From positions 1,222,616 through 1,286,615 of the forward strand of contig OZ245843.1 in the NCBI GenBank assembly GCA_965228875.1: 64,000 bases of DNA, given 5' to 3'. The notes under the pieces are model-generated. The model made no database searches. It was not told the DNA's origin and was given only the letters and a program-made list of their open reading frames with translations. A program made the position numbers and the translations under genes. The DNA comes from Thalassobaculaceae bacterium. Lineage in GTDB: Bacteria; Pseudomonadota; Alphaproteobacteria; Thalassobaculales; Thalassobaculaceae. Numbering within the stretch: the first letter of the stretch is position 1; every line of letters begins with the position of its first letter. Positions 1 through 64,000 of this stretch are shown here, one piece after another.

Positions 1-537
1 TGCCCGGGCCACCGCCCGCCGTCCGTCCCGGTCGATTCCGCCGTCTGCGACCATGTCCTCCAGCCGGGAAAACAGCTGGCGGCCGCTGGTCATCACCTTG
101 GCGGCGGGCCTGGAGATGGCGCTGACGGCCTCGTCCTCGCTGCCGCTGCCATAGGCCCGCCAGAACGCGTCGAGGAATTCGCCGGGGGAGAGGTCGCCGG
201 TCAGTGCCGCATCGATGATTCCCTCCTCGAGCAGACGCCCGAGGCTGAGGGTCATCTTCGGGCCGATCATGACGACGAGGGTGCCACGCCCCTGGGAGAC
301 CATCCGTGCCTGCTGCGCCAGCCAGGCGCCATCTCCGCCGACCAGCTGGTCCTCGATCATCACCACGTCGGGAACGGTTTCGAACGCTTCCGCAGCGGCC
401 GGGTTGTTCTTCGTCACGGTGATGTCGAAGGTGTTGCGCAGCGTGTTCAGCACGGCGGCGTATCGCCCCGGCCGTCCGGTGCAGAACACCAGCCGCGCGC
501 CCCGCCCGTTTGTCGCCCCCGTTATCGCCACCCGCAT
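1..537 (-). CDS. Partial CDS running off the window start; degenerate receiver-like N-terminus, possibly a signalling protein
   Basis: Own translation of the minus strand from ATG 537: MRVAITGATNGRGARLVFCTG...PDVVMIEDQLVGGDGAWLAQQAR...LVVMIG, which resembles a receiver fold; no stop before position 1. Confidence 0.45.
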   Translation of the reverse strand, partial: MRVAITGATNGRGARLVFCTGRPGRYAAVLNTLRNTFDITVTKNNPAAAEAFETVPDVVMIEDQLVGGDGAWLAQQARMVSQGRGTLVVMIGPKMTLSLGRLLEEGIIDAALTGDLSPGEFLDAFWRAYGSGSEDEAVSAISRPAAKVMTSGRQLFSRLEDMVADGGIDRDGRRAVARA

Positions 538-624
538 CCCCCGGTCATTCGCTCGCCTGCATTCGGCCGCCTGGATCCGGCCACGCAGACGAACTATGCG
601 CGAACCGATTGAAAAGGCGTTAAC

Positions 625-1851
625 TCACCCGCCGCCGGCAACATCGGCGATATCCGAAAGCCGGTCGAGGCCGGCGGCGACATCGGCGATCAGATCGTCG
701 GGATCCTCAATACCGGTGTAGAAACGAACGATCGGGCCGGCATACGGCCAGTCGGTCGCGCTGCGTTCCAGGGTGATGTCCGTCGGTTTGACCAGGCTCT
801 CGAAACCACCCCAGCTGGCGCCCATGCCGAACAGTTCGAGGCCGTCGTAGAACGCGGCCAGCGCCTGGTCTGGAACAGGCTTGAACACCGCCGAGAACAG
901 GCCGCTGCAGCCGGTGAAGTCGCGTTTCCACAAGGCGTGGTCGGGGTGACTCTCGAGGCCCGGGTGGAGGACGCACTCGATCTCCGGTCGGCTTTCCATC
1001 CAGCGCGCCAGGGCGAGGCCGTTGGCTCCGGTCTCGCGCAGCCGCAGTTCCATGGTCCGCAGACCGCGTGCCGCCAGGAACAGGTCGTCCGGCGCCACGT
1101 AGTGCCCGTGCAGGCGGACCGTGCTGCGGATCCTCTCGCTGTATTCTCGCGTGCTGGCGATGAGCCCCATGATCAGGTCGGAATGACCGCCGATGTACTT
1201 GGTCACCGCCTCGTTCACGATGTCGACCCCGAGCGCGAAGGGGTCGCAGAACAGCGGGGTGCCCCAGGTGTTGTCCATCATCACCACCGCGCCGGCCTTG
1301 TGGGCCGCTTCGGCGATGGCCGGAATGTCCTGCACCTCGAAGGTCTGCGATCCCGGGCTTTCGGTGTAGACGCATCGGGTGTTCGGCCGGATCAGCGCGG
1401 CGATACCGCCGCCGATCCTCGGGTCGTAGTAGGTCGTCTCGACGCCGTATTTCGCCAGCACGTGATCGCAGAACCTGCGGGTCGGGAAGTAGGCGGTGTC
1501 GGTCATCAGCAGGTGGTCGCCGGCCTGCAGCACGGCGAGCAGGCCGGCCGTGATCGCCGATAGACCGGAGGAGGTCATGACCACGTCACCGGCGCGATAG
1601 ATCTCGCAGAGCGCGGCTTCGAGACGGAAGGTGGTCGGCGTACCGCTCACCCCGTAGGTGACAGGGGCGTCGACGCCCTCGGGGTAGTTGGGCGGCGGCG
1701 CCGCGCGAACACCGCGCCAGGCATCGAGGCTGGGGGCGAGAACCGTGGAGGCGTGGAATACAGGTGTATTTACCACGCCTTTGAACTCATGCGGCGTGCG
1801 CCCGGCATGGACGAGACGGGTGCGGGTCTTGTGGCGGCGGTCTTCGGCCAT
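625..1851 (-). CDS. metC: Cystathionine beta-lyase
   Basis: PLP Cys/Met metabolism motifs VNTPVFHAST, ESPGSQTFEVQDIP, DNTW, TKYIGGHSD, GASWGGFESL; divergent from aapJ; start trimmed to MAEDRR. Confidence 0.93.
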   Translation of the reverse strand: MAEDRRHKTRTRLVHAGRTPHEFKGVVNTPVFHASTVLAPSLDAWRGVRAAPPPNYPEGVDAPVTYGVSGTPTTFRLEAALCEIYRAGDVVMTSSGLSAITAGLLAVLQAGDHLLMTDTAYFPTRRFCDHVLAKYGVETTYYDPRIGGGIAALIRPNTRCVYTESPGSQTFEVQDIPAIAEAAHKAGAVVMMDNTWGTPLFCDPFALGVDIVNEAVTKYIGGHSDLIMGLIASTREYSERIRSTVRLHGHYVAPDDLFLAARGLRTMELRLRETGANGLALARWMESRPEIECVLHPGLESHPDHALWKRDFTGCSGLFSAVFKPVPDQALAAFYDGLELFGMGASWGGFESLVKPTDITLERSATDWPYAGPIVRFYTGIEDPDDLIADVAAGLDRLSDIADVAGGG

Positions 1852-2121
1852 CGGATCCTCGGTTCGGTTGCGGCGTCTAACAGTCGGGAAGTCGGTGGAG
1901 ACAGCGTCGGATCGCAGTCTCGGATTGTCTTGTCGCAAGAACAAGTGCGTGTGGTCCGCAGACCTCGAAAGCTTGCTTTTCAGGTATTCACCATGTTGGA
2001 ATGATCAGGTTCCGGGCGGACTGCTCCCTTTGACGGCATCCATTCGGCAATTGCACGCCTTTTAAGCAGTTGTCTGGCGTGTCGGGGGAGGGAATGTCGC
2101 GGAATTCGGTCGTCGCCGTCC

Positions 2122-2136
2122 TGGCAAGGTCCTTGC
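2122..2136 (+). promoter_or_regulatory. Putative sigma-54 (-24/-12) promoter of the aap operon
   Basis: TGGCAAGGTCCTTGC has GG-N10-GC spacing; partial NtrC-like site TGCAC-N9-GCA at 2052-2068. Confidence 0.55.
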
Positions 2137-2203
2137 GAAGACAATGGCCCGGGATCGCAGCGGTCGATCCAGTTACAACGATAACCTGGGTGGGTTTCAC
2201 ATC

Positions 2204-3244
2204 ATGAAGAAGGTCAGCCTTTTGGCTCTGGGCGCGGGGTTCCTGGCCAGCCTCGCGTTTACTCCCGAGCCGGTCCTGGCACAGGACAGCACGCTGGAGA
2301 TCGTCAAGAACCGCGGCATTCTGCGCTGCCAGGTCGGCACTCCTGCGCCGGGCTTCTACTCGCTGTCCGATGACGGCAAGTGGTCGGGCTTCGACGTCGA
2401 GAACTGCCGCGCCATCTCTGCCGCGATCTTCGGCGATCCGGACAAGATCGAGTACCAGTCCGTCACTTCGGCCGTTCGCTTCACGGCGATGGCCAATGGC
2501 GAGTCCGACGTTCTGTCGCGCACCACGACCTGGACCCTGTTCCGCGACACGCAGCTCGGTCTCGACTTCACCACGGTGAACTTCTACGACGGCCAGGGCT
2601 TCATGGTCGCCAACGACCTCGGCGTTAACAGCGCGATGGAGCTCGCGGGCGCCACCGTCTGCGTGCTGACCGGCACGACGACCGAGCTGAACCTGACCGA
2701 CTACAGCCGGACCAACGATCTCGGCATGGAGCCGGTGGTGTTTGAGGACAGCAACGTCCGCGACAGCACGTTCTTCTCCGGCGGCTGCGACGCGGTCACC
2801 AACGACAAGTCCGGCCTGGCGTCGATCCGCGCGAAGGCGCCGGATCAGTCGATCTTCAAGATCCTGCCGGAGACCATCTCGAAGGAGCCGCTGGGCCCGG
2901 TCGTTCGTCAGAACGACAGCCAGTGGAACGACATCGTGATGTGGTCGGTGTTCGCCATGGTGAACGCCGAGGAACTGGGCGTGAACTCGGCCAACATCGA
3001 CGAGATGAAGGCGACCAGCACCAACCCGGAAGTCAAGCGCATGTTTGGCGTCGAGGGCGACCTGAACAAGGGTCTCGGCCTCGGTCCGGACTGGGCGTAC
3101 AACATCATCAAGATGGTGGGCAACTACGGCGAGAACTACGAAGAGTACATGGGGGCGAAGACCGTCATGAACATCCCGCGGCCGGGGTCGGTGAACGACC
3201 TGTGGACGCGCGGTGGTCTGATGTACTCCCCGCCGTTCCGGTGA
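2204..3244 (+). CDS. aapJ: General L-amino acid ABC transporter substrate-binding protein
   Basis: Signal peptide; GFDVENCRAISAAIFGD, LSRTTTWT, ISKEPLGP, C-terminal GGLMYSPPFR. Confidence 0.92.
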   Translation: MKKVSLLALGAGFLASLAFTPEPVLAQDSTLEIVKNRGILRCQVGTPAPGFYSLSDDGKWSGFDVENCRAISAAIFGDPDKIEYQSVTSAVRFTAMANGESDVLSRTTTWTLFRDTQLGLDFTTVNFYDGQGFMVANDLGVNSAMELAGATVCVLTGTTTELNLTDYSRTNDLGMEPVVFEDSNVRDSTFFSGGCDAVTNDKSGLASIRAKAPDQSIFKILPETISKEPLGPVVRQNDSQWNDIVMWSVFAMVNAEELGVNSANIDEMKATSTNPEVKRMFGVEGDLNKGLGLGPDWAYNIIKMVGNYGENYEEYMGAKTVMNIPRPGSVNDLWTRGGLMYSPPFR

Positions 3245-3258
3245 TCGTCTGATTGCTT

Positions 3259-3288
3259 CGGTGCCCGATCGTTCTCGATCGGGCACCG
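3259..3288 (+). terminator. Perfect 13-bp hairpin between aapJ and aapQ (attenuating terminator or mRNA stabiliser)
   Basis: CGGTGCCCGATCG-TTCT-CGATCGGGCACCG. Confidence 0.6.
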
Positions 3289-3333
3289 TTCGCATTCGTT
3301 AGATACTTTTTATCCGGTTCGGAGGGCGTGGCG

Positions 3334-4530
3334 ATGGCCGCTGTCGACAAGGCTGGCCCGCGAAGGGACGCGCGGTCATTCTCTGAGATCGTCAACGACG
3401 AACGATATCGTGCCGTCTTCTATCAGGTGATCGTCGCGGTCGCCGTGATCTGGACGGCGAACTACCTCATCACCAACACCGCCGAGAACCTTGAGGCCCG
3501 CGGCATGTCCGCCGGGTTCGGTTTCCTGGAATCCACGGCGGGCTTCTCGATCGCCTGGTCGATCATCGACTACGAGCCGGGCGACACCTATTTCGACGTC
3601 TATATCGTCGGTATCGCCAACACGCTGCTCGTTTCCTTCTTTGCGATCATCGCCACCACGCTGCTCGGCTTCATCGTCGGCGTGATGCGTCTGTCGAAGA
3701 ACTTCCTCGTCGCGCAGTTGGCTTCGGCCTATGTCGAAGTGATGCGGAACGTGCCGCTGCTGCTGCACATCCTGTTCTGGTTCACGCTGTCGGCCGCCCT
3801 GCCTCGACCGCGCGGCAGCCTCGAGATCGGCGAGATGTTCTTCCTGAACAACCGCGGCCTCTACATACCGGCGCCGGTGCCCGAAGAGGGCTTCAACATC
3901 GTTGTGATCATGGCCCTCATCGGCATCGCGGCGGCCTACGCCGTGGCCGTGTGGGCGGCCAAACGGCAGATGGCAACGGGTCAGAAGTTCCCCTCTCTGT
4001 GGGTCGGGATCGGGTTGGTCCTAGGACTTCCGCTGCTAACCTTCGTTGCGATGGGCGCGCCGCTGTCCTTCGACTATCCGGCTTTGAAGGGGTTCAACTT
4101 CCAGGGCGGCGCCGATGTCCCGCGGGCGTTCTGCGCGTTGCTGTTCGCGTTGGTGCTGTATCACACGGTGTTCATGGCCGAAGCGGTGCGCGCCGGTATC
4201 CTGTCGGTCAGCCACGGCCAGACCGAGGCGTCCTACTCCCTTGGCCTGAAACCGAGTTGGACGCTGCGTCTCGTCGTCATTCCGCAGGCCATGCGCGCGG
4301 TCGTCCCGCCGATGATCAGCAACTGGATGAACGTGGTGAAGAACTCGTCGCTGGCCATTGCCATCGGCTATCCCGATCTGGTCGCGGTGTTCATGCAGAC
4401 GTCGCTCAACCAGTCCGGCCATGCCATCGAGATCGTCGGCATGGTGATGCTGTTCTACATGACCGTGAGCCTGACCATCTCGGCGGCTCTGAACTACTAC
4501 AACAAACTCGTTCAGATTAAGGAGCGGTGA
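3334..4530 (+). CDS. aapQ: Amino acid ABC transporter permease
   Basis: YVEVMRNVPLLL, EAVRAGILSVSHGQTEA, KNSSLAIAIGYPDL; operon position. Confidence 0.9.
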   Translation: MAAVDKAGPRRDARSFSEIVNDERYRAVFYQVIVAVAVIWTANYLITNTAENLEARGMSAGFGFLESTAGFSIAWSIIDYEPGDTYFDVYIVGIANTLLVSFFAIIATTLLGFIVGVMRLSKNFLVAQLASAYVEVMRNVPLLLHILFWFTLSAALPRPRGSLEIGEMFFLNNRGLYIPAPVPEEGFNIVVIMALIGIAAAYAVAVWAAKRQMATGQKFPSLWVGIGLVLGLPLLTFVAMGAPLSFDYPALKGFNFQGGADVPRAFCALLFALVLYHTVFMAEAVRAGILSVSHGQTEASYSLGLKPSWTLRLVVIPQAMRAVVPPMISNWMNVVKNSSLAIAIGYPDLVAVFMQTSLNQSGHAIEIVGMVMLFYMTVSLTISAALNYYNKLVQIKER

Positions 4531-4533
4531 GCC

Positions 4534-5883
4534 ATGACGGACGCGACTGAATCCGACTCCGTCTTCCGGCCCAAGCCGAGTCTGCCCCCGCCGGCCAATA
4601 CGGTCGGCGTGGTCGGATGGCTCCGTAAGAATCTGTTCGGCGGTGTCGGCGACACACTTATGACGCTGGTCAGCGTCTACCTCATCTACCTGATCCTCGA
4701 GTTCATCGTCGAATACGGCTTCGTGAACGCGATCTGGTCGGCCGGGACCTACCGGGAATGCCTCGACATAAACAAGGGTGAGGGGGCGTGCTGGGCCGGC
4801 ATCGGCGTATGGTTCAACAGCATGATGTACGGCCGCTATCCGGACGAGGAGCAGTGGCGCGTCAATCTCGGCGGCATCATCCTGGTCCTCTGGCTGATCC
4901 CGTTCTGGCTGCCGAAGGTCAGCGGAAAGATCCAAGTCGGTATCTCCGCCGTCCTGACCTTCCCGTTCCTCGGCGCCGTTCTGTTCCTCGGTGGCGACAA
5001 CGGGATCTTTCTCCAGGCCATGGCGTCGGTCGCCATGACCCTGTTCGCTGCGGTGTGGCTGAACGTGGCATCGTGTTACGCCATGGGTCGGTCGCTGGGC
5101 AGCGTGATCGTCCGGGCCACCGGATTCGCCGACAAGGATGATCGGCTGCATAAATGGGTGCTGCTCGCCGCGTTCGGTGTCGGCTTCGTGATCTCCTTCA
5201 TCTTCCAGTCGACCTGGAACCTGGAGCTGGTGTCGACCACGATCTGGGGTGGCCTGTTCCTTACACTGGTCATCTCGGGGATCGGTATCGCCTCCGCGCT
5301 GCCGAACGGCATCCTGCTGGCCCTCGGCCGCCGATCGAAGATGCCGGTGATCCGGGTGTTCTGCACCGCGTTCATCGAGTTGTTCCGCTCGGTGCCGCTG
5401 ATCACCATCCTGTTCATGGCGGTGACGATGATGCCGCTGTTCCTGCCGGTCGAACTCAATCCGCCTAAGCTCGCCATGGTCATCGTCGCGGTGTGCATCT
5501 TCGCCGCCGCCTATATGGCGGAGGTTGTGCGCGGCGGCCTGCAGGCGGTGAACAAGGGGCAGTACGAGGCGGCTCAGGCCATGGGCCTGAATTTCTGGAA
5601 GATGATGGCGCTCATCGTCATGCCCCAGGCGCTGAAGCTGATGATCCCGAACATCGTGGGCAGCTTCATGGGTCTCATGAAGGACACCACGCTGGTGTCG
5701 ATCATCGGCCTCTATGACATCCTGCTGATGGGCAAGGCGGCGGGTCAGAACCCGTCCTGGCTCGGCTTCCATACCGAGCCGCTGCTGTTCACCGCGGCGA
5801 TCTTCTTCGTCCTCTGCTTCGCCATGTCGAAGTACAGCCAACACCTCGAACGGACGATCGGCGGCGGCTACGGCCGCCGGTGA
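4534..5883 (+). CDS. aapM: Amino acid ABC transporter permease
   Basis: WGGLFLTL, FRSVPLITILF, EVVRGGLQAVNKGQYEAA, KDTTLV. Confidence 0.9.
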   Translation: MTDATESDSVFRPKPSLPPPANTVGVVGWLRKNLFGGVGDTLMTLVSVYLIYLILEFIVEYGFVNAIWSAGTYRECLDINKGEGACWAGIGVWFNSMMYGRYPDEEQWRVNLGGIILVLWLIPFWLPKVSGKIQVGISAVLTFPFLGAVLFLGGDNGIFLQAMASVAMTLFAAVWLNVASCYAMGRSLGSVIVRATGFADKDDRLHKWVLLAAFGVGFVISFIFQSTWNLELVSTTIWGGLFLTLVISGIGIASALPNGILLALGRRSKMPVIRVFCTAFIELFRSVPLITILFMAVTMMPLFLPVELNPPKLAMVIVAVCIFAAAYMAEVVRGGLQAVNKGQYEAAQAMGLNFWKMMALIVMPQALKLMIPNIVGSFMGLMKDTTLVSIIGLYDILLMGKAAGQNPSWLGFHTEPLLFTAAIFFVLCFAMSKYSQHLERTIGGGYGRR

Positions 5884-5919
5884 CGGACCGATTTACGAGC
5901 GAGAACAGGGATTTCGATA

Positions 5920-6723
5920 ATGAGCCTCGACGCACACTCCCTCGACGAAATCGATCAGGTCGAACACGTCGCCTCCGCGATCTCCGATGAAGTGGTCATC
6001 GAACTCAACGCCGTGAACAAGTGGTTCGGCGAGTTCCATGTCCTCAAGGACATCAATCTCTCGGTCAACAAGGGTGAACGGATCGTGGTCTGCGGCCCGT
6101 CCGGGTCCGGCAAGTCGACGATGATCCGCTGCATCAACCGGCTGGAGGAGCACCAGGCGGGCGACATCATCGTCAACGGCACCGAAATGGGCTCCAACCT
6201 GAAGAACATCGACGCGATCCGCCGCGATGTCGGCATGGTGTTCCAGCAGTTCAACCTGTTCCCGCATCTCACGGTGCTGGAGAACTGCTCCCTGGCGCCG
6301 ATATGGGTGAAGAACATGCCCAAGGCCGAGGCCGAGAACATCGCTATGCAGTATCTCGAGCGGGTGAAGATCCCCGAGCAGGCGCTGAAGTACCCGGGTC
6401 AGCTCTCCGGCGGACAGCAGCAGCGCGTGGCCATCGCCCGGTCGCTCTGCATGAACCCGACGATCATGCTGTTCGACGAGCCGACCTCGGCGCTGGACCC
6501 GGAAATGATCTCCGAGGTGCTCGACGTGATGGTCGGCCTCGCCGAGACCGGCATGACCATGCTCGTCGTGACCCACGAGATGGGCTTCGCCAAGCGGGTC
6601 GCCGACCGGGTGATTTTCATGGACCAGGGCGAGATTGTGGAGCAGAACACGCCGGACGAGTTCTTCCACAATCCGAAGTCGGATCGCACGAAGCTGTTCC
6701 TGAGTCAGATCCTGGCGCACTGA
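5920..6723 (+). CDS. aapP: Amino acid ABC transporter ATP-binding protein
   Basis: Walker [30 protein letters not shown]. Confidence 0.93.
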
Positions 6724-6916
6724 GACGCGCCGCACGGGACGACCAAACCCGCGGGGGGCGGGGGCGGTCCTGGGGGCGTGCCGGTTCGCCGGCGCGCCCC
6801 CTTTCCGTTGCGCGGATCGCGGCGATCGGCACACGATCGCTCCGGATGGGAGCGATCTGATCCGTCGATCGCCCTCGAACCGCTAAAAAATGGGCTGTAC
6901 GGCAGGGGAGGAAGAA

Positions 6917-7978
6917 ATGACCACGGACGCGGGTGTCGCCCTGGTCGCCGGTGTATCGGGCATCGTCGGACGCGGGATCTCGAGCAGGCTGCTCGAAGAC
7001 GGCTGGCGGGTCATCGGCCTGTCGCGGACCCCGCCGCTGCCACCGATAGATGGGGTCGAGCATATTGCCGCCGATCTGCGCGATGCCGAAGGGCTGCGGG
7101 CGGCGCTCGCCGATGTCGGTGGCGCGGTCAGCCATATCTTCTACGCCGGTCGGGCGCCGGACCCGGACCCGGCCGTCGAGGCCGAACGGAACACGGCGAT
7201 GCTGGTCAATACGGTGGACGCCGTCCAGGCGGCGGGAACCCGGCTCGCGCATGTCCACGCGGTGCATGGCACGAAGTGGTACGGCAGCCATGTCGGCCCG
7301 TTCAAGACCCCGGCCGAGGAGGACGACCCGCGCTGCCCGGTCCCCAACTTCTATTTCGACCAGCAGGACTGGCTGAAGGAACAGGGACCGAAACGGGGCT
7401 TCACCTGGTCGACGACCCGCCCGCACCTGCTGATCGGATTCTCCCTCGGCTACCCGCACAACATCCTGAGCGTGGTCGCCGTCCACGCGGTCCTGTGCCG
7501 GGAGGCCGGACGACCGCTGACGTTTCCCGGAACCCGCGGGCATTTCGAGCGGGTCTCCCAGGTCACCGACATCGACCTGCTGGTCGATGCCATGCGGTGG
7601 TGCGCGACAGCGCCAGCGGCGGCCAACCAGGCCTTCAACGTCATCAATGCCGACTTCTTCCGATGGAAGGACGTGTGGCCGGAAATCGCCGCGTTCTTCG
7701 ACCTGGAGCCGGGCGGCGTGGTCACGGAGAGCCTCGCAACAGCCTTCGCCGCCGCCGAGGAACCCTGGCGGGCGATGGCGGCCCGTGACGGGCTGAGCGA
7801 ACCGGATATCGGCCGCATCGCCAACGGTCCTTACGGCGATGCCACGTTCTCGGCCACCTGGGACGACATGTCGTCGACCGTGAAGATCCGACGGGCCGGG
7901 TTCGATCGTGTCTATGCAACGCGGGACAGCCTTCTCGACGCGCTAGCCGCGTATCGGCGTCACCGTGTCATCCCCTAG
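6917..7978 (+). CDS. Extended SDR, progesterone 5-beta-reductase/iridoid synthase (PRISE)-like
   Basis: GVSGIVG, GTKWY, PNFYFDQQD, TWSTTRP, NQAFNV..AD.FRWK. Confidence 0.75.
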   Translation: MTTDAGVALVAGVSGIVGRGISSRLLEDGWRVIGLSRTPPLPPIDGVEHIAADLRDAEGLRAALADVGGAVSHIFYAGRAPDPDPAVEAERNTAMLVNTVDAVQAAGTRLAHVHAVHGTKWYGSHVGPFKTPAEEDDPRCPVPNFYFDQQDWLKEQGPKRGFTWSTTRPHLLIGFSLGYPHNILSVVAVHAVLCREAGRPLTFPGTRGHFERVSQVTDIDLLVDAMRWCATAPAAANQAFNVINADFFRWKDVWPEIAAFFDLEPGGVVTESLATAFAAAEEPWRAMAARDGLSEPDIGRIANGPYGDATFSATWDDMSSTVKIRRAGFDRVYATRDSLLDALAAYRRHRVIP

Positions 7979-8986
7979 GGTGGCAACCGCGTCCGACGGC
8001 GCAGGCCGACGCCGGGGCAGGGGAAGTCCGGCGAGACGCGGGTCCGGCAGGGTCTCGACCCACTGGTCGAAGGGCTGGAAACCGGCTTTCTGGTAGGCTC
8101 CGAGCGCGCGGGGGTGGTCGAGGTCGCAGGTATGGACCCATAGACGCTCCGTCGCGCCGATCCAGGCGATGTCGACCACGGTGTCGAGCAGGTAGCGCCC
8201 GACCCCGCGACCGATGAAATCCGGCAGGAGCCCGAAATACGCCAGTTCGACATCGCCGTTCTGCGGCCGCCGGTCGAGTTCGCCGTAGCCCGCGGGCACG
8301 CCGTCGACATACAGCACGTAGATCTCGACCTTGGGATCGGCGATATGCGTCAGCAGCTCCCCATCGCCCATCAGCCGTCGCGACACCCAGGTCCAGTCGG
8401 CGCCGACCGACCCGTAGAGATAGCGGTAGAAGGAGAGGGTCGGCGGCTCGGCCCGGATCAGGGCGGTGCGCATCCCGGCCGGCGGATGCGGCGACGGGCG
8501 GGTGGGGCGGCTCGTCATCTCCAGGGCCGTCACCACGGTGTCGACCGTGCCGAGCCCGATCGGCGGGCCGTCGTCGAAGCGCTTGCTGAGAACGTGAACC
8601 GGTTCCTCCGCCCAGCCGAGCCTGTCGTAGAAGCCACGCACCCGCTCGTTCGTGGAGCGCACCATCAGTTCGGCCTTGGGCACGCCGCGCGCCTTCATCC
8701 AGCGCTCCGCCGCCGCCATCACCTGGCGTCCCACGTTCTTGCGTCGACGCCCGGGGTCGACCGCCACGTAGTAGACCCAGCCCCTGTGTCCGTCGTAGCC
8801 GACCATGACCGAGGCGACGACCTTGCCGAGCACGTCGGCGACAAGCAGTTCCGCGTCCGCAGCGCGCCGCGCTGCTTCGATATCGCGATGCGGGTCATTG
8901 TGCGGGACGAGCAGGTTGCACCGTCCCCAGAGATCGACCACCGCCTCGACGTCGCCGTCCTCGATCGGTCGGAAGTCGAGGCTCAC
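7943..8986 (-). CDS. Two-domain GNAT acetyltransferase (YpeA-like plus second GNAT)
   Basis: N-terminal VMVGYDGHRGWVYYVAV..RRRKNVG; C-terminal YFGLLPDFIGRGVG, WVHTCDLDHPRAL.AYQKAGF. Confidence 0.85.
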   Translation of the reverse strand: MSLDFRPIEDGDVEAVVDLWGRCNLLVPHNDPHRDIEAARRAADAELLVADVLGKVVASVMVGYDGHRGWVYYVAVDPGRRRKNVGRQVMAAAERWMKARGVPKAELMVRSTNERVRGFYDRLGWAEEPVHVLSKRFDDGPPIGLGTVDTVVTALEMTSRPTRPSPHPPAGMRTALIRAEPPTLSFYRYLYGSVGADWTWVSRRLMGDGELLTHIADPKVEIYVLYVDGVPAGYGELDRRPQNGDVELAYFGLLPDFIGRGVGRYLLDTVVDIAWIGATERLWVHTCDLDHPRALGAYQKAGFQPFDQWVETLPDPRLAGLPLPRRRPAPSDAVATLGDDTVTPIRG

Positions 8987-9843
8987 AACGGATCCGCCGG
9001 ACCCGTGTCGATCGGCGTGTCGTCGCGGGATCCCCAGTCCGACCAGGATCCGTCATACACGGCCATATCCGGGTGACCGAGACGGTGGGCCGCCAGCGCG
9101 ATCACGCAGGCGGTCACCCCGGAACCGCAGGAGGAGATGGTCGGTTTGGCAGGATCGACGCCGGCAGCGGCAAACCGGGCGGCCAGCGCATCTGCGCCGA
9201 GCACCTCTCGGGTGTCCTTGTTCAGCAGGCTGCCGATCGGCAGGGAGCGCGAGCCTGGAATGTGTCCGGATCGCATGCCCGGGCGGGGCTCCGGCTCGTC
9301 GCCGGTGAAGCGCCCGGCGGCCCGGGCGTCGACGATCTGCACGCCGGCATCGCCGATCGCGGCCCGCACGTCGTCGCGCGATCTGACCAGCTCCGGCCGG
9401 AATGCGGCGACGAAGGTCCCGGCCTCGCGCGGTGTCGCGTCCCCGGTCTCTAGCGCCCGTCCCTCGGCCACCCATTTCGGCATGCCGCCGTCGAGCACCG
9501 CGACCTTGTCGTGGCCGAACAGGCGGAACATCCACCACGTGCGCGCCGCCGACTGCAGGCCGTACACGTCGTAGGCAACGACCATCGTGTCCTTGGAGAT
9601 GCCAAGCGCCGCGGCCGCGGCGGCGAACGTCTCCGGATCCGGAATCATATGGGGCAGGGGGTCGTCCGGATCGCAGACCCTGTCGATGTCGAACCGTTGA
9701 GCGCCCGGAATATGGCCCTGCGGGAACTCGGTCTCGGCATCGCGGCCGGCGGTCGGCAGGTGGTAGGTGCCGTCCAGCACGACCACGTTCGGGTCATCCA
9801 GATGGTCGGCGAGCCAGGCGGTCGTCACGAGGGCGTCGGTCAT
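8983..9843 (-). CDS. sseA: 3-mercaptopyruvate sulfurtransferase (rhodanese)
   Basis: GHIPGA, LDGG, CGSGVTAC active site, VYDGSWSDWG. Confidence 0.92.
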   Translation of the reverse strand: MTDALVTTAWLADHLDDPNVVVLDGTYHLPTAGRDAETEFPQGHIPGAQRFDIDRVCDPDDPLPHMIPDPETFAAAAAALGISKDTMVVAYDVYGLQSAARTWWMFRLFGHDKVAVLDGGMPKWVAEGRALETGDATPREAGTFVAAFRPELVRSRDDVRAAIGDAGVQIVDARAAGRFTGDEPEPRPGMRSGHIPGSRSLPIGSLLNKDTREVLGADALAARFAAAGVDPAKPTISSCGSGVTACVIALAAHRLGHPDMAVYDGSWSDWGSRDDTPIDTGPADPL

Positions 9844-9857
9844 CGCGTCATATCCTC

Positions 9858-10862
9858 TCAGTCGTCGAGCCAGGACGGAACCGGCAGGCCCTTCTCGCGA
9901 AGGAACTCCGGGTTGAACAGCTTCGACTGGTAGCGCGTTCCGCCGTCGCAGAGAATGGTCACGATGGTGTGGCCCGGCCCCAGGTGCTCAGCCAGCTTGA
10001 TCGCGCCCATGACGTTGATCCCGGTCGAACCGCCAAGGCACAATCCCTCATCCTTCAGCAGATCGAAGACGACGGGCAGGGCCTCCTCGTCGCTGACCTG
10101 GAACGGCAGGTCGACGACGATGTCCTCCAGGTTCGCGGTAATCCGGCCCTGACCGATGCCTTCGGTGATGGACGATCCTTCGGCCTTGAGTTCGCCGTTG
10201 GCGTAGTGGCCGAAGATGGCGCTGCCCATCGGGTCGGCGAGGCCGATCCGGATGTCCTTGTTGCGCTCCTTCAGGGCCATGCTGACGCCGCCCAGCGTGC
10301 CGCCGCTGCCGACCGCGCAGATAAAGCCGTCCACCTTGCCGTCGGTCTGCTCCCAGATCTCCGGGCCCGTGGTCTCGTAGTGTCCCCTGCGGTTGGCGAC
10401 ATTGTCGAACTGATTGGCCCAGATGGCACCGTTCGGCTCGGTGGCGGCGATCTCCTCGGCCAGCCGGCCGGAGTAGCGCACGTAGTTGTTCGGGTCCTTG
10501 TAGGGGACGGCCGGCACCAGACGCAGATCGGCGCCGCAGAGCCGGAGCATATCCTTCTTCTCCTGGCTCTGGGTCTCGGGCATCACGATGACGCTGCGGT
10601 AGCCGAGGGCGTTTCCGACCAGCGACAGACCGATACCGGTGTTTCCGGCCGTTCCCTCGACGATCACGCCGCCGGGTTTCAGCAGACCCTTCTCCTCGGC
10701 ATCGCGGACGATGGCCAGCGCGGCGCGGTCCTTCACCGACCCGCCCGGATTGAGGAACTCCGCCTTGCCCAGGATCGTGCAGCCGGTGCGTTCCGACGCC
10801 GCCTTGAGCTTGATCAGGGGGGTGTTGCCGATCGCGCCGATGAAACCGTCACGCACGTCCAT
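9858..10862 (-). CDS. cysK: Cysteine synthase A
   Basis: KAEFLNPGGSVKDR, EGTAGNTG, QFDN, GSGGTL, EGIG. Confidence 0.92.
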   Translation of the reverse strand: MDVRDGFIGAIGNTPLIKLKAASERTGCTILGKAEFLNPGGSVKDRAALAIVRDAEEKGLLKPGGVIVEGTAGNTGIGLSLVGNALGYRSVIVMPETQSQEKKDMLRLCGADLRLVPAVPYKDPNNYVRYSGRLAEEIAATEPNGAIWANQFDNVANRRGHYETTGPEIWEQTDGKVDGFICAVGSGGTLGGVSMALKERNKDIRIGLADPMGSAIFGHYANGELKAEGSSITEGIGQGRITANLEDIVVDLPFQVSDEEALPVVFDLLKDEGLCLGGSTGINVMGAIKLAEHLGPGHTIVTILCDGGTRYQSKLFNPEFLREKGLPVPSWLDD

Positions 10863-11032
10863 GGGCCGTCTCCGTCCGTCACTCGTTGGCCGGCGCGGGA
10901 AGCGCCGATCTCGTTGAGCGGGAGCCTAGCCGGACGCGGGCGACGGATAAAGGCCGGCCGGCATCCCCGGGGGCGCCGGCCGGTCAAGACTGTGATCGCC
11001 GATCCGCATGATGGGTGTGAACGGGCGGCCGG

Positions 11033-11797
11033 TCAGGATCGACTGATCGACACACCGCCGTCCGCGAGCAGCGCCGTTCCGGTGACGAAACTGGACGCAT
11101 CGCTCGCCAGGTGAAGGGCCGTCTGGGCGATCTCCTCGGGTGCGGCGATGCGTTTGAGAGCATGAAGCCCGGCAATGTGGGCCCTGGCCTCGGGGGTGTC
11201 GGCCACGGTGGCGCCCATCGGCGTATCGGTTCCCCCCGGCAGCAGGGCGTTCACGCGGATTCCTTCCGCGCCGTACTCTGCGGCCAGCACCTTGGTCAGG
11301 CCGATCAGGCCCGCCTTGCTCGCCCCGTAGGCGGCCATGCCGGCGAAGCCGACCGTGTACCCAACGAAAGACGAGGTGAACAGGAGGGAGCCCCGCCCCC
11401 GCTTGAGCATCGCCGCGATCTGATGCTTGGCGTTGAGAAACGCGCTGGTCAGGTTGACGTCGAGGGTCTCGCGCCAGTCGGTCAGGGGCATCTGCGTTGC
11501 CGGACCGAGCGCCCCGAGGGTGCCGGCGTTGTTCAGGGCGATATCGAGGCCGCCGAAACGGTCCGAGGCGAGGGCGACGGCGTCCGCGGCGCAGGCTTCG
11601 TCGCGGACGTCACCGCACAGGGCCGTCGCGGCTCCGCCCCGGTCGGCGATCTCATCGATCAGTGACTCGAGACGGTCGCGGCTGCGGGCGACGGCGACGA
11701 TGCTGGCGCCGTGTTCCGCGAACAGGCGGGCGGCGGCACGCCCAATTCCGGAACTCGCTCCGGTGACGATGGCGGTCTTGCCGGCGAGAGTGGTCAT
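11033..11797 (-). CDS. SDR family oxidoreductase
   Basis: TGASSGIG, NNAG, YGASK, GIRVNAL. Confidence 0.9.
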   Translation of the reverse strand: MTTLAGKTAIVTGASSGIGRAAARLFAEHGASIVAVARSRDRLESLIDEIADRGGAATALCGDVRDEACAADAVALASDRFGGLDIALNNAGTLGALGPATQMPLTDWRETLDVNLTSAFLNAKHQIAAMLKRGRGSLLFTSSFVGYTVGFAGMAAYGASKAGLIGLTKVLAAEYGAEGIRVNALLPGGTDTPMGATVADTPEARAHIAGLHALKRIAAPEEIAQTALHLASDASSFVTGTALLADGGVSISRS

Positions 11798-11988
11798 GAT
11801 CCGTTTCCTTCCGGGTGCTGAGCCCGTGGGCCCGATGTCTACCGGAGGGAACCTGTCGTTCGGGATCGGTCGGCGATATCCGCGGATTGCGGCGGCGGTC
11901 AGGGAGCACCGGGACAGGTGGGCGCCTGAGACGGCGTCCGGCCGGGACACATCAGGGTCAGATGGGGGCCATCCGAAGCGAGCGGGCT

Positions 11989-12525
11989 TCAGCGGTCACC
12001 ATCGGCGAGCCGGGCGAGATGCGGGCCGAGCAGGCGGTAGTACATCTTCTCGCTCTTCAGCAGCGGCCCCATCGCCTCGTAGAAGCTTCGCGCCTTGTCA
12101 TTCCAGGGGTCGGCCGTCCAGTCCAACTGGGTCACGCCGCGCTCGACGCAGATCTCCGCCAGACGGGTCATCAGCCGACGGCCGATTCCCCCCGTCCGCG
12201 CCTTGCGGGTGACGAAAAGGTCCTGAATGAAGACCGCGCTCTGACAGTTGGCGAGGGCGAAGCTCTCGTTGAACGCGAGGAAGCCGACCGCCCGCTCGGG
12301 CGCGGTGGCGATCAGGATCTCCACGCTGGGCGGGTCGCGGAACGCCTTGTCGGCGATGACATGCGCCATGTACGAGCGCTGATAGCGCACCGGCAGGGAA
12401 TAGAAGGCGAGGAGTTCCTGGCTCAGCAGGGCGAGCGCGTCGGCATCCCCGGGGCGGGCAAAGCGGATCTCCACCGGCGCCGGATACCGGGCGCCATCGG
12501 CTACCGCTTCCTCCTCAACCGCCAT
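11989..12525 (-). CDS. GNAT N-acetyltransferase (SSAT-like)
   Basis: IQDLFV..KARTGGIGRRLM, WN.KARSFYEAMG; start uncertain. Confidence 0.8.
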   Translation of the reverse strand: MAVEEEAVADGARYPAPVEIRFARPGDADALALLSQELLAFYSLPVRYQRSYMAHVIADKAFRDPPSVEILIATAPERAVGFLAFNESFALANCQSAVFIQDLFVTRKARTGGIGRRLMTRLAEICVERGVTQLDWTADPWNDKARSFYEAMGPLLKSEKMYYRLLGPHLARLADGDR

Positions 12526-12568
12526 GTGGTAGAACCCCGTCAGTCCCCGCCATCCAACGAGATCGACC

Positions 12569-13795
12569 ATGGCTGTGCGTACGGAAAGTGTCAACTTCAC
12601 CGGGGCTTTGGGCGAGGCTCTGGCCGCCCGGATCGACAAACCGATCGGACCGGTGCGCGGCTACGCCCTGTTCGCCCATTGCTTCACCTGCTCCAAGGAC
12701 CTGGCGGCCGCCCGACGCATCGCCGGCGGCCTAGCGGAGCGGGGGATCGCGGTTTTCCGCTTCGACTTCACGGGGCTCGGCCACAGCGACGGGGAGTTCG
12801 CGAACACCAGCTTCGCCTCGAACGTCGAGGATCTTGTGGCGGCCGCCGACTTCATGCGCCGGACCTGGGCGGCGCCGACTGTCCTGATCGGCCATTCGCT
12901 CGGCGGCGCGGCGGTGCTCGCGGCCGGTGCGCGAATCGAGGAGGTGAAAGGCATCGCCACGATCGGCGCGCCGTCCGATCCGGTCCACGTCATCCATAAC
13001 TTCGCCGACCAAGTGGACGCGATCGAGCGCGACGGCGAGGCAGAGGTCAGACTTGGCGGCCGGGCGTTCCGCATCCGCCGGTCTTTCATCGACGATCTCA
13101 AGGAACATCGGCTCGAAGAAACCGTGGCTCAACTGCGCAAGGATCTGCTGATCTTCCACGCACCGCTCGACGAGACGGTGTCCGTGCGCAATGCCGCCGA
13201 CATCTTCCAGGCGGCCAGGCATCCCAAGAGCTTTATCTCGCTGGACCGGGCCGACCACCTGCTGACCCGACGCGAGGACAGCGCCTATGTCGCCGCCGTC
13301 CTGTCCGGCTGGGCGGAGCGATTTCTGCCGGCGATCGAGCCGGACGACCTGCATGCCACGGAGGGCGAGGTGGTGGTCGCCGACGCCCATGACGGGTTGT
13401 TTCCGCAATGGATCGCATCCGGCCCGCACCACCACATGCGATCGGACGAGCCGGTCAGTGTCGGCGGCACCGATTCCGGCCCCGCCCCCTACGACCTGCT
13501 GCTGGCCGGGCTCGGCGCCTGCACCAACATGACGATCAAGATGTACGCGTCGCGCAAGGGTTGGCCGATCGACCGGCTGGAGACCCACCTGCGCCACACC
13601 AAGGTCCATGCCGAGGACTGCGCCGACTGCGAGACCAGATCGGGCAAGGTCGATCGGATCGAGCGACGGCTGGTGATCGAGGGGCCACTCGACGCCGACC
13701 AGAGGGCCCGTCTGCGCGAGATCGCGGACAAGTGCCCGGTGCACCGTACCCTGCATTCGGAGATCTCGATCGTGACCACCATGAACGGCGACTGA
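12569..13795 (+). CDS. Bifunctional alpha/beta hydrolase-OsmC family protein
   Basis: FAHCFTC, GHSLGG nucleophile elbow; OsmC part LGACT, KCPVHRTL. Confidence 0.9.
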   Translation: MAVRTESVNFTGALGEALAARIDKPIGPVRGYALFAHCFTCSKDLAAARRIAGGLAERGIAVFRFDFTGLGHSDGEFANTSFASNVEDLVAAADFMRRTWAAPTVLIGHSLGGAAVLAAGARIEEVKGIATIGAPSDPVHVIHNFADQVDAIERDGEAEVRLGGRAFRIRRSFIDDLKEHRLEETVAQLRKDLLIFHAPLDETVSVRNAADIFQAARHPKSFISLDRADHLLTRREDSAYVAAVLSGWAERFLPAIEPDDLHATEGEVVVADAHDGLFPQWIASGPHHHMRSDEPVSVGGTDSGPAPYDLLLAGLGACTNMTIKMYASRKGWPIDRLETHLRHTKVHAEDCADCETRSGKVDRIERRLVIEGPLDADQRARLREIADKCPVHRTLHSEISIVTTMNGD

Positions 13796-13804
13796 GGTGG
13801 TCGT

Positions 13805-14293
13805 ATGGTGACCCTCCACCTGCTTCGTCACGCCAAATCCGATTGGGATGGGGGCGAGCCGGATCACGACCGCCCGCTGGCCCCGCGCGGCGAACGGGCC
13901 GCGGCGGCGATGGCCGTCTATTGCCGCCAGCATGGAATCGCGCCCGACCTGGTGGTGTGCTCGACGGCCCGCCGCACCCTCGACACCCTGGCGCTGCTGC
14001 GTGCCGGCCTGCCGGAAACGCTCCGGGTCGAAACCACGCGCGACCTGTACGAGGTCGGTGCCACGCGAATCCTCGCGCGGTTGCGGTCGATCCCGGAGGA
14101 CGTGCGCGTGGCACTCGTGGTCGGCCACAACCCGGGCATGGAGGACACGGTGCGCCTGCTGACCGGCGGCGGCGTGGGCGCCAAGTTCCCCACCGGCGCC
14201 ATCGCCACCCTGGAGGCGGCCGGGGACTGGGCGACGTTGGCGCCCGGATGTGCGGAACTGCGTCGTTTCGTGACGCCCAAGGACCTTGTATGA
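13805..14293 (+). CDS. Histidine phosphatase family protein (SixA-like)
   Basis: LLRHAKS, DHDRPL..RG, VGHNPG. Confidence 0.88.
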   Translation: MVTLHLLRHAKSDWDGGEPDHDRPLAPRGERAAAAMAVYCRQHGIAPDLVVCSTARRTLDTLALLRAGLPETLRVETTRDLYEVGATRILARLRSIPEDVRVALVVGHNPGMEDTVRLLTGGGVGAKFPTGAIATLEAAGDWATLAPGCAELRRFVTPKDLV

Positions 14294-16277
14294 CGGCACC
14301 GATCCGCCCTCGGCCGTCTTCGAACCGACCCCGGAAAGTGCCAGCCCAGACATGCTGATCATCGGTCTGCAATGCGGCCACGACGCTGCGGTCACCGTCC
14401 TCGCCGACGGCAAGGTGCTTGTGCACCTGGAACGGGAGCGCAAGACCCGGGAACGGCACGCCGCCGCGATGTCGGCCGACCTCATAGACGATGCGTTGGC
14501 GTTTTGCGACGTGTCTCCCCAGGACATCGACTACTTCGCGCTCTGCACGACCCAGGCGATGGGCTATGGCTCGACGGCGGGCGAACGCCTGAAGTTCGAC
14601 TACGACTGGGCGACGGCGGAGCGGATCGGCGACCACCGGTTCAGCCGCACCATGTACCGCCGGGTACTGGGGATGCTCGACCTGCTGCCGCTTCGGGTGG
14701 CCAACACCGACCGGGGCGAGTCCAACTGCTTCAACGTTGAATGGCCCGACGCCGCGCCCTCGACGTGGTTCAACCCGCACGGCATGGGTGGGGTTGAGAC
14801 CGCCGGCGAGGAGGCCGTCCGGCCGCTGTTCGATCGCGACGACTACGAAGGTGCCTATGCCCTGCCGATGCGGGTCACCTATGACGGGCGGACCTACCCG
14901 GCGGTTGGAACGCTGCATCAGCTCGCCCATGCGGCGGCCGCGTTCTACCAGTCGCCGTTCGACGCCGCGCCCGTCCTCGCCCATGACAACGGATCACCGA
15001 TGGAGGATCTCGGCTACCGCGGCGGCATGATGTTCTACGGGGAGGGGACGCGGCTGCGCCCCGTCTGGCGCGCGCGGATCGCCGCGGGGCTGATCTATGC
15101 CCGTAGCGCCTGGCTGCTGACGCTTGGCGGGATGCCAGGGCCGGGCAAGCTCATGGGGCTGTCGGCGTACGGGACGCCGGAGTTCTTCGATCCCCGCTTC
15201 ATCGGCGACTCGGTGGCGCTGGGTGGACTCTACAGCCCAGCGAGACTGCGCAACTACCGCAGCGAGAAGCGCTGGGACGCGGTGCGCGGGTGGTTCGCCG
15301 CGATGGAGAATGCGGCCCATCGCGCCGGCTACGGGCCGCTGGAGGAAGCGTTCTCGCCGCTCGGCAAACAGGTCGCCGCGACCGCGCAGAAGACGTTCGA
15401 GGAACTGGTCCTCTACACCATGCAGCGGTTCGAGACGCTGCTGCGAAAGGCCGGCCGGCCCGTCGCGGACGCCTGTTTCAGCGGCGGCTGCGCCCTGAAC
15501 TGTCCGACCAACTCCCGGATCGTCGAGACGACACGCTTCACACGGCTGTTCGTGCCGCCGTCCTGCGACGATGGCGGCCTGTCCACCGGCGCCGCTCTCT
15601 ATCTCTACCACCATATTCTCGACGGCCCGCGGCGCGAGACGTCGTCGCTCGACCGCAACGTCGCCTATCTGGGGCGGGAGGCGTCGGAGGGCGAGGTATC
15701 GGCCGCGCTGTCGGCCCGGTCCGGGGCACTCGAGGTGGAGGAGGGCGTGGACACCGCGTCACGGGTTGCCGAGGATCTGGCCGACGACCGGGTGGTCGCG
15801 GTGTTCGACGGGCGGGCCGAGAGCGGTCCGCGCGCGCTTGGCCACCGCTCGCTGCTGGCCGATCCGCGCCGCCGCGAGACCTGGGACCGGGTCAACCGGA
15901 TCAAGCGCCGGGAGTGGTGGCGTCCGTTCGCGCCGGCCTGCCTGGCGGAGCGGCTGCGCGATCATTTCGACGGCGGGCCCGAGCATTCGCCGCACATGCT
16001 GTTCAACTACCGCGTCCGCTCCGACGCCCTGGGGGCGGTAACCCATGTGGACGGCACGGCCCGGACCCAGACCGTGGGCCGGGACGGCGGCACGTTCAGG
16101 GCGATCATCGAGGCGTTCGAGGACCGCACCGGTCTCCCGGTCGTCCTCAATACCTCGTTCAACGGGCCGGGCGAGCCCATCGTCGACACCGCCGACGACG
16201 CGCTGCGCTTCATCGAAACCAGCGAAGCCGACGCCCTGTATATCGGAGGGCGCCGGATCAGCCGGCGAGGCGGATAG
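14286..16277 (+). CDS. O-carbamoyltransferase, NodU/CmcH/TobZ family, copy 1
   Basis: GHDAA, ELER-like motif, HQLAHA, GKLMGLSAYG, SGGCALN, GPRALGHRSLLADPR, KRREWWRPFAP, HVDGTAR.QTV, LNTSFN; start may be Met at 14352. Confidence 0.9.
   Translation: MYDGTDPPSAVFEPTPESASPDMLIIGLQCGHDAAVTVLADGKVLVHLERERKTRERHAAAMSADLIDDALAFCDVSPQDIDYFALCTTQAMGYGSTAGERLKFDYDWATAERIGDHRFSRTMYRRVLGMLDLLPLRVANTDRGESNCFNVEWPDAAPSTWFNPHGMGGVETAGEEAVRPLFDRDDYEGAYALPMRVTYDGRTYPAVGTLHQLAHAAAAFYQSPFDAAPVLAHDNGSPMEDLGYRGGMMFYGEGTRLRPVWRARIAAGLIYARSAWLLTLGGMPGPGKLMGLSAYGTPEFFDPRFIGDSVALGGLYSPARLRNYRSEKRWDAVRGWFAAMENAAHRAGYGPLEEAFSPLGKQVAATAQKTFEELVLYTMQRFETLLRKAGRPVADACFSGGCALNCPTNSRIVETTRFTRLFVPPSCDDGGLSTGAALYLYHHILDGPRRETSSLDRNVAYLGREASEGEVSAALSARSGALEVEEGVDTASRVAEDLADDRVVAVFDGRAESGPRALGHRSLLADPRRRETWDRVNRIKRREWWRPFAPACLAERLRDHFDGGPEHSPHMLFNYRVRSDALGAVTHVDGTARTQTVGRDGGTFRAIIEAFEDRTGLPVVLNTSFNGPGEPIVDTADDALRFIETSEADALYIGGRRISRRGG
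15627..16240 (+). repeat. 614-bp direct repeat, copy A (3' part of carbamoyltransferase 1)
   Basis: Matches 17607-18220 at an offset of 1980 with 9 mismatches counted by eye. Confidence 0.95.
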
Positions 16278-16334
16278 AGTGACCGACACGACGCAGACCC
16301 ATCCTCGTTCGATCTCGATGTTCCGGAGCCCTCC

Positions 16335-18260
16335 ATGCTGATTGTCGGGCTGCAATGCGGGCACGATGCCGCCGTCACCGTGCTCGTCGACGGCGAGATC
16401 CGTGTGCATCTGGAACTCGAACGCAAGATCCGCACCCGTCACGCCGGGCCGATGATGGCAGAACTGATCGATGACGCGCTGTCCATGTGCGGCGTCGCCG
16501 CCGCCGAGATCGATCTGTTCGCCCTGTGTACGACCCAGGGATCGAGCTACGGCTCGACCGACGGCGCCCGGCTCAGGTTCGACTACGACTGGCGGACCGC
16601 CGAGCGGCTGGGCGAGCACCGCTTCAGCGAGGCGCTCTACAAGCGCGCGTGCGTTCTGGAGGCGCAGCCGAAACGCGGACCCGGAAACACCGACAGCGGG
16701 CCGACCAGGCTGCTCAACACCGAGTGGCCGCCGAACCTGCCGGAACTCTGGGCGGATCCGGCGGGGATGGGGGCGATCGACACCGCCGATCCGGATGATC
16801 TCTCAGCGCTGTTCGACGCTGGCGACCCGACCCGCAGCTATGTGCTGCCGATGCGGGTGACCTTCGACGGGCAGGCGTTTGCCGCGGTCGGCGTGCTGCA
16901 TCAGCTCGCCCATGCCGCCGCCGCGTTCTATCAGTCGCCGTTCGAGGCGGCGCCGATCATCGCCCACGACAACGGTGCGCCGTTCGAACATCTGGGCTAT
17001 CGGGGCGGGATGATCTTCTATGGCGAGGGCAACCGGCTGATCCCGCTGTGGCGTGCGCGGATCGCGGCCGGCCTGCTCTATTCGCGCACCGCGTGGCGTC
17101 TGGGGCTCGGCCGCATGCCGGGGCCCGGCAAGCTCATGGGGCTGTCGGCCTACGGGCCCGCCGAGTTCTACGACGGACGGTTCATCGGCGACGCGGTCGC
17201 CCTGTCGGATGTCTACGATCCGCCCGGGCTCGCGGGCTACGAGGATCGGATGTGGGATGGTCTGCGCGGGTGGTTCGCGGCGGTGGATACGGCGGCGGCG
17301 GCGGCCGGTTTCGGCGACGCGGACGACCCCTTTTCCCCACTCGGTCACCGCATGGCGGCGACGGCGCAGAAGACGTTCGAGGAACTGGTCCTCTACACGG
17401 TGGAGCGTACGCGGCTGCTGCTCGACAGGACGGGGCGGTCGACCGGCCCCCTGTGCCTGAGCGGCGGGTGCGCCCTGAACTGCCCGACCAATTCGCGGAT
17501 CGTCGAGGAGACGGTGTTCGATAAGGTCTTCGTTCCCCCGTCCTGCGACGATGGCGGCCTGTCCACCGGCGCCGCCCTGTTGGTGCAGCACCACGTCCTC
17601 GGACAGCCGCGGCGCGAGACGTCGTCGCTCGACCGCAACGTCGCCTATCTGGGGCGGGAGGCGTCGGAGGGTGAGGTATCGGCCGCGCTGTCGGCCCGGT
17701 CCGGGGCACTCGAGGTGGAGGAGGGCGTGGACACCGCGTCACGGGTTGCCGAGGATCTGGCCGACGACCGGGTGGTCGCGGTGTTCGACGGGCGGGCCGA
17801 GAGCGGTCCGCGCGCGCTTGGCCACCGCTCGCTGCTGGCCGATCCGCGCCGCCGCGAGACCTGGGACCGGGTCAACCGGATCAAGCGCCGGGAGTGGTGG
17901 CGTCCGTTCGCGCCGGCCTGCCTGGCGGAGCGGCTGCGCGATCATTTCGACGGCGGGCCCGAGCATTCGCCGCACATGCTGTTCAACTACCGCGTCCGTT
18001 CCGACTCCCTGGGAGCGGTGACCCATGTGGACGGCACGGCCCGGACCCAGACCGTGGGCCGGGACGGCGGCACGTTCAGGGCGATCATCGAGGCGTTCGA
18101 GGACCGCACCGGCCTCCCGGTCGTCCTCAACACCTCGTTCAACGGACCGGGCGAGCCCATTGTCGACACCGCCGACGACGCGCTGCGCTTCATCGAAACC
18201 AGCGAAGCCGACGCCCTGTACATTAAAAACAGAAGAATATCCCGGCGACGCGACCGATAA
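16335..18260 (+). CDS. O-carbamoyltransferase, NodU/CmcH/TobZ family, copy 2
   Basis: Same motif set as copy 1; C-terminal third nearly identical. Confidence 0.9.
   Translation: MLIVGLQCGHDAAVTVLVDGEIRVHLELERKIRTRHAGPMMAELIDDALSMCGVAAAEIDLFALCTTQGSSYGSTDGARLRFDYDWRTAERLGEHRFSEALYKRACVLEAQPKRGPGNTDSGPTRLLNTEWPPNLPELWADPAGMGAIDTADPDDLSALFDAGDPTRSYVLPMRVTFDGQAFAAVGVLHQLAHAAAAFYQSPFEAAPIIAHDNGAPFEHLGYRGGMIFYGEGNRLIPLWRARIAAGLLYSRTAWRLGLGRMPGPGKLMGLSAYGPAEFYDGRFIGDAVALSDVYDPPGLAGYEDRMWDGLRGWFAAVDTAAAAAGFGDADDPFSPLGHRMAATAQKTFEELVLYTVERTRLLLDRTGRSTGPLCLSGGCALNCPTNSRIVEETVFDKVFVPPSCDDGGLSTGAALLVQHHVLGQPRRETSSLDRNVAYLGREASEGEVSAALSARSGALEVEEGVDTASRVAEDLADDRVVAVFDGRAESGPRALGHRSLLADPRRRETWDRVNRIKRREWWRPFAPACLAERLRDHFDGGPEHSPHMLFNYRVRSDSLGAVTHVDGTARTQTVGRDGGTFRAIIEAFEDRTGLPVVLNTSFNGPGEPIVDTADDALRFIETSEADALYIKNRRISRRRDR
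17607..18220 (+). repeat. 614-bp direct repeat, copy B (3' part of carbamoyltransferase 2)
   Basis: Matches 15627-16240. Confidence 0.95.
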
Positions 18261-18397
18261 TCCACTCACACGATAGTATTCAGCGCGCGGATTCATGGGT
18301 GATTAGACGCCCTAAGGACTACCTGCCCTTAAAGAACTGAGGAGACCCCGCCGGGCTATACATGGCGGCTCATGCAACCCCTTGTAAGGAGAGGGAA

Positions 18398-19108
18398 ATG
18401 AGCACGCCTTATACGCTTGCGGTCATCCGGAATCATCTTGTCACGGCCGAGGCCGGTCGGATCTCATCGTTTCTCGACGACAGCCAGGACTGGCTGGATC
18501 GTCGCCGCCTCCACCTGAGCATCCATCAGGACTTCGACCGCTTCATCCCCCTGTTCGAACGACTCGGCGAGATCGGCGCGTTCGCCGGGTTTCGAGTGGC
18601 GCCTACCGGGTTCTGGTTCGAGGTGCGCCGGGACGATCTGCCTGTCGCAACCTACGCGGCGTACCTGATACCGCTGATCGGCACCCTGAAGGAGCATGTC
18701 GAGGACAGAGGGTGGTACGACGGTGCTCAGGACCGGTGGCGGTTCCACGGCGAGGCGAACCGGCTGGCCGAGTCGATCTCCGGCACGGTGATGTTCAACG
18801 GCGGCATCGCCGTCCATCGCGACTATCGAAGCAAGGGCCGACACCGCGCGCTTCGGGTCTCCCTCGACCTGCTGCCGAGGATGTCGATGATCGGACGCGT
18901 CCTCGGCTACGGCCTGTTCGGTGCCGATGGCGGCGTCTTCATGGCCAAACAGGGGAACATGCCGATCAAGGCGGGAACCGGGCCGCAGGCCGTGGCCGAA
19001 TCGGTCGAGTGGATCACCCCGTCCGGCGTTCTCGGTCCGCGTTCGCTGGGCTGGACGTCGTCGCAGGTGGCTCTGGCAAGAGCTTTGGCTGCGCGACCCG
19101 AGCGCTGA
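18398..19108 (+). CDS. Hypothetical protein, GNAT-fold-like; paralogue of 58608-59321
   Basis: RBS AAGGAG before ATG 18398; ISGTVMFNGGIAVHRDYRSKG resembles GNAT motif A; aligns by eye to the 58608-59321 protein. Confidence 0.65.
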   Translation: MSTPYTLAVIRNHLVTAEAGRISSFLDDSQDWLDRRRLHLSIHQDFDRFIPLFERLGEIGAFAGFRVAPTGFWFEVRRDDLPVATYAAYLIPLIGTLKEHVEDRGWYDGAQDRWRFHGEANRLAESISGTVMFNGGIAVHRDYRSKGRHRALRVSLDLLPRMSMIGRVLGYGLFGADGGVFMAKQGNMPIKAGTGPQAVAESVEWITPSGVLGPRSLGWTSSQVALARALAARPER

Positions 19109-19907
19109 TCGACAGGACCCGGCCGTCGTCTCTGGGCAGGTGCAGGGCCGTATAGGACATGACCCGGCGCCTGCCGTCGGCGCCCGCCACCACCGCGTGG
19201 CACCGGTGATAGTGCGGGATCCGCTCGAGCTGGCAGGCGGAGATCCGGCCCTCGGCCCATGCGCCGTAGCTGGAATCCGTCTGCCCGGCCATCGGGATGT
19301 GAACCCTCGGCTTCTCGTTGAACAGCAGTCCGGCCACCTCGCGCCCCTGCCATTCGACCCACTGGCGGCCATTGGGGCCGAGATAGGTGAGGGTGGCGCG
19401 GTTGGCCACGTCGTCGGGCACATCGAGGCGTCCCGCGCGCCACAGGTCCAGGGCGCTCCGCTGCAGGTCCGACCCCCATTTCAGGACGTCGTCGGGACGA
19501 TGCATCCGGACACTCGTGTAGGTGCGCGGGCCGTCCGACGCAGGCAGGACATCCGCGCGGGCGCTGCTGATCGAGCCTGCCACGATATCGGTCGCGGCCG
19601 GGGCGCCGAGCAGCAAGCCGAGACCGCCCAGCATCTGTCTGCGAGAGACCACCCGCGGGACGACCTGGTCTTCGATCTCGGGATCCCTGAAACGCACGCC
19701 CGACCCGCCGCCGTTGCCGAACAGGAACTCGATGCCTTCGTGCTCCAGCGCCAGCTGCAGGTTCCGGGTCGTGGACACCAACGGGTCGCGAACGCCGCCC
19801 TCGAACTCGATGACGGTACGCTTGCTGACACCGGCACGGTCGGCGAGCTGCTGCTGCGTGATGCCGAGGAGTGCGCGCGCTCCTCGGCACTGGCGGGGAT
19901 TGATCAT
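19014..19907 (-). CDS. XRE-family HTH protein with internal Tat-like segment and C-terminal PAS-like domain
   Basis: MINPRQCRGARALLGITQQQLADRAGVSKRTVIEFE is a typical alphaproteobacterial XRE; C-terminus PHYHRCHA...SYTALHLP..DG resembles PAS_5. Confidence 0.75.
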   Translation of the reverse strand: MINPRQCRGARALLGITQQQLADRAGVSKRTVIEFEGGVRDPLVSTTRNLQLALEHEGIEFLFGNGGGSGVRFRDPEIEDQVVPRVVSRRQMLGGLGLLLGAPAATDIVAGSISSARADVLPASDGPRTYTSVRMHRPDDVLKWGSDLQRSALDLWRAGRLDVPDDVANRATLTYLGPNGRQWVEWQGREVAGLLFNEKPRVHIPMAGQTDSSYGAWAEGRISACQLERIPHYHRCHAVVAGADGRRRVMSYTALHLPRDDGRVLSISARVAQPKLLPEPPATTSSPANADRERRTG

Positions 19908-20175
19908 TGTGAACGCACTCGCCTCCACGTGGTTTTTTACGCTAGCCATCAATCGCATCGACCATACCGATGCCATGCGCGATCGATTCGGGACTGTTGA
20001 TATAAGAGTATGCATGAAGGTCAGGGGGAATGACACATTCCGCCGACCGGTAGGTCCCTCGGTCAATGCTTCGCCTCGTTCCCGGTGCTCCGCCCGGCGC
20101 ACGGACAGGCTCGGTCACGTCATGGACGGTGAGCGCAGGCGGGTCGGCATCGCGGGACGCGGATGTCGGGACGTC

Positions 20176-20237
20176 TGGCCTGCTGCCAGTTCCGTGGACA
20201 CCGAGATAAGGTGTTACAGGGAACTGGCAGCAGGCCA
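20176..20237. repeat. 62-bp element with perfect 18-bp terminal inverted repeats and TG...CA ends
   Basis: TGGCCTGCTGCCAGTTCC (20176-20193) pairs with GGAACTGGCAGCAGGCCA (20220-20237); inner ACACC/GGTGT stem. Confidence 0.85.
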
Positions 20238-20292
20238 ATCATCGCGGACCGCTGGGACTTCTCGAACGGGATTTCGCACAGCGAGGGAGTAA

Positions 20293-21315
20293 GTGATGGC
20301 AAGGACAACACACACGAGCTGCCCAATCACTGGACAACCGGGCGCGATCTCCGAAGGGCTGGACTTGGACGCAGAACGGGTCAGCAGCCCAGCCACCTTA
20401 GGCCCCGTGACCTACACGCGTTCTCTCCTGGCTGTCTTAGGGAACCGTGGAGCGGATGAGAAGAGAGCTTTCGGACGATGGATTGTAGATCGAAAGCAGT
20501 TTGGAGGGCTTCCGAAGATTGTTAATAGGGATTACTGGAACAAGTACAGGGCGTACCCTGAGTGGTCTCTGACAGAAAGAGCAGACCGGTTGTTCCATTG
20601 GGTTCTTAGGGAGAGGCAGGGCATCGAACCACTCGCTCCCTTTTATCTAACGCCAGATCATCCCGACAGGATCGCGGCTTGCGCCGTTTCCGACAGCGTG
20701 AGTGAGAACCAACTGTTGCTGGTATTGTCGATCCTCGCCGAGCGCGGGCATATCGAGTTTGTAACCCTGACAAACAAACCTGGAAGCGGCGCGCAACCCT
20801 GGTTCAGACTGACCCCAGCAGGATGGGTAGCGTCCGAACACCAGCCAACCGGCAGGATGAGTGATCGCACGTTTGTAGCGATGTGGTTCAGTTCAGAGAC
20901 CGAGGACCTGAAAGAGGCCATATCGGACGGTGTTCGTCATGCTGGCTATGTACCGATCATCATCGACAGAGAGGAGTACACCGGACTGATCGTGGATCAG
21001 ATTATGAAAGAGATCAAATCAGCTCGGTTCGTCATCGCTGACTACACATGTGGATACCAGCAAGGCTCCGAAAGTGAGGAACACTATCAAGCGCGGGGCG
21101 GGGTATACTGGGAGGCAGGTTACGCTCAGGGATTGGGGCTCACTGTGATCTCATCGGTCAGGCGAGACCTGTTTGGTAAGCCGGGTGCATTGCACTTCGA
21201 CCAAGCCCAGTTCAATCACCTCTCTTGGCAACCGGACAAGCTACATGACTTCGAGGAACAATTGAGAGACCGCATTGTAGCTCTGGTCGGATGGGGACCC
21301 CATCGACTGAACTGA
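20293..21315 (+). CDS. Protein with C-terminal nucleoside 2-deoxyribosyltransferase/TIR-like domain; putative defence effector
   Basis: FVAMWFS, IMKEIKSARFVIADYT, RGGVYWEAGYAQGLG, LHFD; preceded by wHTH-like FRLTPAGW; visibly lower GC and atypical codons. Confidence 0.7.
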   Translation: MMARTTHTSCPITGQPGAISEGLDLDAERVSSPATLGPVTYTRSLLAVLGNRGADEKRAFGRWIVDRKQFGGLPKIVNRDYWNKYRAYPEWSLTERADRLFHWVLRERQGIEPLAPFYLTPDHPDRIAACAVSDSVSENQLLLVLSILAERGHIEFVTLTNKPGSGAQPWFRLTPAGWVASEHQPTGRMSDRTFVAMWFSSETEDLKEAISDGVRHAGYVPIIIDREEYTGLIVDQIMKEIKSARFVIADYTCGYQQGSESEEHYQARGGVYWEAGYAQGLGLTVISSVRRDLFGKPGALHFDQAQFNHLSWQPDKLHDFEEQLRDRIVALVGWGPHRLN

Positions 21316-21508
21316 TCTGCTGATGCGCCAGCCCCTGAATTTGTTGTCAGTTGCCAGCGTGCTGCTCCAAAGCCCGCTTCCACCTAGCTTGAATGAACAG
21401 CGGTCAGGCTAGCCCTTTACCTCATCGCTACACAGACGGAGTCACAGCAGTCGCTGGTCCGTTTGTATCTCAGATTCCTATGAGCAGAATTTTGTCATCT
21501 TGACGAAT

Positions 21509-21583
21509 TGGCTCCCGGGGAGGGATTCGAACCCCCGACCAAGCGGTTAACAGCCGCTCGCTCTACCACTGAGCTACCCGGGA
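21509..21583 (-). tRNA. tRNA-Asn(GTT)
   Basis: TCCCGGGTAGCTCAGTGGTAGAGCGAGCGGCTGTTAACCGCTTGGTCGGGGGTTCGAATCCCTCCCCGGGAGCCA. Confidence 0.97.
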
Positions 21584-21651
21584 CCAGAGACCGCGCTGTA
21601 TAGCGCCAGGTCCGATGTCGTTCAAGGCGAATGTCGCCAAATCTTCCCCTC

Positions 21652-21725
21652 TGGAGGCCCCGACCGGAATCGAACCGATGTACAAGGATTTGCAGTCCTC
21701 TGCATAGCCACTCTGCCACGGGGCC
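21652..21725 (-). tRNA. tRNA-Cys(GCA)
   Basis: GGCCCCGTGGCAGAGTGGCTATGCAGAGGACTGCAAATCCTTGTACATCGGTTCGATTCCGGTCGGGGCCTCCA. Confidence 0.97.
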
Positions 21726-21871
21726 GTTTTCGAGCGGGAGAGGCGTGATACCCGAGGCGGATTGGCGGTGCAAGGGGGTAGGACGCTCCGACCGCCGTAA
21801 CGCGCCCTGATGCGGGGCCGGCCGGTCCATCCGTGGCGGATGCGGGATACATTTCCCGTATTGCCAAGCCT

Positions 21872-21895
21872 AAAAGATATATCATTATGTCTTTT
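21872..21895. promoter_or_regulatory. AT-rich palindrome, candidate GntR operator overlapping its promoter
   Basis: AAAAGATATATCATTATGTCTTTT; TTGCCA -35-like hexamer at 21861. Confidence 0.6.
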
Positions 21896-22804
21896 ATGAG
21901 ATCGCGACCGCCCCGTTCCCCCAACTCGACCCGAGCCGACCGCACCGGCCCGCGGGGTGCGGGACGCGCGGCCGAGGCGGCCGGATCGCTCGGGCGGTTC
22001 CGTTCGCCGCTGTACCACCAGATCTACCTGATCATGCGCCAGCGCATCGCCGACGGTGAGTTCGGCGCAGGCGGGACATTGCCGAGCGAACAGGACCTCG
22101 CCGAGTACCATGGCGTGTCGCGGATCACCGCGAAGAGGGCGCTGGACGAACTGGCCCGCGACGGCCTCGTCGTCCGTGAGCGCGGCCGCGGGACCCGTGT
22201 CGTGGAGGGGCGCACCGGCGTGCGGATCTCCGGCGAGGCGACCGGCGCGTTCGACCCGCTGCTCGCCATGGGCGGCGAGACCGAGGTCGCGGTGCGGGAG
22301 TTCGGATACGGTCCCGCCGACACGGATGTCGCCGCCGCCCTGGGCCTGCCGGTCGGCGCCAGCGTGCAACGCGCGGTCCGCGTCCGCTCGGTCGGCGGCG
22401 ACCCGTTCTCGCACATCACCACCCATGTCCCCGAGGATATTGGTCGGACCTTCGATGCCGCCGACCTCGCGGCGAGGCCGATTCTCTCGCTGTTCGAGCG
22501 CGCCGGTGTCGCGCCGGCCAGTGCCGAGCAGGTCGTCTCGGCGACCCTCGCCGATATGGTGGTGGCCGAGCGTCTCGGCATCGATGTCGGTGCGCCGCTG
22601 CTCCGGATCCGCCGGGTCGTTCGTGACGATCGCGGCCGCGCCATCGAGCTCCTGGTGTCGCTCTACCGTTCCGACCTCTACCGGCTGACCATGACGCTGA
22701 GCCGCGGGCTGGATGCCCGGGCGGAGTGGTCGACCGACGCCGTGACCGGATCGCCCTCGGTGACCGGCGACGCCTGGCGCGCCGCCGGCGACGCCGGTGA
22801 ATAG
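21896..22804 (+). CDS. GntR family regulator (HutC/UTRA type)
   Basis: PLYHQI...LPSEQDLAEYHGVSRITAKRALDELARDGLV.RERGRGT; UTRA-like C-terminus; start uncertain (21887 or 21896). Confidence 0.9.
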   Translation: MRSRPPRSPNSTRADRTGPRGAGRAAEAAGSLGRFRSPLYHQIYLIMRQRIADGEFGAGGTLPSEQDLAEYHGVSRITAKRALDELARDGLVVRERGRGTRVVEGRTGVRISGEATGAFDPLLAMGGETEVAVREFGYGPADTDVAAALGLPVGASVQRAVRVRSVGGDPFSHITTHVPEDIGRTFDAADLAARPILSLFERAGVAPASAEQVVSATLADMVVAERLGIDVGAPLLRIRRVVRDDRGRAIELLVSLYRSDLYRLTMTLSRGLDARAEWSTDAVTGSPSVTGDAWRAAGDAGE

Positions 22805-22903
22805 GGGGCCGGCCAGATCGCAACCGCGGGATCCCGCATCAGAACGGGCCCCGCACAACCGGCGAACGCTTCGCCAAACCTGAACAGGAGACGGAGGTTT
22901 AAC

Positions 22904-23743
22904 ATGAACAAGTCAATTCTCTTTGGAGCCGTCGCGGCCCTTGGCCTCGCGGTCGCCGCCCCGGCCACGGCCGAGACCATGAAGATGGCGGCCGATGTCG
23001 GGTATTCGCCGCACGTGATGGCCTCGCCGACGGGTGGCGTCGAGGGCTACAACGTCGACCTGACCAACGAGATCGCCAAGCGCATGGGCGTCGAGGTGGA
23101 GATTGTCGATCAGGAGTGGTCCGGCATCTTCGCGGGCTTGGCGGCCGGCAAGTACGTCGCGATCATCGCGCCGACCACGGTGACCGAGGAACGGGCCGAA
23201 AAAATGCTCTTCGGCGAGCCGTACTTCGAGGTGAACTACCAGTTCCTGATCAAGAAGGGCGCGCCGCAGATCGAGAAGCTCGAGGATCTGAAGGGCAAGA
23301 CCATCGCGGTCAACAAGGGCAACTTCTACGACAAGTGGCTGACCGAGCGTCAGGACGAGTACGGCTGGAAGCTGGAGCGCTTCGGCAAGAACGCCGACGC
23401 CATCGCCGCGGTCGTCGCCGGCCGGGCCGACGCCAACTTCGCCGGCGATACGGTGATGGGCTGGACCGCCAAGCAGAACCCGCTGGTCGAACCCTCCAAG
23501 CTGGTGATCTCCTCGGGCCGCGTCGGCGCCTTCGCCTTCGATCCCTCCAATGCCGATCTGCGCGCCAAGATCGAGAAGGTGGTCGAGTGCATGAAGGCCG
23601 ACGGCACCGTCGCCAAAATCCACGAGAAGTGGACCGGACAGCCGCCGATCGCCGGTGGTGCGGCCTACAAGGTCGAGCCGGGCATCGGCGTTCCGGGCTT
23701 CCCGGGCTACGACGAGACCCCCTCCGACAGCGGCTGCAGCTGA
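22904..23743 (+). CDS. Polar amino acid ABC transporter substrate-binding protein
   Basis: Signal peptide, GYNVDL, WSGIFAGL, TVTEERA, DLKGKTIAV; RBS GGAGG. Confidence 0.9.
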   Translation: MNKSILFGAVAALGLAVAAPATAETMKMAADVGYSPHVMASPTGGVEGYNVDLTNEIAKRMGVEVEIVDQEWSGIFAGLAAGKYVAIIAPTTVTEERAEKMLFGEPYFEVNYQFLIKKGAPQIEKLEDLKGKTIAVNKGNFYDKWLTERQDEYGWKLERFGKNADAIAAVVAGRADANFAGDTVMGWTAKQNPLVEPSKLVISSGRVGAFAFDPSNADLRAKIEKVVECMKADGTVAKIHEKWTGQPPIAGGAAYKVEPGIGVPGFPGYDETPSDSGCS

Positions 23744-23830
23744 TCCGAGAGCACACCCGCCGTCGGCCGCCTCGTGCGGCCGGCGGCTCCCCCGTATTCC
23801 TTTCGTGACCGCCTGACCCGCGAGGTTTCA

Positions 23831-24580
23831 ATGGCGCCAGCCCCGCAATTCGTCGTCGAGGCCTACGACATCCACAAATCCTTCGGCGAGTTCGAAGCAC
23901 TGAAGGGGGTGAACCTGACGGTAGCCCCGCAGGAGCTGGTGTTCATCATCGGCCCGTCGGGGTCGGGCAAGAGCACCATGCTGCGCTGCTGCAATCTCCT
24001 CGAGCAGCCGAGCCGCGGTGTGGTCAAGATCACAGGCGAGGAGATCACCCAGCGCGGCGTCGACATCAACAAGGTCCGCCAGCGCATCGGCATGGTGTTC
24101 CAGCAGTTCAATCTCTATCCGCACATGTCGGCCCTCGGAAACGTGTCGCTGGCCTTGCGCAAGGTGAAGAAGATGGCGCGCAGCGAGGCCGAGGACCGGG
24201 CGCATGCCGCCCTGCGACGGGTCGGGCTCGACGAGAAGGCCGGCAATTTTCCGACCGAGCTGTCCGGCGGCCAGCAGCAGCGCGTGGCGATCGCCCGCGC
24301 CATCGCCATGGAGCCGGACGTCATCCTGTTCGACGAACCGACATCGGCCCTCGATCCGGAACTCGTCGGATCCGTCCTGGAGGTCATGCGCGAGCTGCGG
24401 GAGAGCGGCATGACCATGGTCGTGGTCAGCCACGAGATGCGGTTCGCCCGGGATGCCGCCGACCGGGTGATCTTCATGGATGCCGGTCTGGTCGTCGAGG
24501 AGGGGGCGCCGGAGCGGATCTTCGCGGACGCTCGTTCAGATCGCCTGAAGTCCTTCCTCGCCAGCGTCAACGGTCACTGA
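23831..24580 (+). CDS. Amino acid ABC transporter ATP-binding protein
   Basis: [29 protein letters not shown]. Confidence 0.92.
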
Positions 24581-24588
24581 GCCGCGCC

Positions 24589-25260
24589 ATGGACCGCTTC
24601 CTCGACCAGTTCTTCAATCTCGAGGTCATGGCCAGGTACCTGCCGGACGTGGCGGCCGGGTTCGTGGTGACCATCGAACTCGCGCTCTTGGTGATCGTCA
24701 CCGGACTGGCCCTGGGCCTCGCGCTCGCCGTCGTGCGCGCGTTCCAGATCCGGCCGGTGAACTGGGCCATCATCCTCTTCGTCGACCTGTTCCGGGCGCT
24801 GCCGCCGCTGGTCATCCTCATCATCTTCTATTTCGGCCTGCCGTTCATCGGCCTCACCATGTCGGCCTTCGTCATCGCCTGGCTGGTGCTCGCCTTCGTG
24901 CTCGCCGCCTTCGCCGAGGAGATCTACTGGGCCGGCATCACCTCGGTGAACAGGGGCCAGTGGGAGGCCGCGCGCTCCACCGGCCTCGGCTTCACCGAAA
25001 CGCTGTTCTACGTCGTCATCCCGCAGGCGGTGCGCATGACGATCCCGCCGCTGACGAACCGGACGATCGCCATCACCAAGAACACGGCCCTGGCCAGCGT
25101 GGTGACGGTGGAGGAGATGCTGACGGTCGCCCAGACCTCGCTCGCCTACGCCGCCAACACCTCGCCGCTCACCATGGCGGCGGTCGGCTATCTGCTGATC
25201 TTCTTCCCACTCACCATGGCGTCGCGCTGGGTCGAGACCCGCTACGCCTGGAAACGCTGA
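24589..25260 (+). CDS. Amino acid ABC transporter permease
   Basis: FRALPPLV, GQWEAARSTGL, PQAVR, KNTALAS. Confidence 0.9.
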   Translation: MDRFLDQFFNLEVMARYLPDVAAGFVVTIELALLVIVTGLALGLALAVVRAFQIRPVNWAIILFVDLFRALPPLVILIIFYFGLPFIGLTMSAFVIAWLVLAFVLAAFAEEIYWAGITSVNRGQWEAARSTGLGFTETLFYVVIPQAVRMTIPPLTNRTIAITKNTALASVVTVEEMLTVAQTSLAYAANTSPLTMAAVGYLLIFFPLTMASRWVETRYAWKR

Positions 25261-25274
25261 GGGGGAGGACGGTC

Positions 25275-25955
25275 ATGCTCGATTGGGAAGTCATCAAGTT
25301 CAGCTTCTTCAACGCCGACAGTCTTGCCCGGATCTACCCCCTGCTGCTCCAGGGCTGGTGGATGACGATCAAGCTCTGTCTCGCCGTGGTGCCGCTCGGG
25401 TTCTGCTTCGGCGTGATCCTGGCGACGCTGCACAGCTTTCATGTCCGCGCCGTAAATATCGGTCTGGTGATCTTCGTCGACTTCTTCCGATCGATCCCGC
25501 CGCTGGTGCTGCTGATCTACGTGACCTACGGCCTGCCGTTCTTCGGCTGGGATGTGCCGCCCTTCGCGGCGGTGCTGGTCGCGTTCACGTTCAATTCGGG
25601 CAGCTACTACGGCGAGATCGTGAGGGCCGGGATCGAGAGCATTCCCGCCGGCCAGATGGAGGCGGCGCGCTCCACCGGGCTAAACCGCCTGCAGGCGATG
25701 GCCTACGTGATTCTGCCTCAGGCGCTGCGCAACGTGGCGCCCGACCTGACCTCGAACACGATCGAACTTATCAAGGCGACGTCGATCGCCAGCGTGGTCG
25801 CCCTGCCGGAACTGCTGCGCATGGGCCGCGTCGCCCAGGGGCTCGTCTACAACGCCACCCCGCTGATGGCGGCGGCGGCGATCTACCTGCTGATGCTGTG
25901 GCCGATGGTCCGCCTGCTCTCCCGACTGGAGCGGCGGATGATGTCGACCCGCTGA
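25275..25955 (+). CDS. Amino acid ABC transporter permease
   Basis: EIVRAGIESIPAGQMEAARSTGL; RBS GGAGG before ATG 25275. Confidence 0.9.
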   Translation: MLDWEVIKFSFFNADSLARIYPLLLQGWWMTIKLCLAVVPLGFCFGVILATLHSFHVRAVNIGLVIFVDFFRSIPPLVLLIYVTYGLPFFGWDVPPFAAVLVAFTFNSGSYYGEIVRAGIESIPAGQMEAARSTGLNRLQAMAYVILPQALRNVAPDLTSNTIELIKATSIASVVALPELLRMGRVAQGLVYNATPLMAAAAIYLLMLWPMVRLLSRLERRMMSTR

Positions 25956-25980
25956 CGCACCTGTACAGAGGGAGGACCGA

Positions 25981-27348
25981 ATGACCGCCTATCTGGATAC
26001 GGTCAGCGACTTCGTCGCGTCCACGAGACTTGCGGAGATCGCGCCCGACGCGATCGATCGCGGCCACCGGGTCTTCGCCGACACCATGGCCGCGATCGGT
26101 GCCGGCGCCCGCGAGCCGGAGGTGCAAGCGCTCAGGGCCCGGCTTGTGCCCGAGCCCGGCGGCAGCGCGAGCATCATCGGCACGGGACTGCGGACTGAGC
26201 CCGCCAAGGCGGCGTTTCTGAACGGCACCGCCGGCACCTTCCTGGAACTCGACGAGGGCAACCAGTACAGCCGCGGGCACCCGGGGATCCACGCCATCCC
26301 CGCCGCTCTCGCCTGGGGAGAGGCGCAGGGCTGCTCCGGCGCCGACGTGCTGGCCGCAGCGATCCTCGGCTACGAGATCGGCGCCCGGATCGGCATCGCC
26401 GCCAAGATCCTGCCGACGATGCACCCGCACGGTACCTGGGGCACGGTCGGAGCGGCGGTGGCCGTCGCCCGGCTCGCCGGGGCCGACGCCGGACAGGTGA
26501 GGGAGGTCATCAACGTCGCCTCCACGCTTGGGCTCGCGACCAGCCGCCAGACCATGCTGCAGGGCGGAACCGTGCGAAACTCCTTCGCCGGCTTCTCCGG
26601 CCAGCTTGGCATCATGGCCTGGCAGATGGTCGAGAGCGGCTTCACCGGCGAGGCCGACGGGCTCGGAACGATCTGGGGTACGGTGGTGTCGACCGACTGG
26701 CAGCCGGAGGAGATGACGCGCGAGCTCGGCACCCGCTGGGAAATCGCCCGCAACTACTTCAAGCGCCACGCCTGCTGCCGCTACAACCACGGCACCCTCG
26801 ACGCCCTGGCGATGATCGTCGACGGCCGCGGCGGACTGGCGCCGGACGAGGTGGCGGGCGTGCGGGTCGAGACCTATTCCCTCGCCGCGCAGCTCCGCGA
26901 CACGACGCCGAGGAATACGCTCGCCGGAAAGTTCTCGGTGCCGTTCGCCGTCGCCTCGACCCTGATCAACGGTTCAAGCGGTGTCGAGAGCTTCACCTGG
27001 GACAAGGTCCGCGACACGCGCATCCAGGCCTTCGCAGACAAGGTCGAGGTTGTCGAGGACCCGGCGCTCACGGCGCTGATGCCCGACTTCCGGCCCGCCC
27101 GTGTCGTGGTGACCCTGACCGACGGCACGGTGCTCGAGGCCGAGACCAGGACCAACCGCGGCGATACCGAAGACCCCTACGACGACGCCGAGCTCGACCG
27201 CAAGTATGCGGAGCTGACCGCCCTGGTCTGGCCCGACGCGGTCGCCCGAGGCATCTACGAGGACTGCTTCCGCCTGGAGGCGCTCGACGACATCAACGCG
27301 CTCACCCGGCGGATGGACGCCGTTTCCCTCGCCGAGGCGGGGGAGTAG
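25981..27348 (+). CDS. MmgE/PrpD family protein
   Basis: AAFLNGTAG..LELDEG...GHPG, GYEIGAR, HPHGTWG, YFKRHACCRYNH, KFSVPFAVA. Confidence 0.88.
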   Translation: MTAYLDTVSDFVASTRLAEIAPDAIDRGHRVFADTMAAIGAGAREPEVQALRARLVPEPGGSASIIGTGLRTEPAKAAFLNGTAGTFLELDEGNQYSRGHPGIHAIPAALAWGEAQGCSGADVLAAAILGYEIGARIGIAAKILPTMHPHGTWGTVGAAVAVARLAGADAGQVREVINVASTLGLATSRQTMLQGGTVRNSFAGFSGQLGIMAWQMVESGFTGEADGLGTIWGTVVSTDWQPEEMTRELGTRWEIARNYFKRHACCRYNHGTLDALAMIVDGRGGLAPDEVAGVRVETYSLAAQLRDTTPRNTLAGKFSVPFAVASTLINGSSGVESFTWDKVRDTRIQAFADKVEVVEDPALTALMPDFRPARVVVTLTDGTVLEAETRTNRGDTEDPYDDAELDRKYAELTALVWPDAVARGIYEDCFRLEALDDINALTRRMDAVSLAEAGE

Positions 27349-27352
27349 AGCG

Positions 27353-28273
27353 ATGAGCCAGACGACGGATCGCATGCGCACCCTGCTCGGGGAACCGGGG
27401 ATCGTCCTGGCACCTGGGTGCTGGGACGCCCTGACCGGCCTGCTGATCGAACAGGCGGGGTTCAAAGCCGCCTATGTCACCGGTGGCGGAATGGCCTACA
27501 CCCGGCTGGGGCGGCCGGATATCGGCCTGATGGGACTGCGCGAGATCGCCGACATCGTCACCCTGATCCGCGAACGGGTCTCTATCCCGCTGATCGTCGA
27601 CGGCGACAACGGGCACGGCAACGCCCTGAACGTCCAGCGCACCGTGCGGGAGTACGAGCGGGCCGGCGCCGACGTCATCCAGCTCGAAGACCAGTCGCTG
27701 CCGAAACGGTGCGGCCACCTCCAGGGCAAGGCGCTGGTCGGCGTCGACGAGATGGTGGGCAAGCTGCACGCCGCGCTGGACGCACGCCACGACACCCTCG
27801 TCATGGCCCGCACCGACGCCATCGCCGTCGAAGGGTTCGAGGCGGCCGTGGACCGGGCGGAGCGCTATGTCGAGGCCGGAGTCGACATGCTGTTCGTCGA
27901 GGCGCCGGAGAGCGACGCGCAGATCGCCGAGATCTCCCGGCGCTTCGCCCACCGCGTGCCGCTGCTCGCCAACATGGTCGAGGGCGGGACGACGCCCATC
28001 CGCTCCGCCGACCAGATGGCGGAGTTCGGTTTCAAGGTGGTGATCTTCCCCGGTGGCACGGCCCGCGCCCTGATCCCGGCGCTCCAGGGGTATCTCGCCT
28101 CGCTGAAGCAGCACGGCACGACGGCTCCCTGGAGCGACCGCATGCTCGACCTCAAGGAGCTGAACGACGTGCTCGGCACGCCCGACCTGCTGGCCGAGGG
28201 CGCACGCTACGACGCCTCGGCCATCGCCCGGACCGCCACCCGCAAAGGAACAGGAACCGATGGCGACGATTGA
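27353..28273 (+). CDS. Isocitrate lyase/PEP mutase family C-C lyase (methylisocitrate or dimethylmalate lyase-like)
   Basis: DGDNGHG, LEDQ..PKRCGH, ARTDA, NMVEGG. Confidence 0.88.
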   Translation: MSQTTDRMRTLLGEPGIVLAPGCWDALTGLLIEQAGFKAAYVTGGGMAYTRLGRPDIGLMGLREIADIVTLIRERVSIPLIVDGDNGHGNALNVQRTVREYERAGADVIQLEDQSLPKRCGHLQGKALVGVDEMVGKLHAALDARHDTLVMARTDAIAVEGFEAAVDRAERYVEAGVDMLFVEAPESDAQIAEISRRFAHRVPLLANMVEGGTTPIRSADQMAEFGFKVVIFPGGTARALIPALQGYLASLKQHGTTAPWSDRMLDLKELNDVLGTPDLLAEGARYDASAIARTATRKGTGTDGDD

Positions 28274-30005
28274 TCCCGTCACGCTCGCGGTCTTGAACGG
28301 CCGGTTGGAACAGATCGCCGACGAAATGGACGCGACCCTGTTCCGCAGCGCCTTCAACCCGATCATCGCCGAAGCGCACGACGCCAGCCACGGGCTGTAC
28401 CACGCCGAGACCGGCGAGACCCTGGTCCAGGGAAAATCGGGACTGCCGATCTTCGTCGGCGCCATGGCCTTCGCGGTGAAGACCGTGATCGACAAGGCGG
28501 CGCGGGACGGCGACCTGGCGGAGGGCGACGTCTACATCTTCAACGATCCCTATGACGGCGGCACCCATCTGTCGGACTTCCGGCTGGTTCAGCCGCTGTT
28601 CCGCGACGGCAGGGTGTTCTGCTACCTGGCCTCGGTCGGCCACTACCACGATGTCGGCGGCAACGTGCCGGGCAACTACAACCCGGCGGCCACCGAGAGT
28701 TTCCAGGAAGGCTTCCTGATGCCGCCGGTGAAGCTGTTCGAGGCCGGACGCTTCCGCCAGGACATCGTCGACATTCTGCAGGCCAACTCCCGACTGCCCA
28801 ACAGCCTCTACGGCGACCTGAACGGCCAGATCAACGCGCTCAGACTGGGCGAGGGGCGGCTGAAGGATCTGCTCGACGAGTACGGGGACGCCACTGTCGC
28901 GGGCGCCTTCGAGGAGCTCAAGGCCCGTGCCGCCACCCTGATGCGCGCCCAGATCGCCGACCTGCCGGACGGCACCTACAGGGCGCAGGACTTTCTCGAC
29001 AACGACGGCATCGTCGACGAGGCGCTGCCGCTGGCGCTGTCGATCACCGTCGCCGGCGACCGGCTGACCCTGGATTTCACCGGCTCGGCGCCGGCCTGTC
29101 TCGGGCCGGTCAACATCGCCCGGTCGACCACCGTCGCCGCCTGCTATGTGGCGATGAAGCACGTGTTCCAGGAAGTGCCGGCCAATGCCGGTGTGCTGGA
29201 GCCGATCGATTTCGTCATCCCCGACGGCTCGATCCTCGCCGCCACGGCCCCGCGCCCGGTCGGCGGCTACACCGAAACCATCCTGCGGCTGATCGACCTC
29301 AGCTTCCAGGCCCTGGCGCAGGCGGCGCCGGAACGCGTTAACGGCTGCGCCTACGGCACCATCAACGCCCTGTCGCTGGCCGGCTACCGGCGCACCGACG
29401 GACGGCGCTGGGTCATGTTCAGCTTCTTCGGCGGCGGTCATGGCGGTCACCCGGAAGGCGACGGCCTGAACCACGGCAACGCCCCGATCTCGACGGCGAC
29501 CATTCCGCCGCTGGAGATTCTGGAGGCGGCCTATCCGGTGATGTTCAGGCAGTGGGCCCTGCGCGCCGACTCGGGCGGGCCCGGGCGCAACCGGGGCGGC
29601 CTCGGCGCCGTCTACGAGATCGAGCTGCTGGAACAGGCGGCCGACGCCTTCCTGTTCGGGGAGCGTGGACGCCATGCTCCGGCAGGTGTCGTCGGCGGCG
29701 AGGCGGCGGCGCTCAACCGGTTCACCTATCCGGCCGGCCTGGACGGTGGCGAAGCCCATCCGCCGATGGCTTCCAAGATGGTCGGAATCAAGCTGATCGA
29801 GGGCCAGTCCGTCCTGCTGGAAACGCCCGGCGGCGGCGGTTACGGCTCGCCGCTCGAGCGCGATCCGGCGAAGGTCGCCGAGGACGTGCGCCTCGGCTAT
29901 GTCGGCGCCGAGGCGGCGCGAGAGAGATACGGGGTCGCCGCCTCCGAGGACGGGACACTCGACGAGGAAGCGACCAACCAGCTCCGGACGGACCGCGCAG
30001 CATGA
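28260..30005 (+). CDS. Hydantoinase B/oxoprolinase family protein
   Basis: NDPYDGGTHLSD, H..DVGG.VPG, DSGGPG..RGGLG, TPGGGGYG. Confidence 0.92.
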   Translation: MATIDPVTLAVLNGRLEQIADEMDATLFRSAFNPIIAEAHDASHGLYHAETGETLVQGKSGLPIFVGAMAFAVKTVIDKAARDGDLAEGDVYIFNDPYDGGTHLSDFRLVQPLFRDGRVFCYLASVGHYHDVGGNVPGNYNPAATESFQEGFLMPPVKLFEAGRFRQDIVDILQANSRLPNSLYGDLNGQINALRLGEGRLKDLLDEYGDATVAGAFEELKARAATLMRAQIADLPDGTYRAQDFLDNDGIVDEALPLALSITVAGDRLTLDFTGSAPACLGPVNIARSTTVAACYVAMKHVFQEVPANAGVLEPIDFVIPDGSILAATAPRPVGGYTETILRLIDLSFQALAQAAPERVNGCAYGTINALSLAGYRRTDGRRWVMFSFFGGGHGGHPEGDGLNHGNAPISTATIPPLEILEAAYPVMFRQWALRADSGGPGRNRGGLGAVYEIELLEQAADAFLFGERGRHAPAGVVGGEAAALNRFTYPAGLDGGEAHPPMASKMVGIKLIEGQSVLLETPGGGGYGSPLERDPAKVAEDVRLGYVGAEAARERYGVAASEDGTLDEEATNQLRTDRAA

Positions 30006-32062
30006 CCGCGAAAAACTCCCTGATCGCCGGCGTCGATGTCGGCGGCACCTTCACCGACGTCTTCGTCCTCGACGAGGTGGCCGGCGTCGCCCGTGTGGCC
30101 AAGGTGCCCTCGACTCCCGCGAACCAGGCCATCGGCTTCCTGGCCGGACTTGAGGCCGGGGCCGGCGACCTGATGTCGCTGACCACCGTGGTTCACGGCA
30201 CGACCGTCGGCACCAACGCCCTGCTGGAACGCAAGGGGGCGGCCACCGGCATCATCACGACGGCGGGCTTCCGCGACGTGCTGGAGATGCGCCGGCGCGA
30301 CCGGCCGCGTACCTGGGGGCTCTGGGGGACGTTCGAGCCGGTCGTTCCGCGCGACCGCCGTCTGGAGGTGGCGGAACGCACGCTGGCCGACGGCACGGTG
30401 CGCCAGGCGGTCGATCCCGAGGAGGTCGAGGCTGCGGCGGCGCGTCTGCTCGACCTCGGCTGCGAGGCGGTGGCGGTTGTGTTCATCAACGCCTACGCCA
30501 ACGCGGAGAACGAGCGTGCGGCGCTGGCCGCCGTGCGGGCGGTCTGGCCGAACGACGCGGTCACCGCCAGCCACCAGATCGTTCCCGAGATCCGGGAGTT
30601 CGAGCGCAGCTCGACCGCCGCCCTGAACGCCTATCTGCAGCCGCCGGTCGGCCGCTATCTCGCCCGCCTCGAGCAGGCGCTGGGCGAGGCGCAGTCGCCG
30701 GCACAGGTGCTGATCGTCCAGTCCAACGGCGGGGTGATGAGCGTGGAGACCGCGCGCAAGGTCCCGATCCGTACCGCGCTGTCGGGACCGGCCGCTGGCG
30801 TGACGGCCGCCGCCCATATCGGCGCCGTCGCCGGCTACCCGAACCTCATCACCTGCGACATGGGCGGCACGTCATTTGACGTCTCCCTGGTGGTCGAGGG
30901 CGAAAGCGCGCTTGCGGCACAGACCTCGATCGACTTCGGCCTCGTGGTCCGTTCGCCGATGATCGAGATCATCACCATCGGCGCCGGCGGCGGGTCGATC
31001 GCTCGGGTCGATGCCGGCGGCCTGCTGCAGGTCGGCCCGGAAAGCGCGGGCTCCGATCCGGGCCCGGTCTGCTATGGCCTGGGCAATTCCCGCCCGACCG
31101 TCACTGACGCCAACCTGGTTCTGGGCCGGATCAACGCCGACCGGCCGATCGGCGGCAAGCTCGACCGGCTCGACGTCGCCGCCGCCCGCCAGGCGATCGC
31201 CGACCACGTCGCCGCGCCGCTCGGACTGGAAAGCCCGGAGGCGGCCGCGGAGGCCATCATCCGCGTGGCCAATGCCAAGATGGCCGGCGCGATCCGCGTG
31301 GTCTCGATCGAACGCGGCCACGATCCCAAGGAGTTCGTCGCCGTGCCGTTCGGCGGCGGCGGTTCGCTGCATGCCGGCGCCCTGATCCGCGAGGTCGGGC
31401 TGAAGAAGGCCCTCGTCCCGCGCTATCCGGGCGTCACCAGCGCCCTCGGCTGCACCATCGCCGACCTGCGCCAGGACTTCGTCGAGACCTGGAACGTGCT
31501 GCTGGACGACCTCGACGCCGACGCGTTGCGTTCCGCCATCGATCGGCTGTCGGCGACCGGGACGGAGACGGTCCGGGGCGCCGGCGTCACCCTGGAGCGG
31601 GTCGACACGGTGGTCGAACTCGACATGCTGTATGTCGGCCAGACCCATACGGTCGCCGTCCCGATCGATGCGGCCTCTGGCAAACCGGTCGATACCGACG
31701 CGGTCCGAAGCGCCTTCGGGGCCGCCTATGACGCCACCTACGGGCGGCTGCTCTCCGGCATCGCTATGCGGATCATGAACCTGCGTGTCGCCGTGATCGG
31801 CCGGCGCCCGCGGTTCGATCTTTCCCTGTTGGCGCCCGATGCCGGTGCTGCGGCGCAGAATGCCGTCCTCGGTACCCGACCGGTCTATGTCGACGGCGCC
31901 TGGCACGAGGCGACGATCGTCGACCGGCTCGCCCTGCCGGCCGGTGCGACGATCGACGGGCCGGCGGTGCTGGAGCAGAGCGACACGACCATTCTGATCG
32001 AACCGGGCCTGACCGGCGAGGTCGACGCCTACGGCAACGTGCTGATCGGGGAGCGACCATGA
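30002..32062 (+). CDS. Hydantoinase A/oxoprolinase family protein (ATP-binding subunit)
   Basis: GVDVGGTFTD, HGTTVGTNALLE, SGPAAGV, DMGGTSFD, GAGGGSIA, GPESAG.PGP; ATGA overlap with the upstream gene. Confidence 0.92.
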   Translation: MTAKNSLIAGVDVGGTFTDVFVLDEVAGVARVAKVPSTPANQAIGFLAGLEAGAGDLMSLTTVVHGTTVGTNALLERKGAATGIITTAGFRDVLEMRRRDRPRTWGLWGTFEPVVPRDRRLEVAERTLADGTVRQAVDPEEVEAAAARLLDLGCEAVAVVFINAYANAENERAALAAVRAVWPNDAVTASHQIVPEIREFERSSTAALNAYLQPPVGRYLARLEQALGEAQSPAQVLIVQSNGGVMSVETARKVPIRTALSGPAAGVTAAAHIGAVAGYPNLITCDMGGTSFDVSLVVEGESALAAQTSIDFGLVVRSPMIEIITIGAGGGSIARVDAGGLLQVGPESAGSDPGPVCYGLGNSRPTVTDANLVLGRINADRPIGGKLDRLDVAAARQAIADHVAAPLGLESPEAAAEAIIRVANAKMAGAIRVVSIERGHDPKEFVAVPFGGGGSLHAGALIREVGLKKALVPRYPGVTSALGCTIADLRQDFVETWNVLLDDLDADALRSAIDRLSATGTETVRGAGVTLERVDTVVELDMLYVGQTHTVAVPIDAASGKPVDTDAVRSAFGAAYDATYGRLLSGIAMRIMNLRVAVIGRRPRFDLSLLAPDAGAAAQNAVLGTRPVYVDGAWHEATIVDRLALPAGATIDGPAVLEQSDTTILIEPGLTGEVDAYGNVLIGERP

Positions 32063-32679
32063 GCCGCGCCCTCGACTTCGCGGATCCGGCGGCGACCGCC
32101 CTGCTGCTGGTGGATCTGCAGAACGACTTCATCCACAAGGACGGAGCCTATGCCCGCGGCGGGGCCGGTGCAGCCGCGATCGCCGCGTTGCCGGGTCGGC
32201 TGGCACCGCTTGCCGACGCCGTGCGGGCCAAGGGCGGGTGGATCGTCTCGACGCATTTCACGCTTGTCCCGGGCAAGGGCGGCGCGCCCCTGATCTCGCC
32301 ACACCTGAAGGCGCTTCGGCCGTTCCTCGGAACCGGCGACTTTGTTCCCGGCGGGTGGGGGCATGACGTCGTGGAGGCACTACTCCCCGTTGATATGAGG
32401 GTCGAGAAAGTAGCGTTCTCAGCATTTTATATGAGCCGCCTCGAGTGGATTCTCAAGAAAGCGGGAATTACCACACTGATCGTAGGCGGTATCGTGACCA
32501 ATGGCGGCGTCGCCTCGACGGTGCGCGATGCCCACGTCCGCGATATCGACACCGTGGTCCTGGAGGACGGTTGCGCAGCCTTCTCCGAGCCGGTCCACAC
32601 CACGGCGATCGACGCCCTTCGGCCGGTCAGCGCCGTCGCGACCATCGCCGAGGTGGTGGCGGCCTGGGAGGCGGTCTGA
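32059..32679 (+). CDS. Isochorismatase/cysteine hydrolase family protein (catalytic Cys replaced by Gly)
   Basis: LLVDLQNDF, EKVAFSAF, GIVTNGGVASTVRDA. Confidence 0.85.
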   Translation: MSRALDFADPAATALLLVDLQNDFIHKDGAYARGGAGAAAIAALPGRLAPLADAVRAKGGWIVSTHFTLVPGKGGAPLISPHLKALRPFLGTGDFVPGGWGHDVVEALLPVDMRVEKVAFSAFYMSRLEWILKKAGITTLIVGGIVTNGGVASTVRDAHVRDIDTVVLEDGCAAFSEPVHTTAIDALRPVSAVATIAEVVAAWEAV

Positions 32680-34100
32680 TGGGGGTCATCCGTCGCGACA
32701 ACCCGCCGGAGTTCGGCGTGCCGGTGATCGTGATCGGGGCCGGGGCCTGCGGACTGATCGCGGCGCTCGCAGCCCGCGACGCCGGCGCCGAGGTGATGGT
32801 TCTGGAGCGCGACCCGGTGCCGGCGGGATCGACCTCGCTTTCCGCCGGGTATATTCCGGCCTGCGCAACCCGCTGGCAGGAGGCGGCGGACGTCGAGGAT
32901 GACGTGTCGCGGATGCTCGGCGACATTCAGCGCAAGAACGACGGCGAGGGTGATCCGATCCTCGGCCGGCACCTCTGCGAGACCTCCGCGGCGACCCTGG
33001 AATGGCTCGCCGACGCCCACGACCAGGTGTTCGTGCTCGAGACCGGCTTTCGCTACCCCGGACATACCAGCCACCGCATGCATGCCCATCCGGAGATGAC
33101 AGGGGCCGCCCTTGTCGGCGCCCTGGCGGCGGCGGCGGAGCGGGCCGGAATCGACATCGTCTGCGAGGCGGCCGTCCGCGATCTGATCGCCGACGCCGAA
33201 GGTCGGGTGTCGGGTGTGGTCATCGACCGGCCCGACGGTACGACGGACGAGATCGGCTGCGCCGCGCTGGTTCTGGCCTGCAACGGCTATGGCGGCAATC
33301 CGGAGATGGTCCGCACCCACATCCCGGACATGGCGGACGCCCTGTATTTCGGCCACACCGGCAACCGGGGCGACGCGGTCGCCTGGGGCACCGCGCTGGG
33401 AGCGGCCACCGGCCAGATGGGGAGCTACCAGGGGCATGGCTCGGTCGCCCATCCCCACGGCGTGCTGATCTCCTGGGCGCTGATGATGGAGGGCGGTCTT
33501 CAGGTGAATGCCGAGGGCCGGCGTTTCTCCAACGAGCATGCCGGCTATTCCGAACAGGCCCTGAAGGTGCTGGCCCAACCGGGGGGGATCGCCTGGAACG
33601 TCTATGACCGGCGGCTCCACGAGATGGGACTCGGCCAGCAGGACTACCGGCGCGCGGTCGAGATGGGCGCGATCCGAGAAGTGCCGGATCTTGCCAGCCT
33701 GGCCAGGGTGATAGGGTGCCCGGAAGCGCCGCTGGCAGAGACCCTGAAACAGGCGCGTGCGGCCGCCGCAGGCCATGCCGACGATCCGTTCGGCCGCGAC
33801 TTCACCGGCGCGCCGGCGCTCGACGTGCCGCCGTTCTTCGCGGTGCGGGTGACCGGCGCCCTGTTCCACACCCAGGGCGGCCTGGCGGTCGACACGCGGG
33901 CGCGCGTGCTGCGCCCCGACGGAACGGCGCTCGCGAACCTGTTCGCCGGTGGCGGCGCGGCGGTCGGCCTGTCCGGTAGCGGGGTGGAGGGGTACCTGTC
34001 GGGGAATGGGCTGCTGACCGCCGTCACGCTGGGCCGGATCGCCGGGATCGAGGCGGCGGCGCTGGCAGAGGAAACGCTGGCAGAGGAGAAGGCGACATGA
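32679..34100 (+). CDS. FAD-dependent oxidoreductase, fumarate reductase/TcuA-like flavoprotein
   Basis: IGAGACG, GSTSLSAG, LACNGYG, GRRF.NE, HTQGGL, NLFAGG, YLSGNGL. Confidence 0.85.
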   Translation: MGVIRRDNPPEFGVPVIVIGAGACGLIAALAARDAGAEVMVLERDPVPAGSTSLSAGYIPACATRWQEAADVEDDVSRMLGDIQRKNDGEGDPILGRHLCETSAATLEWLADAHDQVFVLETGFRYPGHTSHRMHAHPEMTGAALVGALAAAAERAGIDIVCEAAVRDLIADAEGRVSGVVIDRPDGTTDEIGCAALVLACNGYGGNPEMVRTHIPDMADALYFGHTGNRGDAVAWGTALGAATGQMGSYQGHGSVAHPHGVLISWALMMEGGLQVNAEGRRFSNEHAGYSEQALKVLAQPGGIAWNVYDRRLHEMGLGQQDYRRAVEMGAIREVPDLASLARVIGCPEAPLAETLKQARAAAAGHADDPFGRDFTGAPALDVPPFFAVRVTGALFHTQGGLAVDTRARVLRPDGTALANLFAGGGAAVGLSGSGVEGYLSGNGLLTAVTLGRIAGIEAAALAEETLAEEKAT

Positions 34101-35032
34101 CCGAGACCTATCCGCGCGACCTGGTCGGCTACGGTGCGCAGCCTCCCCAAGCCGTCTGGCCGGGTGGCGCCCGGGTGGCGCTCAGTTTCGTGCTGAACGT
34201 GGAGGAGGGCTCGGAGACCAACGTTCTGCACGGCGATGCCCGAAACGAGGCGGGCCTGTCCGAGGTCGTGGGCGGTCGCCACCCGGCGGGCACGCGCGAC
34301 CTCGGCATGGAATCGCTCTACGACTACGGCCCGCGGGCCGGGTTCTGGCGGATCCACCGGTTGTTCACCGAGCGGAACCTGCCGCTGACCGTCTTTGGCT
34401 GCGCCATGGCGCTGGAACGCAATCCGGTGGCGACGGACGCCATGGCCGCCGCCGGATGGGAGTTCGCGGGCCATGGCTGGCGCTGGATCAACCACTACGA
34501 ACTGAGCGAGGACGAGGAGCGCGAGCATATCGCCCGCGCCGTGGAGATCACCGAGAGGCTGACCGGGCAACGGCTCAAGGGTTGGTACTGTCGCTACGCC
34601 CCGAGTCCGAATACCCGTCGGTTGCTCGTCGAGGCCGGCGGCTTCAGATACGACAGCGACAGTTACAGCGACGATCTCCCGTACTGGGTCGATGTGGAGG
34701 GCAGGGATCATCTGGTGGTTCCCTACGCGCTCGACACCAACGACGTGAAGTTCGGCGCCCCCGCCTCCTACGGCTCAGGCGAGGACTTCTTCCGCTATAT
34801 CACCGATGCCTACGACCAGCTCTGGGACGAGGGGGTGGACCGGCCGCGCATGTTGTCGATCGGCCTGCACCAGCGGCTGGTCGGGCGTCCCGGCCGGGCT
34901 CGGGCGCTCGCCCGGTTTCTCGACCATGTACAGGAGAAGGGTGCGACTTGGGTCACCCGCCGGATCGACATCGCCGAGCACTGGCACGCGACTCAGGCGC
35001 CGTCACAGAAACCGGAACAGGAACCGGGGTGA
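34097..35032 (+). CDS. puuE: Allantoinase PuuE-like polysaccharide deacetylase family protein
   Basis: YPRDLVGYG, NVEEGSE, MESLYDYG.RAGFWR, HGWRWI, YSDDLPYW, PYALDTND, SIGLH.RLVGRPGR. Confidence 0.8.
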   Translation: MTETYPRDLVGYGAQPPQAVWPGGARVALSFVLNVEEGSETNVLHGDARNEAGLSEVVGGRHPAGTRDLGMESLYDYGPRAGFWRIHRLFTERNLPLTVFGCAMALERNPVATDAMAAAGWEFAGHGWRWINHYELSEDEEREHIARAVEITERLTGQRLKGWYCRYAPSPNTRRLLVEAGGFRYDSDSYSDDLPYWVDVEGRDHLVVPYALDTNDVKFGAPASYGSGEDFFRYITDAYDQLWDEGVDRPRMLSIGLHQRLVGRPGRARALARFLDHVQEKGATWVTRRIDIAEHWHATQAPSQKPEQEPG

Positions 35033-35370
35033 GCCGACGGGCTGCACTCAGCGTCTGCGGACTCCGAGCCAACCGGAAGCAAGATAAGGCGACGAGAGCA
35101 TCGGTGCCTCCACCATATGGTTTCAATTGTTGAAAAGGTGGGTGTGCGCACGTCGTGCGTCAACGGGCGATTTGCTCGACAAATCTGTAAGTTGTCTGCA
35201 CAATCCACAATCCATCCACAGGCTGGGGTCGCGTCGGAGCGACGGCTTCGGCGCACGACGCCTGCGCGGAGTTCATTGTGTCCGCCCAGCACCTTGCCTA
35301 TAAAGCTTCCGTGGAATGCTGGCGCTGGCGACCCGATCCGCGGTCGGCGCCCGATACGGTGAGGTAGACG

Positions 35371-36030
35371 ATGGTCGACTACGCGCTGGCGCGCCTGAAC
35401 ATGGTCGAGAGCCAGATCCGGACCAACAGGGTTACCGACCCCGATCTGGTCGAAGCGTTCGACACGGTTCCACGCGAACTGTTCGTCCCCAAGGCGAAGC
35501 GTGGCATCGCCTACGTGGACGAGGCTTTGGAGATCGGCGGCGGTCGCTACATGCTCGAGCCGATGGTGCTCGCTCGCCTGCTGCAGGCGGCGGTTCCGGA
35601 ACCGGGGGACGTGGCCCTCGATATCGCCTGCGGCACCGGCTACGCGACGGTGATCTTGTCCAAGATGGTGTCCATGGTCGTCGGCGTCGAAGAGGATCAG
35701 GGACTGGTCGACGCGGGCAACGCCAATCTCGAGACCCTGGGCATCGACAATGCCGCGATCGTTCGGGGCAGGTTGGACGAAGGCTACGACAAACAGGCGC
35801 CATACAATGTGATCCTGATCGACGGTGGCGTCGAGGTGGTGCCGCCGGCACTGTTCGATGACCTGGCCGATGGCGGCCGGCTCGTCACGGTGGAGGGCGG
35901 GTCGCCGACCGAACCCGGCGTCGCCGTCCTGTACGAGAAGCGCGGGGGCCGGATTGGCCGCCGCATTCTGTTCGATGCCGGCACCCCGCTGCTGAGCGGA
36001 TTTCGCGAGGAGGCCGGGTTTGTCTTCTGA
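35371..36030 (+). CDS. pcm: Protein-L-isoaspartate O-methyltransferase
   Basis: ARLNMVESQIR, VPRELFVP, LDIACGTGY, APYNVI; pcm-tolC-popZ-valS synteny. Confidence 0.88.
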   Translation: MVDYALARLNMVESQIRTNRVTDPDLVEAFDTVPRELFVPKAKRGIAYVDEALEIGGGRYMLEPMVLARLLQAAVPEPGDVALDIACGTGYATVILSKMVSMVVGVEEDQGLVDAGNANLETLGIDNAAIVRGRLDEGYDKQAPYNVILIDGGVEVVPPALFDDLADGGRLVTVEGGSPTEPGVAVLYEKRGGRIGRRILFDAGTPLLSGFREEAGFVF

Positions 36031-36106
36031 TCCTGTCGTCGTGGATTCATCCGCGTTTCCGTCCCGCCCGCCGGTCACGGCGTCAGCGCAGTCTGAAAGG
36101 AATTTC

Positions 36107-37507
36107 ATGACCTCGTTCGCGAAGTCGCTCCGCTCCTCCGTGGCGGTCGTCGCCCTGCTCGTCGGCATGGGGGCGGCCGGCGGCAGTCTTGCCCAGGCCC
36201 AGACGCTGGAGGAGGCGCTGGCCCAGGCCTATGAGACCAATCCGCAGCTTCTGGCCGAACGTGCAGAGTTGCGGCAGACGGACGAGACGGCGCCTCAGGC
36301 CCGCAGCGGCTGGCTGCCGACCATCAGCGCGTCCGGCAGCTTCGGCGTGACCGACGTCGACGCCGAGAGCAACGGCGTCACCTCCACCGACGACCACTCC
36401 TTTCCGATCACCGCCTCGCTGACCGCCAGTCAGCCGCTGTACACCTTCGGGCGGGTGCAGGCCGATGTCGATGTCGCCGACGCCAACATCCAGGCGGCCC
36501 GTGCCGGTATGTTCGTGACCGAACAGAGCACGTTGCTCGATGCCGTCACCGCCTACGTCAACGTGATCCGCGACACCTCGACCCTCAACCTGCAGATCAA
36601 CAACGTCCAGCGGCTGAACAAGCAGCTCGAGGCGACCCGCGACCGCTTCCGCGTCGGCGAGGTGACCCGGACCGACGTCGCCCAGTCCGAGTCGCGCCTG
36701 GCGCGCGCGGAGGCCGACCGCACCCAGGCGGAAGGCAATCTGATCACCTCGCGCGTGACGTTCGAACGGGTCATCGGCGTGGTTCCGGGGACGCTGAGTG
36801 AAGCGGAGATTCCGCCGGGACTGCCGTCCGCCCGGGACGAAGCCGTGGACATCGCGGTCCGTGAGAACTTTTCGCTGGTCCAGGCCAAGTTCCAGGAACT
36901 GGCCGCACGGCACCAGATCACCCAGGCCGAGGGCAGCCTCTATCCCAATGTCAGCCTGGTCGCCGAGGCGGACAACACCTACAACACCAGCGGCGGCGAC
37001 AACGAGGTCCGGTCGCTGACGGCCGAGGTGCAGATCTCCGTGCCGATCTACCAGCAGGGCGTTGTCTATTCTCAGATCCGCGAGGCCAAGGAGAACGCCA
37101 ACAGGGTCCGTCTGCTGGTCGACAACCAGCGCCGTTCCGTCGTCGAGAGCGCCGCCAGCGCCTTCGAACGCTACAAGACGGCGCTCGCTCAGATCGAGTC
37201 GCTGCGCTCCGAGGTTCAGTCGGCCGAAATCGCCCTCGACGGCGTGCAGCAGGAGGCGACCGTCGGCGCCCGCACGGTGCTGGACGTTCTCGATGCGGAG
37301 CAGGAACTGCTCGACGCCCAGGTCAGCCTCGTGGCGGCCGATCGAAACGCGGTCGTTGCCGCCTATTCGCTTCTCGCGTCGCTCGGTCGACTCACCGCCC
37401 AGGACCTGGGGCTCCCGGTTGAGGTCTACGACTATGACCAGCACTACCTCGCGGTCGAGTCGAAGTATTACGGCACCGAGCCTCCGGGCACGCTTCCTGG
37501 TAACTGA
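36107..37507 (+). CDS. tolC: TolC family outer membrane protein
   Basis: Signal peptide, TLEEALAQAYETNP, RFRVGEVTRTDVAQ, VGARTVLDVLDAEQEL. Confidence 0.92.
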   Translation: MTSFAKSLRSSVAVVALLVGMGAAGGSLAQAQTLEEALAQAYETNPQLLAERAELRQTDETAPQARSGWLPTISASGSFGVTDVDAESNGVTSTDDHSFPITASLTASQPLYTFGRVQADVDVADANIQAARAGMFVTEQSTLLDAVTAYVNVIRDTSTLNLQINNVQRLNKQLEATRDRFRVGEVTRTDVAQSESRLARAEADRTQAEGNLITSRVTFERVIGVVPGTLSEAEIPPGLPSARDEAVDIAVRENFSLVQAKFQELAARHQITQAEGSLYPNVSLVAEADNTYNTSGGDNEVRSLTAEVQISVPIYQQGVVYSQIREAKENANRVRLLVDNQRRSVVESAASAFERYKTALAQIESLRSEVQSAEIALDGVQQEATVGARTVLDVLDAEQELLDAQVSLVAADRNAVVAAYSLLASLGRLTAQDLGLPVEVYDYDQHYLAVESKYYGTEPPGTLPGN

Positions 37508-37602
37508 CGGCGATTCGCGCGAACTGTTGGCCTGGTATAGGGTTATCAGGTAATCTTCAGATTCGAATTGTACCGGACTCGTAGGGCCGCCGGGGCGAGG
37601 GC

Positions 37603-38298
37603 ATGAGCGACACGCAAGAACCATCCATGGAAGAAATTCTGGCGTCCATTCGCCGGATTATCTCTGAGGATGGGGATGAGGAGGAAGAGGCGCCGGCGGA
37701 AGAGGAGTCCGTTCCGGAGCCTGAGCCTGAGCCGGAACCCGAAGCGGAGCCTGAGCCGGAACCCGAGCCCGAACCGGAACCCGAGCCGGAGCCAGAGGAA
37801 GAGGAAGAAGAGGACGTCCTTGATCTCTCCGACATGGAGACCGACGAGGACGACGAGGAAGAGGCGGAACCCCTGTTCGACGAGCAGCGGTACCAACTCG
37901 ACGATCCGGAACCGGAACCCGAGCCGGAACCCGAGCCCGAGCCGCTTCCGGAACCGGAGCCTGAGCCGGAACCCGAACCGGAGCCCGAGCCGGTTTACGC
38001 GCCGCCTCCGCCGCCCGCACCCCGCCCCGCCCCGCCGCAGCCGCAGGGGCTGGTGTCGCCACCGCAGGCCCAGGAGACGGTGCATTCGTTCTCCGAGCTT
38101 CAGGCCAAACTCAACGAGGACTACCAGGAGCTTCCCCTCGGCAACGGCGCTGTCACGCTCGAACGGCTGACGCGCGAGCTGATGCGCCCAATGCTGAAGG
38201 ACTGGCTCGACCAGCACCTGCCGTCCATGGTCGAGCGGCTGGTCCGTGAGGAGATCGAGCGGCTGGTCATGCTGTCGCAGCGTCGGGACCGCTGGTAG
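37603..38298 (+). CDS. popZ: Polar organizing protein PopZ
   Basis: N-terminal [18 protein letters not shown]; acidic Pro-rich linker; C-terminal [33 protein letters not shown]. Confidence 0.93.
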
Positions 38299-38428
38299 AC
38301 GCGATTTCCCGACCGTGGCCGAGCGGGTGTGGCGTTTCGCGCCGCCTTGGCCTATGAACGGCCTCCGTCGATACTGAAGCGTGCGAGGGGTCCGCGTTCA
38401 CCGCGAGGCCGCTCCCAAGGATCCTGCG

Positions 38429-41092
38429 ATGCTCGAGAAGACCTACGCCCCCGCCGATGTCGAGGCCCGGCTGTACGAGCGCTGGGAGAAGTCCGGCGCC
38501 TTCGCCAGCGACGTATCCTCGAATGCCGCGCCTTACACGATCATGATGCCGCCGCCGAACGTCACCGGCAGCCTGCACATGGGTCACGCTCTGACCATGA
38601 CGGTTCAGGACATTCTGATCCGCTACAACCGGATGGCCGGCCGCGATGCGCTCTGGCAGCCGGGCACCGACCATGCCGGCATCGCCACCCAGATGGTGGT
38701 GGAGCGGAACCTGGCGGCGGACGGCATCGACCGGCGCGACATCGGACGCGAGGCCTTCGTCGACAAGATCTGGGAATGGAAGGCGCAGTCGGGCGGGACG
38801 ATCGTCAATCAGTTGCGCCGCCTCGGCGCCAGCCCGGACTGGGAGCGCGAGCGCTTCACCATGGACGAGGGGCTGTCCAAGGCTGTGCTCAAGGTCTTCG
38901 TGCAGCTCTACAACGAGGGACTGATCTACCGCGACAAGCGGCTGGTGAACTGGGACCCGAAGATGGTCACCGCGATCTCCGACCTGGAGGTCGAGCCGAA
39001 AGAGGTCGACGGCAATCTCTGGCATTTCCGCTATCCGCTGGAGAGCGATCCGAGCAAGTTCATCATCGTCGCGACGACACGCCCGGAGACCATGCTGGGC
39101 GACACCGCGATCGCCGTGCATCCGGAGGACGAGCGCTACAAGGACCTGATCGGAACCTATGCCGTGCTGCCGTTGGTCGGCCGCCGCATCCCGATCGTCG
39201 GCGACGAGTATGCCGATCCGGAGCAGGGATCCGGTGCGGTGAAGATCACCCCGGCCCATGATTTCAACGACTTCGAGGTGGGCAAACGCCATAACCTCGA
39301 GATGATCAACATCATGGATGCCCATGCGCACCTGAACGACGAGGTGCCGGAGAAGTACCGCGGCATGGAGCGCTTCGCCGCCCGCAAGGCGGTGATCGCC
39401 GACATGGAAGAGGCCGGGCTCCTGGAGAAGATCGAGCCGCACCGCCACACCGTGCCGCACGGCGATCGCGGCGGCGTGCCGCTGGAGCCCTGGCTGACGG
39501 ATCAGTGGTACTGCGACGCCGCGACCCTGGCCAAGCCGGCCATCGAGGCGGTCGAGACGGGCAAGACCGTGTTCGTGCCGAAGAACTGGGAGAAGACCTA
39601 TTTCGAGTGGATGCGCAACATCCAGCCCTGGTGCATCTCGCGCCAGCTGTGGTGGGGCCACCAGATCCCGGCCTGGTACGGCCCGGACGGCGAGGTCTTC
39701 GTCGCCGAGAGCGAACAGGACGCCGCCACCGCCGCCGAAAAGCACTACGGCAAGGCCGTTGAACTGACCCGCGACGAGGATGTGCTGGACACCTGGTTCT
39801 CGTCGGCTCTCTGGCCGTTCTCCACGCTCGGCTGGCCGGACGAGACCGAGCATCTGAAACGCTACTATCCGGGCGACGTGCTGGTCACCGGGTTCGACAT
39901 CATCTTCTTCTGGGTCGCCCGGATGATGATGATGGGGCTGCACTTCATGAAGGAAGTGCCGTTCCACACGGTCTACATCCACGCCCTGGTCCGCGACGCC
40001 AAGGGCCAGAAGATGTCGAAGTCGAAGAACAATGTCATCGACCCGCTCGACCTGATCGGAACGTACGGCACCGACGCCCTGCGCTTCACGCTGGCCGCCA
40101 TGGCCGCGCAGGGCCGCGACATCAAGCTGGCCGAGGGCCGCGTCGAGGGTTACCGGAATTTCGCCACCAAGATCTGGAACGCCGCCCGGTTCTGTCAGAT
40201 GAACGGGTGCGCGGTCGATCCGTCCTACGAACCGACCGCCTGTCGGGAGACGGTGAACCGCTGGATCGTCGGTGAGGTGGCAAAGACCGCCGACGCCGTC
40301 GCCAAGGCGATCGAGGGATACCGCTTCAACGAGGCGGCGGCCGATCTGTACCAGTTCTTCTGGGGCACGTTCTGCGATTGGTATCTCGAACTCACCAAGC
40401 CGATCCTGCAGACGCCGGAGGGCGCGGCGGAGCACCCCAGCGCCGCCGAGACCCGCGCGACGACGGCCTGGGCCCTGAACCGGGCACTGCACCTGCTGCA
40501 CCCCATCATGCCGTATATCACCGAGGAACTCTGGGCCAGCTTCGGCGAGGAGGCGGATCAGCTTCTGGCCGCCCGTCCGTGGCCGTCTCTCGGCCCCGAC
40601 AGCATCGACGCCGAGGCCTCGGCCGAAATGGACTGGGTAGTGCGGCTGATCTCGGAGGTCCGGTCGATCCGGGCAGAGATGAATGTGCCGCCGGCGGCCC
40701 AGATCCCTCTGCTGCTGATCGGCGCCAACGGGACGAGCGCGTCGCGGGTCGAGAAGCACCGCGATCTGATCACCCGGTTGGCCCGCCTGTCCTCGATCGA
40801 TGTCGGCGGACAGGCGCCGGCCGGTGCGGTGCAGGGCGTCCTCGACGAAGCGACCCTGGTGCTGCCGATCGCGGATGTGATCGACATCGCGAAGGAGCGC
40901 GCGCGCCTCGCCAAGGAGATTGCCAAGGCCGAGGGCGAGATGGCCAAGATCGACAAGAAGCTGTCGAACCAGGGCTTCCTTGCCAAGGCTCCGGAATCTG
41001 TGGTCGAGGAGAACAGGGAGCGCCTGGCCGAGGAGAAGGAACGCCGCGACCGTCTGGCCGCCGCGCTCAGCCGCCTCGAACAGGCCGGGTAG
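38429..41092 (+). CDS. valS: Valine--tRNA ligase
   Basis: [30 protein letters not shown]-terminal coiled coil. Confidence 0.97.
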
Positions 41093-41098
41093 GGTGGC

Positions 41099-42037
41099 TC
41101 ATCCCTCCCGCCGTTCCGGGCGCCGCGCGACCCGGACACGGGCCGCCACGACGAGCAGGGTGCCGGCGACCACGCCCGCAGTAAACAGCAGCGTCTCCGG
41201 CCGGAAACGGGATACGTCGATCAGCCCGACGCGGAACGCCGTCTCCTCCAGCACCATGCCGATGACCGGCAGGGCGGTGCACGCCGCCATGTAGCTCTGG
41301 GCGCCGACAAGGCGGATCGACCAGAAGGTGAGGTACATGGACGGGCCGCGCAGGAGCACGCCCACCAGGATCGCGGAGAGGATCAGCGGTCCGTTCCAAG
41401 CCACGGTGCCCAGCGCGCCCACACCGTCCACACCATCCTCGACGACTCGCAAGACCAGCAAGGCGCCGGCGGTGACCAGAAGCACCGCCCCCGTGAACCG
41501 CGCGCGGGCCCCTGGCTGCGCGGACGTGTTGTCCGGGTGACGCTCGGCGATCAGCGTGCTCGCGACCAGCACCACCTCGTTCACCAGCATCAGGACAACT
41601 GCCGGATGGGTGATGCCCCCCTCGAGGCGCAGGACCAGAAGCGCGATGGAACCCAGGATCACCAGATGGCCGATCCACTCGTGACGCGAGGGTCTCCGGC
41701 CGAACACGACCCAGACCGCGACCGCGACCATGGGCACGTTCACGGCCCCCAGCACTCCCGCCTCCATGGCGCTTACCCAGACCAGGACGGCCGTGAACAG
41801 CGCCGCTGACAGCACCCGGAGCAAACCGAGTATCCAGGTCGAGGGCCGGCGGAAACTCTGAACCGAGAGCCGCCCACGCCCTCCGAACAGCAGCAGAACC
41901 CCGCCGCCGGCGCAGAGCTGGATGAACGTATAGGCCCAGGGGTCGAAGCCGTAGCGCACGAGCAGGATCCGACTGACCGCGATAAGCGCCGACCAGGAAC
42001 AGATCGCGGCGGCGGTCACGAGGAAGGCGGGTCGCAT
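41099..42037 (-). CDS. DMT/EamA-like membrane transporter
   Basis: About 10 hydrophobic segments in 312 aa; divergent from a LysR gene. Confidence 0.7.
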   Translation of the reverse strand: MRPAFLVTAAAICSWSALIAVSRILLVRYGFDPWAYTFIQLCAGGGVLLLFGGRGRLSVQSFRRPSTWILGLLRVLSAALFTAVLVWVSAMEAGVLGAVNVPMVAVAVWVVFGRRPSRHEWIGHLVILGSIALLVLRLEGGITHPAVVLMLVNEVVLVASTLIAERHPDNTSAQPGARARFTGAVLLVTAGALLVLRVVEDGVDGVGALGTVAWNGPLILSAILVGVLLRGPSMYLTFWSIRLVGAQSYMAACTALPVIGMVLEETAFRVGLIDVSRFRPETLLFTAGVVAGTLLVVAARVRVARRPERREG

Positions 42038-42135
42038 GTGGAATCTCCGGCGCGGCGGGGCACTCGCCCCGGTCTATCGCAGCGGCTATATGGATTCATT
42101 TCACCAGTTTCTTCCGTGCGATACGATTTCGTTTC

Positions 42136-43014
42136 ATGAACTGGGACGATCTCCGCGCCTTCCTCGCCACAGCCCGGTCCGGCAGCCTGCGCCGGGCCGC
42201 CGAGACGCTCGGCGTCACTCAGCCGACCGTGGCGCGCCGTATCCGGTCGTTGGAAAACGATCTGGGACTGCCGCTGTTCGACCGTGACCGCGATGGGCAT
42301 CGACTGACCGCGGCTGGCGCCGAACTGCTGCCGGAGGCCAGAGCCGTCGAGACCACGGCCTTGCGGGTGGAGGCCCGGTCGCGGGACATGGTCGGCGGCC
42401 TTGCCGAGACGGTGCGGGTCGAAGCCATGGAATGGGCGGCCGCCGTCCTGGCTCGGGGCCTGGATCGCCTGGGACCAAGACCGAGGGTCGATCTCGTGGT
42501 CGCCGGAGATACAAGGCCCGATGGTGTCCGACGACCTGAGATCGTGGTCCGCCACCGCATGCCGCCGGAAGGAGAGGGTGTGACGTGGCGTGTCGGCTCG
42601 ATCGGCTGTGCGGTCTACGGCATGTCCGCCTATGCGGAGGGCCGCCCCCTGCCACTGGATCGCGAGGATTTCGCCGCGCTTCCATGGATCGCCTTCATCG
42701 CCGAGCAGGAGCATTTTGCCGCGATGCAGTGGATCACCCGGCTGACGGCGGGCCGGAATCCGGCGGCACGGGTTTCGCGCACCGACCAGATGGCGATGGC
42801 CGCGGCCAGCGGGCTCGGCGTGGCCATACTGCCCTGCTTCCTGGGTGATGCGACACCCGGCATCCTGAGGCTCTCCCCCGAACTTGACGACCTGCGTGCC
42901 GACTACTGGGTGGTGACGGCGCAGGAGTTCGCGGGCAACCCTTCGGTGCGATCGGTCACGGCGTGGATCGCCGCCTGTTTTCGGGCAGCGGAACTCGGAG
43001 AGCATGGCTCCTGA
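42136..43014 (+). CDS. LysR family transcriptional regulator
   Basis: MNWDDLRAFLATARSGSLRRAAETLGVTQPTVARRI..LE..LG..LFDR. Confidence 0.92.
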   Translation: MNWDDLRAFLATARSGSLRRAAETLGVTQPTVARRIRSLENDLGLPLFDRDRDGHRLTAAGAELLPEARAVETTALRVEARSRDMVGGLAETVRVEAMEWAAAVLARGLDRLGPRPRVDLVVAGDTRPDGVRRPEIVVRHRMPPEGEGVTWRVGSIGCAVYGMSAYAEGRPLPLDREDFAALPWIAFIAEQEHFAAMQWITRLTAGRNPAARVSRTDQMAMAAASGLGVAILPCFLGDATPGILRLSPELDDLRADYWVVTAQEFAGNPSVRSVTAWIAACFRAAELGEHGS

Positions 43015-43105
43015 CCCTCGTGGAGCGGACGATTTCCATACGTTCTCGAAGTCCCGTCCCTCGTCTAAGCTCCTGCGGTCCGAAACCCATTGGCGAGGAA
43101 TGAGC

Positions 43106-44602
43106 ATGGCGCGCATTGCGATCGGCGGCTTTCAGCACGAGACCAACACCTTCGCCCCGACCAAGGCAGGCTGGGACGCTTTCAACGTCGGCGGTGGCTG
43201 GCCGCCGGTGACGACCGGCAGCGACCTGTTCCCCGCCATGGAGGGGCGGAACATCTCCTGCGCCGGCTTCATCGAGGGGGCACAGGTGGCGGGACACGAG
43301 CTGATCGCGACGACCTGGGCCGCGGCCTCACCCTCGGCGGAGGTGACGGACGAGGCCTTCGACCGGATCACCGGCATGATCTGCGACGGTATCCGCAACG
43401 CCGGCCCCATCGACGCAGTCTATCTCTGCCTGCATGGCGCGATGGTCACCGAGAGCCACGAGGACGGGGAGGGCGAGACCGTCGCCCGGGTCCGCGAGGT
43501 GGTCGGCCCGGACCTGCCGGTCATCGTGTCACTCGACCTGCACGGCAACATGACCCGACGGTTCCACGACCTGGTCACCGCCTGCGTCGCCTACAAGACC
43601 TATCCCCATGTGGACATGGCCGATACCGGCAAGCGGACGGCCGCCGTGCTCGACCGCATCCTGAAGGAGGGCAAGCCGGCCAAGGCCTACCGGCAGATCG
43701 ATTTCCTGATCCCGCTGTCCTGGCAGTGCACGATGATGGCGCCGTCCGGTCCGATCTACGACCGGATGGCCGCCATGGAGACCGGCGGGGTGTGGACCAC
43801 CTCCTACCTGCCGGGCTTCCCCGCCGCCGATATCGCCGATTGCGGGCCGAGCATCTTCGCCTATGGCGCCACACAGGGCGACGCGGACAAGGCCGCGGAC
43901 GCCATCGCCGCCGATATCCGACGGCTGGAACCGGAATTCGCCGGCAAGATCTACGACCCGGACGAGGCGGTGGCGGAGGCGCTGCGCCTGTCGCAGGGTG
44001 CCGGCAAGCCGATCGTCATCGCCGATACCCAGGACAATCCCGGGGCGGGCGGCAACGGCGACACGGCCGGCATGCTGAAGGCGCTGGTGCGTGCCGACGT
44101 GGAGAAGGCCGCGATCGGCCTGATGATCGACCCGGAAGCCGCCAAGGCGGCCCATGCGGCGGGTGTGGGAGCGGAGATCACCATCCCGCTCGGCGGCTGC
44201 TCCGGCATTCCCGGCGACACGCCCCTGGAGGCAACGTATACGGTGGAGGCCCTGCATGACGGGTTCACCACCGGCACCGGCCCGTTCTACAGGAACGCCA
44301 AGATGCGGCTCGGCCTGTCGGCCTGCCTACGGATCGGTGGGGTGCGCATCGCGCTGGCCACCCACAAGGTGCAGATGGCCGATCAGAACCTGTACCGCTA
44401 TGTCGGGATCGAGCCGACCGAGCAGGCGATCCTGGTCAACAAGTCTTCGGTGCATTTCCGCGCCGATTTCGCGCCGATCGCCAAGGAGATCCTGGTTGCC
44501 GCCGCGCCGGGGCCAATGATCGCCGATCCGGCCAGACTGCCGTGGAGGAGGCTGCGCAAGGGCATGCGCCTGTCGCCGATGGGACCGGTCTGGCAAGGCT
44601 GA
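43106..44602 (+). CDS. M81 family metallopeptidase (MlrC-like)
   Basis: GGFQHETNTF, LHGAMV, DGEG, LDLHGN, YKTYPHVD, ADTQDNPGAG, KSSVHFRADF. Confidence 0.9.
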   Translation: MARIAIGGFQHETNTFAPTKAGWDAFNVGGGWPPVTTGSDLFPAMEGRNISCAGFIEGAQVAGHELIATTWAAASPSAEVTDEAFDRITGMICDGIRNAGPIDAVYLCLHGAMVTESHEDGEGETVARVREVVGPDLPVIVSLDLHGNMTRRFHDLVTACVAYKTYPHVDMADTGKRTAAVLDRILKEGKPAKAYRQIDFLIPLSWQCTMMAPSGPIYDRMAAMETGGVWTTSYLPGFPAADIADCGPSIFAYGATQGDADKAADAIAADIRRLEPEFAGKIYDPDEAVAEALRLSQGAGKPIVIADTQDNPGAGGNGDTAGMLKALVRADVEKAAIGLMIDPEAAKAAHAAGVGAEITIPLGGCSGIPGDTPLEATYTVEALHDGFTTGTGPFYRNAKMRLGLSACLRIGGVRIALATHKVQMADQNLYRYVGIEPTEQAILVNKSSVHFRADFAPIAKEILVAAAPGPMIADPARLPWRRLRKGMRLSPMGPVWQG

Positions 44603-44725
44603 AGACCCGCCACCGAGGATGGATCTCGATCACCCGGGAGTTTGTGATCGCGTCATTTTCTCATCCATTCAATAGACTATGCGGTGTTTCTAAGTTCTGA
44701 TCTGAACAATGGGAGCGGCGCGTCC

Positions 44726-45559
44726 TCAGAAAGCCGCTCCCACGCCCATCGGGCCGGACCAGCGGCGGGCAGGTTCCTCGAAGTCGATACCGGGGAGAGC
44801 GCTGGCGACGAACGTCTGATCTGTCGGTGGGATTGCCGCCGGAACGTCCAGCAGGGCGAGGGAGATCGCGACAAAGTCGGGTTCCGCTTCGGACTCGAAG
44901 GAGACCGCGGCGCCACAACGGCTGCAGAAGCGGCGGACCACATCGGGCGACAATCCATAGGGCGCCGTGCCTCCGAGGCTGTCCAGTGCCGACCGTTCCC
45001 AGACACCCCACGCCGTGGCCGGGCCGCCGGTCAGCCGCCGGCAGGTTCCGCAATGGCAGAGGGTCGCCCGGACCGGTTTGCCGCGTAGAGTGAAGCGGAC
45101 GTCGCCACAGAGGCATCCCCCGGCGTGCTCATCGGTGGGCCCGGGCGGTGCGAGGCCGCCGCCATGGTCCGGCTCGTCACCGCGGCGGAACGGGATCCCC
45201 GGGTCGACCCGACACCATGGAACCCGGGAGGCGCCGAAGATCTGGCTTTCGACCGAGACCGTATCCGGATGATCGAGGGAACCGGTGGCTATATCCACGT
45301 CGCCGGGCCGACGCGAGTCGGTGAAGGTGAGTGTCGCACCACAGACCGGGCAGAACGTCCGCACGCATCCGGAAGAGGAGGGGTAGGACACCGGTCCGTC
45401 GGCGGTCCACCGGAACGCGGCGGGATCCGCCACGGTCCAGGTCACGACGGGCGCTCCGGAGCTTCGGCGGCACATCGTGCAATGGCAGAGGGTCGTCTCT
45501 CGCAGCGTTCCGTCGACCCGGTAACGCACCCGGCCGCACAGGCAGCCGCCTTCGGTCAT
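44726..45559 (-). CDS. Tandem GFA (glutathione-dependent formaldehyde-activating/CENP-V) domain protein
   Basis: Two copies of GGCLCG.VR..CHC..CRR...FC..CG. Confidence 0.85.
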   Translation of the reverse strand: MTEGGCLCGRVRYRVDGTLRETTLCHCTMCRRSSGAPVVTWTVADPAAFRWTADGPVSYPSSSGCVRTFCPVCGATLTFTDSRRPGDVDIATGSLDHPDTVSVESQIFGASRVPWCRVDPGIPFRRGDEPDHGGGLAPPGPTDEHAGGCLCGDVRFTLRGKPVRATLCHCGTCRRLTGGPATAWGVWERSALDSLGGTAPYGLSPDVVRRFCSRCGAAVSFESEAEPDFVAISLALLDVPAAIPPTDQTFVASALPGIDFEEPARRWSGPMGVGAAF

Positions 45560-46332
45560 TCCGCGTCCCGCAGCGTGCACCACACCGGCGTGTGATCGCT
45601 GGCCTTCTGTTTGCCGCGGGGGCCGGTATCGATGCCGGCCGCCTCAAGTCGGTCGGCCGCCTGGGGAGAGAGCAGCAGGTGGTCGATACGGATGCCGTGG
45701 TCCTTCTGCCAGGCGCCGCCCTGATAGTCCCAGAAGGAGTATTTGTGCGGCGTCGGGTCCTTGGCCCGGAACGCATCCGTATAGCCGAGCCACAGGATCT
45801 CGCGGAACGCCGCCCGGGTCTGCGGCTTGATCAGGGCGTCGCCGGCCCAGGCCGCGGCGTCGTGCACGTCCTCGTCCGTCGGAATGACGTTGTAGTCGCC
45901 GCCCAGGACGACCGGCATCTCCCCGGCCAGCAAGGCCGCCGCCCGCTCCCTGAGGCGCGCCATCCAGGCGAGCTTGTAGGGATATTTCTCGCTGTCCGCC
46001 GGGTTGCCGTTCGGCAGGTAGATCGTCGCGACCCGCATGCCCGCCACCGTCGCTTCCAGATAGCGAGCCTGCTCGTCCCCGTCGTCGCCGGGCAGGCGGG
46101 CGGACACCTCCTCCAGCCCGCGCTTCGAGAGAATCGCCACGCCATTGTAGCTCTTCTGGCCGTGCACGGCGCACTCGTAGCCCAGCGCCTCGATCTCCAG
46201 ACGCGGAAAACCGTCGTCGACCGTCTTGATCTCCTGCAAGAGAACGACGTCGGGCTCGGCCGATTTCAACCAGTCCAGCACATTGGGCAGTCGGGCCTTG
46301 ATCGAGTTGACGTTCCAGGTGGCGATCTTCAT
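45556..46332 (-). CDS. xth: Exodeoxyribonuclease III
   Basis: MKIATWNVNSI, LQEIK, YNGVAI, YLPNGN, GDYN, RIDH, SDHTP. Confidence 0.95.
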   Translation of the reverse strand: MKIATWNVNSIKARLPNVLDWLKSAEPDVVLLQEIKTVDDGFPRLEIEALGYECAVHGQKSYNGVAILSKRGLEEVSARLPGDDGDEQARYLEATVAGMRVATIYLPNGNPADSEKYPYKLAWMARLRERAAALLAGEMPVVLGGDYNVIPTDEDVHDAAAWAGDALIKPQTRAAFREILWLGYTDAFRAKDPTPHKYSFWDYQGGAWQKDHGIRIDHLLLSPQAADRLEAAGIDTGPRGKQKASDHTPVWCTLRDAE

Positions 46333-46435
46333 CGGTTCGGCCTCGTCGCTCGCGGGCCGGCATGGTCGGCGCAAACGGCGGCACGCCGCAACCCCATAGG
46401 ATGGGGGAACGCCGACGCGGTCTCAGCCGGAAGAG

Positions 46436-46792
46436 TCAGCCGATGGAGAAACTGGTGCCGCAGCCGCAGGAGGAGGTGGCGTTCGGGTTCTCGATCGCGA
46501 AATAGGCGCCGATCAGCTCGTCCTTGTAGTCGAGCTGCGCACCCGACAGCAGGTCGAGCGACACATCGTCGACCAGGACCTCGACGCCGTCGCGCTCGAA
46601 CACGTGATCGTCGTCGTTCACGGTCCGATCGAAATCGAACACATACTGGAAGCCGGAGCATCCGCCCCCGAGGACGGATACGCGCATCTTCATCGCCACG
46701 CCGTTGTCTTCCTGGGCTCTGAGGAAGGCGATGCGCTTGGCGGCGCTTTCGGTGATTCCGAAGACACGGTCCGGGGTGGCGCCATCGGGCAT
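46436..46792 (-). CDS. erpA: Iron-sulfur cluster insertion protein (HesB/IscA/ErpA)
   Basis: GGGCSGFQY, NPNATSSCGCGTSF. Confidence 0.9.
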   Translation of the reverse strand: MPDGATPDRVFGITESAAKRIAFLRAQEDNGVAMKMRVSVLGGGCSGFQYVFDFDRTVNDDDHVFERDGVEVLVDDVSLDLLSGAQLDYKDELIGAYFAIENPNATSSCGCGTSFSIG

Positions 46793-47033
46793 GATCATGA
46801 TCCCTAAACGGTGTGGGATGAAGATAGTCGTCGCGCCCCCGTCATTCAACGGTCAGCGAACGCTGAGGGCGGCGACAGCCCGGGCGAAGCCTGGGGAAAC
46901 TACGGGTGGCCACGCGCCATGGGTTCGGATATCCCGAGATCTGGGCATCCGAACGCGGCGATCGACCCCGTGCCGACGAAGCGGTCGGGGTGCCAGGAGA
47001 GGTGCCAGGGGAAGAGCGGACCAACGCGCAGTC

Positions 47034-47423
47034 ATGCAGTCGTATCGCATCACGTATTTGGCAGGAGGGCATGTCGCCGAGGTCGTTCTGAGGGGCAAGT
47101 TCCTCCCCTCGACGGTCATGCCGGTGATCGTCGAACTGCGGCGGTACAACAACGACGGCCGGCTCGACGGCGTACTCTGGGACCTGCGGGAGGCCGATCT
47201 CAGCGACCTCACGATTGCGGCGCTGCGCGACATCTTCCGCTCCAAGAACGCGCTGATCCCCGTGAAACGCCTGCGTATCGCCTGCCTGGTCGCGACCGAG
47301 GGCGATGCCCAGATCCTCAAGCTCTGGGCCGAGGGCTTCGACGACGACCGGCCGCACCATCGGCGATGGTTCTTCGACAGGGAGGAGGCCCTCGCCTGGT
47401 TGACGGACCGCTCGCCCGCATAG
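47034..47423 (+). CDS. Hypothetical protein, STAS/SpoIIAA-like
   Basis: LWDLREADL...RIACLV...FFDREEALAWL pattern; high-GC codon usage. Confidence 0.55.
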   Translation: MQSYRITYLAGGHVAEVVLRGKFLPSTVMPVIVELRRYNNDGRLDGVLWDLREADLSDLTIAALRDIFRSKNALIPVKRLRIACLVATEGDAQILKLWAEGFDDDRPHHRRWFFDREEALAWLTDRSPA

Positions 47424-47510
47424 GCGGGTGCCGCCTTGCGCGGCCAAGCAAATGTGTCTATCCGGGACTGATCGGCGGAAGCGTGGCGGAACGAGGCTCG
47501 TGAAGCAGCG

Positions 47511-48314
47511 ATGATGCTCAGAAGAATCGCTGGTCTGAACAGGAACCGGTTGCTCGAGATCAGGGCGGGCGCCGTCGAGGCGCTTGAAGCCCGTCACACG
47601 GCGGGCAAGCGGCCCTTTCGTGCCGTTGGCGATCTAGTGTCGGACCCTCAGACCGAACTCGACACACGGTTGTTCCAACGGATCATGGCGTTCTTCTGGA
47701 CCTCGCCGATTCCACAGATCTACCGTGACCTGTTTGACGACGGGCCACTTCTGCTTGTCGATCTGTCTAAGTTCCGACGCCAGGCGGAGGGGGAAAATCC
47801 GAACTACGCACCCTGGCACCTTGACGCCAATTTCTACGGTTTCGAGGTGCCGATGCTGACCGCGTGGATACCGCTGGACGATGTGGGAACCGACGCGCCG
47901 GGCCTAGAGTTCTGTCTGCCCAACGACGTCGCGGACGAAGCCCATGCACGCGATTACTGGGCTCGAAGTTTCTTTCACCAGAACAAGACGAAACTACCGA
48001 GCGAGCGGGACCTCCCCGCGATGTATCCGGGCGGCTACCGCACGATGAGCGAGCCACTCGCGGTCGGTGCATGCTTTGTCTTCGACCAGAACACGGCGCA
48101 TCGCACGCAGGTTCTGAAATCGGCAACCAAGGGCCGGATCGCGCTGGAGTTCCGGGTCGGGTCGGTCTCGAAGTCCCCGGCGGGCTATCTCGGTGCCGCG
48201 GGCGGTCGGATGGTGACCGTTCATCCGGCGGCGGATGGCAACGCGCTGGTTGTCCGACGGATGGACCAGATGTTTGACGATTTCCGCACGGACGTTGCGG
48301 CCGGCCGGGCATGA
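47511..48314 (+). CDS. 2OG-Fe(II) dioxygenase, phytanoyl-CoA hydroxylase-like
   Basis: PWHLD (HxD), LTAWIPLDD, PGLEF, distal HRT, RIALEFR. Confidence 0.75.
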   Translation: MMLRRIAGLNRNRLLEIRAGAVEALEARHTAGKRPFRAVGDLVSDPQTELDTRLFQRIMAFFWTSPIPQIYRDLFDDGPLLLVDLSKFRRQAEGENPNYAPWHLDANFYGFEVPMLTAWIPLDDVGTDAPGLEFCLPNDVADEAHARDYWARSFFHQNKTKLPSERDLPAMYPGGYRTMSEPLAVGACFVFDQNTAHRTQVLKSATKGRIALEFRVGSVSKSPAGYLGAAGGRMVTVHPAADGNALVVRRMDQMFDDFRTDVAAGRA

Positions 48315-49387
48315 CGGACGACCTGTCGACGGCGATCCAGGCGGCGATTTCCACAACAAACCGGGCAACGATCGACCGGCTGCTCAATGCCCTTGACCGG
48401 GCCGCGAACGCTATCGACCGCCAGCCGCTTCCGCCCACCGCGGCGCAGACGTTGTTCCGGCTCTTCACCATGCTTCTGACGCCGAACAACGCCGCTCTGG
48501 CGATGACGGTCTGGCGAAAATCCGCGGCGCTCGGTGATCCACGGCTCAGCGAAGCGCTTTATCTCAACCGACACCTCGTCGAGCGTCTGTTCTGTCACCT
48601 GATTGAGAGCGGCGAGAACTGGGAACCCGGTGCCGCCGATCTCGGGCGCATCCTGGAAGGGTGGAAACCTGCTGCGTCCGAGCGCTCCGCTGTCATGGTC
48701 ACCGCCATGCAGAAGTCCGGAAGCACCTATTTCAGCCACCTGCTCGGCCAGTACCTCGACCAGCCCGTCGTCGCCCCGCATTCGACAAACCGCCTGCGGG
48801 AGGAGATGGATCAATCGGTTCTGCGGATCGCAAGCAGGATGGGGGCGGTGATCCAGTGTCACCTGCCGGCAGGAGACGAACTCACCACGTTCCTGCACCT
48901 GCATCGGATACGCCCTGTCGTGATTCTTCGCGACATCTTCGAGTGTATCGCCTCCTACGCGGAGCACGTCCGGAACAGCCACTACCTGCGTACCCTCGGC
49001 CATCGATTCGACGACCTGCCTGTCGAAGATCGCCTGGATTTCACCATCGACTTCATCGCGCTCCACTATGTGAATTTCGTGGCGAGTTGGCAGCACTATG
49101 CGCAGCGGCACCCGGTGCTTGTCCGGCACTACGATGATAACCGCCGGGACTGGACGCGGACCCTCGGCGAGACGGCCTCCTGGCTCGGCCGGGGTCGGGA
49201 CGATGACCGCGCCACCGCCGTGGTGCGTCGGTTGGATGAGCTTGCTGACGTGGAACCTGGTTCCACCCGTCGCAGCCGAGAGAAATACATCTCTCCCGAA
49301 CGGATCACGCCGGCCCAGAAGGAGCGCGTCCGGCGGCTGTACCGGCACTATCCGAAGACGGATTTCTCCCTGGTCGACGGCTCCTGA
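48311..49387 (+). CDS. Sulfotransferase domain protein
   Basis: 5'-PSB-like TAMQKSGSTY, 3'-PB-like ILRDIFECIASY, RHYDD; ATGA coupling to the dioxygenase. Confidence 0.7.
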   Translation: MTDDLSTAIQAAISTTNRATIDRLLNALDRAANAIDRQPLPPTAAQTLFRLFTMLLTPNNAALAMTVWRKSAALGDPRLSEALYLNRHLVERLFCHLIESGENWEPGAADLGRILEGWKPAASERSAVMVTAMQKSGSTYFSHLLGQYLDQPVVAPHSTNRLREEMDQSVLRIASRMGAVIQCHLPAGDELTTFLHLHRIRPVVILRDIFECIASYAEHVRNSHYLRTLGHRFDDLPVEDRLDFTIDFIALHYVNFVASWQHYAQRHPVLVRHYDDNRRDWTRTLGETASWLGRGRDDDRATAVVRRLDELADVEPGSTRRSREKYISPERITPAQKERVRRLYRHYPKTDFSLVDGS

Positions 49388-49469
49388 CAGGGAGCGTGGC
49401 TCGACATAGGGAAAAGACCGACCTCGGCGCCATCCTCGACCCACCCGCTTCGGCAATCCGGCGAGTCAT

Positions 49470-49559
49470 TGGCGGACGGGGTGGGATTCGAACCCACGAG
49501 AGGCTTGCACCCCTGGCGGTTTTCAAGACCGCTGCCTTCAACCACTCGGCCACCCGTCC
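49470..49559 (-). tRNA. tRNA-Ser(TGA)
   Basis: GGACGGGTGGCCGAGTGGTTGAAGGCAGCGGTCTTGAAAACCGCC...GTTCGAATCCCACCCCGTCCGCCA, long variable arm. Confidence 0.97.
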
Positions 49560-49722
49560 GCGGTCCAGCGTTTCGGGGTGCATCGATACAAGCGCTTGCG
49601 TTCCTTCGCAAGGATCGCGCTGGCGCCAACGGTCGAAGGATCGGTTGCTTGGACTTGATACCACCGCCGCGCCGTGGCAAACGCCTCCCTGGGGCGAGCG
49701 CGGGGGACAACCGGCCAGGGAG

Positions 49723-50763
49723 ATGGCGGTGACGAAGACTTTGAAGCGTGCGCCCCAGGTGGCGTCCCCGTTGGCGTCACGCGTGGCGGCCCGGGTGGCC
49801 GGTGCCGTCGTCGCGGTGGCGGCCGGGGTGTTCGCTGCCGCGCCGGCGGGCGCGGACCAGCCTTTCGCCGCCTGGCTTGACGAGGTCCGGCGGGAGGCCA
49901 GCGGCCGGGGTGTCTCTGAGCGCGTGCTGGACGAGGCACTCGCGGGGGTCAAGCCGATCCCGCGGATCATCGAACTCGACCGCAACCAGCCCGAATTCAA
50001 GCTCAAGGTCGACGAGTACCTGGCCCGCGTGGTCACCGCCGGGCGGATCAAGTACGGACGCACCCTCATGCGGCGCCACGCGGCGATCCTCGACGAAGTG
50101 TCGAAGCAGTATGGCGTGCAGACGCGCTTCATCGTCGCGCTCTGGGGTATCGAGACCGATTTCGGCCGCATCACCGGCGGATTTCCGGTGATCGACGCGC
50201 TGGCGACGTTGGCCCATGACGGCCGACGCAGCGCCTTCTTCCGCAAGGAACTGATGCTCGCGCTGGAGATCCTCGAGCAGGGCCACATCGCCCCGAAGGA
50301 CATGCAGGGCTCCTGGGCCGGGGCCATGGGCCAGAGTCAGTTCATGCCGTCCAGCTTCCACCGCTTCGCCGTCGATCACGACGGCGACGGCGACAAGGAC
50401 ATCTGGGGCAGCCTGCCGGACGTGTTCGGCTCCATCGCCACCTATCTCTCGGGCTCGGGCTGGCGCGACGATCTCACCTGGGGTCGGGAGGTCTCGATTC
50501 CCGCCGGTTTCGACCGGACGCAGATCGCCGACGAGACCCGCCGGAGCCTTCCGGAATGGCAGGAGCTGGGCGTGCGCCGGGCGGGCGGCGGCGACCTGCC
50601 CACCCGGGCGGTGCCGGGCCGGATCGTCGAAGTGACGCAGCGCGATGGGTCGTCGCGCCACTTCATGGCCTACGAGAACTTCGAGACCATCCTGAAGTGG
50701 AACCGGTCGACCTATTTCGCCATCGCGGTCGGCACGCTTGCCGATGCCCTGGGCGCACGGTAG
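49723..50763 (+). CDS. mltB: Lytic murein transglycosylase (MltB family)
   Basis: QPEF, ALWGIETDFG, GSWAGAMGQSQFMPSSF, D.DGDG..DIW, WNRS.YFA. Confidence 0.9.
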   Translation: MAVTKTLKRAPQVASPLASRVAARVAGAVVAVAAGVFAAAPAGADQPFAAWLDEVRREASGRGVSERVLDEALAGVKPIPRIIELDRNQPEFKLKVDEYLARVVTAGRIKYGRTLMRRHAAILDEVSKQYGVQTRFIVALWGIETDFGRITGGFPVIDALATLAHDGRRSAFFRKELMLALEILEQGHIAPKDMQGSWAGAMGQSQFMPSSFHRFAVDHDGDGDKDIWGSLPDVFGSIATYLSGSGWRDDLTWGREVSIPAGFDRTQIADETRRSLPEWQELGVRRAGGGDLPTRAVPGRIVEVTQRDGSSRHFMAYENFETILKWNRSTYFAIAVGTLADALGAR

Positions 50764-50805
50764 GCTCCGGATCTAGCGGTGGAATTAACCGGGAACCACC
50801 ACATC

Positions 50806-51807
50806 ATGCGGATTGCGGAGCACTTTTCCAGGGCCGGCAGATGGCTTGCGGCGCCGGCACTCGGCTTGGCCCTGGTCCTGTCGGGATGCGCCGAGACCGA
50901 GCTCCTGGTGCACACGGCGAAGACAGCGAAGAGCCACAGCGCGACACCGTCCAAGGGGCGCTACAAGGTCGGCAGCGCCTATCAGATCAAGGGCGTCTGG
51001 TACTACCCGAAGGAAGAGTGGGACTACACGGAGACCGGCATCGCGTCCTGGTACGGGCCGGGTTTCCATGGCAAGAGTACGGCGAACGGCGAGGTCTTCG
51101 ACGAGAACGCGCTGACCGCTGCACACCGGACTCTGCCGATGCCGAGCATCGTGCGGGTGACCAACCTGGACAACGGCCGGTCGCTCGTGGTGCGGATCAA
51201 CGACCGCGGACCGTTCGCCCACGGCCGGATCATCGACATGTCGCGGCGTGGCGCGCAGCTTCTCGGTTTCCTGCGCAAGGGGACGGCCAAGGTCCGGGTC
51301 GAGATCCTGCAGGCGGAGAGCCAACAGGAGAAGGCCGCGGCCCTGGGCGAGGATTACCTGCCGGCGCCGGATCCGAGCCTGCCAAGGGCGCCGGCACCGA
51401 GTGCCGCCCCGTCGGGCAGCGTCCAGGTCGCGACGCTGACCGCTCCGGCCGGCGCGAAGACGGCCAAGCCGGCCCCCGTCGTCGCACAGCCGCCGGCCCC
51501 GGCGAACAGCACCAACGGCGCACCCGTGTCGACGTCTCCGGTACGGCCGCTGGTCGGACGTACGGAGCCGGAGGCGACCGAGATCTATATTCAGGCCGGC
51601 TCGTTCGAGAACCCGGACAACGCCCATCGGCTGACCGGCCGTCTCGGTGCCTTCTTCCAGGGCGCCCATGTCCAGCCCGCCGAGGTTTCAGGCAAGACCT
51701 TCTACCGCGTACGTATCGGACCGATCAACGGGGTGGACGATGCCGACCGGCTGCTGGAGCGGGTCATCGTCGCCGGTTATCCGGGCTCGCGCATCGTCGT
51801 CGACTGA
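50806..51807 (+). CDS. rlpA: Septal ring lytic transglycosylase RlpA
   Basis: Lipobox LSGC, GIASWYG, TAAHRTLP, RINDRGPF; C-terminal SPOR domain. Confidence 0.92.
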   Translation: MRIAEHFSRAGRWLAAPALGLALVLSGCAETELLVHTAKTAKSHSATPSKGRYKVGSAYQIKGVWYYPKEEWDYTETGIASWYGPGFHGKSTANGEVFDENALTAAHRTLPMPSIVRVTNLDNGRSLVVRINDRGPFAHGRIIDMSRRGAQLLGFLRKGTAKVRVEILQAESQQEKAAALGEDYLPAPDPSLPRAPAPSAAPSGSVQVATLTAPAGAKTAKPAPVVAQPPAPANSTNGAPVSTSPVRPLVGRTEPEATEIYIQAGSFENPDNAHRLTGRLGAFFQGAHVQPAEVSGKTFYRVRIGPINGVDDADRLLERVIVAGYPGSRIVVD

Positions 51808-51899
51808 CCGGTGGTGGACGCCGCACTTACGTCCCATTCTCCACGCAGGATTCCATCCTGCAGCCATCTGGATCCCAACGCCAACGGAGCGGATCGTCG

Positions 51900-53057
51900 A
51901 TGATGAGACACGCAATCCTGCCCCGCCTCGCCGCCATCGCGCTACTCCTGGCCGCAACGGTCGGCACGCCGGCGGAGGCGGCCAAGATCGACACCAACGC
52001 CCGTGAAGCGATCCTGATCGACTACGACACGGGTCAGGTCCTGTTCGAAAAGAACTCCGACGAGCGTATGCCGCCGGCGTCCATGAGCAAGATCATGACG
52101 GTGTTCCTGGCTTTCGAGCGTCTCAAGGACGGCCGCCTGCAGATGGACGACGAGATTCCGATCTCGGAGAAAGCCTGGCGCAAGGGCGGGTCAAAGATGT
52201 TCGTCGAGGTCGGCTCGCGCGTCCCCGTGCATGAGATCCTGCGTGGAATCATCGTGCAGTCCGGCAACGATGCAGCGATCGCGCTGGCCGAGGCGATCGC
52301 CGGGACCGAGGAGGCGTTCGCCGAACTGATGACCGAGAAGGCGGCGGAGATCGGCATGAAGGACGCCACATTCCGCAACGCCACGGGTTGGCCCGACCCG
52401 GAACATCGCATCACCGCGCGCGGCCTTTCGGTCCTGGCACGCGAGACGATCCGCCGGTTTCCGGACTACTATCCGATCTATTCCGAGACGACCTTCACCT
52501 ACAACGACATCAAGCAGGGCAACCGCAACCCGCTGCTCTACAAGGGAATGGGCGCCGACGGGCTCAAGACCGGCCACACAGAGAACGCCGGTTACGGCCT
52601 GACGGCCAGCGCCAGACGCGGCGACCGGCGGCTCATCCTGGTTGTCAACGGACTGGAAAGCGTGCGGCAGCGGTCCAGCGAGAGCGAACGACTGCTGGAG
52701 TGGGGGTTCCGCGAGTTCGACAACTACCGCCTGCTGGAGCGCGGCGAGGTGGCGGAGAGCGCGGCCGTTTGGCTCGGCGACAAGCCGAGCGTTCCGCTGG
52801 TGATCGACGAGGACCTGATCCTGACCATGCCACGCGCGGCCCGCAAGGAGATGCGGGTGGCGGTGGAGTACGAGGGACCGATCCCGGCCCCGATCGTGAA
52901 GGGGCAGGTGCTGGCCCGCCTGCGGGTCTCGGCGCCGGGCATGCAGGACAACGTCGTCGCCCTTCGGGCCGGAGAGGACATCGCCAAGCTCGGCCCCTTC
53001 GGACGGATTACGGCCGCGGTCGGGCATCTGATCTGGGGACCGGGCGCGCGTGAGTGA
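51900..53057 (+). CDS. dacA: D-alanyl-D-alanine carboxypeptidase (PBP5/6)
   Basis: SxxK PASMSK, SGN, KTG motifs. Confidence 0.9.
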   Translation: MMRHAILPRLAAIALLLAATVGTPAEAAKIDTNAREAILIDYDTGQVLFEKNSDERMPPASMSKIMTVFLAFERLKDGRLQMDDEIPISEKAWRKGGSKMFVEVGSRVPVHEILRGIIVQSGNDAAIALAEAIAGTEEAFAELMTEKAAEIGMKDATFRNATGWPDPEHRITARGLSVLARETIRRFPDYYPIYSETTFTYNDIKQGNRNPLLYKGMGADGLKTGHTENAGYGLTASARRGDRRLILVVNGLESVRQRSSESERLLEWGFREFDNYRLLERGEVAESAAVWLGDKPSVPLVIDEDLILTMPRAARKEMRVAVEYEGPIPAPIVKGQVLARLRVSAPGMQDNVVALRAGEDIAKLGPFGRITAAVGHLIWGPGARE

Positions 53058-53697
53058 CGGCACGCCCCGGCGCGGACGCTTCATCACCCTGGAAGGCGGC
53101 GACGGAGCCGGCAAGTCGACCCAGGCGGCGGCCCTGTGCGACTGGTTGAGCGACCGCGGCATCCGGGCCGTGCGTACGCGCGAACCCGGCGGCGCGCCCG
53201 GGGCGGAAGAGATTCGCGCGCTGCTGCTGACCGGCGATCCCGGCAAGTGGGACGCGGTCACCGAGGCACTGCTGATGAACGCGGCGCGCCGCGACCACAT
53301 CGTGCGGGCCATCCGTCCCGCCCTTGCCCGCGGCGACTGGGTGATCTGCGACCGGTTCTACCACTCGACCCTGGTCTACCAGGGCCATGCCGGCGGCGTC
53401 CCCATGGACACGCTGCGGGCGCTGATCGACGCAGCGGTCGAGGACACGCGCCCGGATCTCACCCTGATCCTCGACATCGACCCCGCCGCCGGCCTCGCCC
53501 GGACCGAGACGCGGGCGGGAACGGAGACCCGGTTCGAGAACAAGGGCGACGCCTTTCACGCACGGGTCGTCGCCGGGTTCCGGGCGTTGGCGGCGGAGGA
53601 TCCGAACCGCTGTGTCCTGATCGACGCCGGTCGGGACAGGGAGGCGGTCGGCGAGTCGATCGCCGCGATCGTGTCCGCCCGCCTCGGCATCGGGTAG
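53050..53697 (+). CDS. tmk: Thymidylate kinase
   Basis: FITLEGGDGAGKST, TREPGG, CDRF..ST.VYQG. Confidence 0.95.
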   Translation: MSDGTPRRGRFITLEGGDGAGKSTQAAALCDWLSDRGIRAVRTREPGGAPGAEEIRALLLTGDPGKWDAVTEALLMNAARRDHIVRAIRPALARGDWVICDRFYHSTLVYQGHAGGVPMDTLRALIDAAVEDTRPDLTLILDIDPAAGLARTETRAGTETRFENKGDAFHARVVAGFRALAAEDPNRCVLIDAGRDREAVGESIAAIVSARLGIG

Positions 53698-53706
53698 CCT
53701 CACCCG

Positions 53707-54855
53707 ATGAGCGACGACGCTTCACACGGCGACGAGGAAACGCAAGGCCTGCCGAACCCGGCGGCGGCGACGGAACTCTTCGGCCACGGCGAGGCCGAAC
53801 AGCGGCTGCTCGACGCCTGGAATTCCGGACGGATGCCGCATGCCTGGCTGCTCGCCGGGCCGCCCGGCATCGGTAAGGCGACCTTGGCCTACAGGCTCGC
53901 CCGGTTCGTACTGTCCGACGGCGCGCAGGGGGAGGGGGCAGGAGGTCTTTTCGGCGAGTCTCTGCCACCGACCAGCCTGGCGATCGACCCCAATCATCCC
54001 GTCGCCCGGCTGGTGGCCGCGGAATCCCATCCCGATCTCAAGATCCTGCGCCGCAAACCCAACGACCGTGGCGTGTTGAGCGCGGTCATCCGGGTCAACG
54101 ACGTCCGCGCCTTCGAGTCCTCCCTGCACCTGAAGACCAGCGGCGGAGGGTGGCGCGTGGCGATCGTCGACGAGGCCGAGCGGATGAACGCAAACGCCGA
54201 AAACGCGCTTCTGAAGATACTTGAGGAACCACCTGCCAAAACACTGATAATAATAGTTTCCAATGCACTCAATGCGATGCTGCCCACGACCCGGTCGCGG
54301 TGCCGCCGACTGATGCTGGCGGCATTGCCGGACGCCGAGGTTGCCGGTCTGGTGAGGCGGGCGCACCCGGGCCTGCCCCCGGCGGACCTGGATCTGATCC
54401 TGCGCCTCGCCGAAGGCAGTCCCGGTCGGGCGATCGAATTCGTCGAGGCTGGCGGGGCGGGCCTGTACCGTGGCGTTGCCGACGTGCTCGGCTCCCTGCC
54501 GGACGTCGACGGCGAAGACGTGCATGCCCTGGCGGCCGCGTGGGGCGGGCGCAAGCCGAAGGAGGGCGAGCGGGACCCGTTCCGAACCGGGACCGACCTG
54601 CTGCTGCGCTGGATCGATCGGGCGATCCGTGCGGCCAACGATGCGCCCGGCGTGAGCGAGATCGTTCCCGGAGACCTGGACGCCGGTCGAGCCTTCGTCG
54701 CCCGCATCGGCGTCGAGGCCGCCTTTCGCCGCCGCGAGGCGGTGCGGCGGCTGATCCACCTCGAAGGCGCGTTGAACCTGGACCGCAAACAGGTCCTGAT
54801 CGACGCGGTTCACACCCTGGCCTTCGGCGAGGGGCTGGAACGGCGCCGCGCCTGA
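53707..54855 (+). CDS. holB: DNA polymerase III subunit delta'
   Basis: HAWLLAGPPGIGKAT, HPD, NALLKILEEPP, TTRSRC. Confidence 0.92.
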   Translation: MSDDASHGDEETQGLPNPAAATELFGHGEAEQRLLDAWNSGRMPHAWLLAGPPGIGKATLAYRLARFVLSDGAQGEGAGGLFGESLPPTSLAIDPNHPVARLVAAESHPDLKILRRKPNDRGVLSAVIRVNDVRAFESSLHLKTSGGGWRVAIVDEAERMNANAENALLKILEEPPAKTLIIIVSNALNAMLPTTRSRCRRLMLAALPDAEVAGLVRRAHPGLPPADLDLILRLAEGSPGRAIEFVEAGGAGLYRGVADVLGSLPDVDGEDVHALAAAWGGRKPKEGERDPFRTGTDLLLRWIDRAIRAANDAPGVSEIVPGDLDAGRAFVARIGVEAAFRRREAVRRLIHLEGALNLDRKQVLIDAVHTLAFGEGLERRRA

Positions 54856-54870
54856 GTGCCCCGCCATGGT

Positions 54871-54934
54871 CGATCGCCCGGCCGTGCTTGATCGCCCCGG
54901 CACTTGATCGCCCCGGCGCTTGATCGTCCCGACA
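54871..54934 (+). repeat. 16-bp tandem repeat (three copies plus one degenerate)
   Basis: CTTGATCGCCCCGGCA, CTTGATCGCCCCGGCG, CTTGATCGTCCCGACA at 54887, 54903, 54919. Confidence 0.85.
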
Positions 54935-54991
54935 CGACGCGTTACCCAGACAATCTCCTCACACCGTCTTCGCCAACGATCCAGACGAGCC

Positions 54992-55813
54992 ATGACCGCG
55001 ACACCGCCCATTTTGGTCGATAGCCACTGCCATTTGGACTTCGACGATTTCGCTCCCGAACTGGACGAGATCGTCGCCCGTGCGGAGCGGGCCGGCGTGG
55101 CGCGCATGGTCACGATCTGTACACGTATCCGCCGGTTCGACCGCATTCGCGCGGTGGCCGAGCGGTTCCCGTCCGTCTACTGCTCGGTCGGCACCCATCC
55201 GCACCAGGCCGGTGAGGAGCGCGGCATCCCGACCGCGGAGATCGTCGCCCTCGCGAGAAGCTTCGACAAGGTCGTGGCGATCGGCGAGTGCGGGCTGGAC
55301 TACTACTACGACAACAGCCCGCGCGACGCGCAGGAGGAGGGCTTCCGCGCCCATATCGCCGCCGCGCGCGAGACCGGACTGCCGCTGATCGTCCATACCC
55401 GCGACGCCGACGCCGATACCGCGGCGATCCTGGAGGAGGAGTATGCCCGGGGGCCGTTCACCGGCGTCCTGCACTGTTTCTCCGGCGGGCGGGAACTTGC
55501 GCTGCGTGCTGTCGATCTGGGCTTTTACGTGTCGCTGTCGGGCATCGTGACGTTCAAGAAGAGTCAGGATCTTCGCGACACCGTGGCCGAGCTTCCGGCC
55601 GACCGGCTGCTGGTCGAGACCGACGCGCCGTTCCTGGCGCCACCGCCGTTTCGCGGCAAGCGCAACGAGCCCGCCTATGTGGTGCATACCCACCGGGTCG
55701 TCGCCGAAGTGAAGGGCCTCGACGAGGCCGAGAGTGCCCGCGTGACCACCGCCAATTTCCTGCGGCTGTTCGACCGGGTCCCTGCGCCGGACGGACAGAA
55801 GGACGCCGCGTGA
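54992..55813 (+). CDS. tatD: TatD family DNase
   Basis: DSHCHLD, GTHPH, IGECGLDY, VHTRDA, LHCFS, LVETDAPFL. Confidence 0.92.
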   Translation: MTATPPILVDSHCHLDFDDFAPELDEIVARAERAGVARMVTICTRIRRFDRIRAVAERFPSVYCSVGTHPHQAGEERGIPTAEIVALARSFDKVVAIGECGLDYYYDNSPRDAQEEGFRAHIAAARETGLPLIVHTRDADADTAAILEEEYARGPFTGVLHCFSGGRELALRAVDLGFYVSLSGIVTFKKSQDLRDTVAELPADRLLVETDAPFLAPPPFRGKRNEPAYVVHTHRVVAEVKGLDEAESARVTTANFLRLFDRVPAPDGQKDAA

Positions 55814-56589
55814 GGGTCACCGTCCTGGGCTGCGGCGCCTCGGTCGGCGTGCCGAGCCTGAGCGGCGGCTGGGGCCAATGCGACCCGACCGAGCCGCGCA
55901 ATCGACGCCGACGCTGCTCGATCCTGGTCGAAAAGGCGGGAAGGCGCATTCTGATCGACGCCTCGCCGGACCTGCGCGAGCAACTGCTCGACGCCGAGGT
56001 GGACAGCATCGATGCCCTGCTGTTCACCCACATCCATGCCGATCACACCCACGGGATCGACGACCTTCGCCCGCTGTACTGGACCACGCGGCGACGGATC
56101 CCGACCTACGCCGACGCGGCGACCTGGGAAGACCTGATGGCGCGGTTCGGCTACATGGTCGAGGCGTCGCCCACCTCGCCGCCGCATTTCACCCCGCCGC
56201 TGGAGCGGTTCGACATCGATGCCGGCACCTACGGGATCGCCGGCGCGAGCGTCGAAGTGATGCGCCAGGACCACGGCAGTTCCGGCGATAGCCTCGGCTT
56301 CGTCTTCGACGGCCGGTTCGCGTATTCCACCGATGTCGCCGTGCTGACCGAACCGCAGCTCGACCAGCTGGCCGCCCTCGACCTCGAGCTCTGGATCGTT
56401 GACTGCCTGCGCGAGGAGGAGAGCGGCGCCCACGCCTCGCTCTCCGAAGCGCTGGCCTGGGTCGAGCGGGTGAGGCCGAAGCGGGCCTATCTCACCCACA
56501 TGAACGGGCGCCTCGACTATGCCAGGACACTGGCCAAATGCCCACCGGGCGTGGAGCCCGGCTACGACGGACTGGTCGTGGACCTCTAG
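55810..56589 (+). CDS. MBL-fold metallo-hydrolase (PhnP-like)
   Basis: GTG start overlapping the tatD stop; LGCG.S.GVP, THIHADHTHGIDD, YSTD, LTHM. Confidence 0.9.
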   Translation: MRVTVLGCGASVGVPSLSGGWGQCDPTEPRNRRRRCSILVEKAGRRILIDASPDLREQLLDAEVDSIDALLFTHIHADHTHGIDDLRPLYWTTRRRIPTYADAATWEDLMARFGYMVEASPTSPPHFTPPLERFDIDAGTYGIAGASVEVMRQDHGSSGDSLGFVFDGRFAYSTDVAVLTEPQLDQLAALDLELWIVDCLREEESGAHASLSEALAWVERVRPKRAYLTHMNGRLDYARTLAKCPPGVEPGYDGLVVDL

Positions 56590-56622
56590 CCTCGAGGTCG
56601 GGCGCGATACCCGGGGCAGCCT

Positions 56623-57249
56623 CTAACGCCACACGTCCCCGGGCACAGGGTCGCCCTCCAACATCGCCGGACCCGCAGGTCGGTGGCTGGCCCTGCGCCG
56701 CAGCATCGTCCTGAAGCCATCGCGCACCTGCTCCAGATCCAGCACCAGGTCGTGGCGAGCTGACACCGCCTCGCAGCGGTCCAGCAACTCGTCGAAAGCG
56801 GCGGCGCAGCGCGCCGGCAGGCGGACATGGGGGCTGGCCAGGATCAGCCAGCGCGGTTCCTTCTCGGCGCGGAACGGGTCGGTCCGCGGCGCGACGCGCT
56901 GGGTCACGTAGAACTCCATGCACCCCTGAAAGTAACCGCGCACCTCGAACAGGATCGCCCCCTCGCCACCCGGCAGGCTCGGTATCAGCGGATCGTCGCG
57001 CGCCAAGTCCTCCATCTCTGCCTCAAGGACGGCGAGATCGATCAGCATCTCCTCGAGAAAGAGCTCGAGCACGTCGGCCTCGGTGGTGTCGGAGCCGAAG
57101 CCGTGAACGAAGGCGGCGAGGTGAGGGGGGATGACTGTGTAGTAGTCCTCGCGGACCGACGACTTGTGGCTGCGGCACCCCGCGCCCGCGTGCCAGGTCA
57201 GGATGCGGCCCGGTTTCTTCAGCGCGCGTTCGAGTGCTACCCTGGTCAT
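56623..57249 (-). CDS. Hypothetical protein
   Basis: 208-aa ORF with protein-like composition and high-GC3 codons; no recognised motif. Confidence 0.55.
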   Translation of the reverse strand: MTRVALERALKKPGRILTWHAGAGCRSHKSSVREDYYTVIPPHLAAFVHGFGSDTTEADVLELFLEEMLIDLAVLEAEMEDLARDDPLIPSLPGGEGAILFEVRGYFQGCMEFYVTQRVAPRTDPFRAEKEPRWLILASPHVRLPARCAAAFDELLDRCEAVSARHDLVLDLEQVRDGFRTMLRRRASHRPAGPAMLEGDPVPGDVWR

Positions 57250-57287
57250 CGACGAATCGTATCGCGAAAATGGAGCGGCGTCCCGCC

Positions 57288-57554
57288 ATGATCGATCCGA
57301 ACCTGCTGGGCGACCTCGCCAAGGATCACCAGAAGAACGTCATGACCCGCGAGGAGGCGCGTGCCTTCCTGAAGGACCTCATGGCGGTCTGCCGTCAGCA
57401 CCGGGTGTTTCTGCGCACGGCCGACCAGACCCTCCGGTTCTCCAAGGTGTTCGCCGACAGCGATCAGCGCACCGTGTTCAGGGCTATCGTCGACAAGGAG
57501 GGGCGCTGCGCCGGGGCCCAGATCGACTACAAGAGCCGGCCAAGCGCGGGTTGA
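57288..57554 (+). CDS. Small hypothetical protein
   Basis: 88-aa ORF MIDPNLLGDLAKDHQK... with strong host-like codon usage. Confidence 0.6.
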   Translation: MIDPNLLGDLAKDHQKNVMTREEARAFLKDLMAVCRQHRVFLRTADQTLRFSKVFADSDQRTVFRAIVDKEGRCAGAQIDYKSRPSAG

Positions 57555-57663
57555 GGCCAAATGTCGTCCGCTCCGGTCCCGACCGGACCTGCATCGCCAT
57601 ATTTTCGGTTGCATCGCCGGCCGTGAGGAGCGGACGGCCCGTCCGTCCTCAAGCAACCCCACC

Positions 57664-57852
57664 TCAGAGGAGTGCCAGGTGGATCCTGCGCGCGGCAACT
57701 GACCCGGCCGGCGGATCGTCGTTGGCGCCGGCCCGAGCCGCCGAGGGCATGAGTTCCCAGGCGTTGAAGTCCGGATGGACCCGAACCTGCGGCAGGGAAT
57801 GCGGCGGTTCCCCCGTGACCGGTGTATCCAGCCTGAAGTGATCCACGGCCAT
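57664..57852 (-). CDS. Possible small protein (62 aa)
   Basis: MAVDHFRLDTP...; purine-rich AGAGAAGG upstream; divergent from the HTH-PAS gene. Confidence 0.35.
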   Translation of the reverse strand: MAVDHFRLDTPVTGEPPHSLPQVRVHPDFNAWELMPSAARAGANDDPPAGSVAARRIHLALL

Positions 57853-57957
57853 GGCCGACCTTCTCTCTACGGATCCGGGCGTGCCCGGCAATTCGTGTAT
57901 AAATCGAAAGCGGAATTTTTTCCGCCGGTCAACAGTAAAGCGTTCAGAGGTTGAGGA

Positions 57958-58695
57958 ATGGTCGGTAAGCGGGATCGGATTTCGGGGCTGTTGGAAACCC
58001 TGAAGCACGACGTTGCGGAGTATGCGCGCCGCGCGGAGTTGCGTCCCAAGACCCTGGCCCGGTCGGCGGGCGTTCAGGACAAGCTCGTCTACGGCATGAC
58101 CGACCCGGCGGACTGGCACGTCAGCTTCCGGACCCTCTCGAAGATCGAGGCGGCGTTCGAGACTGACGGGCGGTGGCCCGGCGCCGGATCGGACCTGTGG
58201 CGGGAGAGCGGATCCTCGAACGGTTTCATCTCGAGCCACCCGTCTGCCGACTGGGACGTACCGAGGTTCGCCGACGTGATCGCGGTCTGGCGTCGGGCCC
58301 AGGCTCAAGGTCTCGGCCCCGCCGCCTTCGACGATCTTCCCGGTGTGACGCTGATCAACGCCCGGGCAAGCGACCCGCGCCGCTATCGTATCCTGCGCCA
58401 CGCACCGGCGAGCGTCGCGGCAGGCGGGAGCGACGATACCGGCGCCGAACTCGGCGGCCATCGGACCGATTTCTACGCCGACGCGCTGATGACCGAGTAC
58501 CTGTGGGTCAAGGCCACGACGACGCCCTCCCTGTCGGAGGTGGTCTGGGCGGCCCGAGGCACCGAGGCGGGTGCGTATTTCTGGCGGCTGATCCTGCCGT
58601 TCGGTGACTACCTGGTGTCGGCCATAGACATTCTGCGCTCCGGACTGACCGTCGGTGGCGACAGCGCCGACAGCGCCCGCGCGCCCTCGGCGTAG
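57958..58695 (+). CDS. Cro/XRE-like HTH plus PAS-like domain protein
   Basis: TLARSAGVQDKLVY...SFRTLSKIEAAF (HTH-like); VIAVWR, D.TG.EL, FYADAL..EY..V...TP, YFWRLILP (PAS_5-like); RBS GAGG. Confidence 0.65.
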   Translation: MVGKRDRISGLLETLKHDVAEYARRAELRPKTLARSAGVQDKLVYGMTDPADWHVSFRTLSKIEAAFETDGRWPGAGSDLWRESGSSNGFISSHPSADWDVPRFADVIAVWRRAQAQGLGPAAFDDLPGVTLINARASDPRRYRILRHAPASVAAGGSDDTGAELGGHRTDFYADALMTEYLWVKATTTPSLSEVVWAARGTEAGAYFWRLILPFGDYLVSAIDILRSGLTVGGDSADSARAPSA

Positions 58696-59321
58696 ACCAG
58701 GACCTCTCGATCGTGAACCGGGCCGCGCGCGACGGGGCCGTCGAACAGGAGTTCGGCGCCGTCATAGCCGAACTTCGGGATGTGAATGCCCTTGGCGTGG
58801 GTCTCCTCGGTCAGCAGCCCGACCTGCCAGTCCTCCTGCCAGGTTCGGAGCGTCATCAGCCGGATCATCCACATCAGCCGGGTGGCGAGGCCGAGACCCT
58901 GGGCGGCGGCGTCGATGATCATTCCACCCTGAAGGCTGATCCGCCCGGAAATGCGGTGCGCGGTGAGGGAGGTGACCTCGATCGGTTCGATGTCGTCGAG
59001 CGACGGGGCGTCATGGGCCCAGATGGCGCGGTCGTCCAGCAGATCGATCAGGCGCCCCTCGTACAGACGAGCAGCGATGACGGCGAAGGTGGTGCCGCAA
59101 GCGGACACCCGGATCCACGCGAACTCCCGCGGGCTCATCAGCGCGCCGGCGGCCGGATCGAGGGCAGGGTGGACGTAGCCCGGAAAGCTGGCGCGCTCGG
59201 CGGCGAACCCGGCCGGGTCGTTACCGGCGGCCACCTCCAGTCCGAGCGCCTCCACCGCACGCTTGTGAGCCTGCAGGCGGGCATTCAGACTGCGGCGCTG
59301 ATCGGGTGTGATCGGGATCAT
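58608..59321 (-). CDS. Hypothetical protein, GNAT-fold-like; paralogue of 18398-19108
   Basis: ISGRISLQGGMIIDAAAQGLGLATRL contains the GNAT motif A QxxGxA; FGY near the C-terminus. Confidence 0.65.
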   Translation of the reverse strand: MIPITPDQRRSLNARLQAHKRAVEALGLEVAAGNDPAGFAAERASFPGYVHPALDPAAGALMSPREFAWIRVSACGTTFAVIAARLYEGRLIDLLDDRAIWAHDAPSLDDIEPIEVTSLTAHRISGRISLQGGMIIDAAAQGLGLATRLMWMIRLMTLRTWQEDWQVGLLTEETHAKGIHIPKFGYDGAELLFDGPVARGPVHDREVLVYAEGARALSALSPPTVSPERRMSMADTR

Positions 59322-59512
59322 CAGGAACCCTACATCTAGGGGCTGAAATAGTATCGCGTACAATATATATGAATTGCAAGATGACGATCGCACCGCAAGC
59401 GAGACGTGCGCCATCGCAGACGTAATCCGTTGAATTAGTGCTGTAACTTTGACCCCACCATGCCTCGCACCCGTATGTGACAAGAACGCGGATATGCCGG
59501 CCGGATGTCCAA

Positions 59513-60187
59513 TCAGGCCAGGCCGGTCGTCGCCTCCCAGCACCGCCGCAGGGTATCGCTCGTATCGTTGAACCGTTCGCCGGTCGGTACGCACTCCCGG
59601 ATCCGGTCGACCCGGAAGTGACGGAAATCCTCGCGCAGATCGCACCAGGCGGCCAGAACGAGCGAATTGACATAATAGGTCAGCGCGACCGGCTTGACCC
59701 TGCGTTTCGTGCGGCTGGCCTTCTTGTCGTCATAGACGATTTCCAAGGCCATGGACTCGCGGATGAACTGCCGCAGCGTGCCGATGTCGACGATCGTTTC
59801 CGGCACCTCGCTCCAGTCGGACACATGGAGATGGGAGGGCGGGTCCGCATGCGCAGGCAGAACGTCGGCGATCTTCGCGGCGGCCCGTTCGGCGGAGCGG
59901 ATCAGATCGCGGTCGCGCGTCCTTCCAAGCATCGCCAGTCCGACCACGATCGCTTCGAGTTCATCTCCCGAGAACATCAGCGGCGGCAGATCGTAGCCCG
60001 GACGCATGACATAGCCGACGCCGGCTTCGCCGTGGATCGGAAGACGCATGGCCATGAGGGCGGCGATGTCGCGATAGACGGTCCGTCGAGTGACCTCCAG
60101 GGTCTCGGCGATCTGCTGCGCCGTCACGGGCCGCAGTGCGGCGCGCAGGATCTGGATGATCTCGAACAGTCTGGTTGACCTGGACAT
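59513..60187 (-). CDS. YafY/WYL-domain transcriptional regulator
   Basis: MSRSTRLFEIIQILR, RTVYRDI, GEAGVGY, LPPLMF, AWCDLREDFRHFRVDRI. Confidence 0.92.
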   Translation of the reverse strand: MSRSTRLFEIIQILRAALRPVTAQQIAETLEVTRRTVYRDIAALMAMRLPIHGEAGVGYVMRPGYDLPPLMFSGDELEAIVVGLAMLGRTRDRDLIRSAERAAAKIADVLPAHADPPSHLHVSDWSEVPETIVDIGTLRQFIRESMALEIVYDDKKASRTKRRVKPVALTYYVNSLVLAAWCDLREDFRHFRVDRIRECVPTGERFNDTSDTLRRCWEATTGLA

Positions 60188-60208
60188 AGGACATCGTACC
60201 ACGCGGGC

Positions 60209-60230
60209 TGCTGACGATCCGGTGTCAGCA
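60209..60230. promoter_or_regulatory. Inverted repeat, candidate WYL regulator operator
   Basis: TGCTGAC-N8-GTCAGCA between the divergent WYL gene and small ORF. Confidence 0.65.
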
Positions 60231-60311
60231 ACCCCGTGATAGCACCGGTCCCGTTCGCAACGCCGTAGCACCGGCAGTTCCGCCGGGCCGGCCACCCAAA
60301 GAATGGAGGAC

Positions 60312-60500
60312 ATGACCGTGATCAAATACATCTACCCCGATGGCACTCACTGTTACTGCGCACTGCACACCACGCAGGCCGTGTATCGTTCGGAAGACGG
60401 CAAACTGATCGCCCGGGCGATCAGAGCCGGCAGCGCCGATCCGTACGAGTTCGAGATCGTCGGCTTCGAACTGCTGGAGGCAGGGATACGCTATTCCTGA
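60312..60500 (+). CDS. Small hypothetical protein (62 aa), likely target of the WYL regulator
   Basis: RBS GGAGGA before ATG 60312; MTVIKYIYPDGTHCYCALH... Confidence 0.7.
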   Translation: MTVIKYIYPDGTHCYCALHTTQAVYRSEDGKLIARAIRAGSADPYEFEIVGFELLEAGIRYS

Positions 60501-60546
60501 CGAGGGACTCGAAACTCTCCAAACTACTAAAATCACGCCGTCCACT

Positions 60547-60574
60547 ATTTCCCATAATATACATTATGCGCGAT
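60547..60574 (-). other. dif: dif site (XerC/XerD chromosome dimer resolution)
   Basis: ATCGCGCATAA-TGTATA-TTATGGGAAAT matches E. coli dif (GGTGCGCATAA-TGTATA-TTATGTTAAAT) at 23/28; intergenic; KOPS polarity flips across it. Confidence 0.88.
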
Positions 60575-60782
60575 TATATAGTGGCGTAGAGGCCCACAGG
60601 CGGTGCTCAATCAAATCTAGCGAGTTCCGAGAACGCGGGTCCCTTCTCGCATGTCGGCTCGCATGTTGGCGATCCTCGGGCGGTGGTGGCACCGCCGTCC
60701 GGGATCAATTCGCAGAACCGTCTTGCAAGAAGCCGAAACCCCGCTTCCCTGGCCGTCGCTCGGTCGCTAGTCTCCGGCCGTC

Positions 60783-61661
60783 ATGACCGATGCCGCCACC
60801 GAAGAAGACGACGTCCCGCCGGCGCTGGCCGCGCTGCCCGACGGTCCCGCCATCGCCCGACTGATCGCGGTGATGGCCAAGCTGCGCGACCCCGACGGCG
60901 GTTGTCCGTGGGATGTGGAACAGAGTTTCGAGAGCATCGCGCCGTACACCATCGAGGAAGCCTACGAGGTCGCCGAGGCGGTCACGCTCGGCGACCGGGC
61001 GGCGCTGAAGGACGAGCTCGGCGACCTGCTGCTGCAGGTGGTCTATCACGCCCGCATGGCCGAGGAGGAAGGCACCTTCGCCTTCGAGGACGTGGCCGGG
61101 GCCATCGTCGACAAGATGATCCGCCGCCACCCCCACGTCTTCGCCGGCGCCAGCGTCGAGGATGCCGCGGCGCAGACCGCAGCCTGGGAGGAACAGAAGG
61201 CGGCCGAGCGCGCCGCCAGGGCCGAGGCGGAGGGACGTGCCGCGTCGGCTCTCGACGGCGTGTCGTCCGCCCTGCCCGCGCTCATGCGCGCCGTGAAACT
61301 GCAGAAACGGGCCGTTCGGGCCGGATTCGACTGGCCACGGACGGCGGACGTCTTTGACAAGGTCGACGAGGAACTGCATGAACTGCGGGCCGAACTCGCC
61401 GATCCCGGGCAACACGACGCGGACCGTGTCGAGGACGAGATGGGCGATCTGCTGTTCACCGTCGTCAACCTCGCCCGCCATCTGGAGGTCGATCCGGAAA
61501 CCGCGCTGCGGCGCTGCAACGCCAAGTTCGAGCGGCGGTTCCGGTTCATGGAGCGGGAACTGGCGGCGGAGGGTACGGCCGTGGGGGCCGCCGATCTCGA
61601 GGAGATGGAGCGTCACTGGCAGGCGGCCAAGAGGGCCGAGACCCCGAAAGTCCAGTCCTGA
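60783..61661 (+). CDS. mazG: Nucleoside triphosphate pyrophosphohydrolase MazG
   Basis: LRDPDGGCPWD, EEAYEV, DELGDLLLQVVYH, RRHPHVF, GFDW, EMGDLLF. Confidence 0.95.
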   Translation: MTDAATEEDDVPPALAALPDGPAIARLIAVMAKLRDPDGGCPWDVEQSFESIAPYTIEEAYEVAEAVTLGDRAALKDELGDLLLQVVYHARMAEEEGTFAFEDVAGAIVDKMIRRHPHVFAGASVEDAAAQTAAWEEQKAAERAARAEAEGRAASALDGVSSALPALMRAVKLQKRAVRAGFDWPRTADVFDKVDEELHELRAELADPGQHDADRVEDEMGDLLFTVVNLARHLEVDPETALRRCNAKFERRFRFMERELAAEGTAVGAADLEEMERHWQAAKRAETPKVQS

Positions 61662-61733
61662 TACCCCCCTACCACCCAGCCCTAATAGACTGACCCAAAA
61701 TCTTAATCAGACGCTAGAACGATGGAGGATCTC

Positions 61734-62492
61734 ATGGCGAAGACGGCATTCATCACCGGTGCGACCAGCGGTTTCGGCCGCGCGACCGCAAAGCGGTTCG
61801 ACGCCGAAGGCTGGCAGACGGTGGTCTCGGGCCGCCGTAACGAGCGGCTGGACTCGCTCAAGAGCGAGCTCACCAACCCCTGCCACAGCATCGTGCTCGA
61901 CGTGCGCGACCGCGAGGCGGTCGCCGCCGCCGTCGAGGGCCTGCCGGCCGAGTTCAAGCCGATCGACGTGCTGGTGAACAATGCCGGCCTCGCGGTCGGC
62001 CTGGAGGGCGCCGACGAGGTCTCCCTCGACGATTGGGAGCTGATGGTCGACACCAACATCAAGGGGCTGCTGTACTGCACCCGTTCGATCCTGCCGCAGA
62101 TGGTCGCCAACGGTTACGGCCACGTGGTCAACATCGGGTCGATCGCCGGCTACTGGCCCTATCCGGGCGGCAACGTCTACGGCGCCACCAAGGCCTTCGT
62201 TCGCCAGTTCTCGCTGAACCTGCGCGCCGATCTCGTCGGCAAGAACATCCATGTCACCGACGTGGAACCCGGCCTGGCCGAGACCGAGTTCTCCGAGGTT
62301 CGCTTCAAGGGCGACAAGGACAAGGCCGCGGCGGTCTATGACGATGTCGAACCGATCAAGCCGGAGGATGTGGCCGACGCGGTGTTCTGGGCGGCGACCC
62401 GGCCGCGCAACATCAACGTCAACCGCATCGAGATCATGGCCGGCGCCCAGGCGTTCTCGCCGTTCAACATCGTGCGCGGCCTGAACAAGTAG
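61734..62492 (+). CDS. NADP-dependent 3-hydroxy acid dehydrogenase (YdfG-like SDR)
   Basis: TGATSGFG, NNAGLA.G, YPGGNVYGATKAFV.QFSLNLR, ETEFS.VRFKGD. Confidence 0.88.
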   Translation: MAKTAFITGATSGFGRATAKRFDAEGWQTVVSGRRNERLDSLKSELTNPCHSIVLDVRDREAVAAAVEGLPAEFKPIDVLVNNAGLAVGLEGADEVSLDDWELMVDTNIKGLLYCTRSILPQMVANGYGHVVNIGSIAGYWPYPGGNVYGATKAFVRQFSLNLRADLVGKNIHVTDVEPGLAETEFSEVRFKGDKDKAAAVYDDVEPIKPEDVADAVFWAATRPRNINVNRIEIMAGAQAFSPFNIVRGLNK

Positions 62493-62520
62493 GCCGCCGC
62501 AGGGTCGCAGGATCGAAACC

Positions 62521-62553
62521 TCGAGATGGGGCGGCTTGTCCGCCCCGTCTCGA
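62521..62553. terminator. Hairpin between convergent genes
   Basis: TCGAGATGGGGCGG-CTTGT-CCGCCCCGTCTCGA. Confidence 0.7.
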
Positions 62554-62558
62554 CCGTC

Positions 62559-62753
62559 TCAGACTTCGTCCTGAAAGACGTCCTCAACGCCCAGTTCGAA
62601 CAACCGCGCGATCCTGAATGCAAGCGGCAAAGACGGGTCGTATTTGCCGTTCTCGATCGCGTTCACGGAATTTCTCGACACACCGAGGTGTTTGGCGAGG
62701 TCGGCCTGCGTCCAGCGCCGTTCTGCCCGCAGAACCCGGATCTTGTTTTTCAT
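62559..62753 (-). CDS. Small XRE-family transcriptional regulator
   Basis: MKNKIRVLRAERRWTQADLA..LGVSRNSVNAIENGKYDPSLPLAF. Confidence 0.9.
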   Translation of the reverse strand: MKNKIRVLRAERRWTQADLAKHLGVSRNSVNAIENGKYDPSLPLAFRIARLFELGVEDVFQDEV

Positions 62754-62777
62754 GCTGAGTTCCGACGCAAGCTCCAT

Positions 62778-63197
62778 TCACCGTCGACGTGCCCACCAGA
62801 TCCACGACCCGGCAGCGCAGAGAATGCATAGCACAATGACCATGAACGTAACGCCCAGCGCGAACCCGAAGGGAGCCGGGGTAAGGCCGCTTCCCGAGAC
62901 TGAGTGAAGCCGAGTAAGCGCGCCCTGAAGGTCCGGCGTGGCTATCATCAAATTGACGAACACCAAACAGGCCGGCACGCCGACTACACTAGCCATCGCA
63001 AGGCCATACCTGACGCTCGCCGACTGCAGTTCGTCCGGTCCACGCAAGACCGCGATGAAGATCCATCCCGCCCATGTGATGCAGAGGACCACGAAGACCA
63101 CGTTTGCGATGAACGGGGGTTCGAAGAAGAACAGCAAGACGAGGCCGAGAAGGATGACGGCGGATGCCGTAGCCTGAGACCGCGCAGAGAGCGGCAT
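62778..63197 (-). CDS. Hypothetical four-TM membrane protein
   Basis: Four hydrophobic segments; RBS GGAGG; co-oriented upstream of the XRE gene. Confidence 0.7.
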   Translation of the reverse strand: MPLSARSQATASAVILLGLVLLFFFEPPFIANVVFVVLCITWAGWIFIAVLRGPDELQSASVRYGLAMASVVGVPACLVFVNLMIATPDLQGALTRLHSVSGSGLTPAPFGFALGVTFMVIVLCILCAAGSWIWWARRR

Positions 63198-63214
63198 GAA
63201 AACCTCCCTTATCT

Positions 63215-63238
63215 AAATGACAATGAAACTTGTCATTT
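63215..63238. promoter_or_regulatory. Perfect 9-bp inverted repeat, candidate XRE operator
   Basis: AAATGACAA-TGAAAC-TTGTCATTT; TTGACA -35 on the minus strand at 63256-63251. Confidence 0.7.
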
Positions 63239-63326
63239 GAGTTGAACGAATGTCAAGCGTTCCTCCCCCTACCGCTCACCCCCGTCTTTCCTGTAAGGTG
63301 CGGCTCCCGAAACACAGGAGGCGGTC

Positions 63327-64000
63327 ATGGGATCGGCACGGGTGTTCATCGATGGCGAAGCGGGGACGACGGGTCTGCAGATCCGCGAGCGCCTGCTGGC
63401 GCGTCGTGACATCGAGCTGATCTCGCTCGGCGAGGCGGAGCGCAAGGATGCCGATGCCCGGCGCGACGCGCTGCACGCCGCCGACGTCGCGATCCTGTGT
63501 CTGCCCGATGCCGCCGCCCGCGAGGCCGCAGCACTGGCGGAAGGCTCCGGCACCAGGCTGATCGACGCCTCCACGGCGCACCGGACCGCCGAGGGCTGGG
63601 TCTTCGGGTTTCCCGAGTTCCGCAGCGGTCAGCGCGATGCGGTGATCGCCGCCGACCGGATCTCCAATCCGGGATGTTACTCCACCGGCGCGATCGCCAT
63701 CCTGGCGCCGCTGGTGGCGTCCGGTCTGGTGCCGGCCGACTTTCCGGTCACGATCAATGCGGTTTCCGGCTACACCGGCGGCGGCAAGGCGCTGATTGCG
63801 CGCTACGAGGCCGAGGGCGAGAGCGGCTACAAACCGGACGCGTTCTGGCAGTACGGGCTGAGCCTGGCGCACAAGCACGTACCGGAGATCACCCGCTGGA
63901 CCGGCCTCGCCCATCCGCCGATCTTTCAGCCCGCGGTCGCCAACTACGCCCAGGGCATGCTCGTCAGCGTGCCGCTGGCGTTGTGGGCCTTGCCGGGATC
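63327..64000 (+). CDS. argC: N-acetyl-gamma-glutamyl-phosphate reductase (partial, runs off the window end)
   Basis: Own translation: MGSARVFIDGEAGTTGLQI...ILCLPD...IDASTAHRT..GWVFGFPE...ISNPGCY...VSGYTGGGK; RBS AGGAGG. Confidence 0.93.
   Translation, partial: MGSARVFIDGEAGTTGLQIRERLLARRDIELISLGEAERKDADARRDALHAADVAILCLPDAAAREAAALAEGSGTRLIDASTAHRTAEGWVFGFPEFRSGQRDAVIAADRISNPGCYSTGAIAILAPLVASGLVPADFPVTINAVSGYTGGGKALIARYEAEGESGYKPDAFWQYGLSLAHKHVPEITRWTGLAHPPIFQPAVANYAQGMLVSVPLALWALPG

Follow-up and report, generated by a model that had tools for sequence, protein, structure and literature searches.

Two convergent gene pairs with overlapping 3' ends

The window, by which we mean the whole 64,000-nucleotide stretch of DNA that was analysed, contains two gene pairs, copy A and copy B, each of which combines a gene for a putative acyltransferase (enzyme A, enzyme B) with a gene for a PAS-like partner protein (regA, regB), as listed in Table 1. 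The two convergent pairs had been proposed from the letters alone, in what we call here the sequence-only reading. Their coordinates and overlap lengths proved exact, and all four ORFs carry a coding signal, with GC3 values between 0.81 and 0.86 (enzyme A, 0.81; regB, 0.85) and GC1 above GC2. In the frame plot of copy A, the coding strand switches at about 19020-19080. The start codons of enzyme A, enzyme B and regA are supported by homologues of equal length or start: P0006 has the 236 aa of enzyme A, P0010-11 have 237-238 aa as compared with the 237 aa of enzyme B, and 17 homologues of regA begin with MINP.QCR.

Table 1. Genes, domains and overlaps of the two gene pairs in the window
Feature	Position	Strand	Description
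Enzyme A	18398-19108	+	236 aa; member of the divergent, predicted GNAT-fold family
regA	19014-19907	-	297 aa: XRE-type HTH, variable linker, PAS_5-like domain, 26-aa non-conserved tail
regA HTH_3 (XRE) DNA-binding motif	19776-19880	-	residues 10-44; Pfam HTH_3 match
regA PAS_5-like sensor domain (predicted)	19068-19535	-	residues 125-280; AF2 model, structure search, hhalign
Copy A 3' overlap, enzyme A/regA	19014-19108	both	95 nt, convergent
regB	57958-58695	+	245 aa: N-terminal ~90 aa without assigned domain, C-terminal PAS_5-like domain
regB PAS_5-like domain (predicted)	58234-58692	+	about residues 93-245; seed profile, hhalign
Enzyme B	58608-59321	-	237 aa; same predicted GNAT-fold family as enzyme A
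Copy B 3' overlap, regB/enzyme B	58608-58695	both	88 nt, convergent

Within the overlap of copy A, the conserved C-terminal helix of enzyme A is encoded on the plus strand and the non-conserved tail of regA on the minus strand. The overlap is due to this 26-aa C-terminal tail, which is present in only one of the 17 homologues. In a genome as GC-rich as this one, such 3' overlaps may be rather frequent: with a crude gene caller, 112 of 685 convergent pairs (16%) overlapped by at least 20 nt, a rate that is an upper bound only, because many of the called overlaps are shadow ORFs. Simple scans, which are weak in GC-rich DNA, detected no terminator between the convergent genes. Nor did any of the four promoter regions show operator-like inverted repeats, a result that counts against a synthase-receptor reading of the pairs. 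The stretch is present in metagenome sequencing runs labelled marine, seawater or coral, and there are no RNA runs among the sequencing runs listed for it.

The enzymes form a divergent family with a predicted GNAT fold

The two enzymes had been aligned by eye and taken for homologues. Pairwise BLASTP did not bear this out (best E 0.16), whereas profile methods did. A comparison of the two small enzyme families with hhalign aligned the same blocks over 123 columns (E 9e-4, probability 23%), and a profile made from 126 intermediate relatives, with the close kin of both enzymes left out, matched enzyme A with 56 bits and enzyme B with 158 bits. On these profile scores, enzymes A and B are members of one divergent family with a predicted GNAT fold, and enzyme A is the most divergent of its seven paralogues in this genome.

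The fold assignment relies on an AF2 model of enzyme A with a pLDDT of 92.7 and a pTM of 0.90. The matches listed by Foldseek against the PDB were almost all GNAT acyltransferases, and an unbiased VIA structure search of 48,161 chains returned GNAT-fold proteins at each of the top 50 positions, with Z scores from 11.8 to 9.7. The GNAT fold expected by the sequence-only reading is therefore confidently predicted for enzyme A, and enzyme B is placed in the same fold by the family profile. The best fold matches of enzyme A are protein N-terminal acetyltransferases, and its neighbours also include AAC, SpeG, and agmatine and serotonin acetyltransferases.

Neither enzyme matched a Pfam family at E <= 1, enzyme A had no match in NCBIfam, and 14 family members searched against NCBIfam likewise gave none (0/14). 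As no curated sequence model covers enzymes A or B, we consider the family to be new within the GNAT superfamily. A Pfam scan of 70 relatives produced 20 weak GNAT matches, five of them above the Acetyltransf_1 cut-off. The family comprises at least 344 sequence clusters that are currently annotated as 'hypothetical protein'; in a protein atlas, the best 30 clusters near enzyme B are all 'hypothetical' and none has a Pfam family. Searches of PDB sequences with enzyme profiles A1, A2 and A5 gave nothing significant, the 65 pattern matches obtained with profile A2 in genome contigs yielded no confirmed member, and a tblastn search of a plasmid collection with P0002 found no match.

The enzyme loops were read on the basis of the pattern R/Q-x-x-G-x-G/A after strand beta4, which we take to be the pyrophosphate-binding loop of GNAT motif A. 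An R/Q-x-x-G-x-(G/A/S)-like loop occupies the beta4-alpha3 position in four paralogues, with the residues RSKGRH in A, QGLGLA in B, RGSGLS in C and RGIGLS in D; in the model of enzyme A it lies between E128-139 and H154-174. The loop of enzyme A is a variant at the last position and contains a four-residue insert, and R144 is nearly invariant among 106 aligned sequences. Under this definition of the motif, a CoA-binding loop of the GNAT type is present in the enzyme family.

The partner proteins share a PAS_5-like domain

Both partners had been described as XRE-type HTH proteins with a PAS-like domain; the PAS-like domain was recovered in both, and the HTH in regA but not in regB. The HTH_3 match of regA scores 26.4 bits (E 7e-6, cut-off 23), and its HTH region is invariant across 18 aligned sequences, that is, regA and 17 homologues. 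The same HTH reaches 31 bits against an antitoxin HTH model whose cut-off is 71.65. In regB, no HTH was detected by Pfam, by the regA-family profile (0.1%) or among PDB sequences, where only chance-level matches were obtained (best E 0.91).

The PAS domain of regA was modelled by AF2 with a pLDDT of 91.3, and in an unbiased structure search its top 50 matches were all PAS, LOV or Cache domains, with Z scores up to 11.0. When compared by hhalign with 42 canonical PAS_5 paralogues, the regA type reached a probability of 96.9% (E 1.8e-10), the regB/C/D type 97.2% (E 3.3e-11) and the LysR type 92.9% (E 3.6e-7), against 0.7% for the negative control. Furthermore, a seed profile made from regB and the partners of loci C and D finds Pfam-positive PAS_5 paralogues in the same genome. 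By these profile comparisons, the partners carry a predicted PAS fold that is remotely homologous to Pfam PAS_5 (PF07310).

Direct searches with the Pfam model itself, whose gathering threshold is 22 bits, gave no match for regA and regB at E <= 1 and none for the partners of loci C, D, E, F and G, and regA and regB did not match each other significantly by pairwise BLASTP. Among 20 partners from elsewhere, four exceed the threshold (L007 with 25.6, L008 with 34.8, L012 with 31.7 and L015 with 30.6 bits). The whole regA-family profile, searched in 401 genomes, produced mostly generic HTH matches and a match to the sensor domain in genome G131 only. For a Tat-like motif in the regA linker, SRRxxLGxxGLL, a role as a signal for the membrane or for export was weighed and dismissed, because 2 of 18 homologues lack the hydrophobic stretch and the motif follows an 85-aa cytoplasmic HTH.

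Adjacency, orientation and co-divergence across Alphaproteobacteria

In this genome, a PAS_5-like gene adjoins every one of the seven enzyme paralogues (7/7), and in other genomes of the Alphaproteobacteria a partner was found at 45 of 60 enzyme loci. By our own estimate, based on about 44 PAS_5-type genes in 4.96 Mb and a distance of 1.5 kb, some 3% would be expected by chance, and the adjacency is far beyond that level. Apart from the seven partners, the genome holds 37 Pfam-level PAS_5 matches, none of which adjoins an enzyme copy. In the other genomes, the remaining 15 of the 60 loci, including two whole enzyme clades, have no partner detectable by HMM, a result that counts against the synthase-receptor reading.

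The 45 partnered loci comprise 36 convergent, 7 tandem and 2 divergent arrangements, and at least 20 nt are shared in 26 of the 36 convergent pairs. This orientation is kept across at least 30 genera-level lineages. The enrichment anticipated next to HTH-PAS genes was recovered for PAS_5-type genes, but most of these lack an HTH. The PAS_5 domain is the constant part of the partner, and the output part varies, being an XRE-type HTH, a LysR-type HTH, an N-terminal domain of unknown type or absent. In other genomes, the majority of partners are proteins of about 180-215 aa that consist of PAS_5 alone and have no recognisable output or DNA-binding domain, so that the term 'HTH-PAS regulator' fits some members only. 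In four loci, a gene in which a LysR HTH_1 is fused to PAS_5 lies directly upstream of the enzyme on the same strand, and a separate conserved HTH gene accompanies three loci; the middle ORFs of loci C and D have no detectable likeness to PAS_5. A comparison of 27 contexts revealed no conserved third gene. An MFS transporter gene is found directly downstream of the enzyme in two loci, the only ones to show an exporter nearby.

Distances among the enzymes and among the sensors are correlated, with a Mantel r of 0.79 for 28 pairs (none of 5000 permutations was as high) and an r of 0.82 for the seven paralogues of this genome, and the partner type clusters on the enzyme tree. Co-divergence of this kind is expected if the pair duplicates as a unit and is no proof of a common ligand. 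Homology of the enzymes, their GNAT fold and enrichment beside the partner genes were the three points on which the sequence-only reading could have failed; each was checked, and none spoke against it. Taken together, the two genes constitute a real and apparently undescribed module.

A putative metabolite-making and metabolite-sensing pair

The conserved adjacency suggests a pair that makes and senses a metabolite, of which this genome holds seven copies. In this plausible synthase-receptor reading, to which we assign a probability of about 0.42, the acyltransferase would make a small acylated metabolite that is sensed by the adjoining PAS_5-type domain, the two genes forming a self-contained module. 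The enzyme would be a cytoplasmic, acyl-CoA-dependent acyltransferase, and its product, rather than its substrate, would be the ligand that the neighbouring domain binds. In copy A, where the PAS_5 domain shares its polypeptide with an XRE HTH, binding of the ligand would change transcription. Elsewhere the sensor would act as a fusion with a LysR HTH, beside the product of a small HTH gene, or as a stand-alone protein that presumably signals through protein contacts, like MopJ. The tail-to-tail, 3'-overlapping layout would provide enzyme and sensor with separate promoters and might allow mutual interference of the convergent genes, through antisense RNA or colliding polymerases. Each of the seven deeply diverged pairs in this genome would be a channel of its own, with its own ligand.

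This reading is supported by the structural neighbours of the partner, which include PAS domains of signal receptors (VqmA-DPO and RpfR-BDSF). It is weakened by the lack of an output domain in most partners, by the presence of an adjoining exporter in two loci only, and by the fold matches of the enzyme, whose Z scores form a plateau from 9.7 to 11.8 on which LuxI and FeeM are not measurably closer than acetyltransferases of proteins or amines. A more far-reaching version, in which GNAT synthases, distinct acylated signals and cognate PAS_5 receptors make up a new class of chemical communication with up to seven orthogonal channels, we judge to be unlikely. If it were true, the 37 unpaired PAS_5 proteins of this genome would act like LuxR 'solos', and the PAS_5/MopJ family would acquire its first ligand class, with signals tied to alphaproteobacterial cell-cycle and motility control.

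Alternatively, the enzyme and the PAS_5 protein might bind each other, the latter serving as a regulatory subunit, an antitoxin-like inhibitor or an acetylated protein substrate, which we regard as rather unlikely. The predominance of stand-alone partners without an output domain agrees with such a complex, as does MopJ, the sole characterised PAS_5 protein, which works through protein partners (PMC4432633). When compared with the NCBIfam MopJ model, the partners of three loci score 47-50 bits, a likeness short of orthology given the cut-off of 200. Small, divergent, co-diverging pairs in variable contexts would also suit toxin-antitoxin-like modules, and the fold matches of enzyme A, headed by N-terminal acetyltransferases, include a GNAT toxin (7byy, Z 10.2); however, neither PADLOC defence models, searched with enzymes and sensors, nor NCBIfam toxin-antitoxin searches returned a match. 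The convergent orientation of 36 of the 45 pairs precludes co-translation from one mRNA, which is usual for toxin-antitoxin or enzyme-subunit pairs, and an enzyme-PAS_5 fusion is absent among the best 150 family representatives, all of which have at most 337 aa. The HTH fusions of two classes better suit a ligand-responsive transcription factor.

The enzyme could also be an ordinary metabolic or detoxifying acetyltransferase whose substrate, such as a xenobiotic, an antibiotic or an amine, is sensed by the PAS_5 protein, which in turn induces the enzyme, with no cell-cell signalling involved. Many GNATs modify amines, antibiotics or amino acids, AAC and SpeG are among the fold neighbours, and the loci with an upstream LysR-HTH-PAS_5 gene (four) or an MFS gene after the enzyme (two) resemble a resistance or efflux operon. 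For a system of this type, however, seven deeply diverged pairs and the absence of catabolic genes from 27 contexts would be unusual. A local regulator is usually transcribed divergently from the gene it controls, but only 2 of the 45 partners are, and a DNA-binding domain is missing from most of them. We hold this explanation to be unlikely. That the genes have no functional link, their adjacency stemming from shared mobility or from chance in PAS_5-rich genomes, is highly improbable and strongly disfavoured by the counts. The 37 Pfam-level PAS_5 matches and the 15 of 60 loci without a partner would fit such a view, but the observed 7/7 and 45/60 against an expectation of about 3%, an orientation kept in at least 30 genera-level lineages and the co-divergence of the two genes all speak against it.

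PAS_5 proteins are abundant in Alphaproteobacteria, as this genome illustrates, and the literature that names them, as far as represented by the accessible parts of the MopJ study and of an unrelated survey of LOV-domain receptors, reports neither a ligand nor a linked enzyme. A dedicated enzyme partner would offer an experimental handle on PAS_5, by way of its product and then of binding. If the product of the proposed synthase is a diffusible signal, marine bacteria would possess a LuxI/LuxR-like design assembled from other components and running in several channels side by side; if the two proteins bind each other instead, the module would represent a new mode of GNAT regulation. Either way, at least 344 clusters of 'hypothetical proteins' can now be given a fold, a partner and a role that is open to experiment.

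Comparison with known systems

GNAT toxin-antitoxin pairs of the TacT/AtaT type occur as many paralogous pairs per genome, and their partner may carry an HTH, so that the module shares with them a GNAT beside a small, sometimes HTH-bearing protein in many copies. The toxins of this type have about 170 aa, whereas the module enzyme has about 240 aa, its partner is a PAS_5 protein, and the two genes are convergent instead of forming an operon. MopJ, a single-domain PAS_5 protein of Caulobacter, has its Pfam domain family in common with the stand-alone partners, and the available part of the study describing it (PMC4432633) reports no ligand and no linked enzyme.

The N-acyl amino acid synthases of the FeeM/NasY type share the GNAT fold with the module enzymes; they belong to the larger enzymes of this fold and produce acylated small molecules. 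FeeM aligns with enzyme A over 169-172 residues, among the longest alignments obtained, at Z 10.3-10.4. In the protein atlas, clusters of FeeM and Acetyltransf_5 came up as weak leads with scores of 0.82-0.83, below the level taken as evidence; none of 70 relatives matched the Pfam FeeM or Acetyltransf_5 models at E <= 0.01. VqmA-DPO and RpfR-BDSF are similar on the receptor side, where a PAS domain binds the ligand and is joined to an output domain, DNA-binding or otherwise. The model of the regA PAS domain matches VqmA (7dwm) at Z 9.8 and RpfR (6dgj) at Z 8.3, likenesses at the level of the fold only, with 3-6% identity and within a long list of PAS domains. Neither DPO nor BDSF is known to be made by a GNAT.

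Genomes with LuxI/LuxR systems sometimes hold several pairs together with receptor 'solos'. The module was proposed to lie outside this family, and the searches agree: Pfam Autoind_synth matched none of the four window proteins (E <= 1) and none of 70 relatives (E <= 0.01), and Pfam scans of about 34 partner ORFs showed neither a LuxR-type autoinducer-binding domain nor a GerE HTH. A LuxI search of this genome gave no match, but its control was likewise silent in 14 of the 14 genomes searched, which makes this result uninformative. LasI (1ro5) aligns with enzyme A over 170 residues at Z 9.9, which places it at rank 37, at most 2 Z units below the top and not measurably closer than generic GNATs; unlike LuxI, the module enzyme family keeps the CoA-type loop. 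The receptor domain differs from that of LuxR in being PAS_5, and the HTH, where present, is N-terminal and of the XRE or LysR type. In overall design, the module resembles EsaI/EsaR and SprI/SprR, where a GNAT-fold synthase adjoins a ligand-binding regulator in a self-contained, convergent, 3'-overlapping unit; convergent synthase and receptor genes of this kind are described for sprI/sprR and relatives, the 3' ends of sprI and sprR overlapping by 23 bp (PMC6930789).

Two convergent gene pairs in the window

Both loci hold the convergent, 3'-overlapping gene pairs that the sequence-only reading had proposed, with 95 nt common to the 3' ends of enzyme A and regA (copy A) and 88 nt to those of regB and enzyme B (copy B). 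Because spurious ORFs abound throughout this GC-rich window (66.8% G+C), we tested codon-position composition for all four ORFs, each of which showed a GC3 of 0.81-0.86 and GC1 above GC2, features in which the surrounding shadow ORFs differ. In copy A the frame plot switches strand at ~19020-19080, and homologues of equal length back the start codons of the ORFs.

Features of the two loci, in window coordinates
Feature	Position	Strand	Description
Carbamoyltransferase genes (two, tandem, paralogous)	14286-16277, 16335-18260	+	directly upstream of enzyme A, same strand
Enzyme A	18398-19108	+	236-aa ORF
regA	19014-19907	-	297-aa ORF, convergent with enzyme A
TIR-domain ORF	20293-21315	+	340 aa, beside regA
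tRNA-Asn, tRNA-Cys	21509-21583, 21652-21725		adjoin TIR-domain ORF
Small ORF	56623-57249	-	just upstream of regB; GC3 0.87
Small ORF	57234-57554	+	just upstream of regB; GC3 0.85
regB	57958-58695	+	245-aa ORF
Enzyme B	58608-59321	-	237-aa ORF, convergent with regB
HTH_11/WYL regulator	59513-60331	-	directly upstream of enzyme B
MazG	60783-61661		after the regulator gene

The carbamoyltransferase genes (Pfam Carbam_trans_N and Carbam_trans_C, ~190 bits) end 138 nt from enzyme A and could form a local biosynthetic unit with it; they were not found as conserved enzyme neighbours in the other contexts examined. The ORF beside regA carries a CAP12/Pycsar-type TIR domain (27 bits), and has a GC3 of 0.61, far below its neighbours, suggesting a gene that was gained by horizontal transfer and is possibly related to defence. 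Upstream of enzyme B, the regulator scores 204 bits with the PADLOC WYL model. Neither small ORF near regB has a family match above cut-off, the second giving a weak Bbp19-like phage-protein match below it (17.6 bits).

The enzymes form a divergent GNAT family

Enzymes A and B show no significant match to each other by BLASTP (best E 0.16) and none to Pfam or NCBIfam, and a word-indexed search of 5.8 billion proteins returned just 4-5 close relatives of each. An hhalign comparison of the two small family alignments paired the blocks that had been matched by eye in the sequence-only reading, weakly, over 123 columns (E 9e-4, probability 23%). A merged A+B profile retrieved 344 representative clusters at E <= 1e-3 and 71 at E <= 1e-10 from 1.84 billion proteins, and several of these relatives match both enzymes by BLASTP (for example, the homologue P0034, 4e-8 and 7e-12). 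A profile of 126 intermediates, which excludes A, B and close kin of either and whose members were first gathered with a profile that included both, scores enzyme A at 56 bits and enzyme B at 158 bits; two more paralogues encoded in this genome score 176 and 198 bits. These profile scores indicate that the two enzymes are homologous, as had been claimed, with A the most divergent of those scored.

The claimed GNAT fold is borne out by the AlphaFold2 model of enzyme A (106-sequence alignment; pLDDT 92.7, pTM 0.90), for which the top 50 chains in an unbiased scan of 48,161 were all GNAT-fold (Z 11.8-9.7). Nearly all entries in the Foldseek list were GNAT acyltransferases, with Naa60 at 1e-4, LasI at rank 15 and FeeM at rank 20, and VIA-align over this list gave Z 11.8-10.4. 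The longest alignments were with FeeM (Z 10.3, 169 residues) and LasI (Z 9.9, 170 residues), the best scores belonging to other proteins. Weak Pfam GNAT matches occur in 20 of 70 relatives, five of them above the Acetyltransf_1 cut-off; none of the 70 matched Autoind_synth, FeeM or Acetyltransf_5, and none of 14 family members matched NCBIfam. Strand beta4 is followed by a loop with the sequence QGLGLA in B, RSKGRH in A, and RGSGLS and RGIGLS in the further paralogues C and D; from its position and pattern, we take it to be the GNAT CoA pyrophosphate loop.

The partners carry PAS_5-type sensor domains

Both partners had been described as XRE-HTH regulators with PAS-like domains. The HTH is confirmed in regA, where HTH_3 scores 26.4 bits (cut-off 23). 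In regB, Pfam, the regA-family profile and a PDB sequence search left the first ~90 aa unassigned, so that the HTH of copy B is unconfirmed. The PAS-like domain is upheld by fold in regA and by profile kinship to PAS_5 (Pfam PF07310) in both types, and not by direct Pfam PAS_5 matches, of which regA and regB have none. Residues 125-280 of regA were predicted with pLDDT 91.3, and the 50 best chains in an unbiased search with its C-terminal domain were all PAS, LOV or Cache (Z up to 11.0); PAS-fold matches include VqmA-DPO (Z 9.8) and RpfR-BDSF (Z 8.3), and Foldseek E-values were weak (1e-2 or worse). Against 42 canonical PAS_5 paralogues, hhalign values were 96.9% (regA type), 97.2% (regB type), 92.9% (a LysR-fused type) and 0.7% (negative control), and a seed profile of regB and the partners of C and D picks up Pfam-positive PAS_5 genes in the same genome.

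The 17 homologues of regA, whose sources are named as Thalassobaculum and Thalassobaculaceae, are built as regA is: the HTH comes first, then a linker that varies, then a conserved C-terminal domain. Sixteen of the 17 stop right past the C-terminal domain, and only regA and P0161 have a 26-27-aa tail; the copy A overlap results from this tail and thus depends on a poorly conserved part of regA. In regA (~19560-19650, minus strand) and in P0161-P0177 the linker has a conserved 'SRR', and in most of these proteins a hydrophobic stretch rich in Gly and Leu comes next, which is absent in 2 of the 18 sequences; the arrangement resembles a twin-arginine signal but comes after an 85-aa HTH.

Pairing within and beyond this genome

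In this genome, a single contig of 4.96 Mb, the enzyme profile detects seven paralogues (A-G; mutual identity 16-38%), and a PAS_5-like gene adjoins all seven. C and D, like A and B, overlap their convergent partners (by 102 and 213 nt); E and G also converge on theirs, with 21 and 52 nt in between; the partner of F lies upstream on the same strand. Genome-wide, the regA-type sensor profile matches just its four source ORFs, which are the partners of A, E, F and G. There are 37 Pfam-level PAS_5 matches, and not one lies next to an enzyme gene. PAS_5 is greatly expanded here, with 33 of these matches above cut-off in addition to the seven divergent enzyme-linked copies, and three PAS_5 genes stand in tandem at ~515953-517839 of the genome.

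The enzyme occurs in 39 of 401 sampled genomes of the class (30 of 307 genera), a count that takes in this genome and an unpublished one (G240) of which no sequence was used; in a phylum sample, matches came from 15 genomes, every one of them in this class. We examined 60 loci in other genomes, in three sets, and in 45 of them an HMM detected a PAS_5-like partner no more than 1.5 kb away (36 convergent, 7 tandem, 2 divergent), several loci coming from the same genus and hence being dependent; the anticipated enrichment beside PAS-type genes was thus found. Set 1 was scanned with a profile built solely from this genome, and sets 2 and 3 with a 'paired' profile to which both this genome and set 1 contributed. 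For the LysR-type profile the source was set 2 itself, and that group is backed by Pfam HTH_1, hhalign and, for 2 of 5 members, the 'paired' profile. An overlap of at least 20 nt occurs in 26 of the 36 convergent pairs (72%), whereas for all convergent pairs of this genome a crude gene caller sets an upper bound of 16%; 3' overlap is therefore enriched.

Of the 15 loci negative by HMM, one (L032/L092) shows by eye a convergent ORF that is PAS_5-like, and its contig bears a second such pair; one has a bacteriophytochrome kinase neighbour and another asd; the partner is absent altogether from two long-branch enzyme clades. At L088 (3605-5965, plus strand), the gene convergent with the enzyme encodes, by eye, a 786-aa bacteriophytochrome-like histidine kinase replacing the PAS_5 protein. 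In two genomes, two tandem enzyme paralogues precede a single convergent PAS_5-like gene (L078:5658-7667 and L024:1318-3345).

Modular outputs and joint inheritance

The constant part of the partner across lineages is the PAS_5 domain, and its output part varies. Stand-alone partners measure ~180-215 aa (4 of 20 scanned exceed the Pfam PAS_5 cut-off, and three reach 47-50 bits on the NCBIfam MopJ model, far under its cut-off of 200). Others are XRE-HTH fusions, the regA architecture, or LysR HTH_1 fusions (four loci, directly upstream of the enzyme on the same strand), and C, D and L092b have a small conserved HTH gene within the sensor operon (BLASTP 8e-11 and 5e-6). The partners of E, F and G and their relatives have an N-terminal domain of 150-300 aa without assignment. 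Across 27 contexts, the 5 kb around the pair hold no conserved third gene; an MFS transporter gene lies immediately past the enzyme in two loci. These transporters (L094:2166-3434, plus strand, 112 bits; L098:213-1415, minus strand, 129 bits) share the enzyme's strand in two genomes of another family, the order at L094 being LysR-PAS_5, enzyme, MFS.

Enzyme and sensor distances correlate (r 0.79, 28 pairs; 0 of 5000 permutations as high), also among the seven paralogues of this genome (r 0.82), and partner type clusters on a quick enzyme tree (24 changes versus 36.4 in shuffles; 0 of 200 as low). The pair is therefore inherited and duplicated as a unit, and co-divergence alone does not establish co-adaptation of its members.

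Possible function and relation to known systems

In the best-supported reading, to which we assign a probability of roughly 0.4, the enzyme would be a synthase that uses acyl-CoA to make a small molecule, possibly diffusible, and the PAS_5 domain would be the cognate receptor, with a transcriptional output wherever the partner carries an HTH; the 3' overlap may have a role of its own. It is rather unlikely that enzyme and partner instead form a direct complex or that the enzyme acetylates the partner, and we hold it more doubtful still that the enzyme is a detoxifying or metabolic acetyltransferase whose substrate the partner senses as a local regulator. The absence of any functional link between the two is very improbable.

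What appears new, provisionally, is a GNAT family in firm association with a PAS_5 partner. No PAS_5-GNAT link was found in the literature on PF07310/PAS_5/DUF1457, a provisional result since most subscription journals lay outside the search, and no relevant entry among those listed joined a GNAT and a PAS domain with convergent transcription and a signal synthase. MopJ, the only characterised PAS_5 protein, is reported to be a single-domain protein of 165 residues that acts on DivJ/CtrA circuitry (PMC4432633). Sequence-membership tests for LuxI, LuxR and FeeM all failed for the module proteins, and VqmA and RpfR, PAS receptors of diffusible signals, are fold-level analogues only. In its overall design, convergent genes with overlapping 3' ends, the module resembles LuxI/LuxR systems of the EsaI/EsaR-SprI/SprR group, reported to be convergent with a 23-bp overlap (PMC6930789).
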